Part shown: positions 1 through 64,000 of the stretch, piece after piece
How the letters are laid out: every line of letters starts with the position of its first letter
Numbering within the stretch: position 1 is the stretch's first letter
From: a candidate division Kazan bacterium RIFCSPHIGHO2_01_FULL_44_14
Lineage (GTDB): Bacteria > Patescibacteriota > Kazan-3B-28
Length of the DNA stretch: 64,000 nt
Reading direction: 5' to 3'
Assembly: GCA_001771185.1 (NCBI GenBank)
Contig: METB01000001.1
Location: 503,200 to 567,199 of the forward strand
The notes under the pieces: generated by a model
What the model saw: only the letters and a program-made list of their open reading frames with translations
Databases searched by the model: none
Told to the model about the DNA's origin: nothing
Made by a program: the position numbers and the translations under genes

Positions 1-116
1 GAACCGCTTTGCCCCGTTGGGCAAAAGCCCTCATCAAGTCATGAAAATCACCCAAAGTCCAGCTCCCCGAGGATTAGGGCGGATTAGTAGAAATATGTCT
101 CCAGAGCATAAAAATA

Positions 117-145
117 CTTGACTGGGAGCGACTTTTGTGGTAACA
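117..145 (+). promoter_or_regulatory. Candidate sigma70-like promoter (TTGACT - 17 bp - TAACAT) upstream of the DGR target gene
   Basis: ttgact at 117-122 and taacat at 140-145 with 17-bp spacing; ~110-nt leader before the ATG at 256. Confidence 0.3.
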
Positions 146-255
146 TCTGGGTGTTAGCGACTGTGCTGACCCAACACTGAGGAGGCGGTATAACCCGCAA
201 GTTCCGGACACCGGAAAGCCTCGCAGACAGTTGGTTACAATAAGGGAGACTTCAA

Positions 256-1158
256 ATGCAGAAGTCACTTACCGCAGGCCAGATCAAGCAGATCTTGGGC
301 TTTCTGCGTGACGTGCTGATCGTCATCGGTCTGGGTTTCTACCAGGCTCAGGCTTTCATCAACGACAAGACCCGAGTGGACAAGTTCAAGGAGGACTTCA
401 AGGCCCTTCTGAATGCGAGCCTCAAGGTCAACCCGTACATCAAAGAACGGGTCAAGCAGGCCTGGTTCTATCCAAAGAACTGGAAGGTCAAGAATGTCAC
501 CGAGCAACTCGCCAAGCTCACCGAACTCTTCCCGGGTATCGACCTGTCACAGGTCGAGGCTCTGGTTGCCAAGGTGACTTTGCAGAAGTGGCATGACGGC
601 ATCGCCGTTCTGCCCAAGCTCTCGTTTCTGGGACTGCTGTGGGGGATCGCTGATCCCTATGGCAAGGGCTACGGTCTCATCTGCGAGAAGCTGTTCGAGC
701 TGATCGCTGGAAGCCGTGCCTTCCATAACTACCGGGCTGGGCAGATGAACGATCAGTACATTCGCATCATGGAGCAAGTTCGCGAACAGCTGAAAAAGCT
801 GGAAGCGGAAACTCCTGGCGATGTTCTCGTTCTCGCCTTCGACTTCGGCAAGACCTATGCCGGATACAGTCCACGCAACGCTCGCCACGAAGCACTGAAC
901 AACAATCAGCTCCCGCTGATTACCGCTCAGGTGGCGTCCCTTCTGCTGACTATGCCCGACCGTCTCACTGCCTGGGAGCAACTCTTCATCGATTGCTCCG
1001 GCGACGAGTGGGATTGGGACGCTGTTGGCCGCTGGTTGTACTCCGTCTGTTTCCGCTTCGACGACGGCCGGTTGCGCTTCGACAGCGGGAATGCCGACGC
1101 TCCGAGCGACGACTATGGTTCGGTGGTTGCGTCCCTCGGGAGTGTCCCTGGGGTCTAG
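256..1158 (+). CDS. DGR target (variable) protein; its C-terminal ~45 aa are encoded by the variable repeat (VR)
   Basis: 300-aa ORF with RBS agggag upstream. The last 132 nt match the downstream TR except at TR-adenine positions. TR codons in the target frame are mostly AAC, the usual DGR codon. No recognisable N-terminal domain. Confidence 0.75.
   Translation: MQKSLTAGQIKQILGFLRDVLIVIGLGFYQAQAFINDKTRVDKFKEDFKALLNASLKVNPYIKERVKQAWFYPKNWKVKNVTEQLAKLTELFPGIDLSQVEALVAKVTLQKWHDGIAVLPKLSFLGLLWGIADPYGKGYGLICEKLFELIAGSRAFHNYRAGQMNDQYIRIMEQVREQLKKLEAETPGDVLVLAFDFGKTYAGYSPRNARHEALNNNQLPLITAQVASLLLTMPDRLTAWEQLFIDCSGDEWDWDAVGRWLYSVCFRFDDGRLRFDSGNADAPSDDYGSVVASLGSVPGV
1013..1144 (+). repeat. DGR variable repeat (VR)
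   Basis: 132 nt aligning 1:1 with 1479..1610. There are 16 mismatches and every one has A in TR against G/T/C in VR. The last ~38 nt (ctatggttcggtggttgcgtccctcgggagtg) are identical and GC-rich, as expected for an IMH-like 3' end. Confidence 0.85.
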
Positions 1159-1204
1159 ATCCCTTGTCCCTTTTGACCCCTGTGTCCTTGAGTTCGAGTT
1201 TTGT

Positions 1205-1225
1205 GGGGCAGACCTAGTCTGCCCC
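1205..1225 (+). promoter_or_regulatory. GC-rich hairpin (ggggcagac-cta-gtctgcccc) ~60 nt downstream of VR, followed by a T-run; DGR-associated stem-loop and/or terminator of the target gene
   Basis: perfect 9-bp stem with a 3-nt loop, then tttctttttg. Confidence 0.5.
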
Positions 1226-1478
1226 TTTCTTTTTGCCAATATTTAAGTAAGATACCCAAGAGAGTAGGTTTATGTCTTGGGGTTTACGGATCTCAAGCAC
1301 CGAAATTGTGTCTTTCGTGACCCAGTCCGAGTCGGGCATGACTCCGGTCTGCCCGAGAGCACTGACCGATTTTAGACACTCCTTGCCTCTCATAAGTTTG
1401 AGGGTTAGTCCCCACATAAAATACAGCGAAGGCTATCTGACACTTAGCTCGCAGTGACCTGGATAGTGAGGAGGCAAA

Positions 1479-1610
1479 ATTGGGACGCTGATGGCCACTG
1501 GTTGAACTCCGTCTATTTCAACTTCAACGACGGCCAGTTGAACTTCGACAACAGGAATGCCAACGATCCGAACGACAACTATGGTTCGGTGGTTGCGTCC
1601 CTCGGGAGTG
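1479..1610 (+). repeat. DGR template repeat (TR)
   Basis: same length as VR; all 16 differences are adenines in this copy; lies between target and RT in the same orientation as VR. Confidence 0.85.
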
Positions 1611-2117
1611 TTAACGATTAATGCTTCGCATCCAGCCTCCAAGCATTTTGCCTAGCTCCTGGAGGCTGGATTGCAGAGCTAAGTATTGTTTGTCGCTAAT
1701 AGCTTTCACTTCAAAACTCATTCTTACCAATATCTTAATAAGCTCCAGTTTGGAGTTAGCGTTATGCAGGAGTTGAGTTTTTTCAGTTCCAACTGGTAAC
1801 TTGCTGGCACCCAGCAACAACTCCAGCAACTCAAGGGTTTGATGCGTAACATTCTGACCCAAGGTGTGTTTGTCTGCCTTGGGAAATTTGACTAGAATTC
1901 TGTGAAATTGGAGGAAGAAATCATGAACATGCTGAACAATCGGGATTTGCTCAAAAAGTTGCGGGGGGGGGGGCGTTAAAAGGCTTCTTTTCCATAATGG
2001 GGTGTTTGACCAAATTATTTCGTTAGAAAACTTGCTTACGGCCTGGTACGAGTTTCGGAACGGGAAACGCAGTAAGCCAGATGTCCAAGAATTTGAATAT
2101 ACACTTGAGGATAACAT
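1611..2117 (-). CDS. avd: Avd-like accessory variability determinant (four-helix-bundle, 23S-IVS protein-like family); encoded antisense to target/TR/RT
   Basis: ORF residues ~58-168 (FPKADKHTLGQ...LELIKILVRMSFEVKAISDKQYLALQSSLQELGKMLGGWMRSINR) resemble Bordetella phage Avd and the PF05635 pattern, including the C-terminal LG(S/G)W motif. Its stop abuts the TR 3' end. The annotated N-terminal 50 aa overlap the RT start antisense, so the true start is uncertain. An ATG at 1993-1995 (minus strand) would come into frame if the poly-G tract were 10 nt instead of 11. Confidence 0.65.
   Translation of the reverse strand: MLSSSVYSNSWTSGLLRFPFRNSYQAVSKFSNEIIWSNTPLWKRSLLTPPPPQLFEQIPIVQHVHDFFLQFHRILVKFPKADKHTLGQNVTHQTLELLELLLGASKLPVGTEKTQLLHNANSKLELIKILVRMSFEVKAISDKQYLALQSSLQELGKMLGGWMRSINR
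1963..1973. repeat. Homopolymeric G11 tract (encodes PPPP of Avd) between the divergent avd 5' end and the RT start
   Basis: gcgggggggggggcg read directly from the sequence. Confidence 0.9.
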
Positions 2118-3015
2118 ATTCCAGCTACATCGAGAGCTGGTGGCGGGTACCTACCAGCATACGAGTTATCACCAGTTTCGGCTGAGTGATCCGAAGCCCA
2201 GAATCATCAGTAAGGCGACTGTTCGAGATCGGATTCTCCACAAGGCAATCTACCGAATTCTCTATCCGGCTTTTGACACTACCTTTATATATGACAGCTA
2301 TTCTTGCCGGGACTATAAGGGAACTCATGCGGCATTTCTAAGGACTAAACAGATTGCTCGTAAAGTCAGCCGGAACTACACCGGGCAGTGCTGGGCTCTT
2401 AAATGTGATGTTCGTAAATTCTTCGATAGCGTTGATCATGAAATATTGATGGGCTTACTCGAGGAGAGAATCCATGACGAAAAGATGATGGGTTTACTTG
2501 CGGGAATCATTAGAAGCTTTGAGTTTAAGCCTGGGCAGGGGATGCCGCTCGGTAATTTGACCTCTCAGCTCTTTGCTAATGTTTACCTTGACCCGTTAGA
2601 TAAGTTTGTTAAACACCAGCTCAAGATTAAGTACTATCTGCGGTATGCTGATGACTTCATTTTCTTTGCTGACAACCCAGATGAATTGATGGGTTATTTT
2701 ATAGAAGTGGCCAGGTTTCTAAGGACCGAGCTTAAGCTACAAGTCCATCCCAATAAGACCATACTTCGGAAACTCAAGTGGGGGATTGATTTTGTCGGAT
2801 ATATGGCTTTTGCTCATCATGATTTGCCCCGGAGAAAAACAGCAGATCGGATAGTTAGAGGTTTGGAGAGCTCAATCGCCCAAGAGGACGAGAACGTTGA
2901 AAGCCGGTATCAGTCGTATCTAGGGTATCTATCCCATGTCGATAGTTTCGGGCGAAAAAGCCAGTTAGCTAAGATGATGGGGTATGCCACGGATCCGGCT
3001 GAAGTCAAGAAATGA
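2002..3015 (+). CDS. DGR reverse transcriptase
   Basis: RT motifs including YADD (YLRYADDFIFFA) and the DGR-type motif LGNLTSQ in place of group II QGxxxSP. 337 aa with no endonuclease or large maturase domain. GTG start at 2002. Adjacent TR/VR pair. Confidence 0.85.
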   Translation: MFDQIISLENLLTAWYEFRNGKRSKPDVQEFEYTLEDNIFQLHRELVAGTYQHTSYHQFRLSDPKPRIISKATVRDRILHKAIYRILYPAFDTTFIYDSYSCRDYKGTHAAFLRTKQIARKVSRNYTGQCWALKCDVRKFFDSVDHEILMGLLEERIHDEKMMGLLAGIIRSFEFKPGQGMPLGNLTSQLFANVYLDPLDKFVKHQLKIKYYLRYADDFIFFADNPDELMGYFIEVARFLRTELKLQVHPNKTILRKLKWGIDFVGYMAFAHHDLPRRKTADRIVRGLESSIAQEDENVESRYQSYLGYLSHVDSFGRKSQLAKMMGYATDPAEVKK

Positions 3016-3260
3016 GACAGCAAAGCCTATAGCCCTGCCACTGTCTCATTTGTCTCATTTCCTCCTAAGGTTCTATAATTGACCGTGATGCCTCAACTGC
3101 TTCTCAAAAGATCCGAATTATCTCCTTAGGATTTGGTTCTGAACCGAGCTGTGGAGCCAACCAATGCGCGAGCAAAGCGACCCAGATGCGTCAGTTCAGT
3201 CCAGAAGCGGAAAACCTCTTCTTAGGGGGCTGTTTTGTGCTATGACGGGGTACATTATAT

Positions 3261-3295
3261 AGTGAATGGAATGCTATTTATAGTGTCCATTCACT
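3261..3295. promoter_or_regulatory. Inverted repeat agtgaatgga-N15-tccattcact 60 nt upstream of fic; possible operator
   Basis: perfect 10-bp arms. Confidence 0.3.
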
Positions 3296-3354
3296 AAAGA
3301 TTGACTTTTAGAGATAAATAGAATATACTGTCTCTATGAGCATTATTAAAACCT

Positions 3355-4251
3355 ATGGCTATAACAAAACCAATTAAAGGTCGTATTCAGGCTCTTAAAG
3401 CCCAGTATGATGTTCTCCGCAAAGGCAAGGACTCGCTTTTGGTTATGATCGATGAGGCGGAAGTACCGGAGAGTGTCTACAACTCCAACGCTATCGAGAA
3501 CTCGACCCTTACCCTCAAGGAAACTGAAAAAATTCTCTTAGATATGGAAGTTGCTCGAGGTGTTTCTTTGCGTGAAGTTTACGAGGCAAAAAATCTTGCT
3601 CGAGTCATCGACTACATTCGCACCAAATCAAAAGAGACGGAAGTAAACCGTGAGCTTATATTACTCCTGCACCAGATGCTTATCGGTGGTATTGATGATA
3701 AAATCGCTGGTCGCTTTCGTGGCCCAGGCGAATATGTCCGAGTTGGTACGCACATTGCTCCTGCTCCAGAACAAGTGGAGAAATTGATTGCATCTATCAT
3801 TACCGAATACACGAGTGATATGTCTGCTTACTTTTTGGACAAGATCTCCAAGTTCCATTTAGAGTTTGAAACTGTTCATCCGTTTAATGATGGCAACGGC
3901 CGTATCGGACGGGTACTTATCAACTATCAGCTCCAACGGCTTGGCTTCCCGAGTGTCATCGTTCGGGATCGGGAGAAAAAAGAATACTACAAGTCCTTTG
4001 GCGATTATCGTGACGACAAAAACACCAAGACTCTTGGAAAGGTAGTCTATCTTGGGTTGATGGAGTCACTTCATAAACGGATTACTTACCTCAAAGGAGA
4101 CAAAGTTATTCGACTTTCTGAATATACAAAAAGCCACGCCAAGTCTGCTTCGGCAATAACAAACGCCGCGCGTCGACAGAACATCCCTGCTTTCAGAGAG
4201 AAGGGTGTTTGGAAGATTCCGGAGAATTTTAAGTACGAAGCAAGCAAATAA
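3355..4251 (+). CDS. fic: Fic-domain protein (AMPylase family), class II with N-terminal inhibitory motif
   Basis: HPFNDGNGRIGR matches the Fic motif HxFx(D/E)GNGRxxR; N-terminal SNAIEN matches the inhibitory (S/T)xxxE(G/N) motif. Confidence 0.85.
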   Translation: MAITKPIKGRIQALKAQYDVLRKGKDSLLVMIDEAEVPESVYNSNAIENSTLTLKETEKILLDMEVARGVSLREVYEAKNLARVIDYIRTKSKETEVNRELILLLHQMLIGGIDDKIAGRFRGPGEYVRVGTHIAPAPEQVEKLIASIITEYTSDMSAYFLDKISKFHLEFETVHPFNDGNGRIGRVLINYQLQRLGFPSVIVRDREKKEYYKSFGDYRDDKNTKTLGKVVYLGLMESLHKRITYLKGDKVIRLSEYTKSHAKSASAITNAARRQNIPAFREKGVWKIPENFKYEASK

Positions 4252-4369
4252 AATTTATGTTAGAGGAAATCGCCACACAACAGAATCCAACCGAGACCGA
4301 GTTGTGGAGCCAGAGAATAATCAGCTATGGAAGCTGGTTATTTTTATACCCAAGTGATATGTTAGAACC

Positions 4370-4762
4370 ATGAAAGATAGAGATAGGGTTGCAGGTCTGA
4401 TTATCCAAGATGGCAAATTGTTGCTAGTCACTGGATACGACGCTGACTACTATTGGACGCCAGGAGGGAAGATGGATGGAGGCGAAGACCATGAACAAGC
4501 CCTAAGAAGGGAGATGAAGGAAGAGCTTGGTATTGATATCAGTAATCCCAGGTTCTTTACTCAGATGGAGTACTTCAATTCTCACAGCGAAAAACAACAG
4601 GTGAGCCATTACTACTTAGTGGATTACCGAGGAGAGATTAAGCCTGCTAAGGAGATAACGGGATATAGATTTTTTGGTGCAGAAGAACTCCCTAGGTTTA
4701 CTCATTTTGTAAATGACGACAACCTTCTGTCTAAGCTTTTGTCGGAGAAGCTAGTTCGATAG
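4370..4762 (+). CDS. NUDIX hydrolase
   Basis: Nudix box GGKMDGGEDHEQALRREMKEELGI. Confidence 0.8.
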   Translation: MKDRDRVAGLIIQDGKLLLVTGYDADYYWTPGGKMDGGEDHEQALRREMKEELGIDISNPRFFTQMEYFNSHSEKQQVSHYYLVDYRGEIKPAKEITGYRFFGAEELPRFTHFVNDDNLLSKLLSEKLVR

Positions 4763-4835
4763 TTCTGACTTCCTCCAGCCAACGGAGCCATTCGCCAAAC
4801 TCATGGTCTAGTGACCAAAAAGAAAGACGAATAAT

Positions 4836-5804
4836 ATGCCACAAGGATTTTGGAAAAAATTGAAGCGGCCGATTATGGCGCTGGCGCCGATGGCGGATGT
4901 GACTGACGCGGCTTTTCGTAGGTTAATTTCCAAACATGGCAAGCCGGATGTGATGTGGACGGAGTTTGTGTCGTGTGATGGATTGTGTTCAGACAAAGGC
5001 AGACCGATGTTGATGCGAGCATTAAAGTTTGATATATCGGAGCGACCAATTGTCGCCCAGATTTTTGGGAGTACTCCAGAGCATTTTTATACATGTGCCA
5101 AGCTTTTAAAAAAACTGAAATTTGACGGAATTGATATCAATATGGGCTGTCCTGATAAAAAAGTAGAGAAGCAGGGAGGCGGGGCTAAACTCATGCTAAA
5201 TCCAAAATTAGCGCAGGAAATTATTCGGCAAACTAAGCGGGGAGCGGGTGGCTTACCGGTCTCGGTCAAGACCCGGCTGGGTTACAGTCAGCGAAATATC
5301 CAGGAATGGGTAAAGGCGCTAATCGAAACTGAACCAGCGGTAATTATCGTTCATGCCAGAACCCGCAAAGAAATGTCAAAGGTGCCAGCGGATTGGAAGG
5401 CGATTAAAGAGGTTGTACAATTGGTGAAAAAGTCGGGTAAAGATATTTTGGTGATTGGAAATGGGGATGTAAAAAGTGTGGCGGAAGCCAGGCGTCTGGC
5501 TAAAATATCTGGTGCGGATGGGGTGATGGTGGGTAGAGGGGTGTTTGGCAACCCTTGGTTTTTTAACAAAACTAAAAATAAGGTATTACTAAAGGAAAAG
5601 TTGACCGTGATGGTCGAACATGCCAAGTTGTTTGAAAAACTGACTCCCAATCAAAGTTTTTCGATTATGAAAAAGCATTTTAAGGCCTATGTGGCCGGAT
5701 TTGATGGGGCAAATCAACTTCGGGCTAAGTTGATGACGACTAAAAACAGCGCGGAAGTGGCTAAATTGGTCAAAGCTTGGGATTTAGTCATTGTTCGGAA
5801 ATAA
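4836..5804 (+). CDS. dus: tRNA-dihydrouridine synthase (Dus family)
   Basis: N-terminal ALAPMADVTDAAFRRL with a TIM-barrel flavoenzyme pattern. Confidence 0.8.
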   Translation: MPQGFWKKLKRPIMALAPMADVTDAAFRRLISKHGKPDVMWTEFVSCDGLCSDKGRPMLMRALKFDISERPIVAQIFGSTPEHFYTCAKLLKKLKFDGIDINMGCPDKKVEKQGGGAKLMLNPKLAQEIIRQTKRGAGGLPVSVKTRLGYSQRNIQEWVKALIETEPAVIIVHARTRKEMSKVPADWKAIKEVVQLVKKSGKDILVIGNGDVKSVAEARRLAKISGADGVMVGRGVFGNPWFFNKTKNKVLLKEKLTVMVEHAKLFEKLTPNQSFSIMKKHFKAYVAGFDGANQLRAKLMTTKNSAEVAKLVKAWDLVIVRK

Positions 5805-6061
5805 TTTTGGCAGTTATCCCCATTCTCTTGTCTTTACTTTTGACGGGAAAGGCCAATAATTAACTTGATATCATTAATGTTTTTGGGGAGCTCCAAAATG
5901 GCAAAGAAAGCAAAGAAGAGGAAGTAAGGAATTTTCTGATTTCGTATTTTAAAGCGTCCCGATACATGTCGGGGCGCTTTTTGGTGTCAAACCTGGAGCA
6001 ATGGTAAAATAGAAGCAGGGTCGAAATCGGCATATCAAGTTTCATCGAGGTATCATAAATT

Positions 6062-6253
6062 ATGAAGTGGTTAATTTTTATCCTGGTGGTAGTCGGTGCG
6101 ATCAACTGGGGACTCTGGGGTTTCTTCAGTTTTGATTTAATAGCGACCCTGTTTGGCGACATGAGCACTCTAAGCCGGGTAATCTATGGCTTAGTTGGCT
6201 TGTCCGGTCTCTATATGCTGTTTACCTACGGCACATGGGTAGGTAAAAAGTAA
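6062..6253 (+). CDS. DUF378-family small membrane protein
   Basis: AINWGLWGFF motif, two TM helices, 63 aa. Confidence 0.6.
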   Translation: MKWLIFILVVVGAINWGLWGFFSFDLIATLFGDMSTLSRVIYGLVGLSGLYMLFTYGTWVGKK

Positions 6254-6279
6254 ATTGTTTGTTTGTTAGTTAATTGATG

Positions 6280-6348
6280 AGCGTCCCGCCAATTTAGGGT
6301 TAGTTAACGAGATTGCCTCGACGACGAACTTTAAATTGGCGGGACGCT
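6280..6348. terminator. Long hairpin (16-bp perfect stem agcgtcccgccaattt / aaattggcgggacgct)
   Basis: inverted repeat between the DUF378 gene and the pseudouridine synthase gene. Confidence 0.4.
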
Positions 6349-6393
6349 TAATTATTTTCTCGGTAATGGTTCGAGGTATACTACTTATCAGCA

Positions 6394-7086
6394 ATGGCAA
6401 AAGAACGACTACACAAATTTTTGGCTCGGGCGGGAGTGGCTAGCCGTCGTCAGGCGGAGGAGATGATTCGTCGAGGACTGATTCGAGTCAATGGAGAGAA
6501 ATCCAAGATCGGGGATTCGATTGATCCCAAGCAGGATAAGGTGTTCTATGCTGGTCGACCAGTGATGGTCAGGACAGCGATTATCTATGCTTTCAATAAA
6601 CCAGTTGGAGTTACTTCGACCCTTCGCGATCCGCATGCTGATAAAACGATTGGGGATTTTTTCCCAAAAGACAGACGCGTTTATCCGGTTGGACGATTAG
6701 ATAAATACAGCGGCGGATTAATTTTGGTGACCAACGATGGTGAGCTGGCCAATTTATTAATGCATCCTCGTTATAATCACGAAAAAGAATATGCGGTTGA
6801 ATTACGGGGAGAAAATGATAGTAATTTACAAAAGTTTACCGGCCGATACGAACTGGATGAGTTAAAGACCCAACCAATGCAATTAAAATCAATTCAGCGA
6901 TTGGCTACCAAACGATGGCGAATTCATTTAATTTTGAAGGAGGGTAAAAAACGGCAGATCCGTCGAATCGCACAAATGTTAGGTTATCAAGTCGAACGAC
7001 TAACCCGTCTGCGAGTTGGTAAATTGCGGTTGGATGACCTAAAGGCCGGCAAGTGGAGAATTGTGAAGCGGGAGGATATAATTTAG
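6394..7086 (+). CDS. rRNA pseudouridine synthase (RsuA/RluB family) with N-terminal S4 domain
   Basis: S4 motif LHKFLARAGVASRRQAEEMIRRGLIRVNG; catalytic region GRLDKYSGGLILVTNDGELANLLMHP. Confidence 0.8.
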   Translation: MAKERLHKFLARAGVASRRQAEEMIRRGLIRVNGEKSKIGDSIDPKQDKVFYAGRPVMVRTAIIYAFNKPVGVTSTLRDPHADKTIGDFFPKDRRVYPVGRLDKYSGGLILVTNDGELANLLMHPRYNHEKEYAVELRGENDSNLQKFTGRYELDELKTQPMQLKSIQRLATKRWRIHLILKEGKKRQIRRIAQMLGYQVERLTRLRVGKLRLDDLKAGKWRIVKREDII

Positions 7087-7118
7087 ACGGATTGATAGGT
7101 TCGTTGATTCTCTAGGGT

Positions 7119-7190
7119 GGGCTCGTAGCTCAGTGGTAGAGCAGTCCCCTCATAAGGGACTTGTCCTTGGTTCGATCCCAAGCGAGCCCA
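7119..7190 (+). tRNA. tRNA-Met (anticodon CAU), elongator type
   Basis: cloverleaf with acceptor gggctcg/cgagccc, anticodon loop ctcataa and T-loop ttcgatc; G1-C72 is paired; the acceptor stem is extended by a flanking inverted repeat (ctctagggtg...caccctagag). Confidence 0.8.
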
Positions 7191-7361
7191 CCCTAGAGAG
7201 TGAGCAACGCTATCATTATCCATTTCAAATCAAATCGCCCCGATAGTACGGGGACCCCGAAATAGTCTAACGCAGTGAATATTTTGGGGAGAAAGAGAAA
7301 CGATTGAGTTCTAAAAGCATCCTGGCTTGCCGGGATAGCGTAACGCGAAATTGTTTAGACG

Positions 7362-7436
<75 letters not shown>

Positions 7437-7472
7437 GGTAGATAGTAGCAACTGAAATAGATTTTGTCTACC

Positions 7473-7886
7473 CTAACCGAAGAAATAATCCCACCATTTT
7501 TCAGGATTTCCTGGCTGATGTCGGGTTTCTTCAATGGGCTGATCTTTGATATTGCCTTCTTGGAACCGAGCCGTATCATCCTCGGGAATAATTAACACAA
7601 TTTCGCCAGGTTTCTGATAATTTAATTTTGCTCTGGCCTCTTTGTCTTTGAAGGAATCGGTTTTGCGGTAGGCAATCAAATTCTGAAGATATTTATTTTG
7701 GAGTTTTAATTCAGCATTGTTTTCACGTAAATGTGCCAACTCTCTGTCTAAACTGTAGTTTTGCCAAAGTGCCTGGACAGTCGAAACCACCATGTAGACC
7801 GTAATTACAATTCCCACCGTCATAATTGCCCGGATGCGAAGCTCTCGGCCTTGGGGGAGCTGAATTATCGGTAGTTTTTTAGCCAT
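7473..7886 (-). CDS. Septum-formation initiator-like protein (FtsB/DivIC family)
   Basis: single N-terminal TM helix followed by a coiled coil (LAHLRENNAELKLQNKYLQNLI). Confidence 0.5.
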   Translation of the reverse strand: MAKKLPIIQLPQGRELRIRAIMTVGIVITVYMVVSTVQALWQNYSLDRELAHLRENNAELKLQNKYLQNLIAYRKTDSFKDKEARAKLNYQKPGEIVLIIPEDDTARFQEGNIKDQPIEETRHQPGNPEKWWDYFFG

Positions 7887-7922
7887 GGTATCCTAAGTGT
7901 AGCAAGAACTTAAATCAAATTT

Positions 7923-8180
7923 ATGAACCAAGAGAGACAATATTTTGGAGAGCTGGATGGTAGTAATTTGGAGAAGATGCGCAAAACCCCAGAAGAAGTA
8001 GCGGTCGATACAGCGCGAGAGTTATTTGATTTGATTGGGCCTGAAGGGATTAAATTATTATTGGAGCGGTTGTCACCGGTCCAAACTGGAAATAAACCAG
8101 AAGGATCCAAGAGATCATATCGGCGAGAAATGGATGTGGTTTTTGAAGAGTGGAGACGCCTGCTCAAAAAATTGGCATAA
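7923..8180 (+). CDS. hypothetical small protein
   Basis: 85-aa ORF only; a minus-strand ORF of the same size overlaps it, so the strand is uncertain. Confidence 0.25.
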   Translation: MNQERQYFGELDGSNLEKMRKTPEEVAVDTARELFDLIGPEGIKLLLERLSPVQTGNKPEGSKRSYRREMDVVFEEWRRLLKKLA

Positions 8181-8351
8181 TAACCTTCAAAGAACAGGAT
8201 AATTTTGGTGGTAATATTTTTGGTGCCAGCGACAGGACCCTCCTGTGTTTAATCTTATCGCAAGTAAATCACTTGTCTCTTGCGATATAGATATCACTAT
8301 GGAAGGACAGGTTCGCAGCCCAAGGATTACTTGTCCCGTTAAAAATTTTGG

Positions 8352-8423
8352 TGTCAGGGGCGGGATTCGAACCCGCGACCAGCGGCTTATGAGTCCGCTG
8401 CTCTACCACTGAGCTACCCTGAC
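8352..8423 (-). tRNA. tRNA with CAU anticodon, likely tRNA-Ile2 (lysidine-modified) given the adjacent tilS
   Basis: third CAU-anticodon tRNA in the window (acceptor gtcaggg/ccctgac, T-loop ttcgaat); assignment to Ile2 is inference. Confidence 0.65.
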
Positions 8424-8437
8424 AAAATTTTTAACCG

Positions 8438-8477
8438 GGATGAGTCCGCTGCTCTACTGCTGAGCTACGCTGGCGCA
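8438..8477 (-). pseudogene. Partial duplicate of the 5' half of the neighbouring tRNA (acceptor, D arm and anticodon stem up to CAT)
   Basis: gcgccagcgtagctcagcagtagagcagcggactcat aligns with the 5' half of the 8352..8423 tRNA, then diverges. Confidence 0.5.
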
Positions 8478-8523
8478 TTCTCACCTTGGATGGGTGTGTC
8501 TTTAGTATAGTAGAGATGAGCCA

Positions 8524-9507
8524 ATGAAAAAACAAGACCTATCATATCTGATGTATTTGGGGTTGGTTGGCGCAGGGGTGAAACAGGGGGATGTGCTTGT
8601 GCTGGCGATTTCGGGTGGGCCGGATTCAATGGCCTTATTAGACATCGTTAGACAATTACAGCCACAGGAAGGGTGGCGGTTAGTGGTAGCTCACATTGAT
8701 CATGGTTTGCGGACAGAATCAAAGCGGGAGGCCAAATTAGTTGAGAATTATTGTGAGCAATATAATTTGGATGGTGTGGTGCAAACCCTTAAATTACCTT
8801 TGTCAGTTAGACGGCAATTGACTCGAGTAGAAGAAACGGCTCGGGAATTACGCTACCAGGCCTTGCGTCAAATTGCCAGACGAGTCAAAGCGCAGTTTAT
8901 TGTTACTGCTCACAATGCTGACGATCAGGTGGAAACAATTATCTTAAATTTTCTGCGAGGAAGCGGGATTAAAGGACTGGGTGGGATGCGAAGCGTATCG
9001 GGTGATATTATCCGGCCTTGGCTGACGGTACCAAAAGCCGATTTGTTAAGTTATGTGAAACGTCACAAAATCTCTTTTGCGATAGATACGACCAATGCTT
9101 CAACCAAATTCACTCGTAATCGAGTACGCCATAAATTGTTGCCAATTTTGAGGGAGTATAATCCTAACCTGGATGAATTGTTGTTAAAAAATAGTCAGCT
9201 GTTTTTACAGGCCGACATGACTTTGCGTAATTTGGCCAGAGAACTATTGGGCTTGATGGGAACAGGCAAAAGTGGTAAGGTAAACCTCTCGATTTCAAGG
9301 TTGTCAGAACTGCTGCCATTAATGCAGGTTGAGGTGGTCAAGCAAGCAGTTGAGCAGGTAGCGGGGACGACTTATAACTGGAAGGGCTCTCATTTTATGG
9401 AGATTGCCAAGTTGATAACGAGTCGTAGTCCAAATAATCAAAAACGGCTTCCAGGCAAATTGTTGGTACGCAGGGCCTATGATACGATAACCATTAGTCA
9501 GGAGTAG
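8524..9507 (+). CDS. tilS: tRNA(Ile)-lysidine synthetase
   Basis: PP-loop SGGPDS. Confidence 0.8.
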   Translation: MKKQDLSYLMYLGLVGAGVKQGDVLVLAISGGPDSMALLDIVRQLQPQEGWRLVVAHIDHGLRTESKREAKLVENYCEQYNLDGVVQTLKLPLSVRRQLTRVEETARELRYQALRQIARRVKAQFIVTAHNADDQVETIILNFLRGSGIKGLGGMRSVSGDIIRPWLTVPKADLLSYVKRHKISFAIDTTNASTKFTRNRVRHKLLPILREYNPNLDELLLKNSQLFLQADMTLRNLARELLGLMGTGKSGKVNLSISRLSELLPLMQVEVVKQAVEQVAGTTYNWKGSHFMEIAKLITSRSPNNQKRLPGKLLVRRAYDTITISQE

Positions 9508-9643
9508 ATGGATTTATCCCGTTAGAAATCACCTAACGGCACCTCCATTAACTAATAACTAGTCAGACCGGTATTTACAATAAAAACATACACTTATATT
9601 GCTAAAATATTAGCGTGGAAACGCTAGGTGGATTTTTAACGGG

Positions 9644-11434
9644 ATGAAACTCAATTTAGGCAGAATAGTAGGGTATTTGTTGGCTGGGTTGGTGATAATC
9701 GCTCTGCTCTACAGTTTGTTTGGTTATAGCGATACGGCGTCACAGCGGATTCCGGTTTCTGATGTGGTGCGGTTGGTTGATGCTGGGAAAGTTGAAAAGA
9801 TCGAAGTAAAGTCCGATGAAATCACGGTAATTACCACTGATGGTAAACGATTTATCGCTCGCAAGGAAGCCGGGGTATCTTTGAAGGACAGCGGGATCGA
9901 TACTTCCAAAGTTGAAGTAGATGTGATGGATGCTCAAGCCGGAGCGTTGTGGATCGGATTTTTGTCGTCTTTCTTGCCGTTCTTACTTATCTTAGGTTTC
10001 TTGTGGTTTATGTTTAGACAAGCCCAAGGTTCTGGAAATCAGGCCTTGTCATTTGGCAAATCCAAAGCCCGGCTTCAGGTTGGGACCAAAAACCGGGTGA
10101 CATTCAAAGAAGTGGCGGGGTCACACGAGGCCAAGCAAGAGTTAATGGAAGTGGTTGAGTTTTTGAAATACCCCAGCAAATTTATTAATTTAGGCGCACG
10201 GATTCCAAAAGGCGTGTTACTGGTGGGTCCTCCCGGTACCGGTAAAACTTTAATGGCAAGAGCAGTCGCAGGTGAGGCCGGTGTGCCATTTTTCAATATT
10301 AGCGGGAGCGAATTTGTGGAAATGTTTGTGGGAGTTGGGGCGAGTCGAGTGCGGGATTTATTTACCAAAGCCAAGCGCAATGCGCCAGCAATTGTATTTA
10401 TTGATGAAATTGATGCAGTTGGTCGTCAACGCGGAGCGGGTCTGGGCGGTGGGCATGACGAACGTGAACAAACTCTAAATCAAATTTTAGTAGAGATGGA
10501 TGGGTTTGAGACCAATACTAATGTAATTGTAATCGCTGCGACTAACCGACCAGATGTGTTGGACCCGGCCCTGCTTCGGCCTGGACGGTTTGATCGGAGA
10601 GTGGCATTAGAGAGGCCCGATATTAAAGATCGGGAAGCAATCTTACAGGTTCATACCAAAAACAAGCCATTGGATTCGACGGTTGATTTGCATCAAGTGG
10701 CGGCCCATACGCCAGGATTTTCAGGTGCGGACTTGCAGAATCTAGTGAACGAAGGTGCGATTTTGGCGGCCAGACACAATCAAAAGGTAATTACCAAACA
10801 GGACTTAGACGAAGCAGTGGAAAAAGTTTTGCTTGGACCAGAACGCAAAAATAAGATTTTGTCTGAACAGGAAAAAGAGATTACGGCTTATCATGAAGCG
10901 GGACATGCAGTCGTGGCACATATTTTGCCTCATACTGACCCAGTGCACAAAGTGTCGATTGTGAGTCGCGGGATGGCATTGGGTTATACCTGGAGTATGC
11001 CAGACAGAGATAGGCATCTGCATACCAAGGCCCAATTCATTGATGAGTTGGCACATATTTTAGGTGGGAGGTCAGCCGAGAAATTGATTTTCAAAGAAGT
11101 AACGACTGGTGCATCTAATGATTTACAGCGAGCGACTGAATTGGCGCGTCAGATGGTAATGCGGTTTGGGATGAGTGAGCGATTGGGACCAATTACTTTT
11201 GGCAATAGTGATGAGATGATTTTCCTGGGTCGCGAAATTCACGAAGCCAAGAACTACAGCGATAAAGTTGCGGCAGTCATTGATGAAGAAGTGGCGGCGA
11301 TTATTGATACGGCCGATAAAAAAGCCGACAAAGTGCTTCGAGATTACACCAAAGAGTTGAAGGCGATTGCGACACAACTAATTAAGACAGAGAGCTTAAA
11401 CCGTGACGAATTTGAATCCTTCTTCGACAAGTAG
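9644..11434 (+). CDS. ftsH: ATP-dependent zinc metalloprotease FtsH
   Basis: N-terminal TM helices, Walker A GPPGTGKT, zinc site HEAGHA. Confidence 0.95.
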
Positions 11435-11437
11435 CGC

Positions 11438-13018
11438 ATGATTAAACATCTGATTACCCGAAAATCCAGTGTATTGGAGGCAACGGCCATTTTGGCAGTT
11501 GCCTCTTTGGTTAGCCGGTTGTTTGGAGTGATGCGGGACAGTGTGATTGCGGCTCGCTATGCGGGAGATATTTCCGATGCGTATCTGGCTGCGTTTGTCA
11601 TCCCAGATTTCATTTTTAATCTGTTGATTTTGGGAGCGTTATCAAGTGCATTTATCCCAATTTTTACCGAATATCTCCAAAAAACTGGCTCCGATAAAGA
11701 GGAGGCCTGGGGGATAGTCAATTCACTAGTTAATCTTGGAGTAATGCTGCTGGCGGTGATTTTGCTGGCGGTGGCAGTATTTGCACCGACTTTAGTTCAT
11801 TTAGTGGCGCCAGGATTTGTAACCGATAAAAAAGAAATGGTGGTTGTATTGATGCGAGTAATGCTGTTGTCACCATTGTTCTTTGGATTTAGTAATTTGG
11901 CCGGTGGGATTTTAAATTCATTCAAAAACTTTTTTGCTTATGCGATTGCCCCGATTTTATACAATTTGGGGATTATCGCTGGAGCAATTTATTTGGTTCC
12001 AAAGTTCGGGTATATCGGATTGGCCTATGGAGTAGTTGGCGGGGCTTGCTTGCATATGTTGGTGCAACTGCCGGGAGTGTTCGCATTTGGGTATCGGTAT
12101 CGGCTGCATATGAATCTGCGTCATCCGGCAATTCAGCGGATGGCGATGTTAATGATTCCAAGGACTATTGGGATAGGAGTAACTCAAATCAGCACGATTA
12201 TTAATACCGCGATTGCGTCGACCCTGGCTGGGGGGGCGGTCTCGGTCTTTAAATGGGCGGATAATTTGCAGAGTTTACCAATTGGGATTTTTGGAGTGTC
12301 ATTTGCGGTGGCGGTGTTTCCGACCTTGGCCGAAAAATATAGTTTAAAAAAAATTGATGAATTCAAAGAAGATGTGGTGCAGGTTCTGCGCCAGGTAATG
12401 TTTTTTATTGTGCCGTCGATGTTGTTGTATTGGTTACTGCGAGCCCAGATTGTTCGGTTAGTTTTTGGGTATGGATTGTTTGGTTGGGACTATACTCGGT
12501 TTACGGTTTCGGCTTTGGCCTTTTTTACTTTTGGGATGTTAGGGCAATCCATTATTCATCTGTTAGCTCGGTCTTTCTACGCTCTGCAGGATACTAAAAC
12601 CCCGCTACTGGTGAGCATAGGATCGTTAGGACTAAATGTGGGATTGGCGCTAATCTTAGTTCAATACTTAGATGTGGTAGGGCTGGCGGCGGCAATTTCA
12701 ATTTCGGCCACAGTTAATGCAGGATTGTTGTTGGTGATATTGGGGAGGCGGCTTGGCGGGTTGCCCTGGCGAGGATTGAGTGAATATTTAGTAAAAATTA
12801 TTTTTGCTGGTTTCATTATGACTGGGGCGGGTTATTTGATGCTTCGGGTAATGAACTTGATTGTAACAACTCATACGGTAATAGGATTATTTGCACAGAC
12901 AGTTGTGACTGCCGGAGTGGCCGTATTGGTATATTTGGCGATTACTAGGGTGCTAAAAATTCCCGAAGTAAGTCGGATACTTAGTCCATTTCGGCGGTTG
13001 GTGAGAGTTGGGAAATAA
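11438..13018 (+). CDS. murJ: Lipid II flippase MurJ
   Basis: 526-aa polytopic membrane protein with MurJ N-terminus RDSVIAARYAGDISDAYLAAFVIPDF. Confidence 0.85.
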   Translation: MIKHLITRKSSVLEATAILAVASLVSRLFGVMRDSVIAARYAGDISDAYLAAFVIPDFIFNLLILGALSSAFIPIFTEYLQKTGSDKEEAWGIVNSLVNLGVMLLAVILLAVAVFAPTLVHLVAPGFVTDKKEMVVVLMRVMLLSPLFFGFSNLAGGILNSFKNFFAYAIAPILYNLGIIAGAIYLVPKFGYIGLAYGVVGGACLHMLVQLPGVFAFGYRYRLHMNLRHPAIQRMAMLMIPRTIGIGVTQISTIINTAIASTLAGGAVSVFKWADNLQSLPIGIFGVSFAVAVFPTLAEKYSLKKIDEFKEDVVQVLRQVMFFIVPSMLLYWLLRAQIVRLVFGYGLFGWDYTRFTVSALAFFTFGMLGQSIIHLLARSFYALQDTKTPLLVSIGSLGLNVGLALILVQYLDVVGLAAAISISATVNAGLLLVILGRRLGGLPWRGLSEYLVKIIFAGFIMTGAGYLMLRVMNLIVTTHTVIGLFAQTVVTAGVAVLVYLAITRVLKIPEVSRILSPFRRLVRVGK

Positions 13019-13025
13019 AAAAATC

Positions 13026-13112
13026 CCGCTCCGTTTTCCTGTCTGTCATCCTGAACTTGATTCAGGATTTAGATGCTGAAATAAATTCAGCATGACAGGA
13101 AAACGGAGCGGG
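13026..13112. terminator. Composite palindromic element: 19-bp outer stem (cccgctccgttttcctgtc / gacaggaaaacggagcggg) enclosing two inner hairpins
   Basis: lies between convergent murJ and the 13127 gene; the inner motifs gtcatcctgaa...ttcaggat and gatgctgaa...ttcagcat recur at 38150-38192 and 53413-53440. Confidence 0.55.
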
Positions 13113-13126
13113 ATGGCGACGACTTC

Positions 13127-13465
13127 TTAAAACTCACGCCATTCTTGTAACATCCAATCTGTCAGAGAACCTCTCCATCCAAAGCGGGGGATTCTACTGA
13201 CGATTTCAATCGTTACGAGGGGCGCGACGAATAAGTGAGTGTAGGCGATTAATGCACCGAACGGCGAAAAGCGCGTATTAATGGTTAATCCGCACACCCA
13301 CATGAGGACAAGCTCGATCAATCCCAGTAGCAGGATGACAAAGCTAATTCTGGTAGCCCAAAATGTAATCTTGGAATAGGGGAACATCATGAATGTTACA
13401 CGGGCAACTATGAATGTAACTATTCCAAATACCACCACCGGCCACCACATATCAATCTGACTCAT
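13127..13465 (-). CDS. hypothetical membrane protein
   Basis: 3-4 TM helices, 112 aa. Confidence 0.5.
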   Translation of the reverse strand: MSQIDMWWPVVVFGIVTFIVARVTFMMFPYSKITFWATRISFVILLLGLIELVLMWVCGLTINTRFSPFGALIAYTHLFVAPLVTIEIVSRIPRFGWRGSLTDWMLQEWREF

Positions 13466-13679
13466 CGCTTTCTCCTAAAAAAGAATTTGGCGGCGATGAT
13501 TTTTACAAAATACAAATTGGTGTCTGGGGGCCTCCGTCTCTAGCGACTTGCGTCCTAAAGGGGAGGCCCGCAGATCCCCTGAAATATACTCCAAAAGGGG
13601 CCTATTGTCAAGTGGTTTATTGCTCTGGGAGCGAGAAAGAGTAAAATGAAGGTATCTTTGTACCAAGGAGGAATCTTGG

Positions 13680-13919
13680 ATGGCATACGGTGATTTTGAG
13701 CCCACTCTCCTCGTTTTTTTATGTCGGAGGGATGGCTGTCGGGCTCCGTTAGTCCAGACAGCAGGTGATGATGACGATGGCACTTCTACTTGGGAATGTG
13801 CCAAGGGTCACAAGAACCTAATCCAGTTGCATCGTTTCGGCGGACGGGTAGAGATTGTTGCACCCAAGAAATCAGAGTCGCAAGCGACCAATTGTCTCAC
13901 AGGGGCCGTAGCGACATGA
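13680..13919 (+). CDS. hypothetical small Cys-containing protein (possible zinc ribbon)
   Basis: RBS aaggagg 8 nt upstream of the ATG; CxxxxC...CxxxH spacing. Confidence 0.35.
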   Translation: MAYGDFEPTLLVFLCRRDGCRAPLVQTAGDDDDGTSTWECAKGHKNLIQLHRFGGRVEIVAPKKSESQATNCLTGAVAT

Positions 13920-13983
13920 TGCATGTACCTTAAAGGCGACCGAAGCAGCGGTCGCCTTCTCACTTATCCAGTAAGATGTATTT

Positions 13984-15885
13984 ATGACCAACATTAGAAA
14001 CTTTTGCATAATCGCGCATATTGATCATGGGAAGTCGACTTTGGCTGACCGGCTTTTAGAGTTGACTAATACAATCTCCAGTCGCGAAATGAGAGCGCAG
14101 TATTTGGATACAATGGATCTGGAGCGGGAGCGGGGGATTACGATTAAACTTCAGCCGGTGCGAATGCATTACGATTACCGTCATTCTGGCAAGGGCGCCG
14201 AAGGTGGCCGCGACCAGAATCTTATACGATCCTGGGCAATCCAGGATGACGAGATCAGTGATGGCTTCTATGAATTAAATCTGATAGATACACCAGGGCA
14301 TGTTGATTTTACTTACGAAGTGTCGCGGTCATTGGCGGCCGTAGAGGGGGCACTTCTGGTGGTGGATGCGAGTCAGGGAATTGAAGCCCAAACTTTGGCG
14401 AATCTACACTTGGCTCAAGAACATCATTTAACAATTATTCCAGTTGTAAACAAAATTGATTTGCCGGCAGCGGATCCGGATAGAGTTATTCGAGAGCTCC
14501 AATCGGTAATTGGGATTGAACCCGAAGATGTCATTTTGGTATCAGCTAAAACCGGGGAAGGAGTGGAAAAAATTCTGGATGCGATTGTCGAACGGGTGCC
14601 AGCACCCAAGGGGAATGCGGACGCACCACTTCGGGCGTTAGTATTTGATTCGTATTTTGATCAGTTTCGAGGAGTGGTGGCGTATGTGCGGATTGTTGAT
14701 GGTGAGGTTAAGGCCGGTGATAACATTGTGATGATGGCAAGTAGGGCCAAAGTCGAAGTAATGGAAGTTGGGTGTTTTGCTCCAAAACTAACCAAACAGT
14801 CAATTTTGGAAACGAGTGAGATTGGTTATATCGCAACTGGTTTAAAAGATGTAAGGTCAGTGCGAGTGGGAGACACAATAACTTTGGTGGAACCAAAGTT
14901 AAGTGAAAAGTTAAAAGTGAAAAGTGAAAAGTGGGAGGGAGTGAAGGCGTTGGAGGGGTATAAGCAGGTGATGCCGTTTGTGTATGCGGGAATATTTACT
15001 ATCGATAATGCTGATTTTCCGCAATTAAGGGATGCGTTGGACAAATTACAGCTGAATGACTCTTCGTTGATATTTGAGCCAGAGAGTTCACCGGCTTTGG
15101 GATTTGGTTTTAGATGTGGATTTTTAGGTCTACTTCATTTGGATATTGTCCAAGAACGATTAGAGCGGGAGTTTAATCTGAATTTAGTAACCACTACTCC
15201 GAGTGTAAGTTATGAGGTAACAATGCCAGGGGGTGACAAGAAGATTATTCATAATCCAACTGAATTGCCACCGGCTGGAACTTACAAGGAAATTGCCGAG
15301 CCGTGGATTCGGCTGGAGGTGGTGTGTCCGGCGGAATATGTCGGGAATGTGATGCAGTTGATTCAGGGGAAGCGGGGAGTACAAGTTGATGTGAAATATC
15401 TTGATCCGACTCGGTCAGTACTAATTTATGAAATTCCGTTGGCTTCCGTGGTAACTGAATTTTATGATCAACTTAAAAGTGTGACTTCTGGTTATGCTTC
15501 GATGGCATATGAGATGTTGGAATATCGGGTAGACAATTTGGTGAAGGTAGATATTTTGTTAAATACTAAACCAATTGATACTTTGTCAGTGATTATTCAT
15601 CGGAGCGAAGCCCAAAGAATCGGCCAGAAAATCGCTACCAAACTAAAAGAACTTTTGCCGCGACAGAATTTCAAGATTGTTATCCAGGCCGCGATTGGTG
15701 GGAAGGTAATTGCTCGCGAGGAGCTTTCGCCGTATCGGAAAGATGTGACGGCAAAATTGTATGGTGGAGATGTAACACGCAAGAATAAGCTGTTGGATAA
15801 ACAGAAAAAGGGTAAAAAGCGGATGAAGATGGTGGGAGATGTTGAGATTCCTCAATCAGTATTTCGGAGCATGGTGAGTAATTAA
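13984..15885 (+). CDS. lepA: Elongation factor 4 (LepA) with lineage-specific insertions
   Basis: G1 motif AHIDHGKST and DTPGHVDF; a ~30-aa insertion before DTPGH; an internal tandem DNA repeat at 14899..14935. Confidence 0.9.
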   Translation: MTNIRNFCIIAHIDHGKSTLADRLLELTNTISSREMRAQYLDTMDLERERGITIKLQPVRMHYDYRHSGKGAEGGRDQNLIRSWAIQDDEISDGFYELNLIDTPGHVDFTYEVSRSLAAVEGALLVVDASQGIEAQTLANLHLAQEHHLTIIPVVNKIDLPAADPDRVIRELQSVIGIEPEDVILVSAKTGEGVEKILDAIVERVPAPKGNADAPLRALVFDSYFDQFRGVVAYVRIVDGEVKAGDNIVMMASRAKVEVMEVGCFAPKLTKQSILETSEIGYIATGLKDVRSVRVGDTITLVEPKLSEKLKVKSEKWEGVKALEGYKQVMPFVYAGIFTIDNADFPQLRDALDKLQLNDSSLIFEPESSPALGFGFRCGFLGLLHLDIVQERLEREFNLNLVTTTPSVSYEVTMPGGDKKIIHNPTELPPAGTYKEIAEPWIRLEVVCPAEYVGNVMQLIQGKRGVQVDVKYLDPTRSVLIYEIPLASVVTEFYDQLKSVTSGYASMAYEMLEYRVDNLVKVDILLNTKPIDTLSVIIHRSEAQRIGQKIATKLKELLPRQNFKIVIQAAIGGKVIAREELSPYRKDVTAKLYGGDVTRKNKLLDKQKKGKKRMKMVGDVEIPQSVFRSMVSN

Positions 15886-15913
15886 TTTTGTTACCGACCT
15901 GCTGTCGATGCCT

Positions 15914-16115
15914 ACCAAACGCAAGCTGGCGTTTGATCCAGCGTCTCTTTTTGCTTGTCCAAAAAGAGACATGAAAAAAGACACCCAACTTACCAATTGC
16001 TATCTGAAATACAAAATTTTCTTTCTGGCTTTCGGCAAACTCGGAGCTAGCCGGCTCCTCAAACAGTGCCTTCGCTGCGAAAATTTTGCATACAGATAAC
16101 GCAATTGGCTCGATG
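15914..16115. repeat. Dispersed mosaic repeat, family B copy
   Basis: ccaaacgcaagctggcgtttgatccagcgtctctttttgcttgtccaaaaagagaca is near-identical to 63885..63950; ttttctttctggct, caaacagtgccttcgctgcgaaaatt and ttcgatggg segments recur at 32530-32730, 37990-38130 and 53530-53830. Confidence 0.7.
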
Positions 16116-16299
16116 GGATTAGGGATGGTGGTAGGGATTTTACTCAATTGATGACGTTTCTTCTTCTATGGCGGGGAGAACGGAATAAGAGACGAGATAA
16201 TCGAGTTCTGATAATCAAGATGATTTATTTTAGTAATACTTTGCTCTAAGAGAGAGTTTGTGGTAGGTTGAGAGCATCTTAGTACCTTAGGAGGAAGTA

Positions 16300-16734
16300 G
16301 TGATTAGCTGGCTCGCGATAGTTGGGCTGACGATAATCGTCGGCTTTATTGGTGGCATCCAGGGAGGGCGGAGACTGGCTGGTGACTGGAAGTCACCAGA
16401 GGAGCAGGTTTTCAACAGCCATCCGCTACTCGCTTGGATACACGCTCTGGCAGCTGTTGCTGGACTCGTGGCGATTGTCGAGGCGTGTCTGGCGAGTGGG
16501 TGGCAGCAGATTGCGCTTTGGTGCGTTGCTGCCTGGCTCTGTCCGGTACTGATGCTTTTGGTATATCGGATAACCTACAGCCAAATTTCCTACACGTCCT
16601 TCCCTCAGTGGCCAGATGTTCGGGGTTGGCTGGCATGGCCGGTGAAGATCGCTGCGGCTCTCCTAATGTGGATCTGCGCCTTGTGCTCGCGGGATGGGTG
16701 GGAGTTGATCCGTGATGAATTCAGCGACCGCTAA
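16300..16734 (+). CDS. hypothetical membrane protein
   Basis: GTG start 6 nt after aggagg; 4 TM helices. Confidence 0.5.
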   Translation: MISWLAIVGLTIIVGFIGGIQGGRRLAGDWKSPEEQVFNSHPLLAWIHALAAVAGLVAIVEACLASGWQQIALWCVAAWLCPVLMLLVYRITYSQISYTSFPQWPDVRGWLAWPVKIAAALLMWICALCSRDGWELIRDEFSDR

Positions 16735-16755
16735 CCATTTTTGTCCTGTTAATCA

Positions 16756-16782
16756 AGCCTCGTTGTAAAACGAGGCTTTTTA
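16756..16782 (+). terminator. Rho-independent terminator (aagcctcgtt-gtaaa-acgaggcttttt)
   Basis: hairpin followed by a T-run. Confidence 0.6.
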
Positions 16783-16808
16783 CTAGCAGTACTAGCACTC
16801 TATTGACA
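16782..16808. promoter_or_regulatory. CIRCE operator (HrcA binding site) upstream of hrcA-grpE-dnaK-dnaJ
   Basis: ctagcactc-tattgacaa-gagtgctag matches the CIRCE consensus TTAGCACTC-N9-GAGTGCTAA. Confidence 0.85.
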
Positions 16809-16879
16809 AGAGTGCTAGGGGGGTGTAGAGTGGACTTTGCTACCGCCAATGGCGGGGTTCCGCAGGATGCGGTGATAAT

Positions 16880-17602
16880 TTGACTTTTGGTGGTTTTGTA
16901 TTGAATACGACTGCAGACATGAAGTTAAATACCAGGCAAAAACAGGTCCTGAAGACGATTGTGGAGGAGTATGTGAAACATTCTCTTCCCGTCGGCTCTG
17001 CCCATGTGGTAGAGATGCTACCGTTTTCTGTCAGTTCGGCTACTATCCGAGGGGATATGGTCGAGTTAACCGAAAGTGGACATTTGGCACAGCCACATAC
17101 TTCAGCGGGACGGATTCCAACTGAAGCCGGGTTTAAGGACTATATTGAAACAATGTTGTATGAACACAAAGAATTGTCTTTGCGCCAACAAGAGGTTTTA
17201 TCGACACATTTTAAGCGGTTAAAAAATTTACAGGAAAGATTTAAAGAAGCAGCACGGATGTTATCGGAATTATCTGGGAGCGTGGGACTATTGATGGATG
17301 ATGCAAATCAGATATATATGTCAGGTCTATCCAAGTTGCCACAGTTGCCGGAGTTTCGGGATGAAGAATTTGGGGCGGACTTCATGGAACTACTCGAGAA
17401 TCCGGCCGAAAGTTTTAAGGCATTGATGAAACAAACCAGTAGCCAGCCACAAGTAGTGCTTGGTAAAACCAGCATGGTGGTAACTAAGTTTGGACCGGGT
17501 GGTAGACAGGTTATTTCAGTAATCGGACCAATGAGAATGAGTTATGGGAAAACTTTGCCCGCCGTCGAGTACATTGCAAAAATCCTTAATCAGGATTTTT
17601 AA
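16880..17602 (+). CDS. hrcA: Heat-inducible transcription repressor HrcA (short form)
   Basis: N-terminal wHTH LNTRQKQVLKTIVEEYVKHSLPVGS...SSATIRGDMVELTESGHLAQPHTSAGRIPTE; the real start is probably at 16919. Confidence 0.75.
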   Translation: MTFGGFVLNTTADMKLNTRQKQVLKTIVEEYVKHSLPVGSAHVVEMLPFSVSSATIRGDMVELTESGHLAQPHTSAGRIPTEAGFKDYIETMLYEHKELSLRQQEVLSTHFKRLKNLQERFKEAARMLSELSGSVGLLMDDANQIYMSGLSKLPQLPEFRDEEFGADFMELLENPAESFKALMKQTSSQPQVVLGKTSMVVTKFGPGGRQVISVIGPMRMSYGKTLPAVEYIAKILNQDF

Positions 17603-17629
17603 TATCCAATATCCAATACCCAATGACAA

Positions 17630-18097
17630 ATGAATAAGAAAGCGAAACAATCAGAAGGTAATGTGCCAAAAATCGACTGGGAAGTGAAAGCGAAGGAATA
17701 TGAAGCGGGTTGGAAGCGAGCATTGGCAGATTTAGATAATTATAAAAAAGACGCCGAGAAACGGCAGATGGAGATGGTCCAGTTTTTGAAAGCCAGTTCG
17801 CTGATTAAGTTTTTGGAGATTTATGATGATTTGAAACGAGCAGTTGAATTTGTAACAGATGAGCAGGCCAAGCAAGGATTGATTTCGGTACAGAATAAAT
17901 TCAAGGATTATTTGCATCAAGACGGCCTAGATGAAATTGAGTTTAAGACAGGGGATGAATTTAATCCAGAACTGGCCGAAGCGGTGAGTTATGAGGAAAA
18001 CGAAGTCGGCGAGGGGAAAGTGATTGAAACAATGGAAGTTGGTTTGAAATATAACGATAGAGTAATTAAGCCTGCGAAAGTTCGAGTCGGAAAGTAA
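17630..18097 (+). CDS. grpE: Nucleotide exchange factor GrpE
   Basis: GrpE-like coiled coil (NYKKDAEKRQME) and C-terminal beta region; position in the operon. Confidence 0.7.
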   Translation: MNKKAKQSEGNVPKIDWEVKAKEYEAGWKRALADLDNYKKDAEKRQMEMVQFLKASSLIKFLEIYDDLKRAVEFVTDEQAKQGLISVQNKFKDYLHQDGLDEIEFKTGDEFNPELAEAVSYEENEVGEGKVIETMEVGLKYNDRVIKPAKVRVGK

Positions 18098-18148
18098 TTC
18101 CGACGAGAATCCCACCATCACTTGTGTATGGCGGGATGAGAGAAAGAA

Positions 18149-18475
18149 ATGAATATAAGTAATAAAGTAAAAATCGTCGTATTTGTGCCAGCATCGCATA
18201 CCGACATTGTTCGCGAGGCTATGGGCAAGGCGGGAGCTGGAAAGATCGGCAACTACACAAATTGTAGTTTTTCTTCCAAAGGCATCGGACGATTTAAACC
18301 AGAAGCCGGTGCTAACCCCACGATTGGTGAGGTCGGCAAACTGGAATCCGTTGAGGAGGAGCGCATAGAGATGATGTGCCCAAAAGAAGTCCTGACAAAT
18401 GTAATTGCAGCCATCAAGAGAGTGCATCCGTATGAAGAAGTGGCGTTAGATATTTATCCGTTGGATATTGAATAA
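18149..18475 (+). CDS. small conserved protein, possibly of the Nif3/YqfO C-terminal (PII-like) family
   Basis: 108 aa ending HPYEEVALDIYPLD; inserted between grpE and dnaK. Confidence 0.35.
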   Translation: MNISNKVKIVVFVPASHTDIVREAMGKAGAGKIGNYTNCSFSSKGIGRFKPEAGANPTIGEVGKLESVEEERIEMMCPKEVLTNVIAAIKRVHPYEEVALDIYPLDIE

Positions 18476-18501
18476 TTAATTTTAAAAGCGAGGATGGAAA
18501 A

Positions 18502-19383
18502 GTGAGCAAAAAATTCCAAATTATTAATGGGTTTCAGGGGGAGGTAAAAGTATTTAACGCCCTGACTGATTTACCGATAGCCGATATAGCATCGGGTGTG
18601 CCTTTTGTGAATTCTCTGCAGGAGAGAAAACCCCAAGATTTGGATATTCTATTAACGCTAAAAAGATTTTCCATTCCCACGACTGACTTCAGGATGGAAA
18701 TCATTTTTGCTATTCAGGTTAAGAGTAGTACCGCCGGCTGGCTGATTGACACGGGATTTGACGAAATGACCAATTATCCTAAGAATAATAGGGATTATTT
18801 TTACATGACGCCTGAGCGATTCAGGGGCGCGTTTGACAGAGAAGGGTATGGCGAAGTTTTTTATTTAAAGCTCATTAGCGGCTTGTACGGGCGTACTCCG
18901 CTAATGCATACTGGTTGGCAATTATTTGAGGATGGTAAAGATGGCCAAGCGGGTGTCTTGAAAGATCGAACGGGACAGCGTGATGAGCCAATATATAGGG
19001 GGGCTATAAATGCCCTGGGTTTTGCCATCGAGAAATATCATACGACACTTAATGACTGCGGAGATGAAAAAAATGAGGAGGAATTCAATAGTATAAGGTG
19101 GATAATACCAGTTGTTGTCTTGGACGGAGCCCTGTATGGAAGGGATTTTAAAAAAGAAATCAAGGGCAATGAGATTGAGCCAGAGCCAATCGAGGATAAA
19201 TGGTTTGTGCGCTATATGTGGCTTTTAAAGAAGGGCAGTAACGAAAATTATAATTATGAAATGTCCCCCGTTTTCTATGTGAAATCTGAAGATGTAAAGG
19301 AATTCATAGAATACATTAAACAACAGGTTGAAAATTATAACGCGGATGAAACATTAACTGATTTCAAAAAACGAATTAATTAA
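18502..19383 (+). CDS. hypothetical protein inserted in the heat-shock operon; weak PD-(D/E)xK nuclease-like pattern
   Basis: 293 aa; D..EIIFAIQVK segment; AT-rich codon usage. Confidence 0.45.
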   Translation: MSKKFQIINGFQGEVKVFNALTDLPIADIASGVPFVNSLQERKPQDLDILLTLKRFSIPTTDFRMEIIFAIQVKSSTAGWLIDTGFDEMTNYPKNNRDYFYMTPERFRGAFDREGYGEVFYLKLISGLYGRTPLMHTGWQLFEDGKDGQAGVLKDRTGQRDEPIYRGAINALGFAIEKYHTTLNDCGDEKNEEEFNSIRWIIPVVVLDGALYGRDFKKEIKGNEIEPEPIEDKWFVRYMWLLKKGSNENYNYEMSPVFYVKSEDVKEFIEYIKQQVENYNADETLTDFKKRIN

Positions 19384-19392
19384 GGAGAATCT

Positions 19393-21414
19393 ATGAGCAA
19401 GATCATTGGAATTGATTTGGGGACAACAAACAGTGCGTCAGCAGTAATGCGTGGTGGGAAGCCGGAGATTATTCCATCATCCGAAGGTGGACGGACAGTG
19501 CCGTCGGTGGTAGCACAGAATAAAGCCGGTGAGATTTTGGTTGGGCAGGTGGCCAAGCGGCAGGCGGTGACGAATGCCGAAAATACGATTTATTCTGCCA
19601 AGCGGTTTATTGGCCGTCGGTTTTCTGATTCGTCAGTTCAGGCCGATATTAAATTAATGCCGTTTGCGGTAAAAGAGGGCAGTAATGGTGGGGTAGTGTT
19701 TGCGATGGGCCCCTCGGCGGACTCGGGACAGGTGAGAAATTGGCAACCAGCCGAAATTTCTGCAAAAGTTTTGCAGAAGATCAAGCGGGATGCCGAGGCC
19801 TTCTTGAGTGAACCAGTAACTGAAGCGGTGATTACGGTTCCGGCTTACTTTGATGACTCTCAACGCCAAGCTACTAAAGATGCCGGTAAGATCGCCGGGT
19901 TAGATGTAAAACGAATCATCAATGAACCAACCGCAGCCACATTGGCATATGGTTTGGGCGCCAAGAAGAACGAAAAAGTGGCCATCTATGACTTAGGCGG
20001 TGGAACTTTTGATATTTCCATTTTGGAAATCGGAGATAGCGATGGTGAGTCTGTCTTTGAAGTAAAAGCTACTAATGGTGATACGCATTTGGGTGGTGAT
20101 GATTTTGATCAAAAAATTATTGATTGGATTACCGAAGAGTTCAAGCGCGACCAGGGCGTTGATTTAAAAGAAGATAAATTGGCAATTCAGCGGTTGAAGG
20201 AAGCAGCCGAAAAAGCCAAACATGAATTGTCTAGTGCGGTTGAGACAGAAATTAATATTCCGTTTGTAACAGCCGATGCAACTGGTCCAAAACATTTGGC
20301 AATGAAATTAACTCGGGCCCAGTTAGAGCAACTAGTGGCCGATTTAATCGAACGGACGATGGAGCCGATGAAGAAAGCGCTATCTGATGCTGGCCTTGGT
20401 GTTTCTGACATCAACGAAGTAATTTTGGTCGGTGGGATGACCCGAATGCCGGCGGTGCAAGAATCGGTCAAGAATTTCTTTGGTAAAGAACCAAACCAAA
20501 GCGTGAACCCAGATGAAGCAGTAGCACTAGGGGCTGCCATTCAGGGTGGCGTATTGCAGGGTGATGTGAAAGATGTCCTGCTTCTAGATGTCACACCATT
20601 GTCACTGGGTTTGGAAACTTTGGGTGGAGTAGCGACTAAATTAATCGAACGCAACACGACTATTCCGACCAGCAAGTCACAAGTGTTTTCTACGGCGGCC
20701 GACAATCAACCAAGCGTGGAAATTCATGTAGTCCAGGGTGAGCGGGAAATGGCATCCGATAATAAATCATTAGGTAGATTTGTGCTGGATGGAATTGCGC
20801 CGTCTTCTCGTGGCGTTCCCCAAGTCGAAGTGACATTCGATATTGACGCTAACGGGATTCTGAATGTGAAAGCCACCGATAAAGGTACCGGCAAAGAACA
20901 GCACATTACCATCACCGGTTCTAGCGGTTTGTCCAAGGAAGAAGTTGAGCGGATGGCGAAAGAAGCCGAAGTCCATGCGGCCGAGGATAAACAAAAGAAA
21001 GAAAAGATTGAAGTTCGGAATCAGGCCGATAGTTTAGTTTACACCTCGGAAAAAGCCCTGAAAGATGCGGGAGATAAGGTGGATACGGCAACTAAAGGTC
21101 AAATTGAAGACAGAATTAAGGCGGTTAAAGAAGCACTAGAAAAAGACGATACGGATGCAATAAGAAAAGCGACCGAAGAATTATCAGCAGTGATTCAAAA
21201 GATTGGTCAAGCCATGTATGGACAATCTAACCAATCTCAGCAATCTGATCAATCTAACCAATCCGGACAGGCGGAGACCAAAGACGCTGATTTTACACAA
21301 GAATCTAGTTCAGACGAACCTTCATCTGACTCTGTCAAGGACACATCGGACGAGTCCGACTCCGCTGACACTCCGCCGGACACGCAAAACGATAATGATG
21401 AAAAAGCACTTTGA
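19393..21414 (+). CDS. dnaK: Chaperone DnaK (Hsp70) with a low-complexity Q/S/D-rich C-terminal tail
   Basis: [10 protein letters not shown] and DLGGGTFD motifs. Confidence 0.97.
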
Positions 21415-21477
21415 TAATCAATTGGTCTAAAATGACCAAAAAGAATGTGCTATGATTTAAAGGGTCAAGGGGAACCT

Positions 21478-22197
21478 ATGGGGAAATCAAAAACTGTCTT
21501 ATTGTTAGTTGGATTATTTACAGTGATAGCACTGGCAGGTGTTAGTTGTAGCCGTGGTTTACAGACAACCGATAATGCAGTTGACAATACGCTGGACAAC
21601 ACGGTAGCAGATAACGCAGTTGTTGACAACACGGCAGTAATCAACCCAACCAATCAAACCACCACGACAGTATCTAGTTCTGGTTTGCCAGACCCAGCCA
21701 GCGTTAAGGCCAGTTTGGCCACTGAAACATCTGGTGCAGAGACAGCAGTCAAAACATTGCAGGCAGATGCAGTATTGCAGTTGGTATCGATTAAGTTCAT
21801 CAATTCACTGTCTGACCAGACCGGGTTATCGACTAACTATTACATTTACGCGTCAGCTTCGAATCCTAACTTCTACTATTTGGTGAACATGCCAAGAAAC
21901 GGTGAGAAGTTGAAGCGGTTCTTAATGCCGGTTGAGGATTTGGATTTGCCGTTTGATTTGTTGCAGATTCCAGTTAAGTATTGGAAATTGTCTTACGCGG
22001 AGGCCCTACAAAGTGTTGAGCAACGAGGTGGCAGTGATTTTCGGGCTAAGCACAAAACCTTTGAAGTGTCGGCGATTCTGGCAATTCCAGCTGGCCAGTA
22101 CTTGAGTTGGTTTGTGACTTATCGGGCGACCGATGGAACCGGAGATGTGTTGAAAGCGTCGGTGGATGCAAATTCGGGTGCAGTCAGTTTGATTTGA
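21478..22197 (+). CDS. hypothetical secreted protein with N-terminal signal peptide and DN(A/T)-rich repeats
   Basis: MGKSKTVLLLVGLFTVIALAGVSC signal-like N-terminus; start taken at the internal ATG with RBS. Confidence 0.5.
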   Translation: MGKSKTVLLLVGLFTVIALAGVSCSRGLQTTDNAVDNTLDNTVADNAVVDNTAVINPTNQTTTTVSSSGLPDPASVKASLATETSGAETAVKTLQADAVLQLVSIKFINSLSDQTGLSTNYYIYASASNPNFYYLVNMPRNGEKLKRFLMPVEDLDLPFDLLQIPVKYWKLSYAEALQSVEQRGGSDFRAKHKTFEVSAILAIPAGQYLSWFVTYRATDGTGDVLKASVDANSGAVSLI

Positions 22198-22206
22198 CGA
22201 AAACGG

Positions 22207-22440
22207 ATGATTATTTTCGTTATTTCCGTGCCCGTCCGCAACGATTCGCCAGCCCGTAGTGGATACAACATTTCTGGCGGGCGTAGCGATTCTGGCAGGA
22301 AAACGGGAATCCAGAAAGAAACTGACGTCCTTGCGTCATCCTCGGGGCCACCGCTAGGTGGAGCCCGGGGAACCAGACATAAAAAGATTTTTATTTTCTT
22401 TTCTAAATCCCCGGGTCAAGCCCGAGGATGACTTAAAGGA
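22207..22440. repeat. Composite repeat: family A palindromic element (22231..22312) plus a gtcatcctcgggg...cccgaggatgac hairpin element (22336..22432)
   Basis: 22231..22312 is near-identical to 49186..49267; the 22336..22432 inverted repeat shares gtcatcctcggg / gagcccgggga / aaaaagatttt with 55845..56030. Confidence 0.75.
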
Positions 22441-22491
22441 CGCGCACGGGTGGTTTGAAGAATGTTCAGGGGTGACTTTTGAAATTTATTT

Positions 22492-23565
22492 ATGGCGAAA
22501 GATTACTACGACATTTTGGGCGTGGCAAAAGGTGCTACGCCTGATGAAATTAAAAAAGCTTATCGGAAGCTGGCTTTAAAGTACCATCCTGACAAAGGTG
22601 AAAATGGTAACGCGGAAAAATTCAAAGAAGTGAATGAGGCCTATCAGGTATTGGGAAGCGAAGAAAAGCGGCGGCAGTACGACCAGTTTGGTCATTCATT
22701 TGAAGGAGCCGGTTCTGCTGGACAGCATTATGATTTTAGCGGATTCAACACTCAAGGGTTTGGTGGGTTTGAAGATGTGTTCGATGCTTTTTTTGGCGGT
22801 CAAAGAACGGCTCGGCGCCAGAGCCCAGCCGATATTAAGCGAGGTGCCGATTTAGAAGTTGCCATTGAAATTCCTTTTGAAACCGCCGTATTTGGCGGTA
22901 AACAGACCATCCATTTATCTAAAGACACAGTTTGTGAAAGTTGTGGTGGGACTGGCTCAACGAATAAAAAAATGAAGGCCTGTGCCAAATGCCATGGTAC
23001 TGGTCAGATTGATCAAGTCAGACAAACATTGTTGGGAGCAATTCGTCAAAGTCGGGTTTGTTCGGAATGCAAGGGATTAGGAGAAATGCCGGAACAAACT
23101 TGTCGGTCATGTACTGGGGCAGGACGGACTAAACAACCAGGCGGAGTAAATATTACCATTCCTGATGGGATTGATGATGGACAGACCATTCGAGTGCCTC
23201 ATGAAGGATCAGCTGGCTTCCGAGGCGGTAAACCAGGCGATTTATATGTGACGGTTCATGTTACACCTAGCCGAGAATACAAACGGAAAGAATTTGATTT
23301 GTACAAAACCATTTCCATTCCATTTACAACTGCGGTATTGGGTGGGAGCGTGAAAGTTGAAACGCTAGACGGCAAAATTGATTTAAAAATCCCGTCAGCA
23401 ACGCAACGCGGAGAAACCTTAAAGGCCAGAGGGTTGGGAGTGCCGAAAATTAATTCAACTGGCAGGGGAGATTTGTATTTGACGATCGATATCACGGTTC
23501 CAAAACGATTGACTTTGAAACAACGCAAGTTACTACAGGAGTTAGACAGAGAGTGGAAGGAATAA
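22492..23565 (+). CDS. dnaJ: Chaperone DnaJ
   Basis: J-domain with HPD (KYHPDK), G/F region, four CxxCxGxG zinc-finger repeats. Confidence 0.95.
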
Positions 23566-23567
23566 AA

Positions 23568-23597
23568 ATGCCTCACGGTTAGGTGAGGCATAAAAAT
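23568..23597. terminator. Hairpin atgcctcac-ggttaggt-gaggcat flanked by A-runs (T-run on the minus strand); terminator for the convergent genes
   Basis: 9-bp stem. Confidence 0.55.
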
Positions 23598-23613
23598 GAG
23601 AAATTCGTCTAAG

Positions 23614-23940
23614 TCAAACGCAAGTGGGACATCTCGCGAAGTATTTGTCGAGGTACATTCGGGTGTCGATTGGTATGGTTTTGTTTCGATGAATTTTGCT
23701 AAGTTCAACAAAACATTCTTCGTTTAGACATCCTGCGGGTGTGGTCAGGTCAAAGGGAGGATATCCCAATAAACTTTCCCGATAATCCCCGCATAGTTCG
23801 CGAACCGCTGTTTGGATTGAATGCCAGTCGTTAACCGACTTGAGTTTGCCTAGCAGTATTTGCAGGCGATCGATGCAGCTCTTGGTGTCAATGGGATGAC
23901 ATTTGACGATTTTCTCCAGTTTAGACGGACCAGATGCCAT
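23614..23940 (-). CDS. hypothetical Cys-rich small protein
   Basis: seven Cys including a C-terminal CPTC; terminator hairpin downstream on the minus strand. Confidence 0.45.
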   Translation of the reverse strand: MASGPSKLEKIVKCHPIDTKSCIDRLQILLGKLKSVNDWHSIQTAVRELCGDYRESLLGYPPFDLTTPAGCLNEECFVELSKIHRNKTIPIDTRMYLDKYFARCPTCV

Positions 23941-24085
23941 GTGCGATACCTCCCGAAATGTTCAACAAGCGCTACTATATTGATATCTGTAGCGGTTTTT
24001 GTCAACTGAAAAATAACTTTACTTTTTCGTCAATTTTTGGCATGCTGGGAGCGACATTTTTTACAGTTAAAAATTAGTTCTACAG

Positions 24086-24601
24086 ATGGTTCCAACATGG
24101 GATTTAGTTTTGCTGGTATTTGGGGGCGCAAGTGTGGTCTATGGTTTAATGTTGCGTGAAAGGGTGGTGGTTACGCTCTTGGGGGCTTACGCTGCAATGA
24201 TAGTCGCTGACCGCTGGGGCGAGTCGATTTATCGGATGGTGACCGACCAAAGCGGAGCTGTCCTGAATGAGCAGTTCGTGAGTGGTAATATCTCGGTTTT
24301 CACGGTCCAGGTGGTGTTATTCGCAATTGTGCTTTTGATTGTGGCGCTGAAGGGTGGTATCTTGATTCATCCAGATTCGCTCGGAAGCGGGTTTATGTCT
24401 TACGGCGCATTGGCGATGTATGGGTTGCTGTCGGCAGTTTTGATTGCTTCGGCGGTGTTAAGTTTTCTGCCGGCCGACCAATTACAAGTGATTTATGACC
24501 ATTCCCGTTCAGCCAAGTATTTGGTGGATTATCAGACATGGATATTGATTGCGCCAATGGTGGTAATGTTGATTTCGGGTTGGGGACACAAGGCGGAATA
24601 G
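24086..24601 (+). CDS. hypothetical membrane protein
   Basis: multiple TM helices. Confidence 0.45.
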   Translation: MVPTWDLVLLVFGGASVVYGLMLRERVVVTLLGAYAAMIVADRWGESIYRMVTDQSGAVLNEQFVSGNISVFTVQVVLFAIVLLIVALKGGILIHPDSLGSGFMSYGALAMYGLLSAVLIASAVLSFLPADQLQVIYDHSRSAKYLVDYQTWILIAPMVVMLISGWGHKAE

Positions 24602-24716
24602 GGAAGAGTATCGAGTGATGGGTAACGCGCAATGGGCGAGGGGAAACGCTCGTAATTTCTAGGATGATATCCACTCTCGTAATTCACAACTTATTACTCA
24701 TAACTAGTGTGGGCAT

Positions 24717-25109
24717 ATGCAAATTAAGCTTCTGGGGTTAAATGGCGAGAATGTGCCGTGGTTGCAGTGGAGCCGATTTAAGCGACGGGAAGATAGTTTA
24801 TTCCTGTTTGTTTGGGCAGCAGTGCTACTGCATATTATCTTTTGGGTGTTGTGGCATTTCTTTATCGCGCCATACCCAATTGCGCTGACAATCCCATTAG
24901 CGGCTAACTTGGGTCAATTTAATTTTTTGTATGATTATTTTTGGCCATTGGCTAATACTTTGGTTTTGGTTTTAAATACTTGGTTGGCCTTTCGAATTTA
25001 TCGAAAAGATATTTTTGCCAGTTGGCTGCTAATCGGGGCCAATATCTTTTTGCAGATCGTGGTTTTGGCTATCACTCTGTTTCTTATATCATTTAGTCGA
25101 CCGGTTTAA
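24717..25109 (+). CDS. hypothetical membrane protein
   Basis: 4 TM helices; stop overlaps the next gene's start. Confidence 0.45.
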   Translation: MQIKLLGLNGENVPWLQWSRFKRREDSLFLFVWAAVLLHIIFWVLWHFFIAPYPIALTIPLAANLGQFNFLYDYFWPLANTLVLVLNTWLAFRIYRKDIFASWLLIGANIFLQIVVLAITLFLISFSRPV

Positions 25110-26764
25110 TGTTGACTCCTGCGGCTCGCCGTTTTTGGGAAATTTTACCTGGGGCTACTAGTTGGACGGTGCTGGTAGCGCCATTTATTTTATCGTTTAT
25201 TTGGCCAGAGGGGATTGCCTATTTTATCATCGTGTTCGATACCTACTGGCTGACCAAGGCATTGGTGATGGGCGGTCATCTGGTGTTTGGTTATTACCAT
25301 ATGCAACGGGCAATGCGAATCGACTGGCTGGAGCGAGTGAGGCAGACCGAGGATATGGAAGGTCTAAGTAATGATTTACTGCGCCGATTTCACTTGGCGC
25401 GCGGATTTGAAGCCAGACGGTTAAAGGAAGAATGGGAACAGGTCGAGGCAATGCGTCGAATGCCGGCCATCCAAAAGGACTGGCGACAAGTGAGGCATGC
25501 AGTGATTTATGCGATCTATAAAGAGAGTTTCGAGGTAGTTGAGGGAAGTTTGCGGGCTTGTTTTGAAAGCAACTATCCCAAAAATAAAATGATAATCGTC
25601 TTGGCGCTAGAAGAGCGAGCTGGAGCGCAGGCGGTGGCGGTGGCGGAAAAAATTAAAGAAGTGTTTGATGGAGTGTTCGCCGACATTTTAGTAACAATTC
25701 ATCCGGATGGAATTATAGGCGAATTGAAGGCCAAAGGAGCCAATGTTTATTATGCGGGGCAGGAACTCAAAAAATATGTGGATGCGAGAGGTTGGCAGTA
25801 CGATGATGTGATGGTGTCATGTTTTGATGCTGACACCCTGCCGTCCAGGCAGTATTTTGCCAATGTGACCTACAACTATATTTTAAATCCAGAGCGAACA
25901 TTCAGAAGTTATCAGCCGATTCCGTTGTTCAATAATAACATTTGGGACGTGCCAGTGATTAATCGACTAGTAGCGTTTGGGTCGTCTTACTGGCAGATGA
26001 TTGAATCAACCCGACCTCACCGATTGGTGAATTTTTCATCCCAAACCATGAGTTTGAAAACTTTAGTTGATATTGATTTTTGGGACAGAGCGGTGGTATC
26101 GGAGGATTCAAAACAATTTTATCGGGCGTTCTATCAATATCGCGGTAATCATCAAGCCATTCCGATTTTTACGCCGGTGTCGATGGATGCGGTATTGGGA
26201 CGGACTTATTGGGATACTTTGAAAGCCCAGTATATCCAGAAGCGGCGCTGGGCATGGGGGATTGAGAATTTTCCTTATGCGATGGAGAAGTTCTTTGCGA
26301 TGCAGGGGCTGATGACCTTAAAGGACCGAATTATCCATCCATTTCGAATGCTGGAAGGACATGTATCCTGGGCAACCTCTTCGCTACTAATTGCTTTGGG
26401 CGGATGGCTACCAATCCTTTTGAATATGGATTTCCGAAGTTCAATCTTAGCTTATCATTTGCCAGTGTTGGCCCGGGACTTGCTTAGTTTGACTTGGGTG
26501 GGAATTATTGTCTCGACGATTGTAGCATTCCAATTATTACCACCTCGGCCAGCCAAGTATGGCAAAATAAAAACTGTTGAAATGCTGTTAATGTGGGTAA
26601 TGGTGCCAATTTCCGGAATTATTTTTGGTTCCATCCCAGCGATTGATGCCGAGACAAGATTAATGCTGGGTAAGTATCTAGGTTTCCATGTCACCGAAAA
26701 AGAGCGCAAAACAACCTTTGCGCCATCGGTAGTGGACAAGACCGTGGTGTCCCGGGTAAGTTAA
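25109..26764 (+). CDS. Membrane-embedded family-2 glycosyltransferase (processive, cellulose/hyaluronan synthase-like)
   Basis: QKRRW matches the Q(Q/R)xRW motif; DAD motif (CFDADTLP); TM helices at both ends. Confidence 0.6.
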   Translation: MLTPAARRFWEILPGATSWTVLVAPFILSFIWPEGIAYFIIVFDTYWLTKALVMGGHLVFGYYHMQRAMRIDWLERVRQTEDMEGLSNDLLRRFHLARGFEARRLKEEWEQVEAMRRMPAIQKDWRQVRHAVIYAIYKESFEVVEGSLRACFESNYPKNKMIIVLALEERAGAQAVAVAEKIKEVFDGVFADILVTIHPDGIIGELKAKGANVYYAGQELKKYVDARGWQYDDVMVSCFDADTLPSRQYFANVTYNYILNPERTFRSYQPIPLFNNNIWDVPVINRLVAFGSSYWQMIESTRPHRLVNFSSQTMSLKTLVDIDFWDRAVVSEDSKQFYRAFYQYRGNHQAIPIFTPVSMDAVLGRTYWDTLKAQYIQKRRWAWGIENFPYAMEKFFAMQGLMTLKDRIIHPFRMLEGHVSWATSSLLIALGGWLPILLNMDFRSSILAYHLPVLARDLLSLTWVGIIVSTIVAFQLLPPRPAKYGKIKTVEMLLMWVMVPISGIIFGSIPAIDAETRLMLGKYLGFHVTEKERKTTFAPSVVDKTVVSRVS

Positions 26765-26765
26765 A

Positions 26766-27488
26766 TTACATATCCAGTCGATACTCGGCCCAAAACTTTT
26801 GGGTGGATTTGTGTTTGCGCAGTAAATTATAGATTTCCATTACTCCGGGCATTAACTGCCCGTTAGTTAATGGCAATTTAGCCCAGAAACATTTACCCAT
26901 AGTAGTTTGAGGCCGAAGGGCCCCTTTTAATCGGCTGGTAGTAAAAATATGACAAAGCATGTGAGCCAAAAGTTCGCCTTGGTCATTAATTACCAAATAA
27001 ACATCTCCGCGGTGAGTTAAATGTGCAACTAAGTCGGTTTTTTCGGTTAACTCACGAGTGGCGGCGGTAACTAAATTCTCGCCCAAGTGGGTCTTACCGT
27101 AAGGAAATCCGCACATCCCGTAAAACGGCTGATGGTGGCGCTTGTATAGTAAATATTCATTTTTATCATTTTTGCAAACGATCAGCGTAACGATTTTTGG
27201 CTGAACCCGGGGACGGAAATGTTTTAAGCTAAGTTTATCAACATACCGACGGCCATGCGGGGAGAGATCGTATAGATGTTCACCGGTCTTGGCAATCAAA
27301 TCGTTTTTAATTAATAAATTTAAATGATAGGTAAATAGATTACCTTCCATCTCGGTGGGCTTGATTTCGGAATAGCGAAGTCCGGGATGGAAAGTCAGCC
27401 GAGCCAGGATTTGCTTCTGGATGGTATGCATACCTCTATTGTGGCACAGGTAGGGGAGGGGGCGACAAGTCAAATTAATTTGACTCAA
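26766..27488 (-). CDS. Winged-helix plus NUDIX-domain protein, probably a regulator or inactive hydrolase
   Basis: C-terminal Nudix-like box GKTHLGENLVTAATRELTEKTDL with the second catalytic Glu replaced by Lys; N-terminal HTH-like region. Confidence 0.55.
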   Translation of the reverse strand: MSQINLTCRPLPYLCHNRGMHTIQKQILARLTFHPGLRYSEIKPTEMEGNLFTYHLNLLIKNDLIAKTGEHLYDLSPHGRRYVDKLSLKHFRPRVQPKIVTLIVCKNDKNEYLLYKRHHQPFYGMCGFPYGKTHLGENLVTAATRELTEKTDLVAHLTHRGDVYLVINDQGELLAHMLCHIFTTSRLKGALRPQTTMGKCFWAKLPLTNGQLMPGVMEIYNLLRKHKSTQKFWAEYRLDM

Positions 27489-27579
27489 AAACGCTTGTCT
27501 AGACGCTAGTTTTAGTGTGGTTCACGCTAAGTGGGGAAGATGCACCTTTCCAATCTAAGTTGTCCAGGAGGACAAAATA

Positions 27580-28218
27580 ATGCAGGTATCGAGTAAGAAT
27601 GTGGCGACTCGTTGGCAGGATTTTGAGCGTGACTTGGTTGAAATCAGCACCAAGTTAGAAGCGAAGCGGATTGAGGTGATACCAATTCAAACTGAATACA
27701 AACGACTTGCCGGAGAGTTAGAGTCGATTGAACAACAGTTTGAAAAGGTTAGAATCCTCATACAGGGATGGAAAGTACTTTTATTGATTGCCGAGTTGGC
27801 CGAGCAAGGTCTGGGATGGTGTAGCGAGTGTAAGCGGGTAGTTGAGAGCCAGAACTTTGTCTGGGTTGAGGTAATCTATCAAGTTGCTAACCATCATCAT
27901 GAAAGCTGGAGCGGAACCAGCGATGCTATGAGTTTGAAACATCTCTGTTTGTCTTGCCAGAAGAAATTACGAGAACAGTACAAGTACGGCAAGTTTTCTT
28001 TTTGTGCTGTCGAGGTGATTGACAATCGATGGGGAGTCCGTTGTGGCGCGACAAATATGTGGATATCAGCTCTCCAGGCCTGTGGTGGCAGGTTGTTCGG
28101 TTTGGATTGGGTTTGGAATGAGAGGGATTCTACTAGGCTCGATGGACAGATTTTCAATGATCTTTGGTGTGAGTACTGCTCGTCTTTGCTTGGCCTGGAC
28201 CAGCCAGTTGCGGATTAG
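27580..28218 (+). CDS. hypothetical Cys-rich protein (CxxC pairs)
   Basis: CSEC, CLSC and CEYC pairs. Confidence 0.45.
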   Translation: MQVSSKNVATRWQDFERDLVEISTKLEAKRIEVIPIQTEYKRLAGELESIEQQFEKVRILIQGWKVLLLIAELAEQGLGWCSECKRVVESQNFVWVEVIYQVANHHHESWSGTSDAMSLKHLCLSCQKKLREQYKYGKFSFCAVEVIDNRWGVRCGATNMWISALQACGGRLFGLDWVWNERDSTRLDGQIFNDLWCEYCSSLLGLDQPVAD

Positions 28219-28355
28219 CACCTTGTGTTTAAAGCCGTTTTTCTACTTAGGGAAACGGCTTTTGTATTTTTATTAACTTTACTTTTATCACCTTTAGAGA
28301 TATATTAAATCGTTCTTTTTGCGAACTTTGAAAAATCGCTTAGGAGGTGATTTAA

Positions 28356-29435
28356 GTGGAAGATAATTGGTGGGAGGGATTCTACAAACGCTCGTTACTA
28401 TGGGGCTTGGCTTGGATCCCGGTTTTAACGATGTGGCTGTCAGTGGCAATTTTCAAGCCAAGCATTCGAGTCGGTGGACTGGTGTTTACTTGGGATGAAG
28501 CCCGACGAATGACTGAGGCAGTCGGAGACATCGGGCAAAAAAAGTTTAGCATTGCCAATGTTGGGATGCATCTATGTTCTTTCGGCCCACAGTACTCAAT
28601 CCGGATGGAGGATGGATTTGGAGCGATCTTGAGTTCGTTCCAGGGAAACTTGATTGCAGGGCTTTTAGCGCTCCTGATCGGTTTGCTAATTATTGGGTTG
28701 GCCACAAAGGATAGTAAGGATTGTTTCTATGCGGTTGGTCCGTTCCTGGTTTATTCCCTGGCCGCTATTTTTTGGACAGTTGTCTGGATTGCGCCGCACA
28801 ATTCTAGCTATCTCACAAATGCTGACAGTATAATTGCCCAGGTTGTAATCTACTCGCTTTTGGCTGGATTTGTAGCCAAGATGCTGTTAATGTCGGCTCA
28901 CAATAGTGGATTGGTTGAACTCACAGAAGGAGCAGATTTTTCGTCTTTGTCTAACCGTCCGCGAGGAGTTTCCCGTGATGTAGCCCAACTAAGAATCGAT
29001 CATGTAGTGTTGCCGAATTCTTTAATCAGAAGCAAGTCATCAACGGTTCTGGCTGGTTCAGAATCCCAACCAGTACAACCATCTTCGTTTCATGAAGATG
29101 ACGCTGTCCCACTTACAACCATGGCGGAAGAAGTGCACCAAATTGTTAAGTCAGTAGTGGTGTCATTGGTGCTGATGGTTGCTTATTACTGTCCATTTTG
29201 TGGGGGAGCCATGAAACGATTCGCGCGCCCATTCGGTGTTAAACCCTGGATTTGTAGGAACAGGGTTTGCGGGTCGAACCTGGCTCCTTTCAAAGAATCA
29301 GAGGAGAAACTTTGCAGTAACTGCAAAGGGTGTCTATTGGATGCCTCTTCGGCAGTTTATTGCCACCATTGCGGGTGGAAGATCGGGAATGAACTTCCAA
29401 CTCTTCCTGGAGGTGGTCAGAATGTGGGGATTTGA
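28356..29435 (+). CDS. hypothetical membrane protein with C-terminal double zinc ribbon
   Basis: N-terminal TM helices; C-terminal CPFCGG...CRNRVCG...CSNCKGC...CHHCGWK. Confidence 0.5.
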   Translation: MEDNWWEGFYKRSLLWGLAWIPVLTMWLSVAIFKPSIRVGGLVFTWDEARRMTEAVGDIGQKKFSIANVGMHLCSFGPQYSIRMEDGFGAILSSFQGNLIAGLLALLIGLLIIGLATKDSKDCFYAVGPFLVYSLAAIFWTVVWIAPHNSSYLTNADSIIAQVVIYSLLAGFVAKMLLMSAHNSGLVELTEGADFSSLSNRPRGVSRDVAQLRIDHVVLPNSLIRSKSSTVLAGSESQPVQPSSFHEDDAVPLTTMAEEVHQIVKSVVVSLVLMVAYYCPFCGGAMKRFARPFGVKPWICRNRVCGSNLAPFKESEEKLCSNCKGCLLDASSAVYCHHCGWKIGNELPTLPGGGQNVGI

Positions 29436-29502
29436 ACCTGGAACTAAGCCGTTCTGCTGTTACAGCAGAACGGCTTTTTCGTGCCTGGATTGTTCTCCTT
29501 GA

Positions 29503-29615
29503 CCCCGTTAGAAATCCGGCGCCACTTTAGTCGGTACCAAAGGAGATAGTTTGGCGAACGGCGCAACCGCTCTGATACCCAACACTCACTACTGGCCGGG
29601 CAATTTCTAACGGGG
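29503..29615. promoter_or_regulatory. 13-bp inverted repeat ccccgttagaaat / atttctaacgggg bracketing 87 bp immediately upstream of the 16S promoter
   Basis: the same arms (atcccgttagaaat / atttttaacgggat) bracket the ftsH 5' region at 9516..9645. Confidence 0.4.
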
Positions 29616-29644
29616 TTGACATACCTGTTAGAGGTAGGTATCCT
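29616..29644 (+). promoter_or_regulatory. Candidate rRNA promoter (TTGACA - 17 bp - TATCCT)
   Basis: consensus -35 with a 4/6 -10 element, ~270 nt upstream of the 16S 5' end. Confidence 0.4.
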
Positions 29645-30312
29645 GGTTCTGGTATACCAGTAATCTTTTAAAAGGAGTTTAGATAAAGGGTTTCTAGCCC
29701 CGACTTGTCGGGGTGATAGAGTTCCCCCGGTTCCTGGATGTCAGGAGCTGATTTTTATTTGTTCTCCTTTTTGTAAGATTGTCTGGATGTACTTTTCCAA
29801 CCAGTGAGTACTCAGAGAGCTTTAGTTTTGTTTTTCATCTTGTACCGCAAGGTGCAAGTTATTTACCGTTTTGAAATTTGTTTGTTGCAAAACAAATAAC
29901 TTTTCAGAACTTTTTTGAGAGTTTGATCCTGGCTCAGGATTAACGCTGGCGGCATGCCTAACACATGCAAGTCGAATGCCCAGTGCGTAGCACTGGGAAT
30001 GTCAAATGAAAAATGAAAAATGAAAAATGTTGGTGTCTCTGGCTTCGCCAGGATTCCGGCATTTGTAATTTGTAATTTGTAATTTGGTGTTTCCAATGCT
30101 TCGCATTGGTAGCATGGCAGACGGCTGAGTAACGCGTGGGAACTTACCTCTAAGTTGGGTATAACCTGCCGAAAGGCGGGATAATCCCCAATGTGTTCGC
30201 AAGAACAAAGATTTATCGCTTAGAGAGAGGCCTGCGTCCGATTAGCTTGTTGGTGGGGTAATGGCCTACCAAGGCACTGATCGGTAGGGGGCTTGAGAGG
30301 GTGACCCCCCAG

Positions 30313-30357
<45 letters not shown>

Positions 30358-30749
30358 AGGGATTTTCCGCAATGGACGAAAGTCTGACGGAGCAATGCCG
30401 CGTGAAGGAAGAAGGTCTTCGGATTGTAAACTTCTTTTGCTTGGGAAGATTATGACGGTACCAAGCGAATAAGACGCTGCTAACTACGTGCCAGCAGCAG
30501 CGGTAATACGTAGGCGTCGAGCGTTATCCGGATTTACTGGGCGTAAAGCGTCCGCAGGTGGGTTGACAAGTCCGATATTAAATATCCCGGCTCAACCGGG
30601 AAAAAGTGTTGGAAACTGTCGATCTTGAGATTGGGAGAGGCTGATGGAACTTATGGAGTAGGGTTGAAATCCGTAGATACCATAAGGAACACCAAAGGCG
30701 AAGGCAGTCAGCTGGCCCAATTCTGACACTCATGGACGAAAGCGTGGGT

Positions 30750-30783
<34 letters not shown>

Positions 30784-30880
30784 CCTAAACGATGGATACT
30801 AGGCATTGGTGGCATCGACCCCCTCAGTGCCGAAGCTAACGCGTTAAGTATCCCGCCTGGGGAGTACGGTCGCAAGACTA

Positions 30881-30940
<60 letters not shown>

Positions 30941-31445
30941 GTAAGCGGAGCACCTCACCAAGATTTGACATCCTGTTGAAAGCGACTGGAAACAGACGCC
31001 TCCTTTTAGGCAACAGTGACAGGTGCTGCACGGTTGTCGTCAGCTCGTGTCGTGAGATGTACGGTTAAGTCCGATAACGAGCGCAACCCCTATGTTGTGT
31101 TGTATTTTTCACAACAGACTGCCGTGGTTAACACGGAGGAAGGTGGGGATGACGTCAAATCAGCGTGGCCTTTATATCTTGGGCGACACACGTGCTACAA
31201 TGGGTAGGTCACAATGGGTTGCGATGCCGTAAGGCGGAGCTAATCCCACCAAAACTACCCCAAGTTCGGATTGAGGGCTGCAACTCGCCCTCATGAAGCT
31301 GGAATCGCTAGTAACCGCAAATCAGCCATGTTGCGGTGAATACGTTCTCGGGTCTTGTACACACCGCCCGTCACACCAAGAAAGTGAGAAACATCCGAAA
31401 TCCTCTTTTAGAGGCCTAAGGTGGAGCTCATGATCGGGGTGAAGT

Positions 31446-32211
31446 TTAACGGCTTCCCATGCAAGTAATTGCATGGTAAAATCTAACTATATCGGTGAAC
31501 TCCAAAGTAATTTGGACAACGCCGAGGGAAGTTGGGCTAGAAGCTGGGAATGTCCCAAACAAAGCAAGGAAATCTTATCCGACAGAGTCCGTTGACATCT
31601 CAAGAAGTTGAGGTGATTCAAGGGTGTTTACTCGGAGATGGAACACTTTCCAAGTCAGGAAAGAACTATCGTCTGCGAGTTGAACATAAGTCATCACATT
31701 GGGAGTATGTTGAGTGGAAATTTGCCCTTTTAAGGCGGATTTGCATGAACGAACCTAACTATGTGCCGACGCACGCATCATTGCGTTTTGGCTCAATCGG
31801 ACATCCAGAGATTACTGAGATGAGAAGACAATGGTATCGTCCGTATAAACAGATACCGTCAGGATTAGTGCTGACACCGCTAATGTTAGCGGTTTGGTTT
31901 ATGGATGATGGCACCAAGCATCGAGATACAGTTGATGTATCGGTGCAAAGTTTTTCTAGAGAAAACTTGCAGAGTTTAAGAGATCAGTTGTTGACAATGG
32001 GAGTGCAAACTACCATCAACAGTGATTCTAAGGGCAATCGACTATACTTTATTAAAAGTAGTTACCCAGTATTCAAAAAACTTGTTAAACCATACATTGT
32101 GGAATGTATGGCATATAAGTTGCCTTAACCCCGTAGAGACTATACGTTGGCTCCGTCGAAAGACGGATGAAGACATAGTCCGGCACTCTCGGTAACGAGA
32201 GGTAACAGTCG
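31446..32211 (+). mobile_element. Intron inserted in 16S between GGGGTGAAGT and CGTAACAAGG (E. coli ~1495), carrying a homing endonuclease ORF
   Basis: the exon sequence is interrupted exactly within this conserved 3' stretch; contains the LAGLIDADG ORF. Confidence 0.8.
31550..32128 (+). CDS. LAGLIDADG homing endonuclease, intron-encoded
   Basis: two LAGLIDADG-like motifs, IQGCLLGDGTL and LMLAVWFMDDGTK. Confidence 0.85.
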   Translation: MSQTKQGNLIRQSPLTSQEVEVIQGCLLGDGTLSKSGKNYRLRVEHKSSHWEYVEWKFALLRRICMNEPNYVPTHASLRFGSIGHPEITEMRRQWYRPYKQIPSGLVLTPLMLAVWFMDDGTKHRDTVDVSVQSFSRENLQSLRDQLLTMGVQTTINSDSKGNRLYFIKSSYPVFKKLVKPYIVECMAYKLP

Positions 32212-32400
32212 CGTAACAAGGTATCCGTATCGGAAGGTGCGGATGGAACACCTCCTTTCTAGGGAGAAAAATTTAATGTTTGGCAATCTTGAATAAAGAA
32301 AGTTGAATATTCAAATTCTTCCCGAGAAGAATCGGTCGATTCTGCTATTTCTATAGCGGAATACATAGTTCTCTGGGTACTCATTGGTTAGAAAAATAAC

Positions 32401-32431
32401 GAGCACCGCCGAAAGGCGGTGCTCGTTATTT
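32401..32431 (+). terminator. Hairpin gagcaccgcc-gaaa-ggcggtgctc followed by a T-rich run, downstream of 16S
   Basis: 10-bp stem with a GNRA loop. Confidence 0.5.
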
Positions 32432-32439
32432 AAGCGTTC

Positions 32440-32880
32440 ACGCCCCGCTTGACTGGGCGGTTCTTTTACCACCCCATTTGCTTGCCTGCCTGCCGGTAGG
32501 TAGGTCCAAATGGGGTGGTGCCCCAAAAGACACCCCACTCACAAATTATTAGCCAAACAGAAAAATTTTCTTTCTGGCTTCCCGCCCGCACCGCATACGC
32601 GGAGCGTTTCGGGCAGGTCGGCGAGCTCTCTCCCTTCGGTCGTTCAAACAACGCCTTCGCTGCGAAAATTTCTCTATTGGCTGACATAATTTGTTCGATG
32701 GGTCCCAACAGAAATAGATAACTTCGTCCTAGGGCCATTTAAAAGAAGCTCAATTCAGCCTGCCTGCCGGTAGGCATACTCCGATATTCGATTAAGAAAA
32801 AATAATTTCTCGGTTAGCACGGGACCTCGCTGCTCATTTTTTCCACATTTATAATAACAAAACAGAGCCGTTAGGCGATT
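32440..32880. repeat. Repeat-rich spacer (family B mosaic copy plus gcctgcctgccggtagg motifs)
   Basis: segments shared with 15990-16115, 37990-38130, 53530-53830 and 63950-64000; the ataacaaaacagagcc motif also occurs at 49006. Confidence 0.6.
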
Positions 32881-32964
32881 TTTTGATGTCTGGGAGTAAC
32901 TTGTCAGATAGGGGAAGGTCTGGTACACTCCGGCCATCTGTCCCTGATGGGATGTTCTTTTCTA

Positions 32965-33971
32965 AGGAGGTTATGGTTATGGAAAATCCTGTGGCCACTC
33001 AATGTCGCAGTATACCGAGCCAGGAAGAGGTACGGAACGAGATTCGGCTGATGGCCAACGAACTGGGTGTAGAGGATAAAGATGTTGGCCAGTTGCTGAA
33101 TTTTTATGCCGGGGACCGCGGGAAACTATTCGGCAACATCACCGTTCAGCGCGGTGAAGAACTGTTGGCGCATGGCGTTCTTGGTTTAATCTGGCTATTG
33201 ACTCACTTTCCGCTTCAAAATCAGCGTACTGTGGTGTTACGCAACAATATCGCCCAGGCCTTTGTAGCACATCCGGCTACATCTGAGGACGATCTTAAAC
33301 TTGGTGTGGGCGATTATCGGCGGGCGTTATTGGCTCTGGAGGGCGGATGTTGTCCGCGAGTTTGTCGCTGGCTATTGCGCTATGGTGGCGGTTTTGGGGC
33401 CAATGAACAACAGATAGCCAACGAATCTGCTACTAGATTAATTCAGCACGTCCAGTATGCCGATGATCTACTATTAATCATCGGACATAGTTATGTCAGC
33501 CAGGAGTTGCAGATACAGGCAATGACGATGTTGAGTCAAAGAGCCGGCCAATTTCACATTGTCAGCGATCAGTACCTGGTTAACATGATGCGCAAAGTGA
33601 TTGGTAGACCGGCTTTGTATGCAGATGCCTGTCGAGTATTGCTGGAATTGCCGGTACATCTTGAGGAAAAGCGAGAGGCCATCTACCAATCAATCAAGTC
33701 CTGGGAAAAAACGCGCTATCTCGGCGATGATGGTGAACCCATATCGGGAGTGACTAGTGATACTCATTATGTCAGTCCAGAGGTGGCGAACTCGGCATAT
33801 CAGGTCTTATTCTCACTCGGGCTGACTGCCCGCGGAGTGCAATGGCTATATCAAGCAGGTCACGGAACGCGACTCCTGCCGATATTATGGGCTAGACGTA
33901 ACGAGTGTGAAAGTGTCTTGGCCAGATTAGAAATTTTAAGCTGGGCTTGTCGATGCCATTGGGACTATTGA
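32965..33971 (+). CDS. hypothetical protein, noticeably more GC-rich than its surroundings
   Basis: start chosen at the ATG after aaggagg (the ORF extends to 32883); no recognisable motifs; lies between 16S and tRNA-Ala. Confidence 0.5.
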
Positions 33972-34160
33972 TGTACTTTTTTATTGCGACTAAAGCGCCG
34001 TTACTTGGACGGCGCTTTTTATTATTTATGGTGGACCTGTCTGCCGACAGGCAGGCCCGGGCGGACTTCCCTGCTGGCTACGGGGGCCCTGCGCTCGCTA
34101 CAACAAGGAAGACAACAATTCATATAAGCAGCATCGTGAGCGAACCGCCACTATCTTTAT

Positions 34161-34237
34161 TGGTGGAGATGGGGAGATTCGAACTCCCGACCTCCTGCTT
34201 GCAAAGCAGGCGCTCTAACCAACTGAGCTACATCCCC
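34161..34237 (-). tRNA. tRNA-Ala (anticodon UGC)
   Basis: cloverleaf; anticodon loop tttgcaa; G3:U70 pair; encoded CCA. Confidence 0.85.
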
Positions 34238-34351
34238 AATTTATAAATGCAGTGTTCTACCAGATGCCTGTCCACCAAAGTGATATCTATGTTCCAAGTG
34301 GCTAATGACCTATTTGTGATGAGATTGAACGACGGTGGAAACTACGGGCCC

Positions 34352-34573
34352 CTAAACCCCAAAAAATCCTAATGTGATGCGGTCAAATCCTATCAGAAAA
34401 CCCATAGCGATGGCAATTAGTCCGAATAAAATATAGGCCGTATAAGTGCCACCGGCTCCTAGATAGCGTTCTGCCCAGCCAATCTTGTATCCAATCAAGG
34501 TAGCTAACTTTTTATGATAGATAACAAGTAGAGTTCCCCCGAACACCCCCAAAATAAAGAAGAAAAATCGCAT
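34352..34573 (-). CDS. hypothetical small membrane protein
   Basis: two TM helices, 73 aa. Confidence 0.4.
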   Translation of the reverse strand: MRFFFFILGVFGGTLLVIYHKKLATLIGYKIGWAERYLGAGGTYTAYILFGLIAIAMGFLIGFDRITLGFFGV

Positions 34574-34766
34574 GCTGTTATTATACCAATTTCATTGATA
34601 CAGACCGATTTTTTTGGTACTCTGGCAGGTGTTGGTGCCTAAATTCTCCATCCAAATCCGTGAACTAGGCCGTAGGCCGTTTACAGATTTGAGAGGAGCA
34701 ACACCGAGCGCCAAGAGCCGAGCGAGCATGCCGAGCTCGTGCGTACCTCGAGGTTGTTGTGACGAG

Positions 34767-34843
34767 GGGCGTGTAGCTCAGTTGGTTAGAGCGCTGTCCT
34801 GATAAGACAGAGGTCCCTGGTTCGAATCCAGGCACGCCCACCA
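34767..34843 (+). tRNA. tRNA-Ile (anticodon GAU)
   Basis: cloverleaf; anticodon loop ctgataa; encoded CCA. Confidence 0.85.
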
Positions 34844-34941
34844 GTCTTCGCTACCTTCAGTAGCTACGCCTGGCTCCGCCAGCGAACTCGAAGACTGCCC
34901 TGCGTAGCTCGTTAGAGCGAAGCATGGGCTAATATTAAAAA

Positions 34942-34965
34942 AGCAGGGTGCCATTGGCACCCTAT
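34942..34965 (-). terminator. Rho-independent terminator (hairpin cagggtgcc-attg-gcaccctg with a T-run on the minus strand)
   Basis: follows the stop of the 34962..35264 minus-strand ORF. Confidence 0.5.
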
Positions 34966-35264
34966 TGATGTACTGCTAGCGATTTGTCCTTGCGGACGTT
35001 TTCTGCAACAGCCCTTTTGAGTGCGACGGAAAGGTCGATGGCTGATTGTCTCATCTTGGGAGAACGTTCTTGCTGTTCGCGTTCGAGTGTCGCAAGGCAC
35101 TTCGTGCAAGTTTGGGTCGCTCGAGAATCAAGCAACGGTTTGTGGCATCGCCAACAGTTCGGTGAAAAAGTTCTAGACAAAGGAACACCTCCTAAAGGAC
35201 AAATAACACTTTGATTATACTTTAAAACAGCCGATATTATTATTGGTTGACCGCAGTCAAACAC
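34962..35264 (-). CDS. hypothetical small Cys-rich protein
   Basis: CxxC pairs (CWRCH, CTKC); terminator immediately downstream. Confidence 0.35.
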   Translation of the reverse strand: MFDCGQPIIISAVLKYNQSVICPLGGVPLSRTFSPNCWRCHKPLLDSRATQTCTKCLATLEREQQERSPKMRQSAIDLSVALKRAVAENVRKDKSLAVHQ

Positions 35265-35319
35265 AATGCTATCCTATAGACGATTTTTAGTACCTTAACA
35301 TCACAGGGGGTGATGTGCT

Positions 35320-36297
35320 TTGAGAAAGTTTGTTTTATTGTGTGTTGTAATGCTGTTGTTGGGATGCCAGGGTAGCGCCCCTTGTGTCAAAAGTAATATC
35401 CACCACAATGACGCACTAACCAGTAATCCGTACTATGTGTTGGTGTCTAAGTTTTGGGAGGAAAGAGCGCGACTAACCTCCAAGCCGTCTTTTGGGGGAG
35501 ATGTAGCAGTAGGCGACTTGCATCATATTCTTGAGCCTCTTGGTCCCAATAGTATAGGGATTTCTGCGCTACCTCCAGAAAGATACAGTTTGGTCTGGTC
35601 GTATCGCAATGTCGGTGATTACGATTGGGACGGAGAAGTGTCTGTTGCTGATATTACTCAGGTTGCCGACTTTTTTGGCTATACAGCACCTGATGGTCAA
35701 ACTCCCTCGTACAAACTAAAGGCTGACGGTGACGGGAACGGCGAAGTGGGAGTATCGGACATTACTCCGATTGCTTACAATTATCTATCTGCAGTTAGCG
35801 GGTATATCATCCAGGGTTCGCAACTGGATGGTGAATTTACCGACATTGTTCAAATTGACGACGAAGCTTTAGGGGTGCAGATATTCCACGGTTGGCACAA
35901 GACGATTTCATGGGATTGTACTGGTCAAGAGTATGACTTGTTTAGGGTTGTCCCGGTGGACCTCAATGGTCAACGGAGTTCTCCCTCCAACATTGCTGGA
36001 TCGGTCTGGATTCAACCGAACATTCTCTCTGTTTCTCCAACGTGGGTTTGGTCGGGGGGTGGTGAGCCAAGCTATGTAGGACAAGAAATCACATTTTCTG
36101 TCGAACTATCCGAAGAGTCGGTTCCTCCGTTTGCTTATGATTGGGACTTTGGCGGGGCGTCTGCTCCTAACACATCAACGGAACAACAAGTGATGGTAAA
36201 TATGACGGAAATTGGAGAGTTTTGGATTCACATCTCAGTTTCAAACCAATGGGGAACAGATAGCTGGTCATTTCCAGTTGTTGTTAATCCGGTTTAA
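35320..36297 (+). CDS. Lipoprotein with dockerin-like repeats and a PKD-like domain
   Basis: lipobox LLGC; two dockerin-type Ca-binding repeats (DYDWDGEVSVADITQVADFF and DGDGNGEVGVSDITPIAYNY); PKD motif YDWDFGG. Confidence 0.6.
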   Translation: MRKFVLLCVVMLLLGCQGSAPCVKSNIHHNDALTSNPYYVLVSKFWEERARLTSKPSFGGDVAVGDLHHILEPLGPNSIGISALPPERYSLVWSYRNVGDYDWDGEVSVADITQVADFFGYTAPDGQTPSYKLKADGDGNGEVGVSDITPIAYNYLSAVSGYIIQGSQLDGEFTDIVQIDDEALGVQIFHGWHKTISWDCTGQEYDLFRVVPVDLNGQRSSPSNIAGSVWIQPNILSVSPTWVWSGGGEPSYVGQEITFSVELSEESVPPFAYDWDFGGASAPNTSTEQQVMVNMTEIGEFWIHISVSNQWGTDSWSFPVVVNPV

Positions 36298-36357
36298 AAG
36301 TAGTTCTTTTGGGCGCTCACGATAAGTGAGCGCCTTTTATTTCTTATGTGAATTGGA

Positions 36358-36981
36358 CTACTTCTCCCAATACTTTTCTTCGATATTTCCAGCAAAGTAT
36401 TCGTAGCGTTCAAGGGTAAAAAGTAAATCCGACAACCGATTGGAAAACTTGCGGATGACTGGGTCAACTTCTTCGGTTTCAGCTAACGAGACAATCATTC
36501 GTTCGGTTCGGCGACAAGTAGTTCTGGCAACTGACAAAAATGCCCCGGCTTTGTTTTGCCCTGGGACAATAAAAGTGGTGATAGGAAGCAAATCGGTATT
36601 GAAATAATCAATGCATTTTTCTAGTCCGGTCACTTCTAGTTCAGTGATGATTGGTAACCGAGCTGGCCCGCCTGCAGCGCTATGCCAGCCCGCAGTAGTT
36701 ACAGCGTTTCTGGCGGGCGTAGCATTGCGGGCAGGGTCAGTATTGTTTAGTGGGCTAGCCAAAATTGAAGCACTATTCATTAATTTATGCTGAATCCGCT
36801 CCAGCAGTTTTTTAATATCAGGCACATTGCTAAAAATTTTGGCCACACCGATGGCGGTATTTAATTCATCAATCGTTCCGTAGGTCTGCACTCTTAAAGA
36901 GGCCTTACTAATCCTGGGGCCGTTAAACAGGCCAGTAGTACCGTCATCGCCTTTGCGGGTATAAATCTTGGGGAGTTCCAT
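36358..36981 (-). CDS. PduO-type ATP:cob(I)alamin adenosyltransferase carrying an in-frame insertion of a family A repeat
   Basis: N-terminus MELPKIYTRKGDDGTTGLFNGPRISK...; ~30 extra residues (NNTDPARNATPARNAVTTAGWHSAAGGPARLP) are encoded by the repeat copy at 36667..36735. Confidence 0.8.
   Translation of the reverse strand: MELPKIYTRKGDDGTTGLFNGPRISKASLRVQTYGTIDELNTAIGVAKIFSNVPDIKKLLERIQHKLMNSASILASPLNNTDPARNATPARNAVTTAGWHSAAGGPARLPIITELEVTGLEKCIDYFNTDLLPITTFIVPGQNKAGAFLSVARTTCRRTERMIVSLAETEEVDPVIRKFSNRLSDLLFTLERYEYFAGNIEEKYWEK
36667..36735. repeat. Family A palindromic repeat copy inside the adenosyltransferase coding sequence
   Basis: cccgcctgcagcgctatgccagcccgcagtagttacagcgtttctggcgggcgtagcattgcgggcagg is near-identical to 53982..54051 and related to 22231..22312 and 49186..49267. 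Confidence 0.8.
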
Positions 36982-37163
36982 CCCTCGGTACCTCGGGATT
37001 ACATCTATAACAAGTTATCTTATCAGACCTCTGATAGAATGGAAATACTAAGTCCAAAGCACGAAATCTTGAACAAGCACCGAATCGCAATTGTTATAAA
37101 TAATGTTTGGGATTTAGAATTTGGAATTTGTTTAGTATTTAGATATTAGGATTTAGAATTTAA

Positions 37164-37919
37164 TTGTTTATGGCTACCATTAAGACATCGGGGATTATTA
37201 TCAGGAAGTTGAATCTGGGCGAAGCAGATAAGATTTTAACTGTGTTAACGCGTGACCGAGGGAAAATTCGAGTGCTGGCCAAAGGAGTCAGACGACCCAA
37301 AGCCAAGTTGTCTGGATTCTCGGATATTTTTCATTACAACGATTTTATTTTGGCCGAAGGACGCAATTGGGACATTGTAACCTCGGCTGTAACAATAGAA
37401 CGATTTTTGCGGGATGATACGGCTTTGGAGCAAATCGGTTTGATGTATTATGTTTGCGAATTGACGGATAAATTGATTGAAGAGACCCAGACCGTTCTGG
37501 GTAGTTTTGAATTATTGCGAGAGACATTAGCGTATATGAAAAATCATCCTGGCTCTACCATTGCCAGAAGTTATTTCGAAATGAAATTATTAACTTTACT
37601 GGGTTTTGCGCCCCAGTTAAATCGATGTGTGGTAGGTGGTCAACTATTTAAAGACGACGAACAATTGCGTTTCAGTTGTATTTTGGGCGGGGTGGTATCC
37701 AAAGCTCACAGTACGGCCGATGAATTGGCTCGGCCAATTTCGGTTAATGCCTTGAAATGGTTGCGGTTACTTCAGCGATATCCCTTGGAGGGGATTGATA
37801 AAATAAAAGTTGATGATGACACAATCAAGCAAGCGACTAGCGTGTTGTCGGATTTTGTGGAGTATGCAACAGAAGTAAAGACCAAGTCATTGTTGGTAAT
37901 GGGGCAATTGGAGGATTAG
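37164..37919 (+). CDS. recO: DNA repair protein RecO
   Basis: N-terminal OB-fold (GIIIRKLNLGEADKILTVLTRDRGKIRVLAKG) and C-terminal zinc-binding region. Confidence 0.8.
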   Translation: MFMATIKTSGIIIRKLNLGEADKILTVLTRDRGKIRVLAKGVRRPKAKLSGFSDIFHYNDFILAEGRNWDIVTSAVTIERFLRDDTALEQIGLMYYVCELTDKLIEETQTVLGSFELLRETLAYMKNHPGSTIARSYFEMKLLTLLGFAPQLNRCVVGGQLFKDDEQLRFSCILGGVVSKAHSTADELARPISVNALKWLRLLQRYPLEGIDKIKVDDDTIKQATSVLSDFVEYATEVKTKSLLVMGQLED

Positions 37920-37929
37920 TTGATGAGCG

Positions 37930-38200
37930 TTAGGCGACGCTCAACCCGTCGGCACTTTGTCTTGGCAAAGTGCCCAAACCGCCCCGCCAGTCGTCGGGCT
38001 TGTTCGCCGAATAAAATTAGCTTTCTTCGCTTTCGGCAAACTCGCCTACGGCTCAAACAGTGCCTTCGCCTGTGCTAATTTTATTGGTTCAAGACAGCCC
38101 TCCTCCAATGGCGGACGAAGAGGAATAGAGAATCAACTTTGCTGGATGTGGATTTCAGGATCTAGATGCTGAAATAAATTCAGCATGACGGAGTTAGCGA
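37930..38200. repeat. Repeat cluster: family B mosaic segments plus the ttcaggatctagatgctgaaataaattcagcatgac hairpin motif
   Basis: ggcactttgtcttggcaaagtgcccaaaccgc is shared with 53610-53640; the hairpin motif is shared with 13062-13096. Confidence 0.65.
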
Positions 38201-38308
38201 CGGCGTTTGTTATGAAAAGCTTGATGCACCCCGGTACCAAATAAACCGGAAATTATTGCCGTAATTTCAGCGGTATGTTGGTACGGGGCAGGCTTCTTGA
38301 GCGTGTGG

Positions 38309-39250
38309 CTATCTCTGTCGTTTGTTATGAAACGCTGAATGAACTTCTCGGAGTTGTTTGTTGGTAATGTGGGTGTAGACCTGGGTGGTGGTAATCGAAG
38401 CGTGGCCGAGTAGGGCTTGGACCGAACGAATGTCGGCACCATTAATTAACAAATCAGTCGCATAGGAGTGACGCAGAGTATGTGGCGTCACTTTTTTTAC
38501 AATTCCGGCTTTGGTGGCGTACTTTTGAATAATTCGTTGAACTGAGCGGGGGGTCAGGTTTTCAGCGTTGGTATTTAACGCGTGTGCAATAAATACAAAT
38601 TCGTTGTTGTCTTTCCGTTTGTCTAGATAACGATGTAAAGATGCTTTGGCATCACCGGATAAAAAGACCACTCGCGGTTTATCGCCTTTTCCGCGGACCA
38701 TAAATTCACCGCGTTGAAGATTAATTTTATCGCGGGTGAGGGAGGTTAGTTCCGAGACCCGTAAACCGGTAGAAAATAATGTCTCGAGAATAGCTGTATC
38801 GCGCAAATTTTGTAAGTGATTATTTTGTGGTACGGCTTCTAAAATATCTTCGACTTCGTTTGCCTCCAAGAACTCAACCGTGCGTTCGGGAATTTTACTT
38901 AATTCAATTTTTTCGGCTGACAGGGTTTTAACATCTTGTTTGGATAAAAATTTCAGAAAAGCTCTAAGGGCAATAATGTGGTAGTTTTGAGTAATTAATT
39001 TAAGTGGTCGGTCACTATTATCAGTGGTCCGATTTAAATGTTGGCGATATTTGCGAACTAACGGCAAAGTAATGTGGGCAGGGGATAGGTTCTGTTGTCC
39101 AGCAGAATTAGCAAATTCTACAAATCGCTTCAGATAATGATCGTAATTCTGCAGGGTTTTTGGACTCCGGTTTTTTTCGATCTCTAAATAATCGAGAAAG
39201 TCCTGAATGTAGTTTTTTAGGTTACTGCTCATGTTAATATTGTACGACAT
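38309..39250 (-). CDS. Tyrosine site-specific recombinase (XerC/XerD family)
   Basis: C-terminal catalytic region (R...HxxR...Y: LRHSYATDLLINGADIRSVQALLGHASITTTQVYTHI); N-terminal core-binding domain. Confidence 0.85.
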   Translation of the reverse strand: MSYNINMSSNLKNYIQDFLDYLEIEKNRSPKTLQNYDHYLKRFVEFANSAGQQNLSPAHITLPLVRKYRQHLNRTTDNSDRPLKLITQNYHIIALRAFLKFLSKQDVKTLSAEKIELSKIPERTVEFLEANEVEDILEAVPQNNHLQNLRDTAILETLFSTGLRVSELTSLTRDKINLQRGEFMVRGKGDKPRVVFLSGDAKASLHRYLDKRKDNNEFVFIAHALNTNAENLTPRSVQRIIQKYATKAGIVKKVTPHTLRHSYATDLLINGADIRSVQALLGHASITTTQVYTHITNKQLREVHSAFHNKRQR

Positions 39251-39329
39251 TATTGGTCAAAAAGGTTTGACTAGAATTGAATTTTTATTCGACTGACAAT
39301 GAAGATGGTTTTGTACTTTAACAAGGAGA

Positions 39330-40019
39330 GTGATTCAGGTGAAAGGAAAGGTGAAGAGACGGTCGATTGCGGAATTGATTGGGATAACTTCGGCGGGTGA
39401 TGCCGAGATCCAATTCGATACCGAAAGAGTCACGCCTAAACGAGAAGGTAAGGTGATTACTTTGCCACTTGCAAATCCTCGGTGTGAGGAATTTTATCCG
39501 CTGGTTGGGGGGAGACAGTTTTTGTACCACAGCAGTAGCGGACAGTTGTGGTTCGGGGGGACGGAAGAAAAACCGTTTCTGGTCGAATTGAATCCGACGG
39601 CGTCTCTGGACTATCTAGGGAGTTATCTCGCGGACGGTGAGGAAGGGTTTTTTGACTTGTTGAGACCTCGGTTTCTTAAGCGGATAGAGTCGGATCTAGG
39701 GATAACTGCCAAACGCCAAGGCGATATTTTTGCGCTCCGGTTGACGGGGGGTTGGGCTGATTCTGAACTGAAGTTCTTTATGCGAGCATTTGAAATGAGT
39801 GTGGGTTCTCCCAAACCACAGGCGGGAAATCATTTCGTGTTCGAGACGCGACACAAACTTCAGGGCGAATATATTCTTATCAAGCTCGGCCAGGGCACTG
39901 ATATCGCTCTGGGGGCTGGAGTGTTGATGAATCCTGACCATACGACGATGCGGCTTGAGGATGGGATTTATTTAATGCAACAGACCGCTGGCTTGATGAA
40001 TCCCAAACAGGCCGATTAG
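39330..40019 (+). CDS. hypothetical protein
   Basis: 229-aa ORF with no recognisable motifs. Confidence 0.45.
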   Translation: MIQVKGKVKRRSIAELIGITSAGDAEIQFDTERVTPKREGKVITLPLANPRCEEFYPLVGGRQFLYHSSSGQLWFGGTEEKPFLVELNPTASLDYLGSYLADGEEGFFDLLRPRFLKRIESDLGITAKRQGDIFALRLTGGWADSELKFFMRAFEMSVGSPKPQAGNHFVFETRHKLQGEYILIKLGQGTDIALGAGVLMNPDHTTMRLEDGIYLMQQTAGLMNPKQAD

Positions 40020-40248
40020 GTTGTACCTTGCGCACCTTAATACCGCTATCCAATTTTGGATAGCGGTATTTTTAAATATCCTTTGGCCCTACCTACCGGC
40101 AATCCCAATTGGTTCGATGGGTCTCGAGAATATCGACATCACATCTCGGGTAGGGTGGAGTGGGGAGCAGAGCCACTTGCCCTTTAGGGTCGGCTTTTGC
40201 CGATGGCTCGATGAGGGGAGAACACACCTCGTGCTCACCTCATAGTGT

Positions 40249-41505
40249 TTACTTCGGCAAATAACTTAACGGGTTCAGAGGCGTTCCATTGTAACGAATT
40301 TCAAAGTGAAGATGAGGACCAGTTGACCGGCCGGTTGAACCCATGATGGCAATCAGTTGTCCTTGTTGGACATAATCACCTGATTTAACTTTGAATTGAC
40401 TCAAATGGCCATAACGGGTAATCCAGCCATTGCCATGATTGATATCAATGTAGTTGCCATAACCGCCCCGAACTGAATAGGTCCGGATAATCCCAGCGGC
40501 GGAAGCATAGATACCCCAGCCATTGAGGCGGTTGAGGTCAAGTGCTCGGTGATAGGTCCGATATCCTTGCGAGATAAAATGGGTCGGCGAAGTGGTTGGC
40601 CAAACAAATTGTCCGGCTGAAGCCGATGGATTGAAGCCGGGCAAACCCTGGATGTTACCAGATGGAACATATTGGCTACCGCTGGATGATTTGGGAGCGA
40701 CCATACCAGGGACCAATAGTTCTTGACCAGAAAAGATTGGAGCGCTGGTGTCTAGGCCATTGTATTTGACGATATCGTCGACATTGACTTTGTAGCGCTT
40801 CGCGATGGTGCTTAAAGTATCATTTTTGTTAACGGTGACATAAATACCGTCAATCGGCGGGATTTTTAACTTTTGTCCAGTCGAAAGTGCATTGCCAGTC
40901 AGTTTGTTGGCGTACTGCAAAGTATCAGGGCTAAGACCAAAATCCCTAGCCACAGACGAGACCGATTCGCCCGGTTTGACTTCGTACATAATAGTTTCGC
41001 GTCTAGCATTGCGGGAAATGATGGTTTCAGTAGCACCAGTTTTGAAGATATAGTCATTGCTGTCACCGACGGTGGTGATAACTTCGTCGTAGACCACATC
41101 TTCGTTGAAATATTCAGTTGAGGCCAATTCGGCAACTGTCCGATAACGGACTTGATTTTGATTGGTCTCACCACCGACCGCAATCATGGCTTGGCGGGGA
41201 GTGAGGCCGGACAAGATTACGGTGATAGCCAGTAAAACGATTGCCCAATGACTGCCGAAACTATTCAACGATCGGTAGATTGGTTTAATGGATAAAGCAG
41301 GGAGAGAGACCCGTTTGATGGCATCGAAACTCAAGCCACGAAGTGACCGACGGGGTTTATGACGAACTTCAACTGGCTTTTTTGAACCAGTTTCCGGACG
41401 CTTAATTGGGTCTCGTCCTATCTTTAACCGTTCCGACAACCGAGTAAAACGAGATGGCTTACCAGTGTTAATGGCTGATGTCTTTAGTGATATAACGGGG
41501 GTCAA
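40249..41505 (-). CDS. LysM-domain M23 family peptidoglycan endopeptidase
   Basis: two LysM repeats; M23 motifs HRALD and GPHLHFEI. Confidence 0.85.
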   Translation of the reverse strand: MTPVISLKTSAINTGKPSRFTRLSERLKIGRDPIKRPETGSKKPVEVRHKPRRSLRGLSFDAIKRVSLPALSIKPIYRSLNSFGSHWAIVLLAITVILSGLTPRQAMIAVGGETNQNQVRYRTVAELASTEYFNEDVVYDEVITTVGDSNDYIFKTGATETIISRNARRETIMYEVKPGESVSSVARDFGLSPDTLQYANKLTGNALSTGQKLKIPPIDGIYVTVNKNDTLSTIAKRYKVNVDDIVKYNGLDTSAPIFSGQELLVPGMVAPKSSSGSQYVPSGNIQGLPGFNPSASAGQFVWPTTSPTHFISQGYRTYHRALDLNRLNGWGIYASAAGIIRTYSVRGGYGNYIDINHGNGWITRYGHLSQFKVKSGDYVQQGQLIAIMGSTGRSTGPHLHFEIRYNGTPLNPLSYLPK

Positions 41506-41636
41506 AAGACCAACCCGAACATAACGAAAAGAGCTACCTTAACAAGTGCTCTAAGACACTTATCACTCTACCATTTTTGGGGCGATTTAGCAAGTCAGAA
41601 AATCACAAAATCACCATATCGCTAAATTGCTATTTT

Positions 41637-42677
41637 CTATCTTGAAATTACCGTTAATCGGACAATCTGATCGAAACGGCTAGTGTTGCCGGCTTGATCA
41701 GTTAGAACTAACGAGATGGAATAAGCGCCTGGTTGGTTGGGAGCAAGCAATGTGCCGGTAAAAATACTTGATTGATTGTGATCGAACAATTCATAAGTTT
41801 TGCCTTCAAATTCGGCAATGACTTTGGTGGTGTTGAGAGAAGCTGGCACAAACAATCCAAAGCTGCTCCCAGCCACTGCTCGGTTGGGGCTGATTCGGAT
41901 ATTACTAGTATCTAGTTTGACTGGCTCGGTTTTGACTGTTACGGTAACGAGATTGCTAATCGGGCTATTAATCCCTAGGTCACTAACTGCTGTGGCTGAC
42001 AATGTGTGTTGGCCATTGTAAAGCGGTTCGGTTAAATGAACCCGGAATTGGCCGTTAGTATCAGTGGTGGTCGTGGTGTTAACCGCGCCGTTATCAGTGA
42101 TGATGATTTTGGTATTCGGCAGACCAGTCCCCGACAGTTCGGGCTTGGGTGTGTCGATGGCACTACCATCGGGCGGGGAAATAATAATTGGTGTAGCGGG
42201 AATAGTAGCGACTGCCAAAGTGATTTTGACAGTTTGTTCTAGGGCTCCGGCTTTAACTAAGATTATTACTTCGCCGGGATTGGTGCCGGCGGTATAGGTA
42301 AATTGATAGGGATTTTCGGTGGTGGGAGTGCGTTGAATCTGACCGTCACCCTGAATGATACTAGCAGTAACGGTTTGGCGGAGATGGATCAGAGTAGCAG
42401 TAATTGTGGTCTGGCTTTGCCCATCAGCCGGCAAGGTGGTCCGATCAACTTTGACCAGCAAGTTAAATCCGAATAACCGAGTGGTAAATTGACTGATTCG
42501 GTAAAACATCTGGCGACCATTGACTCCGCTTTGATTTAATCCCCAAATTGATCCGCCGATAATAATGATTACCGCTAGACCAATAGCAGAATAAAGTAGA
42601 AAACCAAATTGTGGGCGGGGCGGTTTGGCTGTAGACATAACGCTCATATTGTAGCGGTATTGGTTGGATTGAAGCAA
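41637..42677 (-). CDS. hypothetical membrane-anchored protein with Ig-like beta-rich domains
   Basis: N-terminal TM helix; T/V-rich repetitive beta-strand pattern. Confidence 0.45.
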   Translation of the reverse strand: MLQSNQYRYNMSVMSTAKPPRPQFGFLLYSAIGLAVIIIIGGSIWGLNQSGVNGRQMFYRISQFTTRLFGFNLLVKVDRTTLPADGQSQTTITATLIHLRQTVTASIIQGDGQIQRTPTTENPYQFTYTAGTNPGEVIILVKAGALEQTVKITLAVATIPATPIIISPPDGSAIDTPKPELSGTGLPNTKIIITDNGAVNTTTTTDTNGQFRVHLTEPLYNGQHTLSATAVSDLGINSPISNLVTVTVKTEPVKLDTSNIRISPNRAVAGSSFGLFVPASLNTTKVIAEFEGKTYELFDHNQSSIFTGTLLAPNQPGAYSISLVLTDQAGNTSRFDQIVRLTVISR

Positions 42678-42714
42678 TTTATGTTGGCCTAATCTGTTTT
42701 GTGCTATATTAGGA

Positions 42715-44169
42715 ATGCATATAACAGGTCTTAATTATTTTTTGAATATGGTCAGGATTAAAGATGAGTCATCAGGTCGTCCGGTTAAAGTAACTAAGCG
42801 TGAACCAATCCGGCGTGAGTCGGTTGAGTCGGAAGTACCGGCCGGGGCTAGTCGGTTGAGACGGTCCCACCGCGGTCGGGGTGCCCGTCGGGCAATTTTT
42901 ACTACTGTGTTGGTAGTTCTGTTGTTGGGAGTAGGTTGGTTTACGGCTCGGGCAGCCATTGTTGGCTTAGGATTAGACACTAGTAACAGTTTCTTAGCGA
43001 GTTTGTTTAATATTAAGACCGCTAAGTTAATCGGCGAAGAAGATGGCCAGGTTAACTTTATGCTGTTTGGTAATCCGGGTGGGACTGATAATGATGGCCC
43101 AGATTTGACCGACACGATTATGTTGGCCAGTTATAATACGACCACACAGTATCTGCATCTCTTTTCCTTACCGCGTGATTTGTATGTCAATTTAGACGGT
43201 TATGGCATGACTAAAGCCAATGCGGTGTTTGAATTAGGTGATTCCAAATTTAGTGATGGTCCAGGTACGGCGATGAAGACCTTCGGTGATTTGTTGGGAG
43301 TAACAGTACCGTATTATGTGAAGATTGATTTCGACGGTTTCAAGCAGGTGGTGGATGAGTTGGGCGGAGTGACGGTGGAGGTGAAGAAAGACCTGTTCGA
43401 TACTCAATATCCAGACGGGAATAAAGGATATGCGACAGTTGATATCAAAGTCGGGACTTACACGATGGATGGCGAAATGGCGCTGAAATATGCGCGGTCG
43501 CGTCAAAGCACATCCGACTTTGATCGGGCTCGTCGTCAACAGCAGATCTTGGTGGCGTTGCGAGACAAGGCCAAAGATTTGGATTTGTTATCGTCACCGA
43601 CCAAACTCTTGGACATTGCCGAAATCGTTAAAGATCATTTCTCGAGCAACTTAACCAGTTCAGAAATGAGTCGGTTGCTTCAACTGTTGTCTGACTTTGA
43701 TAGTACTAAGATCACTAACAAAGTATTTGACGACAGCGCTACTGGTGGTTTGTATGCCACCAAAGTTGATGGAGCGTTTGTATTGAAACCAGTGGATGAT
43801 GACTACACCAAATTGCAAAATACGGTGGAGACAATTTTGAACCAAGCTGCGCCGAGCAATGATCAGCCGGTGGAAGATGCCGTCACCACGCCATTAAAAG
43901 TGGAAGTATTGAATGGTACTAATGTGACTGGTTTAGCGGGTAAGACGGCCGAAAAAGTTAAGACCGGTGGATTTAATGTGGTTAAGACCGGCAACAATGT
44001 CACTAAGGGTTTTGCTGATTCGGTGATTTATGACGGCACCGGGGGAACACGACCTAATGCAATTCGGCAACTAATCGAGCTGACCGGTGCAACTTTGAGC
44101 ACCGAAACGGTCACGCTGTCTTCGGGGGCTGAAGTGCGATTGGTCGTGGGCGAGTCAGCCAACAAGTAA
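42715..44169 (+). CDS. LytR-CpsA-Psr (LCP) family protein
   Basis: N-terminal TM helix; LCP core (NFMLFG...DTIMLASYN...LFSLPRDLYV); C-terminal LytR_C-like region. Confidence 0.8.
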   Translation: MHITGLNYFLNMVRIKDESSGRPVKVTKREPIRRESVESEVPAGASRLRRSHRGRGARRAIFTTVLVVLLLGVGWFTARAAIVGLGLDTSNSFLASLFNIKTAKLIGEEDGQVNFMLFGNPGGTDNDGPDLTDTIMLASYNTTTQYLHLFSLPRDLYVNLDGYGMTKANAVFELGDSKFSDGPGTAMKTFGDLLGVTVPYYVKIDFDGFKQVVDELGGVTVEVKKDLFDTQYPDGNKGYATVDIKVGTYTMDGEMALKYARSRQSTSDFDRARRQQQILVALRDKAKDLDLLSSPTKLLDIAEIVKDHFSSNLTSSEMSRLLQLLSDFDSTKITNKVFDDSATGGLYATKVDGAFVLKPVDDDYTKLQNTVETILNQAAPSNDQPVEDAVTTPLKVEVLNGTNVTGLAGKTAEKVKTGGFNVVKTGNNVTKGFADSVIYDGTGGTRPNAIRQLIELTGATLSTETVTLSSGAEVRLVVGESANK

Positions 44170-44177
44170 TTGTCCCC

Positions 44178-44963
44178 ATGCAAAAAATCGGTCCCTGGTT
44201 TTGGAATAATCGTAAAAGTTTAATTACCACGGCGCTCTTCGGGGCGCTGTTGGAATTGTTGTTTATTTTTCCGACCTATTTGGTTTGGTGGGTGGTGGGA
44301 CTGGCAATTATTTTGACAATGGGAGTGTGGTGGTTAGCAGGTTTTGGCCGTGACATCCAGAAATGGTGGTGGCTATGGGCGGAAAGTATTTGGGTCACGG
44401 CTGGTGGGATTGGTTTGGTGATTTTCAGTTTGTTGAATATTTGGCAGTTTCAAATCGTGACGTTGCTAATCTTGCTGGTGATGTTCGGAATCTTTAAATT
44501 TTATAATCAGTATTTTCAGGACAATACCTGGCCAGTTCGGTCATTTTCGTTGTTAAGCTTTCTGAACCTAGTCGCTTTTTTTGCGACTGGCGCTAGTTGG
44601 CTGATGGCAGCCGAGTTTTATAACTTGGATTCTGGCTGGTTGATGTTGGGATATTTAGCCCAAGTAGTTTTGGCAATCAATTTGCGGTTCTGGCGAGAAG
44701 GGGTAATGAGTGTCAGACGGTGGTTTTATATTCTAGTAACTGCCCTGGTATTAGAAGAAGCCCTGTGGGTAATTAGTTCCTGGCACAGGGGAGTGTATCT
44801 GAAGGCCTTTTTACTGGCGATGATTTTTTATGTGTTTATGGATTTCATTCTTCACTACAGTCGAGGGACGCTGACAGTTAAGGTGGTGGTGGAATATGCT
44901 AGTTTGATCGCTTTTCTGTTGGTAACCATCTTTGTGTTTGACTGGCTGTTAATTCTGCAGTAA
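44178..44963 (+). CDS. hypothetical polytopic membrane protein
   Basis: 7-8 TM helices, W-rich. Confidence 0.45.
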   Translation: MQKIGPWFWNNRKSLITTALFGALLELLFIFPTYLVWWVVGLAIILTMGVWWLAGFGRDIQKWWWLWAESIWVTAGGIGLVIFSLLNIWQFQIVTLLILLVMFGIFKFYNQYFQDNTWPVRSFSLLSFLNLVAFFATGASWLMAAEFYNLDSGWLMLGYLAQVVLAINLRFWREGVMSVRRWFYILVTALVLEEALWVISSWHRGVYLKAFLLAMIFYVFMDFILHYSRGTLTVKVVVEYASLIAFLLVTIFVFDWLLILQ

Positions 44964-45047
44964 TAAATAGGGCAGGATGTACGGAGTAGAAGGTGGTCCC
45001 TCGGTTCCTCGGGATAAAATTAATAAATTAATTTATAGAGGGAGGTT

Positions 45048-46184
45048 ATGAAGCAGATTAATTGGAAGCAATTGGGTCTATTAACAATTGCCGGGGCAAT
45101 TGGCGGGGGATTAACCTTATCAGGATGGCTTTGGTTGGGTCCTAAGACGGTTGGCCAATCAGGAGGGCCGGTTACCTCCGACAGCACAGTTCAGCCGGGA
45201 GATAATGGTGGGACGCTGACTCAAACTTCTTCGACGGTAGAAAGTGCAGTTAAGAAAGTTTTGCCTTCGGTGGTGTCGATTACAAGCCAGGATAAAGTTC
45301 AGGGCTTCTTTGGTGGAACTTATAATCAGACCGGTGGTGGTTCAGGATTTGTAGTGCGTAAAGACGGTTTGATTGTGACTAATAAACATGTAGTTAGTAG
45401 TACAACTGCAACTTATACTGTGACAATTTCGACTGGTAAAACCTATTCGGCTCAAGTTGTATCGCGTGATCCAGCGGCGGACTTGGCGCTAGTGAAAATT
45501 AATGTCAGCAATTTAATCGTCGTGACTCTGGGTGATTCTAGTAAATTATCGTTAGGTCAAAATGTAGTAGCAATTGGAAATACTTTGGGTGAGTATCAAA
45601 ATACGGTTACGACTGGAGTAATTAGCGGTTTAAACCGAACCATTACGGCGGGTGATGGTTATGGTTCTAGTGAAACGCTAAGTAATGTGATTCAGACCGA
45701 TGCGGCGATTAACCCGGGTAATTCAGGTGGCCCATTGATCAACCTAAACGGCGAAGTAGTCGGAATTAATACTGCAGTTGACTCCCAAGGGCAGTCGGTT
45801 GGGTTCGCGATTCCAATTAATAGCGTTAAAAGTCAAATTCAAGTAGTAGCGGCGGGCGGAACTATCTCTCGCCCGCAGTTGGGGGTGCGGTATGTACCAG
45901 TAACAGCTGATATGGCTAAAGAAAATAAGTTGAGCGCTAGCGAAGGAGCGTTGGTAACCCACGGGAGTGGGATTAGTGATGTGGCGGTTACGGTGGGTGG
46001 GCCGGCGGATTTAGCCGGGGTTAGAGAAGGGGATATTATTATTTCGGTTAATGGTGAAAAAGTAACAGAAACAAATGATTTAGGTGGGATTGTGCAAAAG
46101 TTTCAGCCGGGTGATTCGATTACAGTTAGATTGAATCGGCAAGGACAAGTTAAAACCGTGACGGTTAGGTTAGGGAAGATGTAG
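45048..46184 (+). CDS. htrA: HtrA/DegP-family serine protease with PDZ domain
   Basis: GNSGGPLIN catalytic serine motif; trypsin-like His (TNKHVV); C-terminal PDZ. Confidence 0.9.
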   Translation: MKQINWKQLGLLTIAGAIGGGLTLSGWLWLGPKTVGQSGGPVTSDSTVQPGDNGGTLTQTSSTVESAVKKVLPSVVSITSQDKVQGFFGGTYNQTGGGSGFVVRKDGLIVTNKHVVSSTTATYTVTISTGKTYSAQVVSRDPAADLALVKINVSNLIVVTLGDSSKLSLGQNVVAIGNTLGEYQNTVTTGVISGLNRTITAGDGYGSSETLSNVIQTDAAINPGNSGGPLINLNGEVVGINTAVDSQGQSVGFAIPINSVKSQIQVVAAGGTISRPQLGVRYVPVTADMAKENKLSASEGALVTHGSGISDVAVTVGGPADLAGVREGDIIISVNGEKVTETNDLGGIVQKFQPGDSITVRLNRQGQVKTVTVRLGKM

Positions 46185-46259
46185 TTTTTTTGGTGTTGAT
46201 TTCTTATCACCCCGAGGGACAAGCATCGTCCCGACGAACGGAGGGGAGGGTTTTTTTAT

Positions 46260-46520
46260 ATGTCTTAATTTGTTTTCCCGAATCCGCCAGCTGGCGGACT
46301 GAGGGAATACACTTTTCTTATCCGTCATTCTGGCTCCCGCCTGCAACGATGTAGCATCTTCGGGTAGGTGACCAGAATCTTTTTCTTTCCAAGGGTCTAC
46401 GCCACCCTTGATGGGCGGTTACTTTCGTCTTGGCGAAAGTAACCAAAGCCGTGGCCCGCTCACCAATTCAGTTGCCACAAACCAAAATCACCCTTTCTGG
46501 ATTTAACCGCAAACTTGCTA
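46260..46520. repeat. Cluster of small palindromic repeats (ccgccagctggcgga palindrome, a cgtcattctggct hairpin element, a partial family A copy, and a family B tail)
   Basis: motifs are shared with 52885-52960, 62758-62810, 53445-53520 and 63950-64000. Confidence 0.65.
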
Positions 46521-46608
46521 CGCTCAAACATGCTTATCCAGACCGGGCGATTTTGCTACTGGCAATCTGAATTGCTTCGAAGGGCCAATAAAAAGAGGCA
46601 GAGAAAAA

Positions 46609-46627
46609 GACCCCCGGAGGGGGTCTT
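46609..46627 (-). terminator. Rho-independent terminator hairpin agacccccggagggggtct with a T-run on the minus strand
   Basis: immediately downstream of the minus-strand gene ending at 46647. Confidence 0.6.
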
Positions 46628-46646
46628 TAATGTATCGTTCCGCCAG

Positions 46647-47030
46647 TTATATCCGGGTGAGACTACAGGCGGTGTCCATGATCTCCCCGGTCGATACCAG
46701 AGTCCACTTACCTAACCATTGCCAGCCATCTTTGGCGGCGGGGCTGTCGGTTGGGGTAGGAGAATACTCGTAGAGGTACCCACCCTCGTCAAAAGACGTT
46801 GCGTCAAGGCACAGACGTCCGACTAGGGGAACTTCTTTGTATCCTTTTTTGAAATGGAGATGATCGTCCATGAGTATTCCCTTGATGGCACCAGACCCAT
46901 AACGATCCGTTACTGTTCCCTGGAAGTTACCCTCTTCGTCCGTTTCGATTTCCCCTTCAAACCTACTGCCACCTAGACAGTCGGCATAGATACCGGTAAC
47001 CCGATATTTCATTACAACTACCTCCTTCAA
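46647..47030 (-). CDS. hypothetical protein
   Basis: 127-aa ORF followed by a terminator. Confidence 0.45.
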   Translation of the reverse strand: MKEVVVMKYRVTGIYADCLGGSRFEGEIETDEEGNFQGTVTDRYGSGAIKGILMDDHLHFKKGYKEVPLVGRLCLDATSFDEGGYLYEYSPTPTDSPAAKDGWQWLGKWTLVSTGEIMDTACSLTRI

Positions 47031-47089
47031 AGTTCAATTGGACGCTTCAATGTACATCTAAAATCTTTGGTTGTCTAGCGACTATCTTT

Positions 47090-47230
47090 TTCGTCATTCC
47101 CGCGGAGGCGGGAATCTAGAAAGGATAATAAAAAATCTTTTTCTGTTCTTGGTGGACAGGATGGATCCCCGATGTCGGAGTGCTAATGCTTCCGACTCGA
47201 GGGTGACCATTCAACTGTATTCATGGTCAT
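47090..47230. repeat. cgtcattcccgcggaggcgggaatc hairpin element plus a flanking segment
   Basis: member of the gtcatYc-hairpin repeat family. Confidence 0.55.
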
Positions 47231-47281
47231 CTAAAACCCTCCGTCAGCTGACGGAGGGTTTTAGTAATAATCAAATTGAGA

Positions 47282-47977
47282 TTATCGCTTGTGGCCGACT
47301 TCTTTGCGAAGATCGTCCAAAGTTTCAGAGGCAGCTTTCTGTCCACCCAGCCCAAAGGCAAGACCGCCAGCCAACGCAATCATAAAGAAGAGCGCGGTAA
47401 TAAGCCGGTCGATGATGGAAGCAGCAATCCCCAACTGATTTAAGGCGACCAAAATAGTGAAGATGTAAATCGTCCACTTGGTCATTGCGCCCAAGAAATG
47501 AGCGGCCTTAACCCGAGCGGCACCAATAGTACCGCGAACCACGCCTGCGAAGAAGTGAGCGGAAAGCGTACCAATCAGCAGGATGGCGATAGCCACGAAG
47601 ACATTCGGGACATACATCAAGATCTGATTCAAGAAATCAGTTACCTTAGACAGACCCAAAATGTCGGAAGCGGCCAAGAAAGCAATCAACAAAATAGTCC
47701 AACGGACTAAGTTGCCGACTACTTCTGACACATCCAAATCAACGCCTGACTTATCAAAGAAGGTCTTAGCGCCGATTTTATTCAGAGCACCGTCAATTTT
47801 CAGTTGCTTAAGAATTTGAGTAACCAACCGATCCAATCCAGCTGCTACAATCCATCCTACAATCAAGATGATGGCTGCACCAACTAAAGCAGGCAGAAAC
47901 AGCAAAAAGCGTCCCCAAATATCCTGCAAAGGATTGAGAACTGCGTTACCCCAAACAGTAAAAAGATTATCCGTCAT
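47282..47977 (-). CDS. Membrane protein with conserved TM-helix repeats (MscS-associated family?)
   Basis: six TM helices and a repeated AxxxG-rich helix pattern; functional call is tentative. Confidence 0.45.
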   Translation of the reverse strand: MTDNLFTVWGNAVLNPLQDIWGRFLLFLPALVGAAIILIVGWIVAAGLDRLVTQILKQLKIDGALNKIGAKTFFDKSGVDLDVSEVVGNLVRWTILLIAFLAASDILGLSKVTDFLNQILMYVPNVFVAIAILLIGTLSAHFFAGVVRGTIGAARVKAAHFLGAMTKWTIYIFTILVALNQLGIAASIIDRLITALFFMIALAGGLAFGLGGQKAASETLDDLRKEVGHKR

Positions 47978-48201
47978 TACAATTCCCTTTGTTTAGTTTA
48001 TATATACGCGTATAGATAAATCCTATTTGTTTTTCGACCCTATTATCAAAGGACTGCCGTCGCTTTGATACTCGCATTATAACCAAAAAGTCCCCAAATC
48101 GCTAGTCCGCAAAGCTACCCAGCCCGCATGTTGTAGCACTATGGGCGGACGATTAGCGTTGCTGGCGGGCTAGTGAGCCATTTGGAGATGGATAAGAAAA
48201 A

Positions 48202-48232
48202 AGCCCTGATGTTTTAAATCAGGGCTTTTTTG
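48202..48232. terminator. Bidirectional terminator aagccctgat-gttttaa-atcagggctt flanked by A-runs and T-runs
   Basis: 10-bp stem. Confidence 0.6.
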
Positions 48233-48236
48233 GTGG

Positions 48237-48758
48237 TTAAACACTGGCGACCAAACATACCGACGACTGTAGGTTTTTGTTTTCATATTTGTCCAGAGTG
48301 AGGCACTTAGGTCCTTTTATGAGATCCTCATAGACAATCACGAAACTACGATTTTTTGCTGTGGTGATTTTGACAGTATCTCCCAGGTGAATAATTACAA
48401 GGCTGTCTTCTCCGTTGCTTGGGTCGCTCGTCGACACAAGGCACTCGGGAACGCCCTTGCCCGCCACGACCCTCCCTGGTGTACCCATTCCACCTGCGTG
48501 GATGCGCACTAAGATGCGCTTGTCTTGTCTAGGCCCGGGATTCTGAAGAATCCAGTATGTTTTCGGACCAGTCGAAAAAGATGTTGGGCAGGCGCCGTAG
48601 ACGATTGATCCATCCCTGAATGTGTCAGGGGGGTTGTTTCGGCAGAGTTTCACTCTGCTACTACCGTTGCCAAGCCGTATAACTTGTCCTAGATCTTTGT
48701 CGGCGGAGATGGCAATCCCTCTGTTCAAGACACCAAGAATAAAAGTGAAACACAACAT
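48237..48758 (-). CDS. hypothetical secreted protein
   Basis: N-terminal signal peptide MLCFTFILGVLNRGIAISA. Confidence 0.45.
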   Translation of the reverse strand: MLCFTFILGVLNRGIAISADKDLGQVIRLGNGSSRVKLCRNNPPDTFRDGSIVYGACPTSFSTGPKTYWILQNPGPRQDKRILVRIHAGGMGTPGRVVAGKGVPECLVSTSDPSNGEDSLVIIHLGDTVKITTAKNRSFVIVYEDLIKGPKCLTLDKYENKNLQSSVCLVASV

Positions 48759-49078
48759 GATATTCCCCCTTGTTCTGCTAAGGGCTTAAATTTATCAGGT
48801 GTCAAACTCCTGATAGGCCCCGGACAGTACATCTGTCAAAGAACGCCCCTATCCTACCTGATTTACGGGTGGTTGTCAAGTAATAATGGGCTCTGGGAGC
48901 CACTTATATCTGGTGCCCTAGGAGAGACTTCCACCGTCGTTCAATTCTGCTGTACAGCAGAATATCACTTATGAGCGGACCTTGCTTCTCGTCCTTTCAT
49001 ATCTACAATAACAAAACAGAGCCAAATGGCTCAGTTTCGTTATGGTGGGCCAGCCCGCATTGCTACGCAAAGCGTTGC

Positions 49079-49163
49079 TGGTGGGCGCGAGAGGACTCGA
49101 ACCTCCACGGATTGCTCCACTAGCTCCTAAAGCTAGCGTGTATACCAATTTCACCACGCGCCC
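49079..49163 (-). tRNA. tRNA-Leu (anticodon UAG) with a long variable arm
   Basis: cloverleaf; acceptor gggcgcg; anticodon loop tttagga; ~13-nt variable arm; encoded CCA. Confidence 0.8.
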
Positions 49164-49169
49164 TCGTCG

Positions 49170-49335
49170 CAACGTCATTCCCGCACCCGTCCGCAACGAT
49201 TCGCCAGCCCGTAGTGGATACAACATTTCTGGCGGGCGTAGCGATTCGGGCAGGAAGGCGGGAATCCAGAAAGAAAAATAAAAAACTTTTTCCTGTTTCT
49301 GTCTGGATCCCGGCCTTCGCCGGGATGACAAGATA
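49170..49335. repeat. Family A repeat (49186..49267, near-identical to 22231..22312) flanked by gtcattcccgc...gcgggaatcc and gtcatcccggcgaaggccgggatcc hairpin elements, directly upstream of tRNA-Leu
   Basis: a short family A relative (ccagcccgcattgctacgcaaagcgttgctggtggg, 49049..49084) also lies on the other side of the tRNA. Confidence 0.75.
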
Positions 49336-49344
49336 AAATTATTT

Positions 49345-50085
49345 TCAAACAGTCACTAAATCTTTCAACTGTCCAAAGATACTGTCGCCAATTCCTGGCA
49401 CATCCATCAAACCATCAATACTCTTAAATGGTCCTGAAAGCAAGCGATAGTCAATAATTCGTTGAGCCAGTACCGGTCCAATCCCGGGTAATAATTCCAA
49501 CTCGCTACTTTCAGCTGAGTTGATATTTATTTTAGTACCACTTTCTGAAGTGATATTGGTGGCTGGAACATTGGAGTTGCTGGGTGGTACATAACTTTCG
49601 CCGATTTTAGGAATATAAATTTTACCATGGTTGGTCAGTTCTTGGGCGCGATTAATTGAATGGGCAATTGCGTCTAAATCGGCTCGACGACTGAATCCGC
49701 CGGCCGAGTTGATGGCGTCTTCGACAATTTTTCCAGCGTCCAACCAATAGACGCCAGGTTTAATTACGGCTCCAGCAATATCAACTACCAGTTTGCCGTT
49801 GGTGGGGTTGGCGGTTTCTGAATTGGCAATCGACTCTATCTCGCCAGCAGTTTTAATATCTGGTCCTGCTAAAGTACTTCTGGGTGGCGTTAGCATTAAA
49901 TACACACCCAAACTCAATATCAACAGTAAACCGCCGAAAATGTAGTAGCGGTATTTTTCAAAGAAATCTGATTCTGGGGGATCAGGCGTGAGTGTAAAAG
50001 GTGAGAGCGGTGTCTCCATAGCGTTTATTGTTCCAAATCCGAAGATTTGGATTCTGGGGCGGTTCTTTATCACTACTGTGTTCAA
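49345..50085 (-). CDS. comEA: ComEA-like DNA-binding protein (helix-hairpin-helix)
   Basis: C-terminal tandem HhH (LELLPGIGPVLAQRII...LMDVPGIGDSIFGQL); N-terminal TM helix. The annotated start overlaps rsmD, so the true start is probably downstream. Confidence 0.7.
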   Translation of the reverse strand: MNTVVIKNRPRIQIFGFGTINAMETPLSPFTLTPDPPESDFFEKYRYYIFGGLLLILSLGVYLMLTPPRSTLAGPDIKTAGEIESIANSETANPTNGKLVVDIAGAVIKPGVYWLDAGKIVEDAINSAGGFSRRADLDAIAHSINRAQELTNHGKIYIPKIGESYVPPSNSNVPATNITSESGTKININSAESSELELLPGIGPVLAQRIIDYRLLSGPFKSIDGLMDVPGIGDSIFGQLKDLVTV

Positions 50086-50506
50086 TAACCAAAATCCCGT
50101 TTTCGGTTAACAAATTTTCCCAGCCAGTAATATCTAGGATATCTTCGTACCAGGGGTCGGCAAAGACAATATTGTAGGGGGACTGGTTCGCAGTCAAAAA
50201 ATCTTCCACCAACATCATCCGTACGGTTCCGCGGTCAGTCATCCCTAATTTATTTAAATTTTGTTTAATCAGGTTGTAATGATTACGATCTTTTTCAACA
50301 AACAATACTTGGGTTGCTCCACGGCTAATAGCTTCAATCCCAATCGCACCACTGCCAGCAAACAGTTCTAAAAAGTTAGCGCCAACTACTTTATCGTTTA
50401 ATACATCAAACACGGCTTTGCGGACCAGTTCCATGGCTGGTCGTAAAGTTGGCAGGGTATTAATTAAATTACCTTTAAATTTTCCAGCAGTAATTCTTAG
50501 TTGCAT
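49982..50506 (-). CDS. rsmD: 16S rRNA (guanine966-N2)-methyltransferase RsmD
   Basis: SAM-binding LELFAGSGAIGIEAISRGA and the DPPY-type motif DPWY. Confidence 0.75.
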   Translation of the reverse strand: MQLRITAGKFKGNLINTLPTLRPAMELVRKAVFDVLNDKVVGANFLELFAGSGAIGIEAISRGATQVLFVEKDRNHYNLIKQNLNKLGMTDRGTVRMMLVEDFLTANQSPYNIVFADPWYEDILDITGWENLLTENGILVIEHSSDKEPPQNPNLRIWNNKRYGDTALTFYTHA

Positions 50507-50627
50507 CCAATTAAATTCTAAGCGCTAAATCCGAAATTCTAAACAAATCCTAAATCTTAATGTTCCAAATAATTTGTGATTTTGGGTTTGGAATTTGTTT
50601 AGATTTTAGTGTTTCGGATTTCGTATT

Positions 50628-52661
50628 TTATTCACTATGAGCCGTAATGGCTTCTAGATTAATTCGTTTAGCCAACTCGGGATATTTTTCTAAAGTGATA
50701 TCCTCGTCCAATATAGCATTAGCCGCGTCTTGAGCCCGTTTGATGGCTCGGGTATCAGTCCAGTTGGCTAACCGATAATTGAGAAATCCGGATTGAGCAT
50801 GGCCAAAGATTGCTCCCGGACCGCGCAACTGCAAATCAAGTTCGGCCAATTTAAATCCGTCGAGGGTTTTGGCGAATAGCCCTAACCGCTCCGTAATTTC
50901 TGGGGTATGGTCGGTTGGAATCACAAAACAATATGATTGCAGTTCACTTCGGCCCACTCGACCGCGCAGTTGATGAAGTTGGCTCATCCCAAATCGTTCG
51001 GCGCCTTCAATTAACATGACGGTCGCATTGGGAATATCAATTCCGACCTCAATCACGGTGGTAGCCACTAAAATATTTAGTTTGCCGGTTTTAAAGTCCG
51101 TCATTACATCGGTTTTTTGGTCAGAAGTTAACCGGCCGTGCAACAAGCCAACTTTGGCATGCGGGAAAATCCTTTGAATATTTTTATATTCGGCTTCGGC
51201 CGATTTAGCGGAAAGTTTGGTACTGATTTCAATCAGAGGAGTAATCACGAATACTTGATGGCCATTTTCGATCTCGTTTAGCATCCGTTTGTAGGCCACC
51301 TGACGGTGGTTGGATTCTAGAGCTTGGGTGATAATTGGTTTTCGATTTAGGGGTTTGTGCGGAATGACCGAAATGTCTAAATCGCCGAATACAGTTAAAG
51401 CGAGTGAGCGGGGAATCGGAGTGGCAGTTAGTGAAATAAAATGGGGAGTTGTTCCATTGTTCATTTTGTTTTTCAGGGCTTCGCGCTGTTTAACTCCAAA
51501 CCGGTGTTGTTCATCAACGATTACCAAGTTTAAATTATTAAAATGCATACTGGTCTGGATTAACGCATGGGTACCAATAAAAACGCTGGCATTGTCTGGA
51601 CCAGCTTGATAGGCCTGGGTACGCAGGGCGCAATTCACTCCGAATTCTTTTAATAAGGGAGCAATTGAAAAGTAATGCTGACGGGCCAACACTTCAGTTG
51701 GCACCATTAAGGCCGATTGAAAGTTTTGTTTGGCGGCTAGGGTCATTAAGATGGCAACTAAAATTGTTTTGCCCGAGCCAACATCGCCTTGCAGCAAACG
51801 GTTGGTGGGTTTGCCGTCGGCTAAATCCTGCAAGATTTCCCAGAGAGCGCGTTTTTGGCCATTGGTTAATTGATAAGGCAATTTGGCCAAAATTTGTTTG
51901 ATCAATTCAATATCGGTGGCAATTGGTTCGGCTGATGCTTGTTTCAAAAATCTTTTGACACTCTGTACGGCCAATTGGGTGAGTAGTAGTTCATCAAATC
52001 CCAATCGATCTTTGGCGATTTGCAATATTTCCAAGTTTGCCGGAAAGTGAATCCCTTCTAGGGCAATGGAGAGATCGGTCAATTGATATTGTTGCCGAAT
52101 AATTGTTGGCAGGTAGTCGGGGAGTTGGCGGATAGTTGGAAGCAGGGTTTTGATTAGTCGGCGAAAGATTTTGGTAGTGATTCCTAAACTTTCTGGATAA
52201 ACTGGAACGATTCGACCGCTATGTAGGGGAGTGCGTTCTTCGCCGGCGGTTTGAGTGGGCTCTAAACTAGGACTCATTAAAATTAGTCCTTTAGCATTTC
52301 GTTCAACTTTGCCGGTCAAATAATATTCAGTTCCTTTTTTGAGGGTAGTTTTAAGGTAGGGTTGGTTAAACCAAACGACAGGGATAGAGCCGGTTTCATC
52401 GCTCAAAATCCCTTGGGTTAGCATCATCCGCCGGCGAGGAGTACGAAAGGCGGAGAAGGTGGTTAAATGTGCTCTAACCGTGGATTTGGAGCCGTCCGCC
52501 TGAAGTTCAGCGATGGGGGTTAGGTGAGTGAGGTCTTCCCAGGCCCGGGGGAGGTGGTAGAGCAGGTCAGAAACGGTTTCTAGGCCCAAAAACCCCAGTT
52601 TTTGGGCAATGGCCGGACCGATACCGGGGATTTTGGTTAGGGATGAGGTAGGGGAGAGCAT
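50628..52661 (-). CDS. recG: ATP-dependent DNA helicase RecG
   Basis: wedge domain plus SF2 helicase motifs (GDVGSGKT, DEQHRFG, QLRGRVGR). Confidence 0.9.
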   Translation of the reverse strand: MLSPTSSLTKIPGIGPAIAQKLGFLGLETVSDLLYHLPRAWEDLTHLTPIAELQADGSKSTVRAHLTTFSAFRTPRRRMMLTQGILSDETGSIPVVWFNQPYLKTTLKKGTEYYLTGKVERNAKGLILMSPSLEPTQTAGEERTPLHSGRIVPVYPESLGITTKIFRRLIKTLLPTIRQLPDYLPTIIRQQYQLTDLSIALEGIHFPANLEILQIAKDRLGFDELLLTQLAVQSVKRFLKQASAEPIATDIELIKQILAKLPYQLTNGQKRALWEILQDLADGKPTNRLLQGDVGSGKTILVAILMTLAAKQNFQSALMVPTEVLARQHYFSIAPLLKEFGVNCALRTQAYQAGPDNASVFIGTHALIQTSMHFNNLNLVIVDEQHRFGVKQREALKNKMNNGTTPHFISLTATPIPRSLALTVFGDLDISVIPHKPLNRKPIITQALESNHRQVAYKRMLNEIENGHQVFVITPLIEISTKLSAKSAEAEYKNIQRIFPHAKVGLLHGRLTSDQKTDVMTDFKTGKLNILVATTVIEVGIDIPNATVMLIEGAERFGMSQLHQLRGRVGRSELQSYCFVIPTDHTPEITERLGLFAKTLDGFKLAELDLQLRGPGAIFGHAQSGFLNYRLANWTDTRAIKRAQDAANAILDEDITLEKYPELAKRINLEAITAHSE

Positions 52662-54112
52662 AGGGGCAATTAAAAATTACAAATTAAAAATGACAAATGG
52701 GGGATAGGGATAAGTTAAAGGTGAAAAGTCCTCCTCCGTTCTGCTGTACAGCAGAACTACGGAAGGATCTGCGATGAAAAGTTAGGGAAGGGATAATGAC
52801 AAATTAAAAATTAAAAATGGAGGATAAGGGGAGAGTGTATCTTCAATTTAACCAATTTATCCAATCTGTACCAATCTAACCAAAGCATTGTCATCCCGAG
52901 CGTAGTCGAGGGATCTAGTGGCTAGATTTCTTCATCCCGCCAGCTGGCGGAAGTCGGGATGACGCCCATATCTGGTGAGTGTCCAATAATTGGCTCTGGG
53001 AGCGATAAAACTCTTGACTGACCCTGATAAATAGAGTATACTTAAAGGATAACAGAAGAGCGGTCCCTCGGGGGACTCGGGAACAGCGAGGGACAGCCAA
53101 AGGAGGGTGGTTATAGCAAATTAACAAACCACCGAAGAATGCAAAAATCGCAAAAAATCATCGATTTTTCCGGAATGCAGTTTGATGCCAATCGGCGTCC
53201 CAGCTGGCGTTTGCGTCAGAAATCTAGAACCATGCGGTCTCGTAATCATGTTGCTCGTAATGTTCGTACCATTGTTCAAAATATATTCGGAATGTAAGTT
53301 GGCTCTGACTCGTTCAAGCGTGTGGGTTAAAGATCGGTTTGAAAGTTTAGTGGTAGTGATGGAATCATTTACTGCGGGATTAGGACTGTAGTTTTTTTAT
53401 TTTTTCCCGTCATCCTGAACTTGTTTCAGGATCTATTTTTCTTATCCGTCATTCTGGCTTGCGTAGCCCTTCGTAGCTCGGAGAGCGTAGTAGGGTCCAG
53501 AATCTTTTTTATTTTCTTTTTCGAGCGTAGAATGACGCTCGACCCATTGGCACTTTTTGCTTGTCCAATATGCTTTTGCAACGCCTGTGTCGCGTTGCAT
53601 CGACAGCCACTTTGTCTTGGCAAAGTGGCTCAAACCGCTGGCCAACGTCCTCGGACTTATTCACTGACTAAATCTCTGGGTGTTCCCGCCGAACTCCTCC
53701 TCATTTCATTCGTCGTCAAACATGCGGCTTCACCCACCGAGATTTAGTTCAGTTCAGAACAGTCCTCGTCCTAGGGCCAATTAAGAAGAAAACAGAAGAC
53801 ACAGTTTGTTCGATGGGTCTTGGATGAAATTGGCCCTTCAGTGAAGGGTTGTTCTGAATTGAGCTAAATCCTCGTTACAGGGAGATGTTTGAGTCCTGCT
53901 GTCCAGCAGGACGAGTTTCGACCATTAGCAGAAAGAGGATTTAGCCAATGAATAGACCCGGAACTGTCCGGGCCACGGCTTCCCGCCTGCAACGCTATGC
54001 CAGCCCGTAGTAGATACAACGTTTCTGGTGGGAGTAGGCATTGCGGGCAGGTTGTTACTTTCCTTTGGGACGGAAAGTAACGGCGGGTTGAGCGTCGCCT
54101 TGCGCTCAAAAA
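52662..54112. repeat. 1.45-kb non-coding, repeat-dense region (family A copy 53982..54051, family B mosaic 53530..53830, and gtcatYc hairpins at 52885..52960 and 53410..53540)
   Basis: no ORF with protein-like composition; multiple segments match repeats elsewhere in the window. Confidence 0.7.
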
Positions 54113-55303
54113 CTATTTCAACTGCAAAAATTTTCTCTTCCCAACTTGAATGATGGTGCCTTTTTTGGGAATCACTTCAAAGTTAGCATCTGAAATTACC
54201 TGGTGGTCAACTTTGACACCGCGTTGTTCAATTAATCGTTTAGCATCGGATTTAGAACTGGCCAAGTTGCTCTCGACTAACAGGTCAGCCAATCCCCTAG
54301 CTTTTTTTAAATTATACGATTCCATTTCGTCTGGCTCACCTTTGGTTCTAAAGACCCGAACGAAGTTTTCTTCGGCTTTTTTAGCTAACATCTCACCGTG
54401 ATACATCGAAGCGATAGCAAAGGCCAGTCGCATTTTAATATCGCGAGGGTTGGTCTTGGTAGATTTCAGCAACTTTTTGATTGCACTTAATTCATTGGCC
54501 GAGATATTGGTTGCCATTTCAAAATATGTGGCGATGCATGAATCCGGCAAAGACATAATTTTACCGTACTGGCTATTAGCATCTTCAGTAATCCCGATAT
54601 CATTGCCCAAACTCTGGCTCATTTTTTGTTTGCCGTCTAAACCAACTAATAATGGGACGGCAATAATTGCTTGCGGGGCCTGGCCGAAATCAACTTGCAA
54701 ATCTCGACCACGCATTTCATTAAAGATTTGGTCAGTACCAATTACTGTGGCATCACTTTCAATCGCGACAGAATCGTAGCCCTGCAACATCGGATAGATT
54801 GGTTCATGGAAACCAATTTCAAGTCCTGCCTTCATTCGTTTTTGGAACATGTCTCGCTCAATCATTTGAGCATAAGTAAAATGTCCCATTAGTCGGATTA
54901 AATCTTCGGCCGACATTTTGTCTAACCATTCACCGTTGTAGCGGATTTCGGTCTTTTTCGGGTCTAAAATCGTTAAGGCCTGGCGAATGTAATGTTCGCT
55001 CATTTTTTTAACTTCTCGGGCGTCGCGTAAAGTGCGGGTTTTTTCTTTGCCAGTCGGGTCACCGAATCTGGCGGTAAAATCACCAATCACATAGGCCACA
55101 GTGTGGCCGAGTTCCTGGAACTCGCGGAGTTTGTGATAGACAACCGAGTAACCCAAATGTAAATCGGGTGTGGTTGGGTCCACGCCATGTTTAATCCGCA
55201 GTTTCCGACCAGAGCCAAGTTTGGCTCGAAGTTCTTTCTCGCCGATGATTTTATCAACTCGACGAGTCAGCAGTTCTTTTAATTGAGATTGACTGGGTTT
55301 CAT
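54113..55303 (-). CDS. tyrS: Tyrosyl-tRNA synthetase
   Basis: HIGH-region variant TPDLHLGY; KMSKS variant KMSQS; C-terminal S4-like domain. Confidence 0.85.
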   Translation of the reverse strand: MKPSQSQLKELLTRRVDKIIGEKELRAKLGSGRKLRIKHGVDPTTPDLHLGYSVVYHKLREFQELGHTVAYVIGDFTARFGDPTGKEKTRTLRDAREVKKMSEHYIRQALTILDPKKTEIRYNGEWLDKMSAEDLIRLMGHFTYAQMIERDMFQKRMKAGLEIGFHEPIYPMLQGYDSVAIESDATVIGTDQIFNEMRGRDLQVDFGQAPQAIIAVPLLVGLDGKQKMSQSLGNDIGITEDANSQYGKIMSLPDSCIATYFEMATNISANELSAIKKLLKSTKTNPRDIKMRLAFAIASMYHGEMLAKKAEENFVRVFRTKGEPDEMESYNLKKARGLADLLVESNLASSKSDAKRLIEQRGVKVDHQVISDANFEVIPKKGTIIQVGKRKFLQLK

Positions 55304-55315
55304 GAATTTATCGTA

Positions 55316-55801
55316 TCAATTGCGAGGCGGGAAAATATATTCATCAATCTTGGTATCAGTATTGTTGATATAGTTTTCGATGGTGTGGCTAATCCTGGTA
55401 CCTAAATTTAATTGCAATGCTTCTTCGGGGGTGAACCAGGCCAATTCAGTGATTTCTGTAAGATCGGCTTGAGTATCTGAATTGGTTGCTTCACAGAGGA
55501 AGTGAAAAAATACTAATTGGGTTGCTCGATGAAAGTCAGGGTCATCGACAAGATTACCCATATTGATACATCTAATCACTTTAGTGTCGAGGCCGGTTTC
55601 TTCTTTCACTTCGCGTACGGCAGCATCGGCTAACGATTCGCGATAGTCAACATGGCCACCAGGGATAAGCCAGGTGTTATTCCATTTAGGTGAGCGGATA
55701 AGCAAAACCTTACCTTCGGAATTTACCACGAGGCCAGAAGCGACTACTTCAACTTGTCCTGGAAGCCGTTCATTCACCCTGATATTGTAGCAGAACGCCA
55801 A
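55316..55801 (-). CDS. NUDIX hydrolase
   Basis: Nudix box GGHVDYRESLADAAVREVKEETGL. Confidence 0.8.
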   Translation of the reverse strand: MAFCYNIRVNERLPGQVEVVASGLVVNSEGKVLLIRSPKWNNTWLIPGGHVDYRESLADAAVREVKEETGLDTKVIRCINMGNLVDDPDFHRATQLVFFHFLCEATNSDTQADLTEITELAWFTPEEALQLNLGTRISHTIENYINNTDTKIDEYIFPPRN

Positions 55802-55837
55802 ATTGATCGGATGATATTGTAGCGGTAGATTATTCCT

Positions 55838-56030
55838 TATCCGTCATCCTCGGGCTTGCGTCAGCCCTCCGTAGCTCGGAGAGCGAAGGATGGGAGCCCG
55901 GGGATCCCCGCCCGAATGTACCATTCAGTACGGGCGGGCAGACCAAAAAAGATTTTTTTGGCTTCGTCAGCTGACGAATGACCGATATAGGGTCGTATCC
56001 CCATCTGGGGCGGACCCCCCTTCGCTCAAA
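55838..56030. repeat. gtcatcctcgggc... hairpin repeat element (related to 22336..22432)
   Basis: shared gtcatcctcggg, gagcccgggga and aaaaagattttt segments. Confidence 0.6.
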
Positions 56031-56157
56031 AGCTACGGATGGGCAGGGTGCTATAATGTAAGCCGTTACTGGTTTAATATCCAAATTCCAAATTTCAAAC
56101 TCCAAAGGAGATGTCCCTATTTGGTTATTGTGATTTGATGATTGATTATTACGAGCA

Positions 56158-58698
56158 ATGAGCGAGTTAATGCCTTTTGGGCCAAATTACGACAAAATCA
56201 GGCAAAAAATGATTGGTCGGCGAGTGATTCGTAAGACCAAGAAGAAATTGTTTGCCTGGCTGACACCGCTAGGGATTTACAATCCTCCCCGGCTGATTTT
56301 GGCGATTGGAATTGCATTGTTATTTATTTTTAGTTTCTTTACGGCAATTTTCTCGATCGGGCTCCCCAATCCGGCACGATTAACGATTTATGCAGCGACC
56401 GAATCAACCAAAGTATTTGATCGTAATGGAGTGGTGCTGTACGACATCTTCAATGAGAAAAAACGCACTACAGTCCCCTTTGATCAAATTCCAGAAATAG
56501 CCAAACAAGCCACAATCGCAATTGAAGATAAAGATTTTTATCATCACAAAGGTTTTGATATCAAAGGTTTACTGCGCGGATTAATCCTCAAACCATTAAC
56601 CGGCAGTGGATTTCAAGGTGGTTCAACCATTACCCAGCAGTTTGTTAAAAATGCGTTGCTTAGTTCTAGCCGGACAATCACACGTAAGACCCGGGAATTA
56701 ATTTTAGCGTTTGAAATTGAACAAATGTATTCCAAGGACAAAATTTTGGAATTGTATTTGAACGAAATCCCGTATGGTAATGCGGCTTACGGACTGCAAG
56801 CTGCCGCGCAAACTTATTTTGGTAAGGATGTGAAAGATATTACTTTGCCAGAAGCAGCGCTGTTAGCTGCCTTGCCTCAAGCTCCGAGTCGATACTCCCC
56901 TTACGGTCAAAATCCGGATTTGCTGATGGCGAGGAAGGATTTAGTGTTGAGCCAGATGCTTAAGCAGGGCTATATTACCGCCAAAGAAATGGATGAGGCC
57001 AAGACGGCGGAGATTGTAATCCAGCCACGCAAGGACTCGATTCGGGCACCGCATTTCGTAATGTATGTTAAGGAACTGTTGGCGGATAAATACGGTGAAA
57101 AAGCAGTTGAGGAAGGCGGTTGGAAAATTACTACCACTTTGGATTGGGACAAACAAAAAGCTGCCGAGGATGCGATTACGACTTACGGTGAATCGAATAT
57201 GACTAGGTATAAGGCCAGTAATGAATCGTTGGTTTCGATTGATCCAAATACGGGTGAAATTTTAGCGATGGTGGGAAGCCGAGATTATTTGAATATGGAA
57301 ATTGATGGTCAGTTGAATGTAGCATTAAGACCGCGACAGCCCGGTTCAGCAATTAAACCAATTGTCTATGCCACGGCCTTCAAGAAAAATTATGGGCCAG
57401 CCACAATGTTAACGGATGTGTCGACTAATTTTGGTCAGGGCTATCAGCCGCGAAATTATGACGGAACTTTTCAGGGTCCGTTGCCGATTCGGGAAGCGTT
57501 GGCAAATTCAATCAATATTCCAGCGGTTAAGACATTGGCTTATGCCGGAATTCAAGATGTGATTGATACGGCTCATGATATGGGGATTACAACTTTAAAT
57601 GACGGACCAGACCGATATGGTTTGTCGTTAACTCTGGGGGGTGGGGAAGTGACCTTGCTAGACCTGACTTCGGCGTATGGTGTATTTGCAACTGGCGGGA
57701 TGTATTCCAAGCCGATGGCAATTTTGAAAGTGGAAGATAAAAATGGCCGGGTACTGGATAAATTTGAACCGGATAAGCCCAAGCGCGTATTGGATGCGCA
57801 GGTGGCTTATCTAATCAACAACATTCTATCAGATGACAGTGCTCGGGCGCGGATTTTCGGAATGGGTGGTCCGTTAACTTTATCGGGCAGAACGGTAGCG
57901 GCGAAAACAGGGACAACTAATGAATATAAAGATGGTTGGACAATTGGTTATACGCCTGATTTAGTGGCCGGGGTGTGGGCCGGAAACAATCGGGGCGAAT
58001 CAATGACGGCGGCCTCGGGACTAGTAGCCGCACCGACTTGGAATAAATATATGCGGACGGCGTTAGCGGGAGTTGGGAATAAATCATTCCCGCGTCCTGA
58101 CGGGATTCGGGAAGTGGAAGTAGATTCGTTATCGGGCAAATTGCCAACTGACGCATCACTAACTAAAAAGACCGAAGTGTTTTCTAGCTGGGGTGTACCA
58201 ACCGAAAGTGACGATATTCATGTCAAAGTCAAAGTGATGGCGTCTGATCCAACTAAGTTGGCACCTTCGGACGCGCCAACTGATTTAGTAATTGATAAAA
58301 TCTTTACGGTGATTCATTCGGAACGGCCAGATAATTCCAATTGGGAAAATCCAGTAATCGCCTGGGCCAAGGGACACGATATGAATAATGTTCCAACCGA
58401 GACCTATTCTGGTTCGTATGATGGGATGTTGGGTGGTGGAATTGGTCTGGTCTCCCCTACCGCCAATCAAAAAATTACTGGCGATTTTGCGGTGGCAGCT
58501 ACCGTTGGTGATGCTAGTGATGCTAAGCGGGTGGACTTTTTATATGACGATGTATTGATGGGCCAGGTTAATTCGCCCGGACCGTACACTTACACAATTG
58601 AGCCACCGAAGTTGGATGGGAAAATCCATACGGTGAAAGTACGATTGGTCAGAAGTGATTCAACAACTGCGGAAGCAAGTGTGTCGGTAACAAGTTAG
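56158..58698 (+). CDS. Class A penicillin-binding protein (transglycosylase plus transpeptidase) with a C-terminal extension
   Basis: GT51 motif EDKDFYHHKGFD; transpeptidase SAIK / SIN / KTGT motifs. Confidence 0.9.
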   Translation: MSELMPFGPNYDKIRQKMIGRRVIRKTKKKLFAWLTPLGIYNPPRLILAIGIALLFIFSFFTAIFSIGLPNPARLTIYAATESTKVFDRNGVVLYDIFNEKKRTTVPFDQIPEIAKQATIAIEDKDFYHHKGFDIKGLLRGLILKPLTGSGFQGGSTITQQFVKNALLSSSRTITRKTRELILAFEIEQMYSKDKILELYLNEIPYGNAAYGLQAAAQTYFGKDVKDITLPEAALLAALPQAPSRYSPYGQNPDLLMARKDLVLSQMLKQGYITAKEMDEAKTAEIVIQPRKDSIRAPHFVMYVKELLADKYGEKAVEEGGWKITTTLDWDKQKAAEDAITTYGESNMTRYKASNESLVSIDPNTGEILAMVGSRDYLNMEIDGQLNVALRPRQPGSAIKPIVYATAFKKNYGPATMLTDVSTNFGQGYQPRNYDGTFQGPLPIREALANSINIPAVKTLAYAGIQDVIDTAHDMGITTLNDGPDRYGLSLTLGGGEVTLLDLTSAYGVFATGGMYSKPMAILKVEDKNGRVLDKFEPDKPKRVLDAQVAYLINNILSDDSARARIFGMGGPLTLSGRTVAAKTGTTNEYKDGWTIGYTPDLVAGVWAGNNRGESMTAASGLVAAPTWNKYMRTALAGVGNKSFPRPDGIREVEVDSLSGKLPTDASLTKKTEVFSSWGVPTESDDIHVKVKVMASDPTKLAPSDAPTDLVIDKIFTVIHSERPDNSNWENPVIAWAKGHDMNNVPTETYSGSYDGMLGGGIGLVSPTANQKITGDFAVAATVGDASDAKRVDFLYDDVLMGQVNSPGPYTYTIEPPKLDGKIHTVKVRLVRSDSTTAEASVSVTS

Positions 58699-58883
58699 TG
58701 GATAAGAATATACTTAAATGTCATTGCGAGGAGTCCCGGTAAACCGGGACGACGTGGCAATCTATTTTTCTTATCCGTCATTCTAAGTTTGTCGAAGAAT
58801 CTAATCCCGGCAGGCCGGGATGTTATATTCCTTAACTTTTAACTTACATCAGACACCGGATGTCTGATGTAATTTTATTATGC

Positions 58884-58908
58884 AAAAGGCGGCCGAAAGG
58901 CCGCCTTT
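58884..58908. terminator. Bidirectional terminator aaaggcggcc-gaaa-ggccgccttt
   Basis: 10-bp GC stem with a GNRA loop. Confidence 0.6.
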
Positions 58909-58958
58909 GAAGTTGACACAAAAAGTGCAGATAACTAATCCTAGTTTTTATTTTAAAT

Positions 58959-59624
58959 CTAATTTTCTGACGGGGGACTATTATATGCCTGCATAATCCC
59001 AGTGTGAAAATCGACTTGGCGGTTAGGTGGGATTTTAAAAACGCGGATGAGGGTTTCAGTTTGAGTCCATTGGAGCAAACGCTCTGGCGGAGTTGGTATT
59101 GGATAACAATCGGTTGGCACATCTTGCAGTTCAAAACAATGCTGAGTGATGACTAAGATGTTATTCGGAGCCGGAATCCAAAACCCACTTGGGTAATGAG
59201 ACGACCGACCAAATGTCATCGGAAAGTACGTGGTTCCGTCTCTGAATACTCGCATTAACCTTAGAATCACTTGCCCCAATGTTTCTTGCTCGGAAAATAC
59301 GACCGAGTTCCATGGCTGGATTCCACCCTGGATACAAAATATCGATTGGCCCCAGAGTCGCAATCTAATCGCCTGATGCCCCGCAGCGGCTTTGTCTGGG
59401 TCGAACTTTGATGGATGCGACAGATAAGTGTTGTTATATGAAGCAAACAATATTGGGCATCCACTTGTTACTACCACCTTTGTGTCATCTTCCAAGATTG
59501 AGATGGGCTCGTTAAAATCCTGCTCTTGTCGATGTTGGGCGACGGCGTTTGTTCGATGCTGGATGTTCTTAAAAAACGGGAACTCTTTTAACAACGATTT
59601 CAAAGTACTCTCGTCCTTGCTCAT
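58959..59624 (-). CDS. hypothetical protein
   Basis: 221-aa ORF with no recognisable motifs. Confidence 0.45.
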   Translation of the reverse strand: MSKDESTLKSLLKEFPFFKNIQHRTNAVAQHRQEQDFNEPISILEDDTKVVVTSGCPILFASYNNTYLSHPSKFDPDKAAAGHQAIRLRLWGQSIFCIQGGIQPWNSVVFSEQETLGQVILRLMRVFRDGTTYFPMTFGRSSHYPSGFWIPAPNNILVITQHCFELQDVPTDCYPIPTPPERLLQWTQTETLIRVFKIPPNRQVDFHTGIMQAYNSPPSEN

Positions 59625-59853
59625 GTTAGGAATCTCCCTTCAATGACACTCCGAACTTCGGAGGAGCTTGTCATCTAGTCAGTTTGGTAAGGTGCTGACA
59701 ACCTGGATTCTTTAGCATACACCCGTCTTGGGGCATCCCGTAATCAATAAGGTTGCTATATCTGGTGGGGCATGGTAAGGTGTGTGCACGCAATCCTGCT
59801 GGACGGCAGGATTGGGAATAGTTGTTATATTAGGTTAAGTAGGGAGATTTCAT

Positions 59854-60039
59854 ATGAACGACGAAATGAATACGACTCCGGCTGACGATCAAGCTACTCC
59901 GGCCGTGTCGGCTGATGCCGAGATGGAGGCCGAGGTGACGGCAGAGGAAGCTGAAGCCGAGGCCGAGACCCCAGTGGCCGAGGCAGTTGAGGCCGAAGAG
60001 GTTTCGGAAGAAGGTTCCGACGAAGTAGCAACAGCTTAA
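59854..60039 (+). CDS. hypothetical highly acidic small protein (E/A-rich)
   Basis: RBS ggagat before the ATG; hairpin downstream at 60048..60084. Confidence 0.35.
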   Translation: MNDEMNTTPADDQATPAVSADAEMEAEVTAEEAEAEAETPVAEAVEAEEVSEEGSDEVATA

Positions 60040-60152
60040 GTAGTTATCTCTCGAGAGGGACCCAGTGGGTTCCCTCTCGACGACCGTTGGCTAAGCCAAG
60101 TTTCGCTTTGCTCAACCAAGCGGTCTGCTCTCCCTCCCTTTTGGGACGAAGA

Positions 60153-60190
60153 GAAAAAACCGTTCTGCCATATGGCAGAACGGTTTTTTT
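60153..60190. terminator. Bidirectional terminator aaaaaaccgttctgccatatggcagaacggttttttt
   Basis: 11-bp stem flanked by A6 and T7. Confidence 0.65.
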
Positions 60191-60340
60191 GGTTGGACTT
60201 GACGGTGGGCAAATTCAACCATATCTTGGGTTAGCGGACAGAGGGTTCCTGTTCGTTGTACCTCCTATCCCTCGGCGCTAACAAGCGTCGAGGGTGTTTT
60301 TAATGTGCTACAATAATTCGTCGAGTTGTAATTTACCAAT

Positions 60341-60616
60341 TTGCAGGAGGAAATGGGCATGAATTTTGCTCAAGTTGAGATGCAGACCAAGTTGGCCAAG
60401 ACCCCTGAAGAACTTTTGGCTTTGCTGACGGAAGTGACGGCTCCGATTTCCTGGTTGGGTTTCAAACAGTCGGGCGAAGCATCGAAAGTGCTTAAACTGA
60501 TCGAGAATCGCAATCGTCAAGTCGCCGAAGCGAGAACACAGGCAATCGAGATTGCCAGGCAAGAGGTACAGAACAAGATTGGTCACATTCGAAAGTTCCC
60601 GAATGCTTACAGCTAA
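60341..60616 (+). CDS. hypothetical protein
   Basis: 91-aa ORF preceded by caggaggaaatgg. Confidence 0.45.
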   Translation: MQEEMGMNFAQVEMQTKLAKTPEELLALLTEVTAPISWLGFKQSGEASKVLKLIENRNRQVAEARTQAIEIARQEVQNKIGHIRKFPNAYS

Positions 60617-60780
60617 ATGGACGAGGGGACTTTTCTGTCACGTTGGGGTCGTGATATAGTGAGACCGTAGTTTGGTTTATCTCCCTTTCCCTGCATTTTG
60701 CACCTACATCCACGCCCCGTTGACCTCGCCGTAATCTTCTTATGGCGGGGTCTTCTTCTGGCTCTGGAAGCGGATAATGC

Positions 60781-60808
60781 TTGACAGAGGCGGGGATAGG
60801 TGTATAAT
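60781..60808 (+). promoter_or_regulatory. Consensus sigma70 promoter (TTGACA - 16 bp - TATAAT)
   Basis: perfect -35 and -10 hexamers read directly from the sequence. Confidence 0.6.
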
Positions 60809-60814
60809 GGGGGT

Positions 60815-61215
60815 ACTTTATTGTTCCTTAAGGAGGCAAAGGTGATGAGAAGAATACGAACGTGTGAGTCGGCAACCGCCGGCACACAAAATGGTTACAG
60901 CATCAGGACCTAACGATCGGTCCGCGACGGGTAGCAACTAACTAACGGCCACACCGAGTATCGGATGCAAACTTTATCGCGCCACTCGGTCGGATCATGA
61001 TAGGCTACCCACAGTTTCTGATTTTTCACATTAGTTTCTGATTTTTCACATTTTTCGACTTTCGTTCTTCGTACAATTCTTTTCTTTTGGAGGTCACGTA
61101 CATCATGCGTAGAATCTTCAAGTTTCCTGTCTAAAGCGGGATGCCACCCGCGAAGAAAATGGCAAATTGGTTTGATTGAACATGACCCGCTGGCAATCGT
61201 CAGCGGGTTTTTTCT
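60815..61215 (+). ncRNA. Candidate ~400-nt non-coding RNA or long regulatory leader
   Basis: spans from just after the consensus promoter to the intrinsic terminator acccgctg-gcaatcgtc-agcgggttttttc at 61185..61215; contains a 22-codon ORF (60845..60913) with RBS aaggagg and a 2 x 20-bp tandem repeat agtttctgatttttcacatt (61003..61042). Confidence 0.4.
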
Positions 61216-61229
61216 TGTATGATTAATTT

Positions 61230-61550
61230 ATGAATCCAAAACTTTTATGGATAGTGGGAGGAGTTGTAATTGTTGGTGTGGGAATTTGGTTTGTGGTTAG
61301 GACCAATCGGTCGGAAGCGGAGAATCCGCCAAAAGACGATATTGCAACCGAGCAGGATGCATCGCCGTCAACTAATTCGACGCCAACCTCATCTAACAAT
61401 GCTCAACCGACTAACACGGCTAAATCCACGACTACTTATTTGCCAAGTCAAACGCCGTGGGCGCAAGGGCCAAGTGACCAAACCATTCCGTCATCGAACG
61501 GAGGAACCATTCCACAACAAACTCCATGGTCGCAAGGGCCAAGTGATTAA
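61230..61550 (+). CDS. hypothetical membrane-anchored low-complexity protein with QTPW(A/S)QGPSD repeats
   Basis: N-terminal TM helix; S/T/P/Q-rich tail. Confidence 0.45.
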   Translation: MNPKLLWIVGGVVIVGVGIWFVVRTNRSEAENPPKDDIATEQDASPSTNSTPTSSNNAQPTNTAKSTTTYLPSQTPWAQGPSDQTIPSSNGGTIPQQTPWSQGPSD

Positions 61551-61676
61551 TAGTTCCAGGGTTGGTTATTGTGGTTGGACTTTTTCAGGTGAAGGAGTTA
61601 GTCATGGGATAGAGGTAAAATTAGGACGATGCAAGATAAATCTTGGGGATTGACAATATAGCAATTTTGTTATATT

Positions 61677-61982
61677 ATGAAAATAGAGCTGAAAATCATA
61701 GAATACGTTGCGGACTTTTTGAATGACTTGCCAGCGGAGTTGTACGCTAGGTGTGTGAAAAAGTTAAAACTTTTTGAAGAATATGGTTTTTTCCTGACGA
61801 ATACGGATCTTAAGAAGATTAATAAAAATCTCTGGGAGTTGCGAACGAAAAATACTCGGATTTTAATGGGCAAAACGGGAGATACCATCTGGGCAGTACA
61901 CGCTTTTTATAAAAAGACCAATAAAACTCCCAAGAAGGAAATAGATTTAGCTGGGAAACGTTTAGAGAAGTTAAAAAAATGA
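61677..61982 (+). CDS. Type II toxin, Gp49-like / HigB-RelE superfamily
   Basis: WELR...ILMGKTGDTIWAVHAFYKKTNKTPKKEI resembles phage Gp49-like killer proteins (PF05973 pattern); the stop overlaps the next gene's start. Confidence 0.65.
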   Translation: MKIELKIIEYVADFLNDLPAELYARCVKKLKLFEEYGFFLTNTDLKKINKNLWELRTKNTRILMGKTGDTIWAVHAFYKKTNKTPKKEIDLAGKRLEKLKK

Positions 61983-62278
61983 GCAAGGAAAAATTTTACA
62001 CGGTTAGTGAACTCGAAAAGAAAGGGATGAAAAATCCTAAGTTTCGACGGGCCTATGAGGCATTAGAGCCGGAGTATCAAATTGCTAGAGCGGTGATAGC
62101 CGCTCGTCTTAAAAAGGGAATGACGCAGGGAGAACTAGCTCGGAAAGCGGGGACTAAGCAACCGGTTATTGCGCGGTTGGAAAATATGAAGAGTGCCCCT
62201 TCCTCTAGGAGCATGGGGCGGATTGCCAATGCACTAGATCTCCGGTGGAATTTGAAGTTAGTACCGAAGACGAGATAA
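61979..62278 (+). CDS. HTH (XRE-family) antitoxin
   Basis: HTH KGMTQGELARKAGTKQPVIARLE; 4-nt overlap with the toxin gene. Confidence 0.65.
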   Translation: MSKEKFYTVSELEKKGMKNPKFRRAYEALEPEYQIARAVIAARLKKGMTQGELARKAGTKQPVIARLENMKSAPSSRSMGRIANALDLRWNLKLVPKTR

Positions 62279-62374
62279 TTTTGCAGTCATGACAATACGA
62301 TGCAATGTCTTATTGGACTGGTTTGTGATATGATATATATGTCATATGGTGCGAATGGACGTTGGAAAAGAGAT

Positions 62375-62641
62375 ATGAATAAAACATTTATCACTAAAAT
62401 CAGACAAGATAAGGAATTCCAACGACTTTATGATATCGAGAAAAAGAAGCTTGATATTGCCATTGCTTTGGCGAAAGCGCGCCAGAAAAAAGGGATGACG
62501 CAGGGACAGGTTGCCAAGAAGGCAGGGGTAAGTTGGGAGACAGTGTCTCGGATTGAAAATGGGAGAGTAAATTCTAGCGTGGAGGTATTGAGTCGGTTGT
62601 TTGCCGCGGTAGGAAAACGGTTGGATTTTGAGATTTCTTGA
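62375..62641 (+). CDS. second HTH (XRE-family) DNA-binding protein
   Basis: HTH KGMTQGQVAKKAGVSWETVSRIE; start taken at the internal ATG (the ORF extends to 62300). Confidence 0.55.
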   Translation: MNKTFITKIRQDKEFQRLYDIEKKKLDIAIALAKARQKKGMTQGQVAKKAGVSWETVSRIENGRVNSSVEVLSRLFAAVGKRLDFEIS

Positions 62642-62875
62642 ATCCGCCTACCAATTCACCCCAAAGGGGCCCCGTTGGGGCTAAATCACTATTTCACTAA
62701 ATCACTTTTTCACCCTTTAGGACAAGCCAAACAGTATTGTCACCCTGAACTGACCGGCCTACGGTCATCCCGAGTCCGCCAGCTGGCGGATCGAGGGATC
62801 TATCTTGTTTCAGGGTCTATTTGTGTATAGGATGGGGGCTGGGGGATATATGAGTAACCCCGAGGAGAAACAAAG

Positions 62876-63784
62876 ATGGAATTATTATGGAGTTTGGGCT
62901 GGTTGGTGTTGGTAGTTATATTGGTATCAATCAAGCAGATTAACCAATATCAAAAAGGGGTGAAGTTTACGCTGGGGAGATACTCGGGAATTATGCAACC
63001 GGGGTGGCGGTTAATTTTTCCAATTTTCCAATCGTATCGGAAAATAGACATTCGAGTAAAAGCGGTAGATGTGCCAACTCAAGAGGCCATCACTAAAGAT
63101 AATGTCTCGGTGAGTGTGAATGCAGTAATTTATTATCGGATTAAACAAGCCGACAAAGCGGTGTTGGAAGTCGAGAATTTTTTCTATGCGATGTCGCAAT
63201 TGGCGCAAACCACCATGCGGAATGCAGTTGGCCAAGTCAGTTTGGATGATTTATTGTCGGAACGCGATCGAGTGTCGGATCAAATCAGAAATATTGTGGA
63301 GAAGGCCTCTGACCCATGGGGAATCGAAGTAATGAATGTCGAGTTGAAAGACATCACTTTGCCAGAGGAAATGAAACGAGTAATTGGCAAACAAGCCGAA
63401 GCCGAGCGCGAGAAGCGAGCGGTAATTATTAAAGCCGAAGGTGAAGTGGCGGCATCGGAAAATATGGCGAAAGCCGCTCGGATGTTATCGGGTGCTGATG
63501 GGGCTTTGCATCTACGGACATTGCAATCGATTAATGATATTAGTTCAGATCAGTCCAATACCATCGTGTTTATGGTGCCAATGGAAGCATTGAGGGCGTT
63601 GGAGGGGTTGGCTAAAAAAATGAATATACCTACTCTTGATGGAGGGACGAAGGGTGTTCCTCCCTCAACGGATAGTGGGCAAAAGCCCAGTTCCGGCAGG
63701 CCGGAACCAAGCTATCCTGCTCCCACCTCCACTTTAGGGACAGCAGACAAGTCGAAAGAGCCGGCGCAAGAGCCACTAGTTTGA
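62876..63784 (+). CDS. SPFH/band-7 (stomatin/prohibitin-like) membrane protein
   Basis: N-terminal TM helix; SPFH core (YQKGVKFTLGRYSGIMQPGWRLIFP...); coiled-coil region. Confidence 0.8.
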   Translation: MELLWSLGWLVLVVILVSIKQINQYQKGVKFTLGRYSGIMQPGWRLIFPIFQSYRKIDIRVKAVDVPTQEAITKDNVSVSVNAVIYYRIKQADKAVLEVENFFYAMSQLAQTTMRNAVGQVSLDDLLSERDRVSDQIRNIVEKASDPWGIEVMNVELKDITLPEEMKRVIGKQAEAEREKRAVIIKAEGEVAASENMAKAARMLSGADGALHLRTLQSINDISSDQSNTIVFMVPMEALRALEGLAKKMNIPTLDGGTKGVPPSTDSGQKPSSGRPEPSYPAPTSTLGTADKSKEPAQEPLV

Positions 63785-63884
63785 TCTTATTGCCTGAGCT
63801 TGTCGAAGGCCTACCTATTCGTCATCCCGGACCTGATCCGGGATCCATTCTCCAAGCGCCTGCGCGGCGCTTGACCCGCGGGAA

Positions 63885-64000
63885 CCAAACGCAAGCTGGC
63901 GTTTGATCCAGCGTCTCTTTTTGCTTGTCCAAAAAGAGACATAAAAAGGACACCCAATTCACAAATTTCTAGCCAAAATAGAAAATCACCCTTTCTGGAC
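63885..64000. repeat. Family B repeat copy (near-identical to 15914..15990) running to the window end
   Basis: ccaaacgcaagctggcgtttgatccagcgtctctttttgcttgtccaaaaagagaca. Confidence 0.7.

Follow-up and report, generated by a model that had tools for sequence, protein, structure and literature searches.

The diversity-generating retroelement (DGR) of Bordetella phage BPP-1 (mtd-VR, avd, TR, brt) shows an A-to-N asymmetry between TR and VR, uses the accessory protein Avd, carries VR at the 3′ end of a target gene for a protein with a C-type lectin fold, and has a reverse transcriptase (RT) with the motifs [LIV]GxxxSQ and YxDD. The locus described here shares these properties, the fold of its target being modelled, and the BPP-1 RT (8ub7) is the nearest solved relative of its own RT. 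It departs from BPP-1 in its order of parts, which is TR, inverted avd and RT instead of avd-TR-brt, in the antisense overlap of avd and RT, and in being chromosomal in a CPR bacterium rather than part of a phage. In the passages of Wu et al. (2018, PMC5758913) available for comparison, architecture B3 accounts for 90% of CPR DGRs, and the subtypes of architecture B differ in how avd and TR are ordered and oriented. Another point of comparison is provided by simple-sequence-repeat contingency loci, such as the poly-G/C loci of Neisseria, Haemophilus and Campylobacter and those of phages T2 and T4 (PMC12633550): a long homopolymer lies inside the 5′ coding region, and its length varies between otherwise identical genomes, toggling the reading frame. 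Our locus contains a tract that appears to behave in the same way, except that a single tract lies in two genes simultaneously, on opposite strands. It would also differ in what is controlled: contingency loci gate surface antigens, and here the proposed gate acts on a second, targeted hypermutation machinery.

The locus is a genuine DGR on the chromosome of a groundwater CPR bacterium from the candidate division Kazan, its source genome having come from Rifle groundwater. It was analysed within a stretch of 64 kb (the window, by which we mean the whole of this DNA), and its principal parts are:

256..3015: the cassette, in the order target (+) with VR, TR (+), avd (−), RT (+)
256..1158, plus strand: target gene, 300 aa
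1013..1145, plus strand: VR, a 133-nt ungapped repeat of TR
1479..1611, plus strand: TR, containing 31 adenines and, when read in the target frame, 8 AAC codons
1611..1995, minus strand: avd, with a conserved ATG at 1995-1993 and the Avd four-helix-bundle body at 1614-1946
2002..3015, plus strand: RT body, 337 aa from GTG 2002, the first canonical in-frame start

The same layout, target(+)-TR(+)-avd(−)-RT(+), is common to 25 relatives. The adenine signature of TR and VR, the affinity of the RT, the Avd score and the shared cassette together identify the locus as a DGR, and the call made in an earlier, sequence-only reading is thus supported, each component being present and passing an independent test. 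That reading had called the DGR complete; all the parts are there, but as sequenced the element is probably switched off, with an 11-G run breaking the frames of both avd and RT. As a DGR it is ordinary and falls in a class that earlier work has surveyed, with the avd-inverted cassette of its CPR relatives. The cassette consists of target, TR, avd and RT with no further accessory gene, like architecture family B, and may belong to architecture B3 of CPR/DPANN DGRs. Proteins of the locus already carry 'uncultured bacterium' accessions (AQS30588.1, AQS31115.1), and it has therefore probably been catalogued. What is new here is the antisense overlap of avd with a long form of the RT gene, which holds the G run; both frames are broken at 11 G and intact at 10 G. 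The accessible passages of PMC5758913 and a limited literature search contained no mention of an antisense avd/RT overlap, of a repeat tract within it or of an RNA domain 5′ of TR.

VR and TR differ at 16 positions, each of them an A in TR and a G (11), C (3) or T (2) in VR, which amounts to 16 of the 31 TR adenines. Under random placement over the TR bases, the probability that all 16 mismatches fall on A is ~8e-11. All are at codon position 1 or 2 of the ORF at 256-1158; TR has no adenine at codon position 3, and each of its eight AAC codons is changed in VR. A degenerate search with TR in which A was replaced by N recovered VR and TR as the sole copies within the 64 kb. The two repeats share an identical 3′ block of 34 nt (59% GC) without an internal IMH/IMH* difference. 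The earlier description of a gapless repeat with 16 adenine-specific differences and an identical GC-rich end is correct in substance, with amendments: the repeat is 133 nt long and not 132, the identical block is shorter than the ~38 nt reported, and the AAC codons, given as seven, number eight.

The C-terminus of the target, which bears the diversified surface, models as a C-type lectin fold, one of the folds anticipated for it. In the predicted structure the variable residues are displayed on this fold, as expected of a DGR target. At the sequence level the protein belongs to none of the known families of C-type-lectin DGR variable proteins (Mtd, Treponema TvpA, Legionella-type DUF1566/Lcl-like, FGE-like), matches no Pfam family, and gave noise only in a sequence search of the PDB. 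As had been noted, there is no recognisable N-terminal domain: the N-terminal part of ~200 residues has no recognised relative. These ~200 residues are conserved, with Y72, Y139, S205, R207, R210 and R236 invariant. Homologues of the target without an adjacent cassette exist, for example L090.

The RT contains LGNLTSQ as motif 4 ([LIV]GxxxSQ) and the catalytic YADD (YxDD), both already read from the sequence, and matches Pfam RVT_1 with an E value of 2.7e-24. Its best solved relative is the BPP-1 DGR RT (bRT, 8ub7; 166 bits, E 1e-47), whereas the top-scoring group II intron RT reaches 86 bits, and the best retron (36ht) and the DRT RTs reach 29 bits at most. The RT thus sides with those of DGRs and not with those of group II introns or retrons. 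Against the NCBIfam group II model, in a collection that has no DGR-RT model, it scores 142 bits, far under the cut-off of 300. Profile searches likewise bear out the identification of Avd, as it scores 85.1 bits with the NCBIfam model DivGenRetAVD, where 80 are required, and 67.9 bits with Pfam bAvd, where 40 are required, the matches covering residues 59-164 of the ORF at 1611-2117. A sequence search of the PDB with Avd returned noise only.

The Avd-like ORF had been correctly placed between TR and RT; its position on the minus strand and the antisense overlap of the 5′ ends of avd and RT had been missed. The features of the overlap are:

1870-1898, plus strand, antisense inside avd and before the long RT form: promoter-like site TTGTCT-17-TAGAAT
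1909-1913, plus strand, antisense inside avd: Shine-Dalgarno sequence GGAGG, 9 nt upstream of ATG 1923
1923, plus strand, antisense inside avd (feature span 1870..1925): ATG of the long RT form
1963..1973, no strand assigned: 11-G run inside the avd/RT overlap, the proposed phase-variation tract

Throughout this clade, avd and the long RT form overlap antisense by ~70 nt at their 5′ coding ends, and the G run is flanked by conserved ATGs, with the minus-strand ATG upstream on one side and the plus-strand ATG on the other. Codons on the two strands share their boundaries, and a one-base change in the run consequently shifts avd and RT together. The run would encode Gly3 in the long RT form and Pro3 in Avd. 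At 11 G neither gene is an intact ORF: the one from ATG 1923 stops at TAA 1977-1979, and the avd span of 385 nt is one base too long, its ATG ORF ending at 1951 after 14 codons. Apart from the tract, no stop or frameshift interrupts either gene. At 10 G the ORF from ATG 1923 continues into RT, giving a protein of 363 aa in silico, and the avd ORF from the conserved ATG, as found in the assembly L094, is intact and reads MEKKPFNAPPPQLFEQIPIV...SINR. The database protein P0169 represents the long RT form with its start called at ATG 1929, and many database homologues have long N-termini of the same pattern, including those of clades without the G run. Gene callers seldom call both members of an antisense-overlapping pair; in the 10-G assembly the long RT is called and avd is not. 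The overlap shows why annotation pipelines miscall these cassettes. A role of the G run as the Shine-Dalgarno sequence of RT was considered and rejected, since in the window 28 nt separate the run from GTG 2002, though in L010 a TTG is found 7 nt downstream of it. A recoded version of the tract, GGAGGTGGC, would lock the frame.

The G run is the sole homopolymer of at least 9 bases in the 64 kb, where 0.018 are expected, and a window-wide repeat search found no other short-unit repeat of comparable length. Eleven G are present in the window and in five further assemblies (L001-L004 and L095). L094 matches the window over 9015 nt with the single difference of 10 G in place of 11 G, which restores the frames of both avd and the long RT, the latter called as 361 aa. 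In a second lineage, with flanks ~99.8% identical, the tract has 9 G in three contigs, 10 G in two and 11 G in one; the 9-G contigs encode a long RT form of 354 aa, and a direct reading of their minus strand finds avd also in frame. Both genes are in frame in L018 as well, with 9 G. Three further RT clusters at 90% identity have N-termini whose frames differ upstream of the Gly run. Differences in N-terminal length between protein calls did not count as evidence by themselves, since they also arise, in a control cluster that has no G run, from alternative starts within one frame. Other types of repeat occupy the 5′ end of avd elsewhere, namely (CCTGT)8 in L029 and (GT)13 in L102. A repeat in the 5′ coding region, polymorphism of its length and a reading frame toggled in silico, which characterise contingency loci, are all found here. 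The tract lengths are those of consensus assemblies, and runs of 10-11 G are error-prone on every sequencing platform; the count in L006 would be unreliable if, as we infer, that assembly belongs to a long-read soil survey.

We consider it probable that a repeat-driven phase switch gates this DGR. By analogy with BPP-1, RT-Avd may reverse-transcribe the TR-containing RNA, in which a conserved three-way-junction domain would precede TR, misincorporating bases where the template has adenine, and the mutagenised cDNA would then replace VR. Slipped-strand mispairing at the G run would act as a reversible switch, so that the DGR would be active in a minority of cells and silent in most. Such a state would explain why VR is frozen in this strain while repeat-free relatives diversify. 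Somewhat less firmly, we propose that CPR DGRs have repeatedly placed hypermutable repeats (poly-G, (CCTGT)n, (GT)n) in the 5′ coding end of avd, with the repeat in the Kazan/Berkelbacteria clade situated in the antisense overlap with RT, and that the resulting contingency locus serves as a heritable, reversible master switch of a targeted hypermutator. For a receptor that works, adenine mutagenesis left unchecked carries a cost. The locus offers a concrete, testable answer to how DGRs may be restrained in one large group of them, through a slippery repeat that toggles Avd and, here, the long RT too. If true, there would be two tiers of programmed mutation, and the receptor would diversify in bursts in a minority of cells.

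The same observations could come from an ordinary constitutive DGR, in which RT is translated from GTG 2002, Avd from a non-canonical start near IPIV or as the product of the ATG 2117 ORF, and the differences in the G run reflect neutral variation or noise from sequencing or assembly. No canonical in-frame start precedes GTG 2002, and most Parcubacteria-type relatives begin RT only ~6 residues upstream of the equivalent position, but it lacks a workably spaced Shine-Dalgarno sequence, and ATG 1923 has both GGAGG and a promoter-like site. With 11 G no stop interrupts the Avd frame as far back as ATG 2117, which makes an ORF of 168 aa; this extension, however, shadows RT in antisense, and stops close it in L005 and L006. 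Homopolymers of 10-11 bases invite errors, yet 11 G is repeated in six assemblies, the second lineage repeats 9 G in three contigs and 10 G in two, and three unrelated repeat types at one spot in avd cannot be sequencing noise. We regard a constitutive element as unlikely. The availability of GTG 2002 as a start for RT at any tract length, in principle, and the open ATG 2117 ORF at 11 G count against the phase switch all the same.

Other observations also weigh against the phase switch. Among ~10 tract-bearing species-level loci, L018 alone is in frame, and L005, L006 and L088 have an identical out-of-frame total length. Being out of frame could thus be the usual functional condition of these loci, with slippage or recoding making up for it. 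In L052 and L017 there is no long repeat, yet the conserved ATG is out of frame with the Avd body, which suggests that this ATG may not be the sole start of Avd. Under programmed recoding, RNA-polymerase slippage or ribosomal frameshifting would yield a small constant in-frame fraction of avd and RT mRNA or protein from an out-of-frame gene, and the tract would serve as a throttle, not as a switch that is inherited. Slippage is known to occur at long homopolymers, and such a mechanism would suit the prevalence of out-of-frame loci and the shared length of the three, which have diverged to the species level. It fits poorly with a needed correction of +1 at some loci and −1 at others, by which a directional ribosomal frameshift is rejected, with tract lengths that differ at the DNA level, and with the penta- and dinucleotide repeats of other clades, which are classic tracts of DNA slippage and not of transcriptional slippage. 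We judge recoding improbable, and it is compatible with a phase switch.

Population variation was gauged by looking up exact proteins and from clusters at 90%. VR does not vary between the assemblies of the window's strain, and 11 contigs encode one and the same target protein, which is the single member of its 90% cluster. L095 differs from the window at 17 positions, none of them in VR and 16 of them clustered in a Fic gene. The assembly in the ON state, L094, has the same VR as those in the OFF state, so the ON state is not visibly tied to new diversification, which again counts against the phase switch. One relative lacks a repeat and has an ordinary avd start; six of its natural variants vary at 18 residues, and each of the 18 corresponds to a TR codon that has A at position 1 or 2. 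Metagenome contigs gave no exact 32-mer match to the 3′ junction of VR, and a protein-guided scan found one relative, 73% identical and cut at the contig end. The invariance of VR across all assemblies and the existence of cassette-free target homologues such as L090 would also suit a decaying element, whose frameshift is a first step of pseudogenisation and whose VR is a fossil of past activity. We find this very unlikely: avd and RT contain no stop or frameshift besides the tract, a single-base variant that restores both genes occurs in nature, and TR, the 5′ RNA domain and the element after VR are all intact and conserved.

The latter two are conserved non-coding parts that any mechanistic model of CPR-type DGRs would have to explain, and together with a hairpin they occupy the following positions:

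1159..1203, plus strand: CTTG-rich non-coding element just 3′ of VR, aligning across the family
1205..1235, plus strand: GC hairpin and T run, the hairpin at 1205-1225 with 9 bp, 7 of them G-C
1373..1478, plus strand: conserved three-way-junction RNA immediately 5′ of TR

The three-way-junction RNA is closed by a 12-bp stem, P1, and also has the hairpins P2 and P3; its AUAAAAUACAG junction is invariant. A covariance model built solely from Parcubacteria-type relatives matches the window at 1373-1491 (33.3 bits, E 1.4e-7) with no second match in the 64 kb, and gives one match per cassette in 32 loci. Compensatory changes are present in 23 of 29 pairs, and 92.8% of cells are paired as against 35-54% with slid partners, values that none of 500 shuffles reach. 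With RNAalifold on a 25-sequence MAFFT alignment of the region upstream of TR only 4 pairs were recovered, because variable hairpins were misaligned, and a 13-sequence subset was required. The RNA matches no Rfam family, and an Rfam search of 1150-2100 returned nothing even at E up to 10. BPP-1 has a structured spacer or Rfam RT-10-like motif between TR and RT (PMC5737381), which the window lacks, with the three-way-junction RNA 5′ of TR instead; across 25 loci no consensus structure was found 3′ of TR.

CTTG occurs one to six times in the 70 nt past VR in 23 of 25 cassettes, against an expectation of ~0.3, and the element is specific to VR, being absent after TR. This suggests that it is likely a mark of the recipient site, a candidate signal for target-site recognition. 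The GC hairpin reported after VR exists, but it lies 59 nt past VR and 47 nt past the stop codon and, followed by a T run, has the look of an intrinsic terminator of the target gene. With its T tail and at such a distance, it looks less like a cruciform abutting the IMH, as in BPP-1. The same kind of hairpin is found 49-59 nt past VR in all six Kazan-clade loci.

In the window, the variable region (VR, 1013-1145) and the template repeat (TR, 1479-1611) of the diversity-generating retroelement (DGR) align without gaps over 133 nt and differ at 16 positions. All 16 mismatches have A in the TR, the downstream copy, and G, C or T in the in-gene copy (P ~8e-11 for all falling on A under random placement). 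This bears out the adenine-specific asymmetry described in the sequence-only reading, and its DGR interpretation stands. The changes affect 16 of the 31 template adenines and all lie at codon position 1 or 2 of the target ORF 256-1158, position 3 carrying no template adenine. The TR holds eight AAC codons in the target frame rather than the seven counted before, and all eight are altered in the VR. The repeats do end in a shared 3' block without differences, but it measures 34 nt at 59% GC and not ~38 nt. A degenerate search (A to N) found no third copy of the repeat in the 64-kb window, so the window holds a single target. Sequence comparison finds no relative of this protein in Pfam, NCBIfam or the PDB; its AlphaFold model, built from 30 homologues, is confident (pLDDT 94.1, pTM 0.88).

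The reverse transcriptase (RT) and the accessory protein Avd were identified as follows:

2002-3015, plus strand: RT, with a Pfam RVT_1 match and both of the motifs noted earlier, LGNLTSQ and YADD
Residues 59-164 of ORF 1611-2117, minus strand: Avd domain, with NCBIfam and Pfam profile matches

By PDB sequence comparison, the solved structure nearest to the RT is the BPP-1 DGR RT 8ub7 (166 bits, E 1e-47), against 86 bits for the best group II intron RT and at most 29 bits for the best retron (36ht) and DRT RTs. The affinity is thus to DGR RTs, as had been proposed, and not to those of group II introns or retrons, which had been named as a refuting outcome. The Avd domain scores 85.1 bits against the NCBIfam equivalog DivGenRetAVD (cut-off 80) and also passes Pfam bAvd. 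This confirms the Avd identity of the ORF between TR and RT and places it on the minus strand, which the earlier description had left unstated.

Candidate division Kazan bacterium RIFCSPHIGHO2_01_FULL_44_14 is the annotated source of the target protein. The same proteins also appear under 'uncultured bacterium' accessions, so the locus has probably been catalogued before. Relatives of the target in GTDB species genomes (n=124) are mostly from Patescibacteria, with one from Nanoarchaeia and some from Acidobacteriaceae. The full cassette, target(+)-TR(+)-avd(-)-RT(+), was found in 25 distinct loci with 11-26 TR/VR mismatches each, nearly all at TR adenines; in two of the 25 it is inverted upstream of the target. 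Architecture B3 makes up 90% of CPR DGRs, and the B subtypes are distinguished by avd/TR order and orientation, according to Wu et al. 2018 (PMC5758913). The window cassette may belong in B3. As a DGR, it is an ordinary, routine member of the surveyed CPR class.

At the junction between avd and RT, neither gene has an obvious start; in most Parcubacteria-type relatives avd starts with MNDFDIPIF and RT with MK.Y..[IL]F[ED], and only a few bases separate these divergent starts. In the clade of the window, the Avd body is separated by a run of 7-11 G from a conserved minus-strand ATG, and on the plus strand a conserved ATG, antisense to an Avd His codon, lies upstream of the run. In the window, where the run is 11 G at 1963-1973, the long RT form is preceded by:

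1870-1898, plus strand: promoter-like site
1909-1913, plus strand: canonical GGAGG
1923, plus strand: RT ATG

The corresponding N-terminus, M..[IV]E....N[ND]RD...(G)GG[VL]KR..FH, is called in many database homologues, including clades without the G run, which argues that the long form is a real gene structure. One rival that we keep alive is a constitutive element, with RT starting at GTG 2002 and Avd from an unusual start; a search upstream of GTG 2002 found no usable Shine-Dalgarno sequence. As read from the sequence, avd and RT overlap in antisense by ~70 nt. On either side of the G run the codons of the two strands share their boundaries, so that a single indel would shift avd and RT together. 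In silico, 11 G closes the avd ATG ORF at 1951, 14 codons in, and the RT ATG ORF at TAA 1977; with 10 G both ORFs are intact.

Both lengths occur. Across 9015 nt, the only difference between the window and L094, an independent assembly of this strain (a 255-kb scaffold), is the run, which has 10 G in L094; the RT there is annotated with 361 aa and begins with MLNNRDLLKKLRGGGVKR. The window and five other assemblies of the strain (L001-L004, L095) have 11 G. The homologous run also varies in a second lineage of this aquifer, with flanks ~99.8% identical: three contigs carry 9 G, two carry 10 G and one carries 11 G. The 9-G contigs encode a 354-aa long RT form, and avd appears to be in frame too, reading the minus strand by eye. 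These three contigs (L099, L100 and L101) each end at position 1, inside avd and exactly 96 nt before the RT start, which points to a heterogeneous population or to an assembly break caused by the repeat. Three further 90%-identity RT clusters have members whose N-termini, ahead of the Gly run, follow different reading frames; a control cluster without the run shows alternative start choice in one frame only.

The G run is the sole homopolymer of at least 9 bases in the 64 kb (0.018 expected), and the window holds no other short-unit repeat of comparable length. Other DGR clades carry different repeats at this site in the avd 5' coding end. L029 has (CCTGT)8 (~5658-5700), leaving the avd ATG out of frame with the Avd body, and L102 has (GT)13 (181-207) between avd ATG and body, one base out of frame. 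The recurrence of unrelated repeat types at one avd site favours a function over a sequencing artefact.

The best-supported reading, which we hold to be probable though well short of certain, is a slipped-strand switch at the G run: slippage would toggle Avd and the long RT form in concert and so turn DGR activity, and with it diversification, on or off. Against it, the majority of loci with the tract are out of frame, one and the same out-of-frame length is shared by three related species, and the upstream ATG is also out of frame in two relatives that lack a long repeat. Because of the out-of-frame loci and these two relatives, and because tract lengths were taken from consensus assemblies only, we retain, beside the constitutive element, a 'throttle' by transcriptional slippage and early decay of the element.

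The family diversifies in nature, as natural variants at A-templated codons indicate. Six near-identical variants of a relative in which avd starts in the ordinary way and carries no repeat (the L036 type) show 18 variable residues, every one of them at a TR codon with A in position 1 or 2, a kind that makes up 20 of the 43 codons. A second such case, a pair, differs within the VR only. In the window's strain, the VR is identical in all assemblies compared (window, L001, L002, L094, L095), and 11 contigs carry an identical target protein, whose 90% cluster has one member. The window copy thus appears inactive, as an OFF state at 11 G would predict, in a small sample in which L094 (ON) carries the same VR. 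A literature search of limited scope found no paper linking DGRs with simple-sequence repeats or phase variation. The poly-G tract in the antisense avd/RT overlap, with documented length polymorphism, is a new form of possible DGR control, one that can be tested.

Directly 5' of the TR lies a structured RNA, a three-way junction with two hairpins and a 12-bp closing stem whose 3' strand stops a few bases before the TR; the junction sequence AUAAAAU(A/U)CAG is invariant. Among 13 seed sequences, compensatory changes occur in 23 of 29 pairs and 92.8% of cells pair, against only 35-54% for slid partners; none of 500 shuffles matches the observed values. A covariance model built from this seed, which contains neither the window nor any Kazan-clade locus, gives exactly one match per cassette in 32 loci, including all Kazan-clade loci (window 1373-1491, 33.3 bits, E 1.4e-7; L050, another locus, 1388-1537). 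Rfam 15 gave no match to window 1150-2100 even at E up to 10, and no motif named RT-1 to RT-19 was among the hits; these motifs occur near RT genes, RT-10 lying between TR and RT in BPP-1 (PMC5737381). We infer that the 5' domain is a putative RT-Avd scaffold of the template RNA. No conserved structure was found 3' of the TR, where the TR end abuts the avd stop codon in the Kazan clade, whereas Parcubacteria-type cassettes have a terminator-like hairpin. A CTTG-rich, roughly 10-nt-periodic, non-coding element of ~45 nt (window 1159-1203) follows the VR but not the TR in 23 of 25 loci, and is a candidate mark of the recipient site. Kazan-clade loci have a T-tailed GC hairpin after this element.

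Several observations concern the surroundings of the cassette. Compared with L098, a near-identical sister assembly, L096 has lost ~326 nt from the interval between VR and TR (2176-2193 in L096 versus 1864-2207 in L098), cutting its target to 252 aa, through either VR-TR recombination or assembly collapse. In L090 (4001-5716), a close target homologue, P0006, has no neighbouring TR, avd or RT and is followed by HTH_17 and Fic genes; it shares ~130 identical residues preceding the VR with P0005, and the VRs differ. A Fic gene (3355-4251) also follows the RT in the window. There, L095 differs by 16 SNPs within ~110 nt (3726-3837) that are not adenine-specific. The sole difference of L002 is C>A at 3810, a position that departs from the window in both assemblies, and its Fic gene is called as two pieces.

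Elsewhere in the window, the 16S rRNA gene lies at 29911-31492, with no 23S called anywhere in the window, and tRNA-Ala(-) and tRNA-Ile(+) (34161-34843), ~2.7 kb beyond it, are divergently oriented. A 1.3-kb stretch (7118-8423) holds three tRNA-Met genes. Short heptamer-repeat arrays (AAGTGAA, AAATGAA, ATTTGTA and others) occur at 14901-14933, 30004-30086, 52668-52699 and 56080-56106, the two arrays at 30004-30086 lying just within the 5' end of the 16S-model match. A family of 70-nt GC-rich hairpin-like repeats (76-97% identity) has four copies, at 22230-22299, 36666-36735, 49185-49254 and 53981-54050; one adjoins tRNA-Leu and one lies inside ORF 36358-36981(-).

Follow-up and report, generated by a model that had tools for sequence, protein, structure and literature searches.

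The window, that is the whole stretch of DNA analysed here (64 kb), carries within its first 3 kb a complete diversity-generating retroelement (DGR), with the gene order target-TR-avd(reverse)-RT. Its features are the following:

256..1158, plus strand: DGR target gene, 300 aa, whose 3' end contains the variable region, from the list of open reading frames
1013..1145, plus strand: variable region (VR), 133 nt, from its alignment with the template region (88% identity)
1205..1225, plus strand: GC-rich hairpin followed by a T-run, terminator-like, an inverted repeat of the DGR type, located 3' of the VR
1479..1611, plus strand: template region (TR), from the VR alignment and a blastn self-match
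1611..1962, minus strand: uninterrupted Avd-domain frame 3' of the tract (NF033474, PF22296)
1963..1973: G11 on the plus strand, C11 in the avd sense, the frame-setting repeat, from the sequence and from homologous repeats in 69 loci
1993..1995, minus strand: proximal avd ATG, which opens a 14-codon leader ORF (1951..1995), from translation
1974..2117, minus strand: Avd frame extended upstream, in antisense to the 5' end of the RT gene, from the list of open reading frames
2002..3015, plus strand: DGR reverse transcriptase (RT), 337 aa, GTG start (PF00078, E = 2.7e-24)

The target gene (256..1158) had no family match in Pfam or NCBIfam. When TR was compared with VR, 16 of the 133 positions differed and all 16 corresponded to adenines of TR, the pattern by which a DGR is recognised. 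The hairpin at 1205..1225 was assigned from its position after the VR, because the sites returned by the terminator scan were no more numerous than expected by chance. An Rfam scan of the window detected the 16S rRNA and tRNAs only, and the DGR region was without a match. The RT contains the motif PLGNLTSQ, read directly from the sequence, and an SQ-containing motif is what we take to be the mark of DGR RTs. The protein is identical to NCBI protein A3K24_02535 (P0009) of candidate division Kazan bacterium RIFCSPHIGHO2_01_FULL_44_14, and its closest relatives are all RTs flanked by Avd.

Target, TR and RT lie on the plus strand and avd on the minus strand, as stated in the original prediction, which had been made from the sequence of this locus. 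Its description of the two avd ends is also borne out: the stop codon (1611..1613), said to abut the 3' end of TR, shares the final TR base, and the 5' end, placed within ~10 bp of the RT start, has its ATG (1993..1995) head to head with the RT GTG (2002) at a distance of 6 nt. The antisense orientation of avd had in addition been presented as noteworthy, and in this respect the prediction has to be corrected, since avd was found directly upstream of RT on the opposite strand in 81 of the 81 relatives in which it was located. In one homologue (L002), the avd stop likewise abuts the TR end. An antisense avd is the normal architecture in Candidate Phyla Radiation (CPR) hosts and is already known as B3, which the text of Wu et al. 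2018 (PMC5758913) describes as avd, TR and RT without further accessory genes in CPR hosts. As worded there, B3 probably corresponds to 'TR - reversed avd - RT', and the window cassette shares with it the components, the CPR host and the divergent avd and RT. The main text of the same paper makes no mention of repeats or of broken avd frames.

With the tract set to G10, the Avd sequence scored 86.2 bits against the NCBIfam model NF033474 DivGenRetAVD (cut-off 80, equivalog) and 69 bits against the Pfam family bAvd PF22296 (cut-off 40), and a clade HMM covers positions 1-110. A plain sequence search of the PDB with Avd gave no significant match. The structural model of a homologue (P0002, 59% identical and in frame with only C5) was a predicted four-helix bundle with a pLDDT of 90.5, and its top PDB matches were bAvd from the Bordetella phage (4DWL) and the DGR RNP 8UBE, with an rmsd of 1.7 A and TM scores of 0.77-0.89. 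In this model, the residues encoded by the repeat form a low-confidence N-terminal tail before helix 1. Since the tail is predicted to be disordered, in-frame changes in its length should be tolerated. bAvd is a pentamer that binds and activates the RT, and in the Bordetella DGR the RT is without activity if Avd is absent (PMC6182149). The window Avd is assumed, by homology, to be an RT-binding and RT-activating pentamer as well. The Kazan cassette has the same target/VR, TR, Avd and RT set as the DGR of Bordetella phage BPP-1, with A-specific TR/VR differences and, judging from the homologue model, the same four-helix bundle, and by this analogy its RT would also be expected to need Avd. Unlike in BPP-1, the Kazan avd is situated between TR and RT, on the opposite strand and head to head with RT, its 3' end overlaps the TR end, and its short N-terminal tail carries the repeat. 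To our knowledge, no repeat-based control exists in BPP-1.

The G11 tract is the sole G or C run longer than 7 nt in the 64 kb, where 0.018 runs of at least 11 nt are expected from base composition. The position of the tract (1963..1973) and the fact that the ATG at 1993..1995 is out of frame with the Avd domain had both been predicted, and both are as found in the sequence. As assembled, with G11, this ATG reads MEKKPFNAPPPATF* and ends after 14 codons. With a G10 allele, it reads MEKKPFNAPPPQLFEQIPIV... and gives an Avd of 127 aa that does not overlap the RT gene, which matches the ~127 aa anticipated; G13 is likewise in frame, while G11 and G12 are out of frame. Further upstream in the Avd frame, there is no ATG, GTG or TTG before the ATG at 2115..2117, which lies 116 nt inside the RT gene and opens a 168-aa ORF, so the claim that the frame as assembled has no start codon until one inside the RT gene is also correct. 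On the other side, the tract is located 28 nt upstream of the RT GTG start.

Long G/C runs are error-prone in sequencing, and the possibility had been raised that the length of the tract was such an error; the true tract would then be G10. We compared nine assemblies of the Kazan strain, which come from at least 7 samples or runs and at least 3 assembly sources: beside the window, there are a JGI contig (L001), five ENA assemblies of the MEGAHIT type (L096-L100) and two Logan single-run assemblies (L101, L102). G11 was found in 9/9. This concordance indicates that G11 is the real consensus and not a homopolymer artefact, and the dinucleotide repeats of the relatives described below, which are equally frame-scrambled, argue in the same direction. 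A sequencing or assembly error is therefore hardly credible as the source of G11. The flanks of the tract were identical among assemblies, save that L099 has a single substitution at 3810, within the adjacent Fic gene. RT was identical in the eight contigs that carry it, TR and target matched the window exactly where covered (L096-L100), and VR was identical in every assembly covering it, as far as consensus sequences, in which minority variants may be hidden, can tell. Similarly, no variation in tract length was observed in the nine consensus assemblies of the window strain, which cannot display minority alleles. The 90%-identity protein cluster of the window Avd contains frame-broken gene calls only (83, 83 and 168 aa), and neither a 127-aa form nor an ON allele of this Avd, that is one with the ATG in frame, was found in the protein collection or in public assemblies. 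VR diversity as a sign of ongoing mutagenic retrohoming was absent at the consensus level, which is also what a switch in the OFF state predicts.

The uniform G11, the VR identical over at least 7 samples and the lack of an ON allele among public assemblies would also fit an avd that is dead in this strain, a one-base insertion having been fixed in a mutation-prone run and the DGR having become a relic. Contrary to this, the ~115 codons after the tract are intact and score above the NCBIfam equivalog cut-off, RT, TR and target are conserved among the contigs as described above, and the differences between TR and VR are purely A-specific. Moreover, the same 'lesion' was found at the same site in 54 other elements with intact Avd domains, which independent decay would not yield. 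We consider a dead avd improbable.

The position at which Avd translation starts was then examined in the relatives. The Avd N-terminus is MKQQSFNAPSYVSDIPIVQ in P0002, MTTFNAPPQP in P0006 and MEKSPFNVPPPHESEIGIVQ in L003, and all three are in frame with the domain. The motif M-x-x-x-x-F-N-A-P ahead of the tract is kept in these three loci as well as in L049/50, and the corresponding window peptide is M-E-K-K-P-F-N-A-P. Conservation of this peptide as protein suggests that the proximal ATG (1993..1995) is the avd start and that the frame is broken at the tract. In loci devoid of the repeat, an in-frame ATG is present 3-18 codons ahead of the Avd domain (13/13, and also in P0115, a fourteenth repeat-less locus). 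No Shine-Dalgarno sequence was detected before the proximal ATG of the window, which counts against the switch reading. Another way to obtain Avd would be to translate it unshifted from the G11 allele, starting at the far ATG (2115..2117), which gives 168 aa with a 116-nt overlap with RT, or at an ATC or ATT codon near the domain. The 168-aa ORF is indeed open as assembled, and it was gene-called in one ENA assembly (P0008), but the extension runs antisense to RT codons that are conserved, in most relatives the Avd frame is closed by a stop immediately upstream, and the L003 ATG homologous to the far ATG sits in a different frame. As judged from these alignments, the extension (1974..2117) appears to be open by chance or through constraint on the RT, and the far ATG, which is not conserved, was discarded as a start. 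A start located 3' of the tract was discarded as well, since in 24 OFF loci, among them the window, the stretch from the repeat to helix 1 contains no ATG, GTG or TTG in frame; over all loci, such codons are not commoner in OFF (30/54) than in ON loci (11/15). Translation of Avd without a shift is thus very unlikely.

To place the tract in a wider context, relatives were collected, for which metagenomes supplied 13 RTs and species-representative genomes another 80, nearly all of them Patescibacteria MAGs, and the avd 5' ends of 82 non-redundant RT-avd loci (448 kb) were aligned. A simple-sequence repeat was present between the upstream avd ATG and the first Avd helix in 69 of the 82 loci. In 57 of them it is a poly-C run of 7-15 nt, mostly 9-11, and in the other 12 a dinucleotide repeat, (CA)n, (GA)n or (CT)n, of 12-26 nt; mono- and dinucleotide repeats are the only types at this site. 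Among the long repeats of these 448 kb, 66 out of 71 are at the avd 5' site. The upstream ATG reads openly into the repeat in one frame only in nearly all loci. Relative to the Avd domain, it is in frame in 15 of the 69 repeat loci, shifted by +1 in 26, by +2 in 26 and ambiguous in 2, whereas in the repeat-less loci it is in frame in 13/13 (Fisher p = 8e-8). In total, 54 of the 69 repeat loci are out of frame, and 9 of the 12 dinucleotide loci. The Avd domain itself is uninterrupted in 79 of 83 loci, indicating that these are not decaying pseudogenes. That differing repeat types occupy one and the same site suggests selection for slipperiness rather than for a specific sequence. In addition, CCC is the rarest proline codon in the genome of the window (14%), and the probability that three successive prolines are all encoded by CCC is 0.003, which argues that the homopolymer itself is selected, at the DNA level. 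Three observations of this survey count against a switch, or at least against simple frame switching. ON alleles are fewer (22%) than the 33% of a random phase (p ~0.04). Some related species have an identical OFF register (L016/L021 and L026/L030), and OFF alleles could in these cases be expressed by another route. Finally, 57/57 homopolymers are poly-C in the avd sense, a strand bias that frame switching does not predict.

The original prediction implied that the length of the tract should be heterogeneous in other strains. Strains with several public assemblies were found via identical RT proteins. Beside the window strain, four siblings with a repeat were represented by several assemblies, and such heterogeneity was present in two of these, as C10/C11 (P0098) and as (AG)9/(AG)10 (P0062). 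The strain with RT P0098 shares its aquifer samples of origin with the window. One of its assemblies (L122) has C10 and an intact Avd of 127 aa (MPLTPPPRLNLPILQ...), whereas the frame is broken by C11 in L120 and L121, the three assemblies being identical over 2378 nt apart from the tract. In the P0062 strain, the repeat is (AG)9 in L115, where a 135-aa Avd begins beside the RT start, and (AG)10, with avd out of frame, in seven further assemblies; ~2700 flanking nt are identical, target gene and VR included. The difference of 1 nt in a homopolymer between L122 and L120/L121 could in principle be assembly noise; the repeat of P0062 is a dinucleotide, and therefore this objection does not apply to it. 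The VRs of the ON and OFF assemblies of P0062 are identical, thus no link between switch state and diversification was seen. Comparison of assemblies revealed no length variation in the window strain, P0070 and P0100.

The predominance of OFF alleles can also be explained by recoding, whereby the tract would be a fixed attenuator and slippage of the RNA polymerase or of peptidyl-tRNA-Pro would yield a little constant Avd from alleles that only look OFF. Two variants can be drawn, polymerase slippage on the G11 template and a +1/-1 slip on CCC.CCC.CCC.C at a polyproline stall. On C-runs, tRNA-Pro is able to re-pair in any register, and an OFF majority (54/69), a register that is stable in nine assemblies of the window strain and common to some related species, and Avd domains that remain intact are all in accordance with recoding. 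Nevertheless, the offsets 0, +1 and +2 were found in 15, 26 and 26 loci, meaning that both OFF registers are equally frequent and that in-frame alleles exist too, so that no single programmed direction of frameshift or slippage fits. At the 12 dinucleotide loci a +/-1 shift cannot re-pair, yet 9 of them are out of frame, and DNA-level length polymorphism that toggles the frame was seen directly in the siblings. The programmed frameshift and slippage sites of dnaX and IS elements likewise have a slippery homopolymer between two overlapping frames; unlike them, the CPR avd has no conserved shift direction or flanking stimulators and has dinucleotide repeats and in-frame alleles. Recoding is thus an unlikely main role of the repeat, and leaky recoding might be the reason for the excess of OFF alleles and for the stable G11 of the window strain.

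The G-tract could instead act on the RT strand, by setting promoter spacing for RT, as a 5'-UTR function or as an element of the TR-RT RNA, the avd frame being secondary. In this case, the strand bias would be accounted for, all 57 homopolymers being poly-G on the RT strand, as would the position of the repeat, which always precedes the RT start by a few tens of nt. Repeats in divergent promoters are a known design of phase variation, for instance in the Haemophilus hif locus. But the tract is inside the avd coding sequence, 3' of the conserved start, and the repeat types vary on the RT strand between a G-run, (TG)n, (TC)n and (AG)n. A promoter spanning the tract was sought by a sigma-70 scan, which found no promoter-like site there and sites elsewhere at chance level. 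Furthermore, the RT ORF of three loci devoid of an avd repeat contains (AG)6-10, which a frame switch fits better than a positional RNA or promoter element. A primary role on the RT strand seems quite improbable to us, and as an added effect it is compatible with the explanation that we prefer.

This preferred explanation is that G11/C11 is a slipped-strand contingency tract within the avd 5' coding region, between the ATG at 1993..1995 and the four-helix bundle. On the sequence comparisons presented here, we hold it to be probable. The claim that the avd frame depends on the length of the tract, whose variation could turn Avd and hence the DGR on and off, is supported by four results, all of them comparative: the N-terminal peptide is conserved, the frames are scrambled at a repeat present in 69 loci, the domain stays intact, and the frame toggles between sibling assemblies. 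By slipped-strand mispairing at replication, the tract would gain or lose one unit or more. Lengths of 10 or 13 would place the ATG and the Avd domain in one frame, for an Avd of 127 or 128 aa (ON), while with lengths of 11 or 12 translation would end after 14 codons or run in the wrong frame (OFF). If the inactivity of the Bordetella RT without Avd is valid here, the repeat would control whether the target gene (256..1158) undergoes mutagenic retrohoming. The Kazan population sampled would have its switch OFF (G11), in agreement with the invariant VR; switching in the window strain, where the nine assemblies agree on G11, is extrapolated from its relatives. The same device would operate at the same site over Patescibacterial (CPR) DGRs, with poly-C or (CA)n, (GA)n or (CT)n and most alleles OFF. 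The reversibility and rate of switching, the dependence of the window RT on Avd and the benefit of switching are features that we infer.

Contingency loci of this kind are numerous in some bacteria, C. jejuni NCTC11168 having 29 poly-G/C ones (PMC4965091). As in the contingency loci of Neisseria, Haemophilus and Campylobacter, a long pure mono- or dinucleotide repeat just past the start of avd sets the frame, ON and OFF alleles are mixed in ORFs that are otherwise intact, and repeat length is the sole difference between near-identical genomes. Unlike in those loci, the host of the CPR avd is uncultivated, the gene switched would encode the accessory subunit of a targeted hypermutation machine and not a surface or restriction-modification function, and one whole family of elements keeps the repeat site but not the repeat type. 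Phase-variable switches of mutators and regulators are also known, such as phasevarions and repeat-controlled mismatch-repair genes. With these the proposed switch would share a stochastic, reversible repeat acting on a generator of variation, hence a second-order evolvability, and it would differ from them in that a retroelement performs the mutagenesis and only one target gene is affected, not the whole genome. Phase variation through repeats is well known, as are DGRs, and the link between both is apparently new: in the literature searched, which left the CPR DGR survey of Paul et al. 2017 outside its scope, we found no report of repeats in avd or of DGR phase variation.

More generally, we lean towards the view that Patescibacterial DGRs have a built-in, selected repeat switch, at the avd 5' end, with a few lineages having it within the RT gene instead, by which mutagenesis would be stochastically ON in a minority of cells and OFF in most. 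Little is understood of the regulation of DGRs, or of how they retain a useful variant once found. A switch on an essential accessory subunit would be an answer at the level of the population, with most cells frozen and few diversifying: a mutable switch would control a mutator, and useful target variants would be locked in. The repeat also has consequences for annotation. In most elements, gene callers truncate avd (fragments of 83, 92 or 95 aa) or miss it altogether, and they over-extend RT through the repeat. Surveys that score CPR DGRs as 'avd-less' or incomplete may consequently be biased, and the switch, if real, would account for the many CPR DGRs that seem inactive or avd-less in annotations. 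With such a switch, contingency loci, which are best known from host-adapted pathogens, would also be represented in the CPR bacteria of environmental metagenomes, here mainly from groundwater.

In two related diversity-generating retroelement (DGR) loci, L005 and L006, we observed one C11 tract preceded by two candidate avd start codons lying in different frames (2960-2992, in RT-strand coordinates of L005):

candidate start 1: GTG, reading VEKYAYNAPPP
candidate start 2: ATG, reading MPITPPPP

Because the two candidate starts are in different frames, two of the three possible tract-length classes would be ON at these loci, and the C11 tract as assembled corresponds to the single OFF class. 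In one subfamily (L049, L050, L071, L026, L030, L062 and others), the start codons of avd and RT overlap head to head, on opposite strands of a single near-palindromic stretch, giving the N-termini M-N-Q-F-N-F-H for avd and M-K-I-K-L-V-H for RT. Two of its members, L049 and L050, are 85% identical. While the tract of L049 is C9, L050 encodes the same prolines as GCT CCT CCC CTG; its tract is interrupted and avd is therefore locked in frame. This pair is an example of a switch lost through substitution.

Simple-sequence repeats were also found outside avd. In three related DGRs, an (AG)6-10 repeat is present within the RT ORF (L025, 3040-3059; L057, 3039-3058; L089, 919-930), in the loop preceding the G-x-P-x-GNLTSQ motif, whereas their avd is devoid of any repeat. 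It encodes RERERE, in frame at each of the three loci. This RT-borne repeat may be an alternative switch, located on RT. At another locus, L039, a C10 run is located upstream of the TR (1639-1648), about 820 nt away from the avd start, and avd itself carries no repeat. Finally, the architecture differs in two more distant RT relatives, L014 and L015 (RT 37-40% identical), with the TR directly upstream of RT and neither a detectable Avd nor a repeat.

In the window, three genes follow RT:

3355..4251 (+): Fic/DOC-family gene, immediately 3' of RT
4370..4762: NUDIX gene
4836..5804: Dus gene

The Fic/DOC-family gene stays beside the DGR in the assemblies that reach that far. At 60 nt past the VR, a GC-rich hairpin of nine pairs followed by a T-run is found at 1205..1225; shortly after the VR is the usual place of a DGR inverted repeat or terminator. 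Further away, a full-length bacterial 16S rRNA gene is present (29911..31492). Since no match to 23S rRNA was found anywhere in the 64 kb, the rRNA genes are unlinked. Cumulative GC skew rises steadily over the entire window.

Public gene calls of the relatives were also inspected. At broken repeats, gene callers either truncate avd (fragments of 83, 89, 92 and 95 aa) or make no call. For many RTs of the clade, the called length is 340-412 aa; in the 382-aa RT of locus L003, the single case checked, the additional N-terminal residues come from reading back across the repeat. Such truncated or missed avd calls, together with long RT calls, probably mislead DGR surveys.

Follow-up and report, generated by a model that had tools for sequence, protein, structure and literature searches.

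The region described here is a class I heat-shock operon (HrcA/CIRCE type) from an uncultured groundwater bacterium of the candidate division Kazan (CPR/Patescibacteria), and it belongs to a known type of operon; the variable slot upstream of dnaK is new and lineage-specific. It extends over positions 16,756-23,565 of the window, the whole 64,000-nt stretch of DNA analysed (candidate division Kazan bacterium RIFCSPHIGHO2_01_FULL_44_14, METB01000001.1:503200-567199), with the gene order hrcA-grpE-p108-p293-dnaK-p250-dnaJ, all on the plus strand (Table 1). The Kazan heat-shock operon carries three lineage-specific passengers, p108, p293 and p250. There is little doubt about the identity of the operon and its control by CIRCE, and the existence of a variable slot with a conserved leader is very probable. 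The complete reading, a CIRCE/HrcA operon with three passengers in which p293 is a nuclease-type accessory occupying the slot, is the one that we consider reasonably probable. Few bacterial gene arrangements are as well conserved as the dnaK operon, and CPR bacteria have small, streamlined genomes, so a gene-swapping slot with a constant translation leader was unexpected. The slot provides a defined place in which to seek accessory functions switched on only under protein-folding stress in uncultured bacteria. If none of the interpretations given below holds, what remains is an ordinary heat-shock operon containing hypothetical genes specific to the lineage.

Table 1. Features of the Kazan heat-shock operon, with positions counted from the first nucleotide of the window
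Feature	Position	Strand	Description
Hairpin and T-run	16756..16782	+	aagcctcgttgtaaaacgaggcttttt; sequence reading, missing from the consensus terminator scan list
CIRCE operator	16793..16817	+	TAGCACTC-TATTGACAA-GAGTGCTA; predicted HrcA site
Putative sigma-70-like promoter	16803..16831	+	TTGACA-17 nt-TAGAGT; consensus match at 10/12 positions
hrcA	16901..17602	+	PF01628, E 6.6e-13, above gathering score
grpE	17630..18097	+	PF01025, E 2.9e-30
p108	18149..18475	+	108 aa; stand-alone YqfO-like (COG3323) PII/CutA-like domain; C-terminal end ...HPYEEVALDIYPLDIE
Leader and spacer	18474..18501	+	AATTAATTTTAAAAGCGAGG (20 nt, ribosome-binding site GAGGA) and 7-nt spacer; precedes slot gene
p293	18502..19383	+	293 aa; soluble orphan, variable-slot occupant; GTG start
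dnaK	19393..21414	+	PF00012, E 1.3e-257
p250	21445..22197	+	250 aa; signal-peptide/lipoprotein-like; between dnaK and dnaJ
p250-dnaJ spacer	22198..22491	+	294 nt; G+C-rich hairpins then T-rich run, ~22340-22405
dnaJ	22492..23565	+	PF00226, PF00684, PF01556
Hairpin	23568..23591	.	between dnaJ and convergent minus-strand ORF 23614-23940

The core genes were recognised by profile matches, and the CIRCE half-sites with their 9-nt spacer were found once in the window, without mismatches (8+9+8; 0.02 matches expected from shuffles), in agreement with the initial annotation, which had described a CIRCE-controlled hrcA-grpE-dnaK-dnaJ operon. That annotation counted two unknown genes interrupting the operon; both do lie between grpE and dnaK, but a third, p250, had been overlooked. 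The operator has two mismatches to the full 27-nt consensus (TTAGCACTC-N9-GAGTGCTAA), and five related genomes (L004-L008) have an equivalent upstream of hrcA, with up to two mismatches. The best promoter-like site of the region has its -35 hexamer within the CIRCE spacer, and TTGAC(A/G) was found inside this spacer in all six genomes (the window and the five relatives), an arrangement that differs from that of the Bacillus subtilis and Clostridium operons. Shuffles predict as many promoter-like sites as the region contains, and the site is a putative promoter by consensus match only; we infer that it functions as such. A hairpin followed by a T-run, upstream of CIRCE, is probably the terminator of the upstream orf144, setting that gene apart from the heat-shock operon.

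The candidate start codons of hrcA are TTG 16880, TTG 16901 (with a GGTGG ribosome-binding site) and ATG 16919, which would give proteins of 227-240 aa, and gene calls on identical contigs gave 233 and 227 aa. The protein is 70-89% identical in relatives. Against TIGR00331 it scored 153.7 bits (E 8.8e-45) and did not reach the equivalog cut-off (197.2 bits), because it is short: the model exceeds the Kazan protein by about 100 residues. The B. subtilis and Clostridium class I operons share with the Kazan operon the genes hrcA, grpE, dnaK and dnaJ in that order, hrcA as the first gene, and a CIRCE with a 9-nt spacer that overlaps the promoter upstream of hrcA. The Kazan operon differs from that of B. 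subtilis in having p108, p293 and p250 as internal genes and a structured 294-nt gap before dnaJ; in the B. subtilis dnaK operon, extra genes come after dnaJ. The intergenic gaps from hrcA through p250 measure 9-51 nt, and plus-strand terminator-like sites called within the operon by the consensus terminator scan lie only inside coding regions; the close spacing, together with the absence of terminator calls between genes, suggests co-transcription of the whole operon. HrcA bound to CIRCE would block the promoter at rest, and, by analogy with the GroEL-titration model of B. subtilis, unfolded-protein stress would inactivate HrcA and lead to the production of one polycistronic mRNA, on which p108 and p293 would be translated from their own ribosome-binding sites alongside the chaperones.

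It is practically certain that p108 is a stand-alone YqfO-like domain, belonging to a family that is already known, widespread and uncharacterised. Its residues 7-106 matched residues 162-261 of Bacillus cereus YqfO (PDB 2gx8_A; E 9.3e-34; 58/100 residues identical), which correspond to the insert of this protein (BC_4286, 2GX8), and the two sequences share the HPYE motif (p108 residues 93-96); the match to 3lnl/2nyd had an E value of 1.4e-15. The Pfam P-II profile remained under its cut-off (E 0.0077), and no NIF3 Pfam match indicative of the NIF3 (COG0327) dimetal core was obtained for p108. By analogy with the solved YqfO insert, p108 may adopt a PII/CutA-like trimeric ferredoxin-like fold. 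The protein had initially been likened to a Nif3/YqfO C-terminal or PII-like fold; its YqfO/PII-like character stands, but the domain matched is the inserted middle domain and not the C-terminal one. In its length and its lack of the NIF3 core, p108 resembles other stand-alone COG3323/IPR015867 forms of about 105 aa (e.g. the 103-aa YqfO03 of Pseudomonas syringae), and stand-alone COG3323 domains bearing the HPYE motif have been described (PMC8469502).

Homologues of p108 were found in more than 2143 clusters (NCBI name 'YqfO family protein'), and p108 is identical to A3K24_02635 of candidate division Kazan bacterium RIFCSPHIGHO2_01_FULL_44_14. Identity across the Kazan clade is 78-84% for p108, 71-75% for DnaK and 41-45% for GrpE, so p108 is more conserved than DnaK. 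The feature distinguishing p108 from other YqfO-like proteins is its location in a heat-shock operon, a setting observed in just 3/80 other p108 homologue loci. In this one lineage, the stand-alone YqfO-like (COG3323) domain would thereby gain a regulatory context, that of co-expression with DnaK.

Kazan-type operons have a hypervariable slot between the YqfO-like gene and dnaK, the content of which may be a nuclease-like protein of 253-294 aa, an unrelated small protein with about three transmembrane (TM) segments, three small genes, or nothing. The window has p293 at this position, L011 a 253-aa p293 homologue followed by the DnaK N-terminus, L093/L094 a 294-aa protein with a canonical E-A-K, and L095/L096 a 275-aa protein. 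Unrelated small proteins with about three TM segments occupy the slot in L006, L012/L101 and L092, three small genes occupy it in L097, and it is empty in L007, L099 and L104. In L004 and L005, grpE is followed directly by dnaK. The lineage-specificity of the inserts, raised in the initial annotation, is borne out by these two Kazan-type genomes with adjacent grpE and dnaK and by others with p108 only; no relative was found that shares the gene order and in which both inserts are annotated with housekeeping functions. The leader occurs once in the window; it is found ahead of each slot gene, irrespective of its kind, and is missing from operons with an empty slot.

Conserved flanks also enclose variable cargo in prophage/satellite defence hotspots and integron cassettes, which have in common with the Kazan slot unrelated genes at one fixed position, conserved neighbours and an occasionally empty site. 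However, the Kazan slot showed neither a recombinase nor an attachment site or cassette repeat; it lies inside an essential housekeeping operon, and what is conserved there is a leader for translation initiation and not a recombination site. Both the hypervariability of the slot and its conserved leader had escaped the earlier reading.

When 1.84 billion representatives were scanned in full with HMMER, p293 had one true relative, P0004, which is located directly upstream of a Kazan-type dnaK and aligns with p293 over its full length (29% identity), with the frame intact and conserved motifs throughout. A remote relative, L093_294, occupies the same slot in another Kazan genome; it aligned with the p293+P0004 profile in hhalign (probability 74.6%, E 2.7e-5), and its homology had marginal support from HMMER (E 0.04 in a set of 4757 ORFs). 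These two are the sole relatives of p293, and both occupy this slot. L095_275 was also considered as a family member, but homology was unsupported. The divergence rate of p293 is about 10 times that of DnaK.

Six residues (G10, F11, E14, D48, K74 and W80) are invariant in the three members p293, P0004 and L093_294. The residue preceding x-K is Q in p293 (Q72-x-K74), A in P0004 and E in L093_294, which has the canonical E-x-K. The AF2 model of p293, built from two sequences and of low confidence (pLDDT 32 and 45 for the models), has a helix at residues 12-22 followed by four strands; E14 lies on the helix, D48 opens one strand and Q72-x-K74 closes the following one. In order and spacing this resembles the archaeal Holliday-junction resolvase Hjc (PDB 1GEF and others) and other minimal PD-(D/E)xK nucleases, which have a Glu on helix 1, an Asp where a strand begins and x-K where the next strand ends, and in the sole hhalign alignment with Hjc the pairs E14/E9, D48/D33 and Q72xK74/E46xK48 are in register (probability 1.7%, P 0.03). 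However, the p293 family has no significant similarity to Hjc and the second acidic residue is replaced with Gln or Ala in two of its three members. Furthermore, p293 has more than twice the length of Hjc, and its C-terminal half is conserved, with the motifs AIN-x-G, P-V-V-V and PV-x-YV. Neither p293, P0004 nor L093_294 had a match in Pfam, NCBIfam, PADLOC, PHROGs or the PDB sequences, and a Foldseek search against the PDB returned nothing. The nuclease assignment is therefore proposed as a hypothesis, given that no significant profile or fold match was obtained. The 'faint PD-(D/E)xK-like segment' noted initially is weakly supported, the invariance of E14, D48 and K74 speaking for it and the lack of a database match and the Hjc P value of 0.03 against it. 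A PD-(D/E)xK fold is a tentative possibility for p293, and that the protein is an active nuclease is more doubtful. Most likely, p293 would be a Mg2+-dependent nuclease of the PD-(D/E)xK type or a nucleic-acid-binding protein derived from a nuclease, with a dispensable, fast-evolving accessory function made only under proteotoxic stress, and not a core chaperone component. If p293 is a nuclease, it founds a new, very small PD-(D/E)xK family.

The lack of a known domain and the low-confidence structure prediction would also fit a spurious ORF or a decaying remnant, and not a functional gene. However, the ORF fills the whole interval between p108 and dnaK (26 and 9 nt from its neighbours), a GAGGA ribosome-binding site lies 7 nt 5' of its start codon, the full-length alignment with P0004 shows no frame disruption, and codon use is native, so we regard this explanation as extremely improbable. 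A recent foreign insertion, in the form of a mobile-element or phage remnant riding heat-shock transcription, would account for the orphan status of p293 in a database of 5.8 billion clusters and for its absence from GTDB representative genomes (0 occurrences, missing from all seven loci found there). Nevertheless, the GC content of p293 (0.400) is very close to that of grpE (0.402), its GC3 (0.415) is neighbour-like and its synonymous codon choice is native, so there is no reason to set it apart as 'AT-rich', as in the initial annotation. Its flanks have no terminal direct or inverted repeats beyond short chance-level matches, the operon contains no integrase, transposase or other recombinase gene, and no p293 relatives were found in phage, plasmid and viral collections. 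Moreover, its sole relatives hold the identical position, behind the same leader, in other Kazan genomes. The suggestion of a hitch-hiking insertion, in the sense of recent foreign DNA, is not upheld by these observations and is very unlikely; p293 is native to this genome, is not compositionally foreign and bears no mobile-element marks.

The slot occupants, including p293, might alternatively be anti-phage or abortive-infection effectors or toxins, with the slot wired to the HrcA unfolded-protein sensor, such that infection or proteotoxic stress would derepress the operon and free a nuclease-like or membrane-active effector. Presence and content of the slot are polymorphic among close relatives, beside highly conserved neighbours, and p293 and P0004 are 29% identical next to DnaK N-termini that are 98% identical. 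Two kinds of occupant can be distinguished, soluble nuclease-like proteins and small proteins with several TM segments, and both kinds are typical of defence effectors. However, no occupant had a PADLOC or PHROG match (PADLOC-DB has no family for p108, p293, p250, P0004, L093_294, L095_275 or L095_291), no gene for a partner immunity or sensor protein is apparent, phage, plasmid and viral collections contained no relatives of the occupants, and relaxed constraint could equally explain the fast divergence. We consider this explanation unlikely. In its strongest form, the pre-dnaK position of the Kazan group would be a dedicated, leader-equipped expression site for interchangeable stress-triggered effectors (p293-like or multi-pass membrane proteins), i.e. 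a so far undescribed kind of defence or abortive-infection module coupled to the heat-shock regulon; through its link to the HrcA sensor, proteotoxic stress such as that of phage takeover would free an effector directed against the cell itself or the invader. This form is a somewhat longer shot. Equally improbable is a lineage-specific chaperone accessory, i.e. a DnaK/HrcA regulator, adaptor or client-delivery factor comparable to HagF. The p293 family is known only from within the operon, directly upstream of dnaK (9 nt), and Chlamydia is reported to have a lineage-specific, heat-induced HrcA modulator, HagF (PMC12154930), which feeds back on HrcA and is, like p293, lineage-restricted and tied to the HrcA regulon. 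However, even within its own lineage p293 is not a conserved protein, and the two are likened by context, a sequence relation not being expected. A dedicated DnaK/HrcA partner should co-evolve with its partner and match its spread, whereas close relatives lack p293 or have unrelated membrane proteins instead, and p293 diverges far faster than DnaK.

Besides the slot, the operon contains p250, for which no family or structure match was found and which is kept between dnaK and dnaJ in Kazan relatives, with 36-82% identity. The spacer separating p250 from dnaJ may be an internal attenuator or terminator, judging from its hairpins and T-rich run, and a separate start for dnaJ is possible; no plus-strand promoter or terminator was called in this spacer, and it had no Rfam match. 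Downstream from dnaJ, the last hairpin of the region has its T-run on the minus strand only.

The operon assignment in the initial annotation, a CIRCE-controlled hrcA-grpE-dnaK-dnaJ operon with extra genes, was confirmed by the CIRCE element, a promoter-like site, the gene order and tight intergenic gaps, with gene identities taken from ORF listing and from Pfam and NCBIfam scans. The two genes it placed between grpE and dnaK, encoding proteins of 108 aa (p108) and 293 aa (p293), are both present, but the operon contains three additional genes, and that for a 250-aa protein (p250) had been missed. The CIRCE sequence (TAGCACTC-N9-GAGTGCTA, 16793-16817) occurs once in the 64 kb, with 0.02 occurrences expected by chance. 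Of the sigma-70-like sites in the region, the best is TTGACA-17-TAGAGT (16803-16831); its -35 hexamer falls within the CIRCE spacer, and HrcA binding would therefore directly cover the -35 box. In five related genomes hrcA is likewise preceded by CIRCE (no more than 2 mismatches, TTGAC in the spacer). The intergenic gaps from hrcA to p250 measure 9-51 nt, and no plus-strand terminators were called in them. Judged from its sequence, the operon belongs to the CIRCE/HrcA class, and heat induction is predicted.

Genes of the chaperone operon and its upstream neighbours in the window
Feature	Position	Strand	Source or remark
lepA	13984-15885	+	ORF listing and Pfam/NCBIfam scans
G+C-rich membrane ORF, 144 aa, hydrophobic	16300-16734	+	ORF listing; upstream of the operon
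hrcA	end 17602	+	Pfam/NCBIfam
grpE	17630-18097	+	Pfam/NCBIfam
p108, 108 aa	18149-18475	+	ORF listing
p293, 293 aa	18502-19383	+	ORF listing
dnaK	19393-21414	+	Pfam/NCBIfam
p250, 250 aa	21445-22197	+	ORF listing
dnaJ	22492-23565	+	Pfam/NCBIfam

The nearest genomes to the window are Kazan/Patescibacteria MAGs, and operon-bearing contigs from several groundwater metagenomes are identical to it across this region. The 9-nt CIRCE spacer contains a -35 hexamer TTGAC(A/G) in 6/6 Kazan-type genomes (the window and the related loci L004-L008). HrcA is short (227-240 aa versus the 338 positions of the TIGR00331 model, with a score below the equivalog cut-off), and this short form is kept in relatives (47-89% identity); its start codon is ambiguous (TTG at 16880, TTG at 16901 or ATG at 16919). 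The membrane ORF upstream of the operon has a GC content of 0.57 and a GC3 of 0.63, against a window mean of 0.457, shows the worst fit to local codon choice, and matched no family.

The p108 protein, identical to the hypothetical protein A3K24_02635 of candidate division Kazan bacterium RIFCSPHIGHO2_01_FULL_44_14, matched residues 162-261 of the NIF3-family protein YqfO from B. cereus (2GX8) with an E value of 9e-34 and 58/100 identical residues. The match covers the PII/CutA-like insert of YqfO, so that the Nif3/YqfO-related, PII-like character suggested earlier holds, but the likeness is to this middle insert and not to the C-terminal part. The HPYE motif, which defines COG3323/IPR015867, is present; stand-alone forms have been described (PMC8469502), and a 103-aa example from Pseudomonas has been studied (PMC6321441). 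The family comprises more than 2143 clusters at 90% identity, under the NCBI name 'YqfO family protein'. Given the 2GX8 match, the motif and the family clusters, p108 belongs by sequence to the stand-alone YqfO-like family, whose members are known but have no assigned function. In Kazan-type operons (L092, L093, L097, L099, L101), p108 is 78-84% identical to that of the window, compared with 71-75% for DnaK, 41-45% for GrpE and 39-52% for HrcA; p108 is thus more conserved than these three proteins and must be under strong constraint. Constraint of this strength is unusual for a protein of unknown function.

A general linkage between p108 and dnaK was rejected, as dnaK adjoins only 3/80 loci carrying p108 homologues (metagenome loci L012-L091), two of the three being from another lineage; the other neighbours are heterogeneous. 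Among these loci, the commonest neighbour of stand-alone YqfO-like genes in Patescibacteria is a NUDIX hydrolase (10 loci), with secA second (8 loci), and a NUDIX-COG3323 fusion in Fusobacterium nucleatum has been mentioned (PMC8469502). An independent p108-dnaK-dnaJ adjacency was observed in a different lineage (L083, 627-3032, and L084; DnaK 63% identical), with ASCH-like small genes upstream, no upstream grpE and no CIRCE within 3 mismatches. On a 2746-bp contig of JGI sample 3300075153, the gene immediately preceding a p108 homologue encodes a 173-aa protein with weak Zeta-toxin/AAA_33 kinase-like matches and the one following it a DUF1653 protein, a context unrelated to chaperones.

Additional Kazan-type operons were fetched via p108 homologues and pooled with the loci found earlier, and the position between p108 and dnaK (the slot) was compared among them. 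It is occupied by p293 in the window, a 253-aa protein (P0004) in L011, a 294-aa protein (L093_294) in L093/L094, a 275-aa protein (L095_275) in L095/L096, proteins with about three TM segments in L006 (164 aa), L092 (164 aa) and L012/L101/L102 (136 aa), and three small genes (105, 74 and 128 aa) in L097/L098. The slot is empty in L007, L099 and L104, and in L004 and L005 p108 is absent too, grpE being followed directly by dnaK. No mutual similarity was detectable between the three occupants with about three TM segments, which have a similar architecture. A conserved 20-nt leader with a ribosome-binding site, AATTAATTTYAAAAGYGAGG, precedes every occupied slot whatever the gene, with the start codon 7-8 nt past GAGG; it is absent from empty slots and present in a single copy in the window. 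The hypervariability of this slot immediately ahead of dnaK and its conserved leader, seen in one CPR clade, are new, as are the three intra-operon passengers reported here (p108, p293 and p250); a literature search turned up no publication dealing with dnaK operons of Patescibacteria or with a variable slot upstream of dnaK.

RNA structure or a thermometer in the leader was rejected, the folding energies being no better than those of shuffled sequences (z 0 to -1.7), and Rfam gave no match anywhere in the region, the leader included. In L092 (3827-3963), about 105 nt separate the p108 stop from the leader that follows it, and this stretch holds a hairpin and an apparent remnant of a p108 3' end, resembling that of other genomes (GAAATGAATGAATTAATTTT). 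This remnant hints at exchange by recombination and may be the scar of a cassette exchange. L095 and L096 carry a further gene, encoding 291 aa, between grpE and p108 (2615-3490 and 883-1758, respectively); this is a second variable position in the operon, and the gene had no Pfam or PADLOC match.

Relatives of p293 are few. Word-indexed searches of 5.8 billion clusters returned only p293 itself or, with a profile of p293 and P0004, only those two, and when 1.84 billion representatives were scanned in full with HMMER, four proteins came back, among them P0004 and two long repeat proteins (P0002, 5185 aa, and P0003, 2186 aa) rejected as spurious because they matched in many weak stretches. P0004 aligned with p293 over its full length (29% identity), with motifs over the entire protein. 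It is encoded on a 928-bp contig, in which the next ORF encodes a DnaK N-terminus of Kazan type, sharing 98% identity with that of the window, and the upstream sequence resembles the window leader; the sole relative of p293 in the scan therefore occupies the corresponding slot of a different Kazan genome. L093_294 is a probable remote relative on sequence comparison (hhalign against the two-member profile: probability 74.6%, E value 2.7e-5, residues 9-101; marginal by HMMER, E value 0.04 among 4757 ORFs). L095_275, with look-alike G-x-x-F-E, E-C-D, E-C-K and L-P-V-V-V motifs, was not retained in the family, as the relationship lacked statistical support. Pfam, NCBIfam, PADLOC, PHROGs and PDB sequences gave no usable match for p293, its N-terminal 112 residues, P0004, L093_294, L095_275 or the profiles A1 and A5, and a PLS9-PPR match was dismissed as a 19-residue repeat coincidence.

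The initial annotation had seen a faint PD-(D/E)xK-like segment in p293. Residues G10, F11, E14, D48, I49, K74 and W80, together with A-I-N (168-170) and P203-x-V-V, are invariant in the alignment of p293, P0004 and L093_294. AF2 gave a pLDDT of 32 for p293 as a single sequence, and of 45 with two sequences (pTM 0.52, low confidence), so neither model is sufficient for fold assignment. In the low-confidence two-sequence model, a helix (12-22) is followed by four strands, with E14 on the helix, D48 starting a strand and Q72-V-K74 ending the next, the same layout as in the PD-(D/E)xK core; Q72-V-K74 is replaced by E-A-K in L093_294 and A-V-K in P0004. Verified PDB Hjc sequences were aligned and the profiles compared by hhalign, and the sole alignment brought all three motifs into register, at a probability of only 1.7% (P 0.03), for which reason we advance the nuclease reading tentatively. 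Foldseek returned no PDB match at E <= 0.001. As no significant profile match was obtained, we do not class p293 as a PD-(D/E)xK protein. It may work like one; motif-level support makes the fold itself a possibility that we would not favour, and catalytic activity as a nuclease appears unlikely.

By analogy with the Firmicutes HrcA/CIRCE model, CIRCE-bound HrcA would occlude the promoter, and unfolded-protein stress would inactivate HrcA. A single mRNA, from hrcA through at least p250, would then be produced, with p108 and p293 translated from their own ribosome-binding sites. We propose that p293 would be a dispensable, fast-evolving accessory, produced only during proteotoxic stress and most likely acting on nucleic acids. 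Among other explanations, the likeliest makes p293 a defence or toxin effector triggered by stress: nuclease-like proteins and small membrane proteins alternate in the slot, and presence/absence polymorphism of the kind typical for conflict genes is seen there, although no known defence model was matched by PADLOC. A lineage-specific accessory of the chaperone or of HrcA ranks next, but p293 is missing or replaced in sister genomes.

The recent foreign or mobile insertion considered earlier was not borne out and is unlikely, because p293 has a native composition (GC 0.400 against 0.402 for grpE, GC3 0.415, synonymous codon choice as in its neighbours), meaningful flanking repeats were not found, and no relatives were detected by tblastn in phage and plasmid collections or in a scan of viral contigs; positional homologues also exist. 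Least likely is that p293 is not a gene, given the full-length alignment with P0004. The proposed stress-produced accessory has zero TM segments, and there was no strain-level variation for dN/dS, the p293-carrying contigs (5/5) being identical across the region.

Every Kazan relative keeps p250 between dnaK and dnaJ (36-82% identity); the protein begins with a signal peptide that carries a lipobox-like LAGVSC sequence. It had no match in Pfam, NCBIfam or PDB; its C-terminal part may be PepSY-like. A structured gap of 294 nt (22198-22491) lies ahead of dnaJ, with G+C-rich hairpins at about 22340-22372 and 22400-22430 and a T-rich run at 22386-22405; the gap between p250 and dnaJ in relatives is 72 to 221 nt. 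This gap may contain an internal attenuator, or dnaJ may be a separate transcription unit.

Follow-up and report, generated by a model that had tools for sequence, protein, structure and literature searches.

The window analyzed here (the whole stretch of DNA, 64,000 nt long) carries on its minus strand, at 36358..36981, a stop-free open reading frame (ORF) of 207 residues for a PduO-type ATP:cob(I)alamin adenosyltransferase. Pfam assigned residues 6 to 193 to PF01923 (Cob_adeno_trans) with an E value of 8.5e-49 and a score of 166 bits against a cutoff of 24, the match covering positions 1 to 170 of the 171 in the profile. Within this gene lies a 69-nt palindromic element, and the features of the locus are as follows.

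36358..36981, minus strand: gene for the PduO-type ATP:cob(I)alamin adenosyltransferase, 207 aa, intact (ORF list, PF01923, AlphaFold2, Foldseek, and dN/dS)
36667..36735, minus strand: inserted 69-nt palindromic element, equal to 23 whole codons, 83 to 105 (PARNATPARNAVTTAGWHSAAGG); member of repeat family D1
36667..36683, plus strand: left arm of the insert, 17 nt (CCCGCCTGCAGCGCTAT), "form A" (arms and cores tabulated over 38 copies)
36684..36718, plus strand: core of the insert, 35 nt (GCCAGCCCGCAGTAGTTACAGCGTTTCTGGCGGGC), with one A>T change relative to the common core (core pattern matches and alignment)
36719..36735, plus strand: right arm of the insert, 17 nt (GTAGCATTGCGGGCAGG), which holds the sole two differences between the window and locus L004 over 4.5 kb

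We then searched 5.8 billion proteins for relatives of the adenosyltransferase. One of them (P0001) is a near-identical 207-aa protein with one residue different. Three others of 184 aa each (P0002, P0003, and P0004), which are 94, 88, and 83% identical to the window protein outside the insert, were found by protein alignment to lack precisely residues 83 to 105, and beyond these came a long series of PduO homologues of 177 to 198 aa. In an alignment of 60 sequences, an equivalent segment was present in 0 of the 59 homologues, whose identity ranged from 94% down to 43%. The matches in the PDB fell into two blocks, query residues 1 to 81 and 110 to 206, which adjoin each other directly in the chains of the solved structures. 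In P0014, a more distant PduO homologue, a diverged arms-only unit lies in frame elsewhere, in the N-terminal hairpin.

The DNA encoding P0001 to P0003 was fetched and aligned with the window, and one clean 69-nt gap was found to separate loci L001, L002, and L003 from the window and locus L004. At the empty site, GAC is followed directly by CCNGCTCG (in fuller context, ...AACAAYAYYGAC joins CCSGCTCG...). The 69 extra bases of the window and L004 read CCTGCCCGCAATGC...GCTGCAGGCGGG on the gene strand and start at a codon boundary, with a junction that is ambiguous by 2 nt (CC), so that 36665-36733 is equally possible. L004, a separate assembly, carries the same insertion with the frame open there too and matches the window at 99.96% identity over 4,559 nt. 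Both differences (n = 2) fall inside the insert and turn its arm into a variant known from other copies (GTAGCGATGCGGGC), which hints at conversion between copies or at a raised mutation rate in the palindrome. Since the homologues are without the segment and the two assemblies agree, we consider, on the strength of these alignments, that both an assembly artefact and a native segment are excluded for the 69 nt.

Comparison of the window PduO gene with L001 gave a dS of 0.43 and a dN/dS of 0.067, values that describe the combined branch and not the post-insertion period alone; measured over that branch, they indicate that the gene family is under purifying selection. The insertion itself is younger than the split from the L001 lineage (dS of ∼0.43).

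A preliminary description of this locus, made before these comparisons, had placed a repeat at 36667..36735 inside the PduO-type ORF without a break in the frame. The coordinates proved to be exactly those of the 69-nt DNA gap relative to L001 to L003, and the frame is unbroken in both the window and L004. It had also proposed that the repeat adds residues between conserved segments, which the homologue alignment confirmed by a 23-residue gap at the expected point, but its figure of ∼30 residues was too high, as the insert amounts to 23 (83 to 105) and the PARLP that follows is native. Two outcomes had been named that would speak against an insertion, a native equivalent segment in relatives and a frame broken in the true sequence; neither was seen, the segment being absent from 59/59 homologues, including the one at 94% identity.

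We then looked for other copies of the element in the window. A repeat search returned four ∼70-nt copies (22230-22299, 36666-36735, 49185-49254, and 53981-54050), and a 31-mer from the repeat had no match in 100 shuffles. The E values of the window copies with nhmmer were 1e-17 to 2e-19, the copies being themselves among the sequences from which the model was built. The PduO insert is 81 to 88% identical to the intergenic copies. Three of the four full-length copies are intergenic and one is in a gene (PduO), and a search for further in-frame copies within the window found none. The other full-length copies and their shorter relatives are listed here.

22231..22299, plus strand: 69-nt copy in intergenic DNA, starting 33 nt past the ORF at 21445-22197 and enclosed by an outer palindrome, ATTTCCGTG..AACGGGAAT
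49186..49254, plus strand: 69-nt copy in the intergenic space that separates a tRNA gene from the ORF at 49345-50085, enclosed by a GTCATTCCCGC..GCGGGAATCCAG hairpin
53982..54051, plus strand: 70-nt copy, longer by one base, in the intergenic gap between two convergent ORFs, 53421-53747 (plus strand) and 54113-55303 (minus strand)
49050..49085, plus strand: arms-only 36-nt element (CCAGCCCGCATTGCTACGCAAAGCGTTGCTGGTGGG) abutting the 3' end of a tRNA gene
32581..32617, plus strand: arms-only 37-nt variant (CCCGCCCGCACCGCATACGCGGAGCGTTTCGGGCAGG), intergenic
46336..46368, plus strand: diverged arms-only element inside a GTCATTCTGG..CCAGAATC hairpin
∼48104..48171, plus strand: nested arms-in-arms relative, intergenic

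The copy at 49186..49254 was also found in a separate assembly, L051. The related copies reported earlier near 22231 and 49186 were recovered by the repeat search, whereas the copy at 53982..54051, described as nearly identical to that of PduO, is ∼87% identical to it and has one indel. The earlier listing was right as to the four ∼70-nt copies and incomplete as to the shorter arms-only relatives (49050-49085, 32581-32617, 46336-46368, and ∼48104-48171), which it left out.

In the canonical 69-nt element, two arms of 17 nt each enclose a 35-nt core (GCCAGCCCGCAGTAGATACAGCGTTTCTGGCGGGC). Two mirror forms of the arms exist, CCCGCCTGCAACGCTAT...GTAGCATTGCGGGCAGG in one and the reverse complement of this in the other, with the core unchanged, which means that the core is found in either orientation relative to the arms. 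Arms-only 36-nt units were seen at L014 1053-1088, L014 5614-5649, and window 49050-49085, and the core was seen alone or within other hairpins in L006, L023, L045, and L060. In addition, L008, L014, and L018 hold multi-layer nested copies, and L009 1377-1443 and window 48104-48171 are arms-in-arms copies. The simplest reading of this architecture is 36 + 33 = 69, with a small hairpin gaining a second unit at its apex and a 2-nt (GC) ambiguity at the junction. Each of the lengths 36, 33, and 69 nt is divisible by three, which is suggestive but has a probability of ∼1 in 9 by chance.

The window copies fold into long, imperfect hairpins. Folding of the 69-nt PduO insert gave −34.8 kcal/mol for the mRNA strand and −38.9 kcal/mol for the other strand (z scores of −2.8 and −3.9). 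The 17-nt arms are imperfect terminal inverted repeats, 78.5% of the cells pairing over 26 positions against 34 to 42% when the partner columns were slid. The GTAG tetranucleotide is found at positions 53 to 56, at the loop-proximal start of the right arm, and inside the core; the foot of the stem has none. Among 30 distinct 69-mers, we found no compensatory covariation in the stem (0 double changes), and pairing was below that of shuffled controls; thus, nothing in these sequences shows that the structure itself is selected, and selection on the hairpin is not supported. A known structured RNA was rejected because Rfam yielded no gathering-threshold match across the window, and a search around the insert (36560-36840, E up to 10) returned chance-level matches only (E of at least 0.7). 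The idea of an element adapted to coding was also rejected: it is stop-free in 4/6 frames, which is ordinary for its composition, as shuffles have a mean of 3.0 to 3.3 open frames and ∼44% of composition-matched shuffles have at least four.

We then evaluated the distribution of the element with a pattern of its core. The scan of one genome per prokaryotic species yielded 33 loci, almost all from Patescibacteria (Moran-, Curtiss-, and Nomurabacteria, Paceibacterota, Saccharibacteria, and Parcubacteria), and the metagenome scan yielded 48. Both collection scans demanded an exact core match, and the near-invariance of the core is therefore partly a matter of ascertainment. Identical 69-mers are common to different species-level genomes, and the L059 copy shares both private variants of the PduO copy, a pattern that points to copying from a variant source and not to local evolution. 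A profile of the 23-aa peptide gave 12 matches, almost all of them short ORFs, among 1.84 billion cluster representatives, probably because it is insert-free proteins that stand for the 50%-identity clusters. Run against the word-indexed 5.8-billion database, this profile gave 5 short ORFs and did not recover known carriers.

To find hosts, each copy was tested for a long open frame running through it and the proteins were checked with Pfam; the protein database was also searched with the eight open-frame peptides of the element. Across genomes and metagenomes of Patescibacteria, the reading frames of proteins from more than 20 families were found to run unbroken through the 69-nt element or its modules, which strengthens the RPE-like reading of the preliminary description well past the single case of PduO. 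The hosts among the fetched loci are MetRS, MnmA (two copies), DNA polymerase III delta (HolA), ThrRS, TsaD, GyrB, YchF, a DUF362/Fer4 (ferredoxin) protein, an AMP-binding enzyme, and a class-V aminotransferase (Aminotran_5). The peptide search added IF-1, ATP synthase epsilon, IscU, UvrA, the anticodon domain of ArgRS, SecA, YbeY, a glycosyltransferase (GT2), a PduL-like protein (PTAC), a GIY-YIG nuclease, a pilin, and a PAS protein. Compared with solved structures, IF-1 and IscU have ∼25 to 30 extra residues between conserved blocks. The GyrB host also carries an intein.

Intragenic copies made up 9/34 of the exact-core copies in the genome scan, 6/48 in the metagenome scan (some of which duplicate genome-scan loci), and 1/4 in the window, or about 1 in 5 of the copies sampled, the rest being mostly located just 3' of genes. 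Nearly all the in-gene copies use one of two hydrophilic phase-0 frames (PARNATPARNAVSTAGWHSVAGG or PARNATPARSRYSVSGGHSVAGG, with GRAVY values of −0.2 to −0.6); the hydrophobic phase-1 frames are rare in proteins of a recognized family, and phase 2 has stops. This frame usage fits selection after insertion, and we do not read it as a design for coding because 4/6 open frames are ordinary for the composition. Whether copies inside genes preserve the frame more often than chance, a comparison proposed earlier, is uninformative here, since an element that is intrinsically 69 nt long never shifts the frame.

We then analyzed the predicted structure of the 207-aa protein, using an AlphaFold2 model built with 60 homologues (mean pLDDT of 88, pTM of 0.82). 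Helices 29-50, 54-74, 114-128, 144-169, and 174-197 had pLDDT values of 93 to 99, and the stretch between helices 54-74 and 114-128 had almost no secondary structure, with values of 44 to 63 over residues 81 to 110. The model contains the five-helix-bundle fold of solved PduO-type enzymes, and the top Foldseek matches were the human, Burkholderia, Lactobacillus, Bacillus, and Mycobacterium PduO-type adenosyltransferases, with TM scores to the target of 0.88 to 0.93. From this confidence pattern and the superposition, the insert is predicted to lengthen the helix 2-helix 3 connection as a low-confidence, unstructured stretch in an otherwise confident PduO fold. This connection is the stretch most variable in sequence and length among PduO homologues. 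It differs from the functionally mobile loop of the adenosyltransferase family, which is the N-terminal beta-hairpin (human residues 68 to 80; PMC8633584). The window protein keeps every one of the 24 invariant and 25 nearly invariant columns in the 60-sequence alignment, which were defined with the window protein included. The insert appears to be a tolerated, near-neutral passenger in a permissive loop, and the protein bearing it is probably still active.

Mobility of the element is suggested by its distribution. All-against-all clustering of 583 ORFs of at least 120 aa from the ∼600 kb flanking 86 loci revealed no recurrent neighbor that could be a linked transposase or an autonomous parent, and a crude motif scan found no IS200/RAYT motifs in these flanks or in the window. 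The solitary arms in the loci examined were all short arms-only or nested units, with no full-length IS having the same ends among them. Direct repeats of 2 to 4 nt flanking the copies were no commoner than in shuffled pairings (for 2 nt, 1 versus 2.9 expected), giving no sign of a target-site duplication, and complementarity of the flanks was not above chance. Targeting of hairpin apices is backed by individual nested cases and not by statistics.

The closest parallel that we considered is provided by the Rickettsia palindromic elements (RPEs), RPE-1 to RPE-10, described in PMC10969869 after Ogata et al. (2000, 2002) as hairpin repeats lying in frame within Rickettsia genes. Both systems consist of stable hairpin-forming repeats without coding capacity of their own, with copies in intergenic regions as well as in numerous unrelated housekeeping genes, where they are always in frame. 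In both, the mobilizing activity is obscure and the hosts have small, reduced genomes. The peptide encoded by RPEs sits where the fold tolerates it, and the same is predicted for the PduO insert. The element differs from the RPEs in being 69 nt long against ∼100 to 150 nt, and by this length it is set apart and not filed as an RPE; it is not known to be related to the RPEs in sequence. It also occurs across the CPR/Patescibacteria superphylum, with near-identical copies in different class-level lineages, whereas RPEs belong to one alphaproteobacterial genus, and it is built of modules, a 36-nt hairpin being combined with a 33-nt core that may face either way, with Russian-doll nesting. In the PduO gene, a selfish palindrome of a new family has indeed inserted in frame in the manner of the Rickettsia RPEs. 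Our literature search found no publication with the sequence of the element or its peptide, and none linking Patescibacteria with REP, REPIN, or MITE elements.

REPs and REPINs are mobilized by RAYT tyrosine transposases, and intragenic GTAG-tagged REPs have been described by Di Nocera et al. 2013 (PMC3733652; PMC3116915). Like them, the element is a GC-rich imperfect palindrome mostly located 3' of genes, often in inverted pairs forming a longer hairpin, with no target-site duplication, a GTAG tetranucleotide, and intragenic copies, which are occasional in REPs. However, REPs have an unpaired GTAG (or CGTC) at one end of a palindrome of 20 to 40 nt (PMC3733652), whereas GTAG in the element is near the apex and in the core. 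No RAYT or IS200-like gene was found near the copies (∼600 kb around 86 copies), about one-fifth of them are intragenic, far above what is usual for REPs, and they are shared by distant lineages, whereas REPINs are mostly inherited vertically. MITEs (ERIC, BOX, Correia/NEMIS, and cyanobacterial MITEs; PMC10969869) resemble the element in being short, non-autonomous, bounded by terminal inverted repeats, and translatable within a host ORF. Most of them are much longer, and the element has neither a target-site duplication nor, among the sequences searched, a parent IS with matching ends. As there is no consistent target-site duplication, a classic MITE mechanism is not supported. A further likeness is offered by fungal and algal mitochondria, whose mobile GC-rich palindromic clusters and double-hairpin elements are likewise short GC-rich palindromes in AT-richer compact genomes. 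Such mitochondrial palindromes can land within one another and now and then, in frame, within coding genes. They differ from the element by their organellar setting and their unrelated sequences. A related case can be found in PMC4524435.

We consider it very likely that the 69 nt are a copy of a family of non-autonomous, GC-rich imperfect palindromes widespread in Patescibacteria, which was inserted in frame into a PduO loop and is tolerated there. An ancestral segment precisely deleted in the relatives, or a repeat collapsed into the gene during assembly, is close to refuted. Palindromes can be excised precisely by slippage, and repeats do cause errors in metagenome assemblies; yet the segment is missing from 59/59 homologues from 94% to 43% identity, resembles the intergenic window copies at 81 to 88% identity, and has both junctions placed alike by two assemblies that differ by 2 nt. 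It is also most improbable that the insertion inactivated the enzyme, leaving a young pseudogene whose frame is open only by virtue of the 69-nt length and too little time for decay. The recency of the insertion (absent at a dS of 0.43, with the window close to L004) is compatible with such a case, since the dN/dS is then not a post-insertion value, and CPR bacteria have a reduced metabolism in which the need for a PduO enzyme is uncertain. However, the insert lies in the most variable loop, and the invariant and nearly invariant columns are consequently retained; AlphaFold2 is confident of the fold outside the insert; and essential genes (IF-1, SecA, GyrB, and aminoacyl-tRNA synthetases) have the same element in frame, from which it follows that read-through with retained function must be common.

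Exaptation, in which the insert peptide or the mRNA or DNA hairpin was recruited (for example, as a binding loop or for control of translation or mRNA stability) and kept by selection, seems distinctly unlikely. It would agree with the presence of the insertion in two slightly different strains, the recurrence of the same peptide frame in many proteins, the very good conservation of the core, and the strong hairpin (−35 to −39 kcal/mol). Against it, the host proteins are functionally unrelated, most copies are intergenic, the stem lacks compensatory covariation, the peptide is predicted to be disordered, and the closest relatives do well without the insert. The fact that the sole strain differences are inside the insert is the opposite of constraint.

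Returning to the reading of a tolerated selfish palindrome, we propose that a copy inserted at a codon boundary in the part of the PduO gene encoding the variable helix 2-helix 3 loop, after the split from the lineage represented by L001 (dS of ∼0.43). At 69 nt, or 23 codons, it cannot put the gene out of frame. No stop interrupts the frame used, and the peptide it encodes is hydrophilic, with many Pro, Ala, Gly, Asn, Arg, and Thr residues; owing to this length, frame, and peptide, the ribosome would read straight through, and the enzyme would gain a flexible loop of 23 residues with its five-helix bundle and conserved motifs intact. Copies may, tentatively, be made in trans by an enzyme that acts on the hairpin without target duplication. 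Its activity could be HUH/Y1-like or recombination/template-switch-like, with a preference for other hairpins that would lead to nested copies.

A much broader reading is conceivable, although we lean against it: the copies would form a CPR-wide modular palindrome system, undescribed before, with a 36-nt hairpin, a 33-nt core at its apex in either orientation, and nesting. Its units would spread inside genomes as well as from one class-level lineage to another in a hairpin-directed manner, with no target duplication and no linked transposase, and would be a major ongoing source of loop insertions in essential CPR proteins (IF-1, SecA, GyrB, and tRNA synthetases).

In-frame colonization by selfish palindromes has been treated mainly as a peculiarity of Rickettsia, a 2024 MITE review calling its spread outside that genus merely "conceivable" (PMC10969869). 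Here it is met in Patescibacteria, a very large group of ultra-small bacteria with dense genomes, where core genes for translation, replication, and secretion are among those affected. If our reading is right, the element would be a concrete source of lineage-specific insertions in CPR proteins, a trap for their annotation, alignment, and structure prediction, and a second independent system in which to study how such elements move and why proteins tolerate them. With empty and filled alleles and near-identical strains at hand, the dynamics of insertion can be tested in the time-series metagenomes and metaproteomes that already exist for groundwater.

Aligned with L004, a near-identical locus from an independent assembly that carries the same in-frame insertion in its PduO-type adenosyltransferase gene, the window differed at just two positions over 4,559 bases. 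These positions are adjacent, and both lie within the right arm of the insert (36719-36735), which suggests either conversion between copies of the element or a higher mutation rate of the palindrome. The L004 alignment lost synteny and broke off where the tRNA gene begins at position 34767; the alignment of L051, likewise near-identical and from an independent assembly, did so at position 53817, some 165 nt short of the element copy at 53982. The synteny breaks near 34767 and 53817 may represent strain-level rearrangement or insertion points.

We also found a diverged unit consisting of the arms only in P0014, a more distant PduO homologue from Patescibacteria, where it encodes 13 aa in frame (STRNATQSVVGGG) at a site different from that of the window insert:
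L038 (JBAZNQ010000001.1), 10067-10108: arms-only in-frame unit of P0014

Several other genes contained more than one insertion. The MnmA gene of locus L009 (minus strand) harbors two in frame, a canonical copy (721-787) and a second one of 69 nt (1377-1443, minus strand), located directly after the conserved ATGHYAR motif. The latter is an "arms-in-arms" variant (RLHRYACPKLLHCCGRAKHCGQA), translated in the very phase that stop codons interrupt in the canonical element. Another MnmA homologue (L075, 2552-3925) contains several further repetitive inserts (e.g., SHESRVAS, SRESRVAG, SSLVTRH, and SLATHHSQLVTHNSLLATRY), which look like in-frame copies of another repeat family; none of their peptides was present in the long open reading frames of the window. 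In the GyrB gene of L029 (3-2339), the element is inserted in frame close to the N terminus and an intein occupies residues 537 to 683 (Pfam Intein_splicing), such that a single essential gene holds two distinct selfish insertions. Finally, the PduL-like protein P0128 (PF06130) has an insert of the 69-nt type immediately followed by one of the arms-only type (PARNAAPACKAVATAGRHSVAGG PARNAAHSAAGG), a double in-frame insertion, either tandem or nested.

Two copies were located on an 88-kb contig, CAZYTL010000005.1, from a metagenome-assembled genome labeled "uncultured Gammaproteobacteria":
L019, 1847-1913: element copy
L035, 5912-5978: element copy
Either this contig is a mis-binned patescibacterial contig, or the element is present outside the CPR.

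Within the window, we listed an additional arms-only unit and other small repeats:
49050-49085: 36-nt arms-only unit of the element family, adjoining the tRNA gene at 49082-49163 (minus strand)
13045-13071, 53409-53435, and 63821-63847: small hairpin repeat, type GTCATCCTGAACTTGATTCAGGAT
46276-46306, 52929-52959, and 62768-62798: small hairpin repeat, type TCCCGAATCCGCCAGCTGGCGGA
15914-15977 and 63884-63947: pair of 64-nt hairpin repeats, 98% identical
37106-37172, 50508-50560, 50573-50639, and 56075-56106: intergenic AT-rich repeats with TTTAGAATTTGGAATTTG-like units

At its encoded CCA 3' end, the tRNA gene shares a few bases with the arms-only unit, and a full 69-nt copy flanks the gene on the opposite side. 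Hairpins of the GTCATTC...GAATC type enclose copies of the 69-nt element at 49174-49270 and 46324-46379. One of the AT-rich repeats is found just upstream of the RecO gene, a neighbor of the PduO gene. Element copies in other genomes have similar short tandem-like flanks on either side; the copy in L013/L039, for instance, is bordered at both flanks by a 14-nt direct repeat (TACTTTCTATTTTC).
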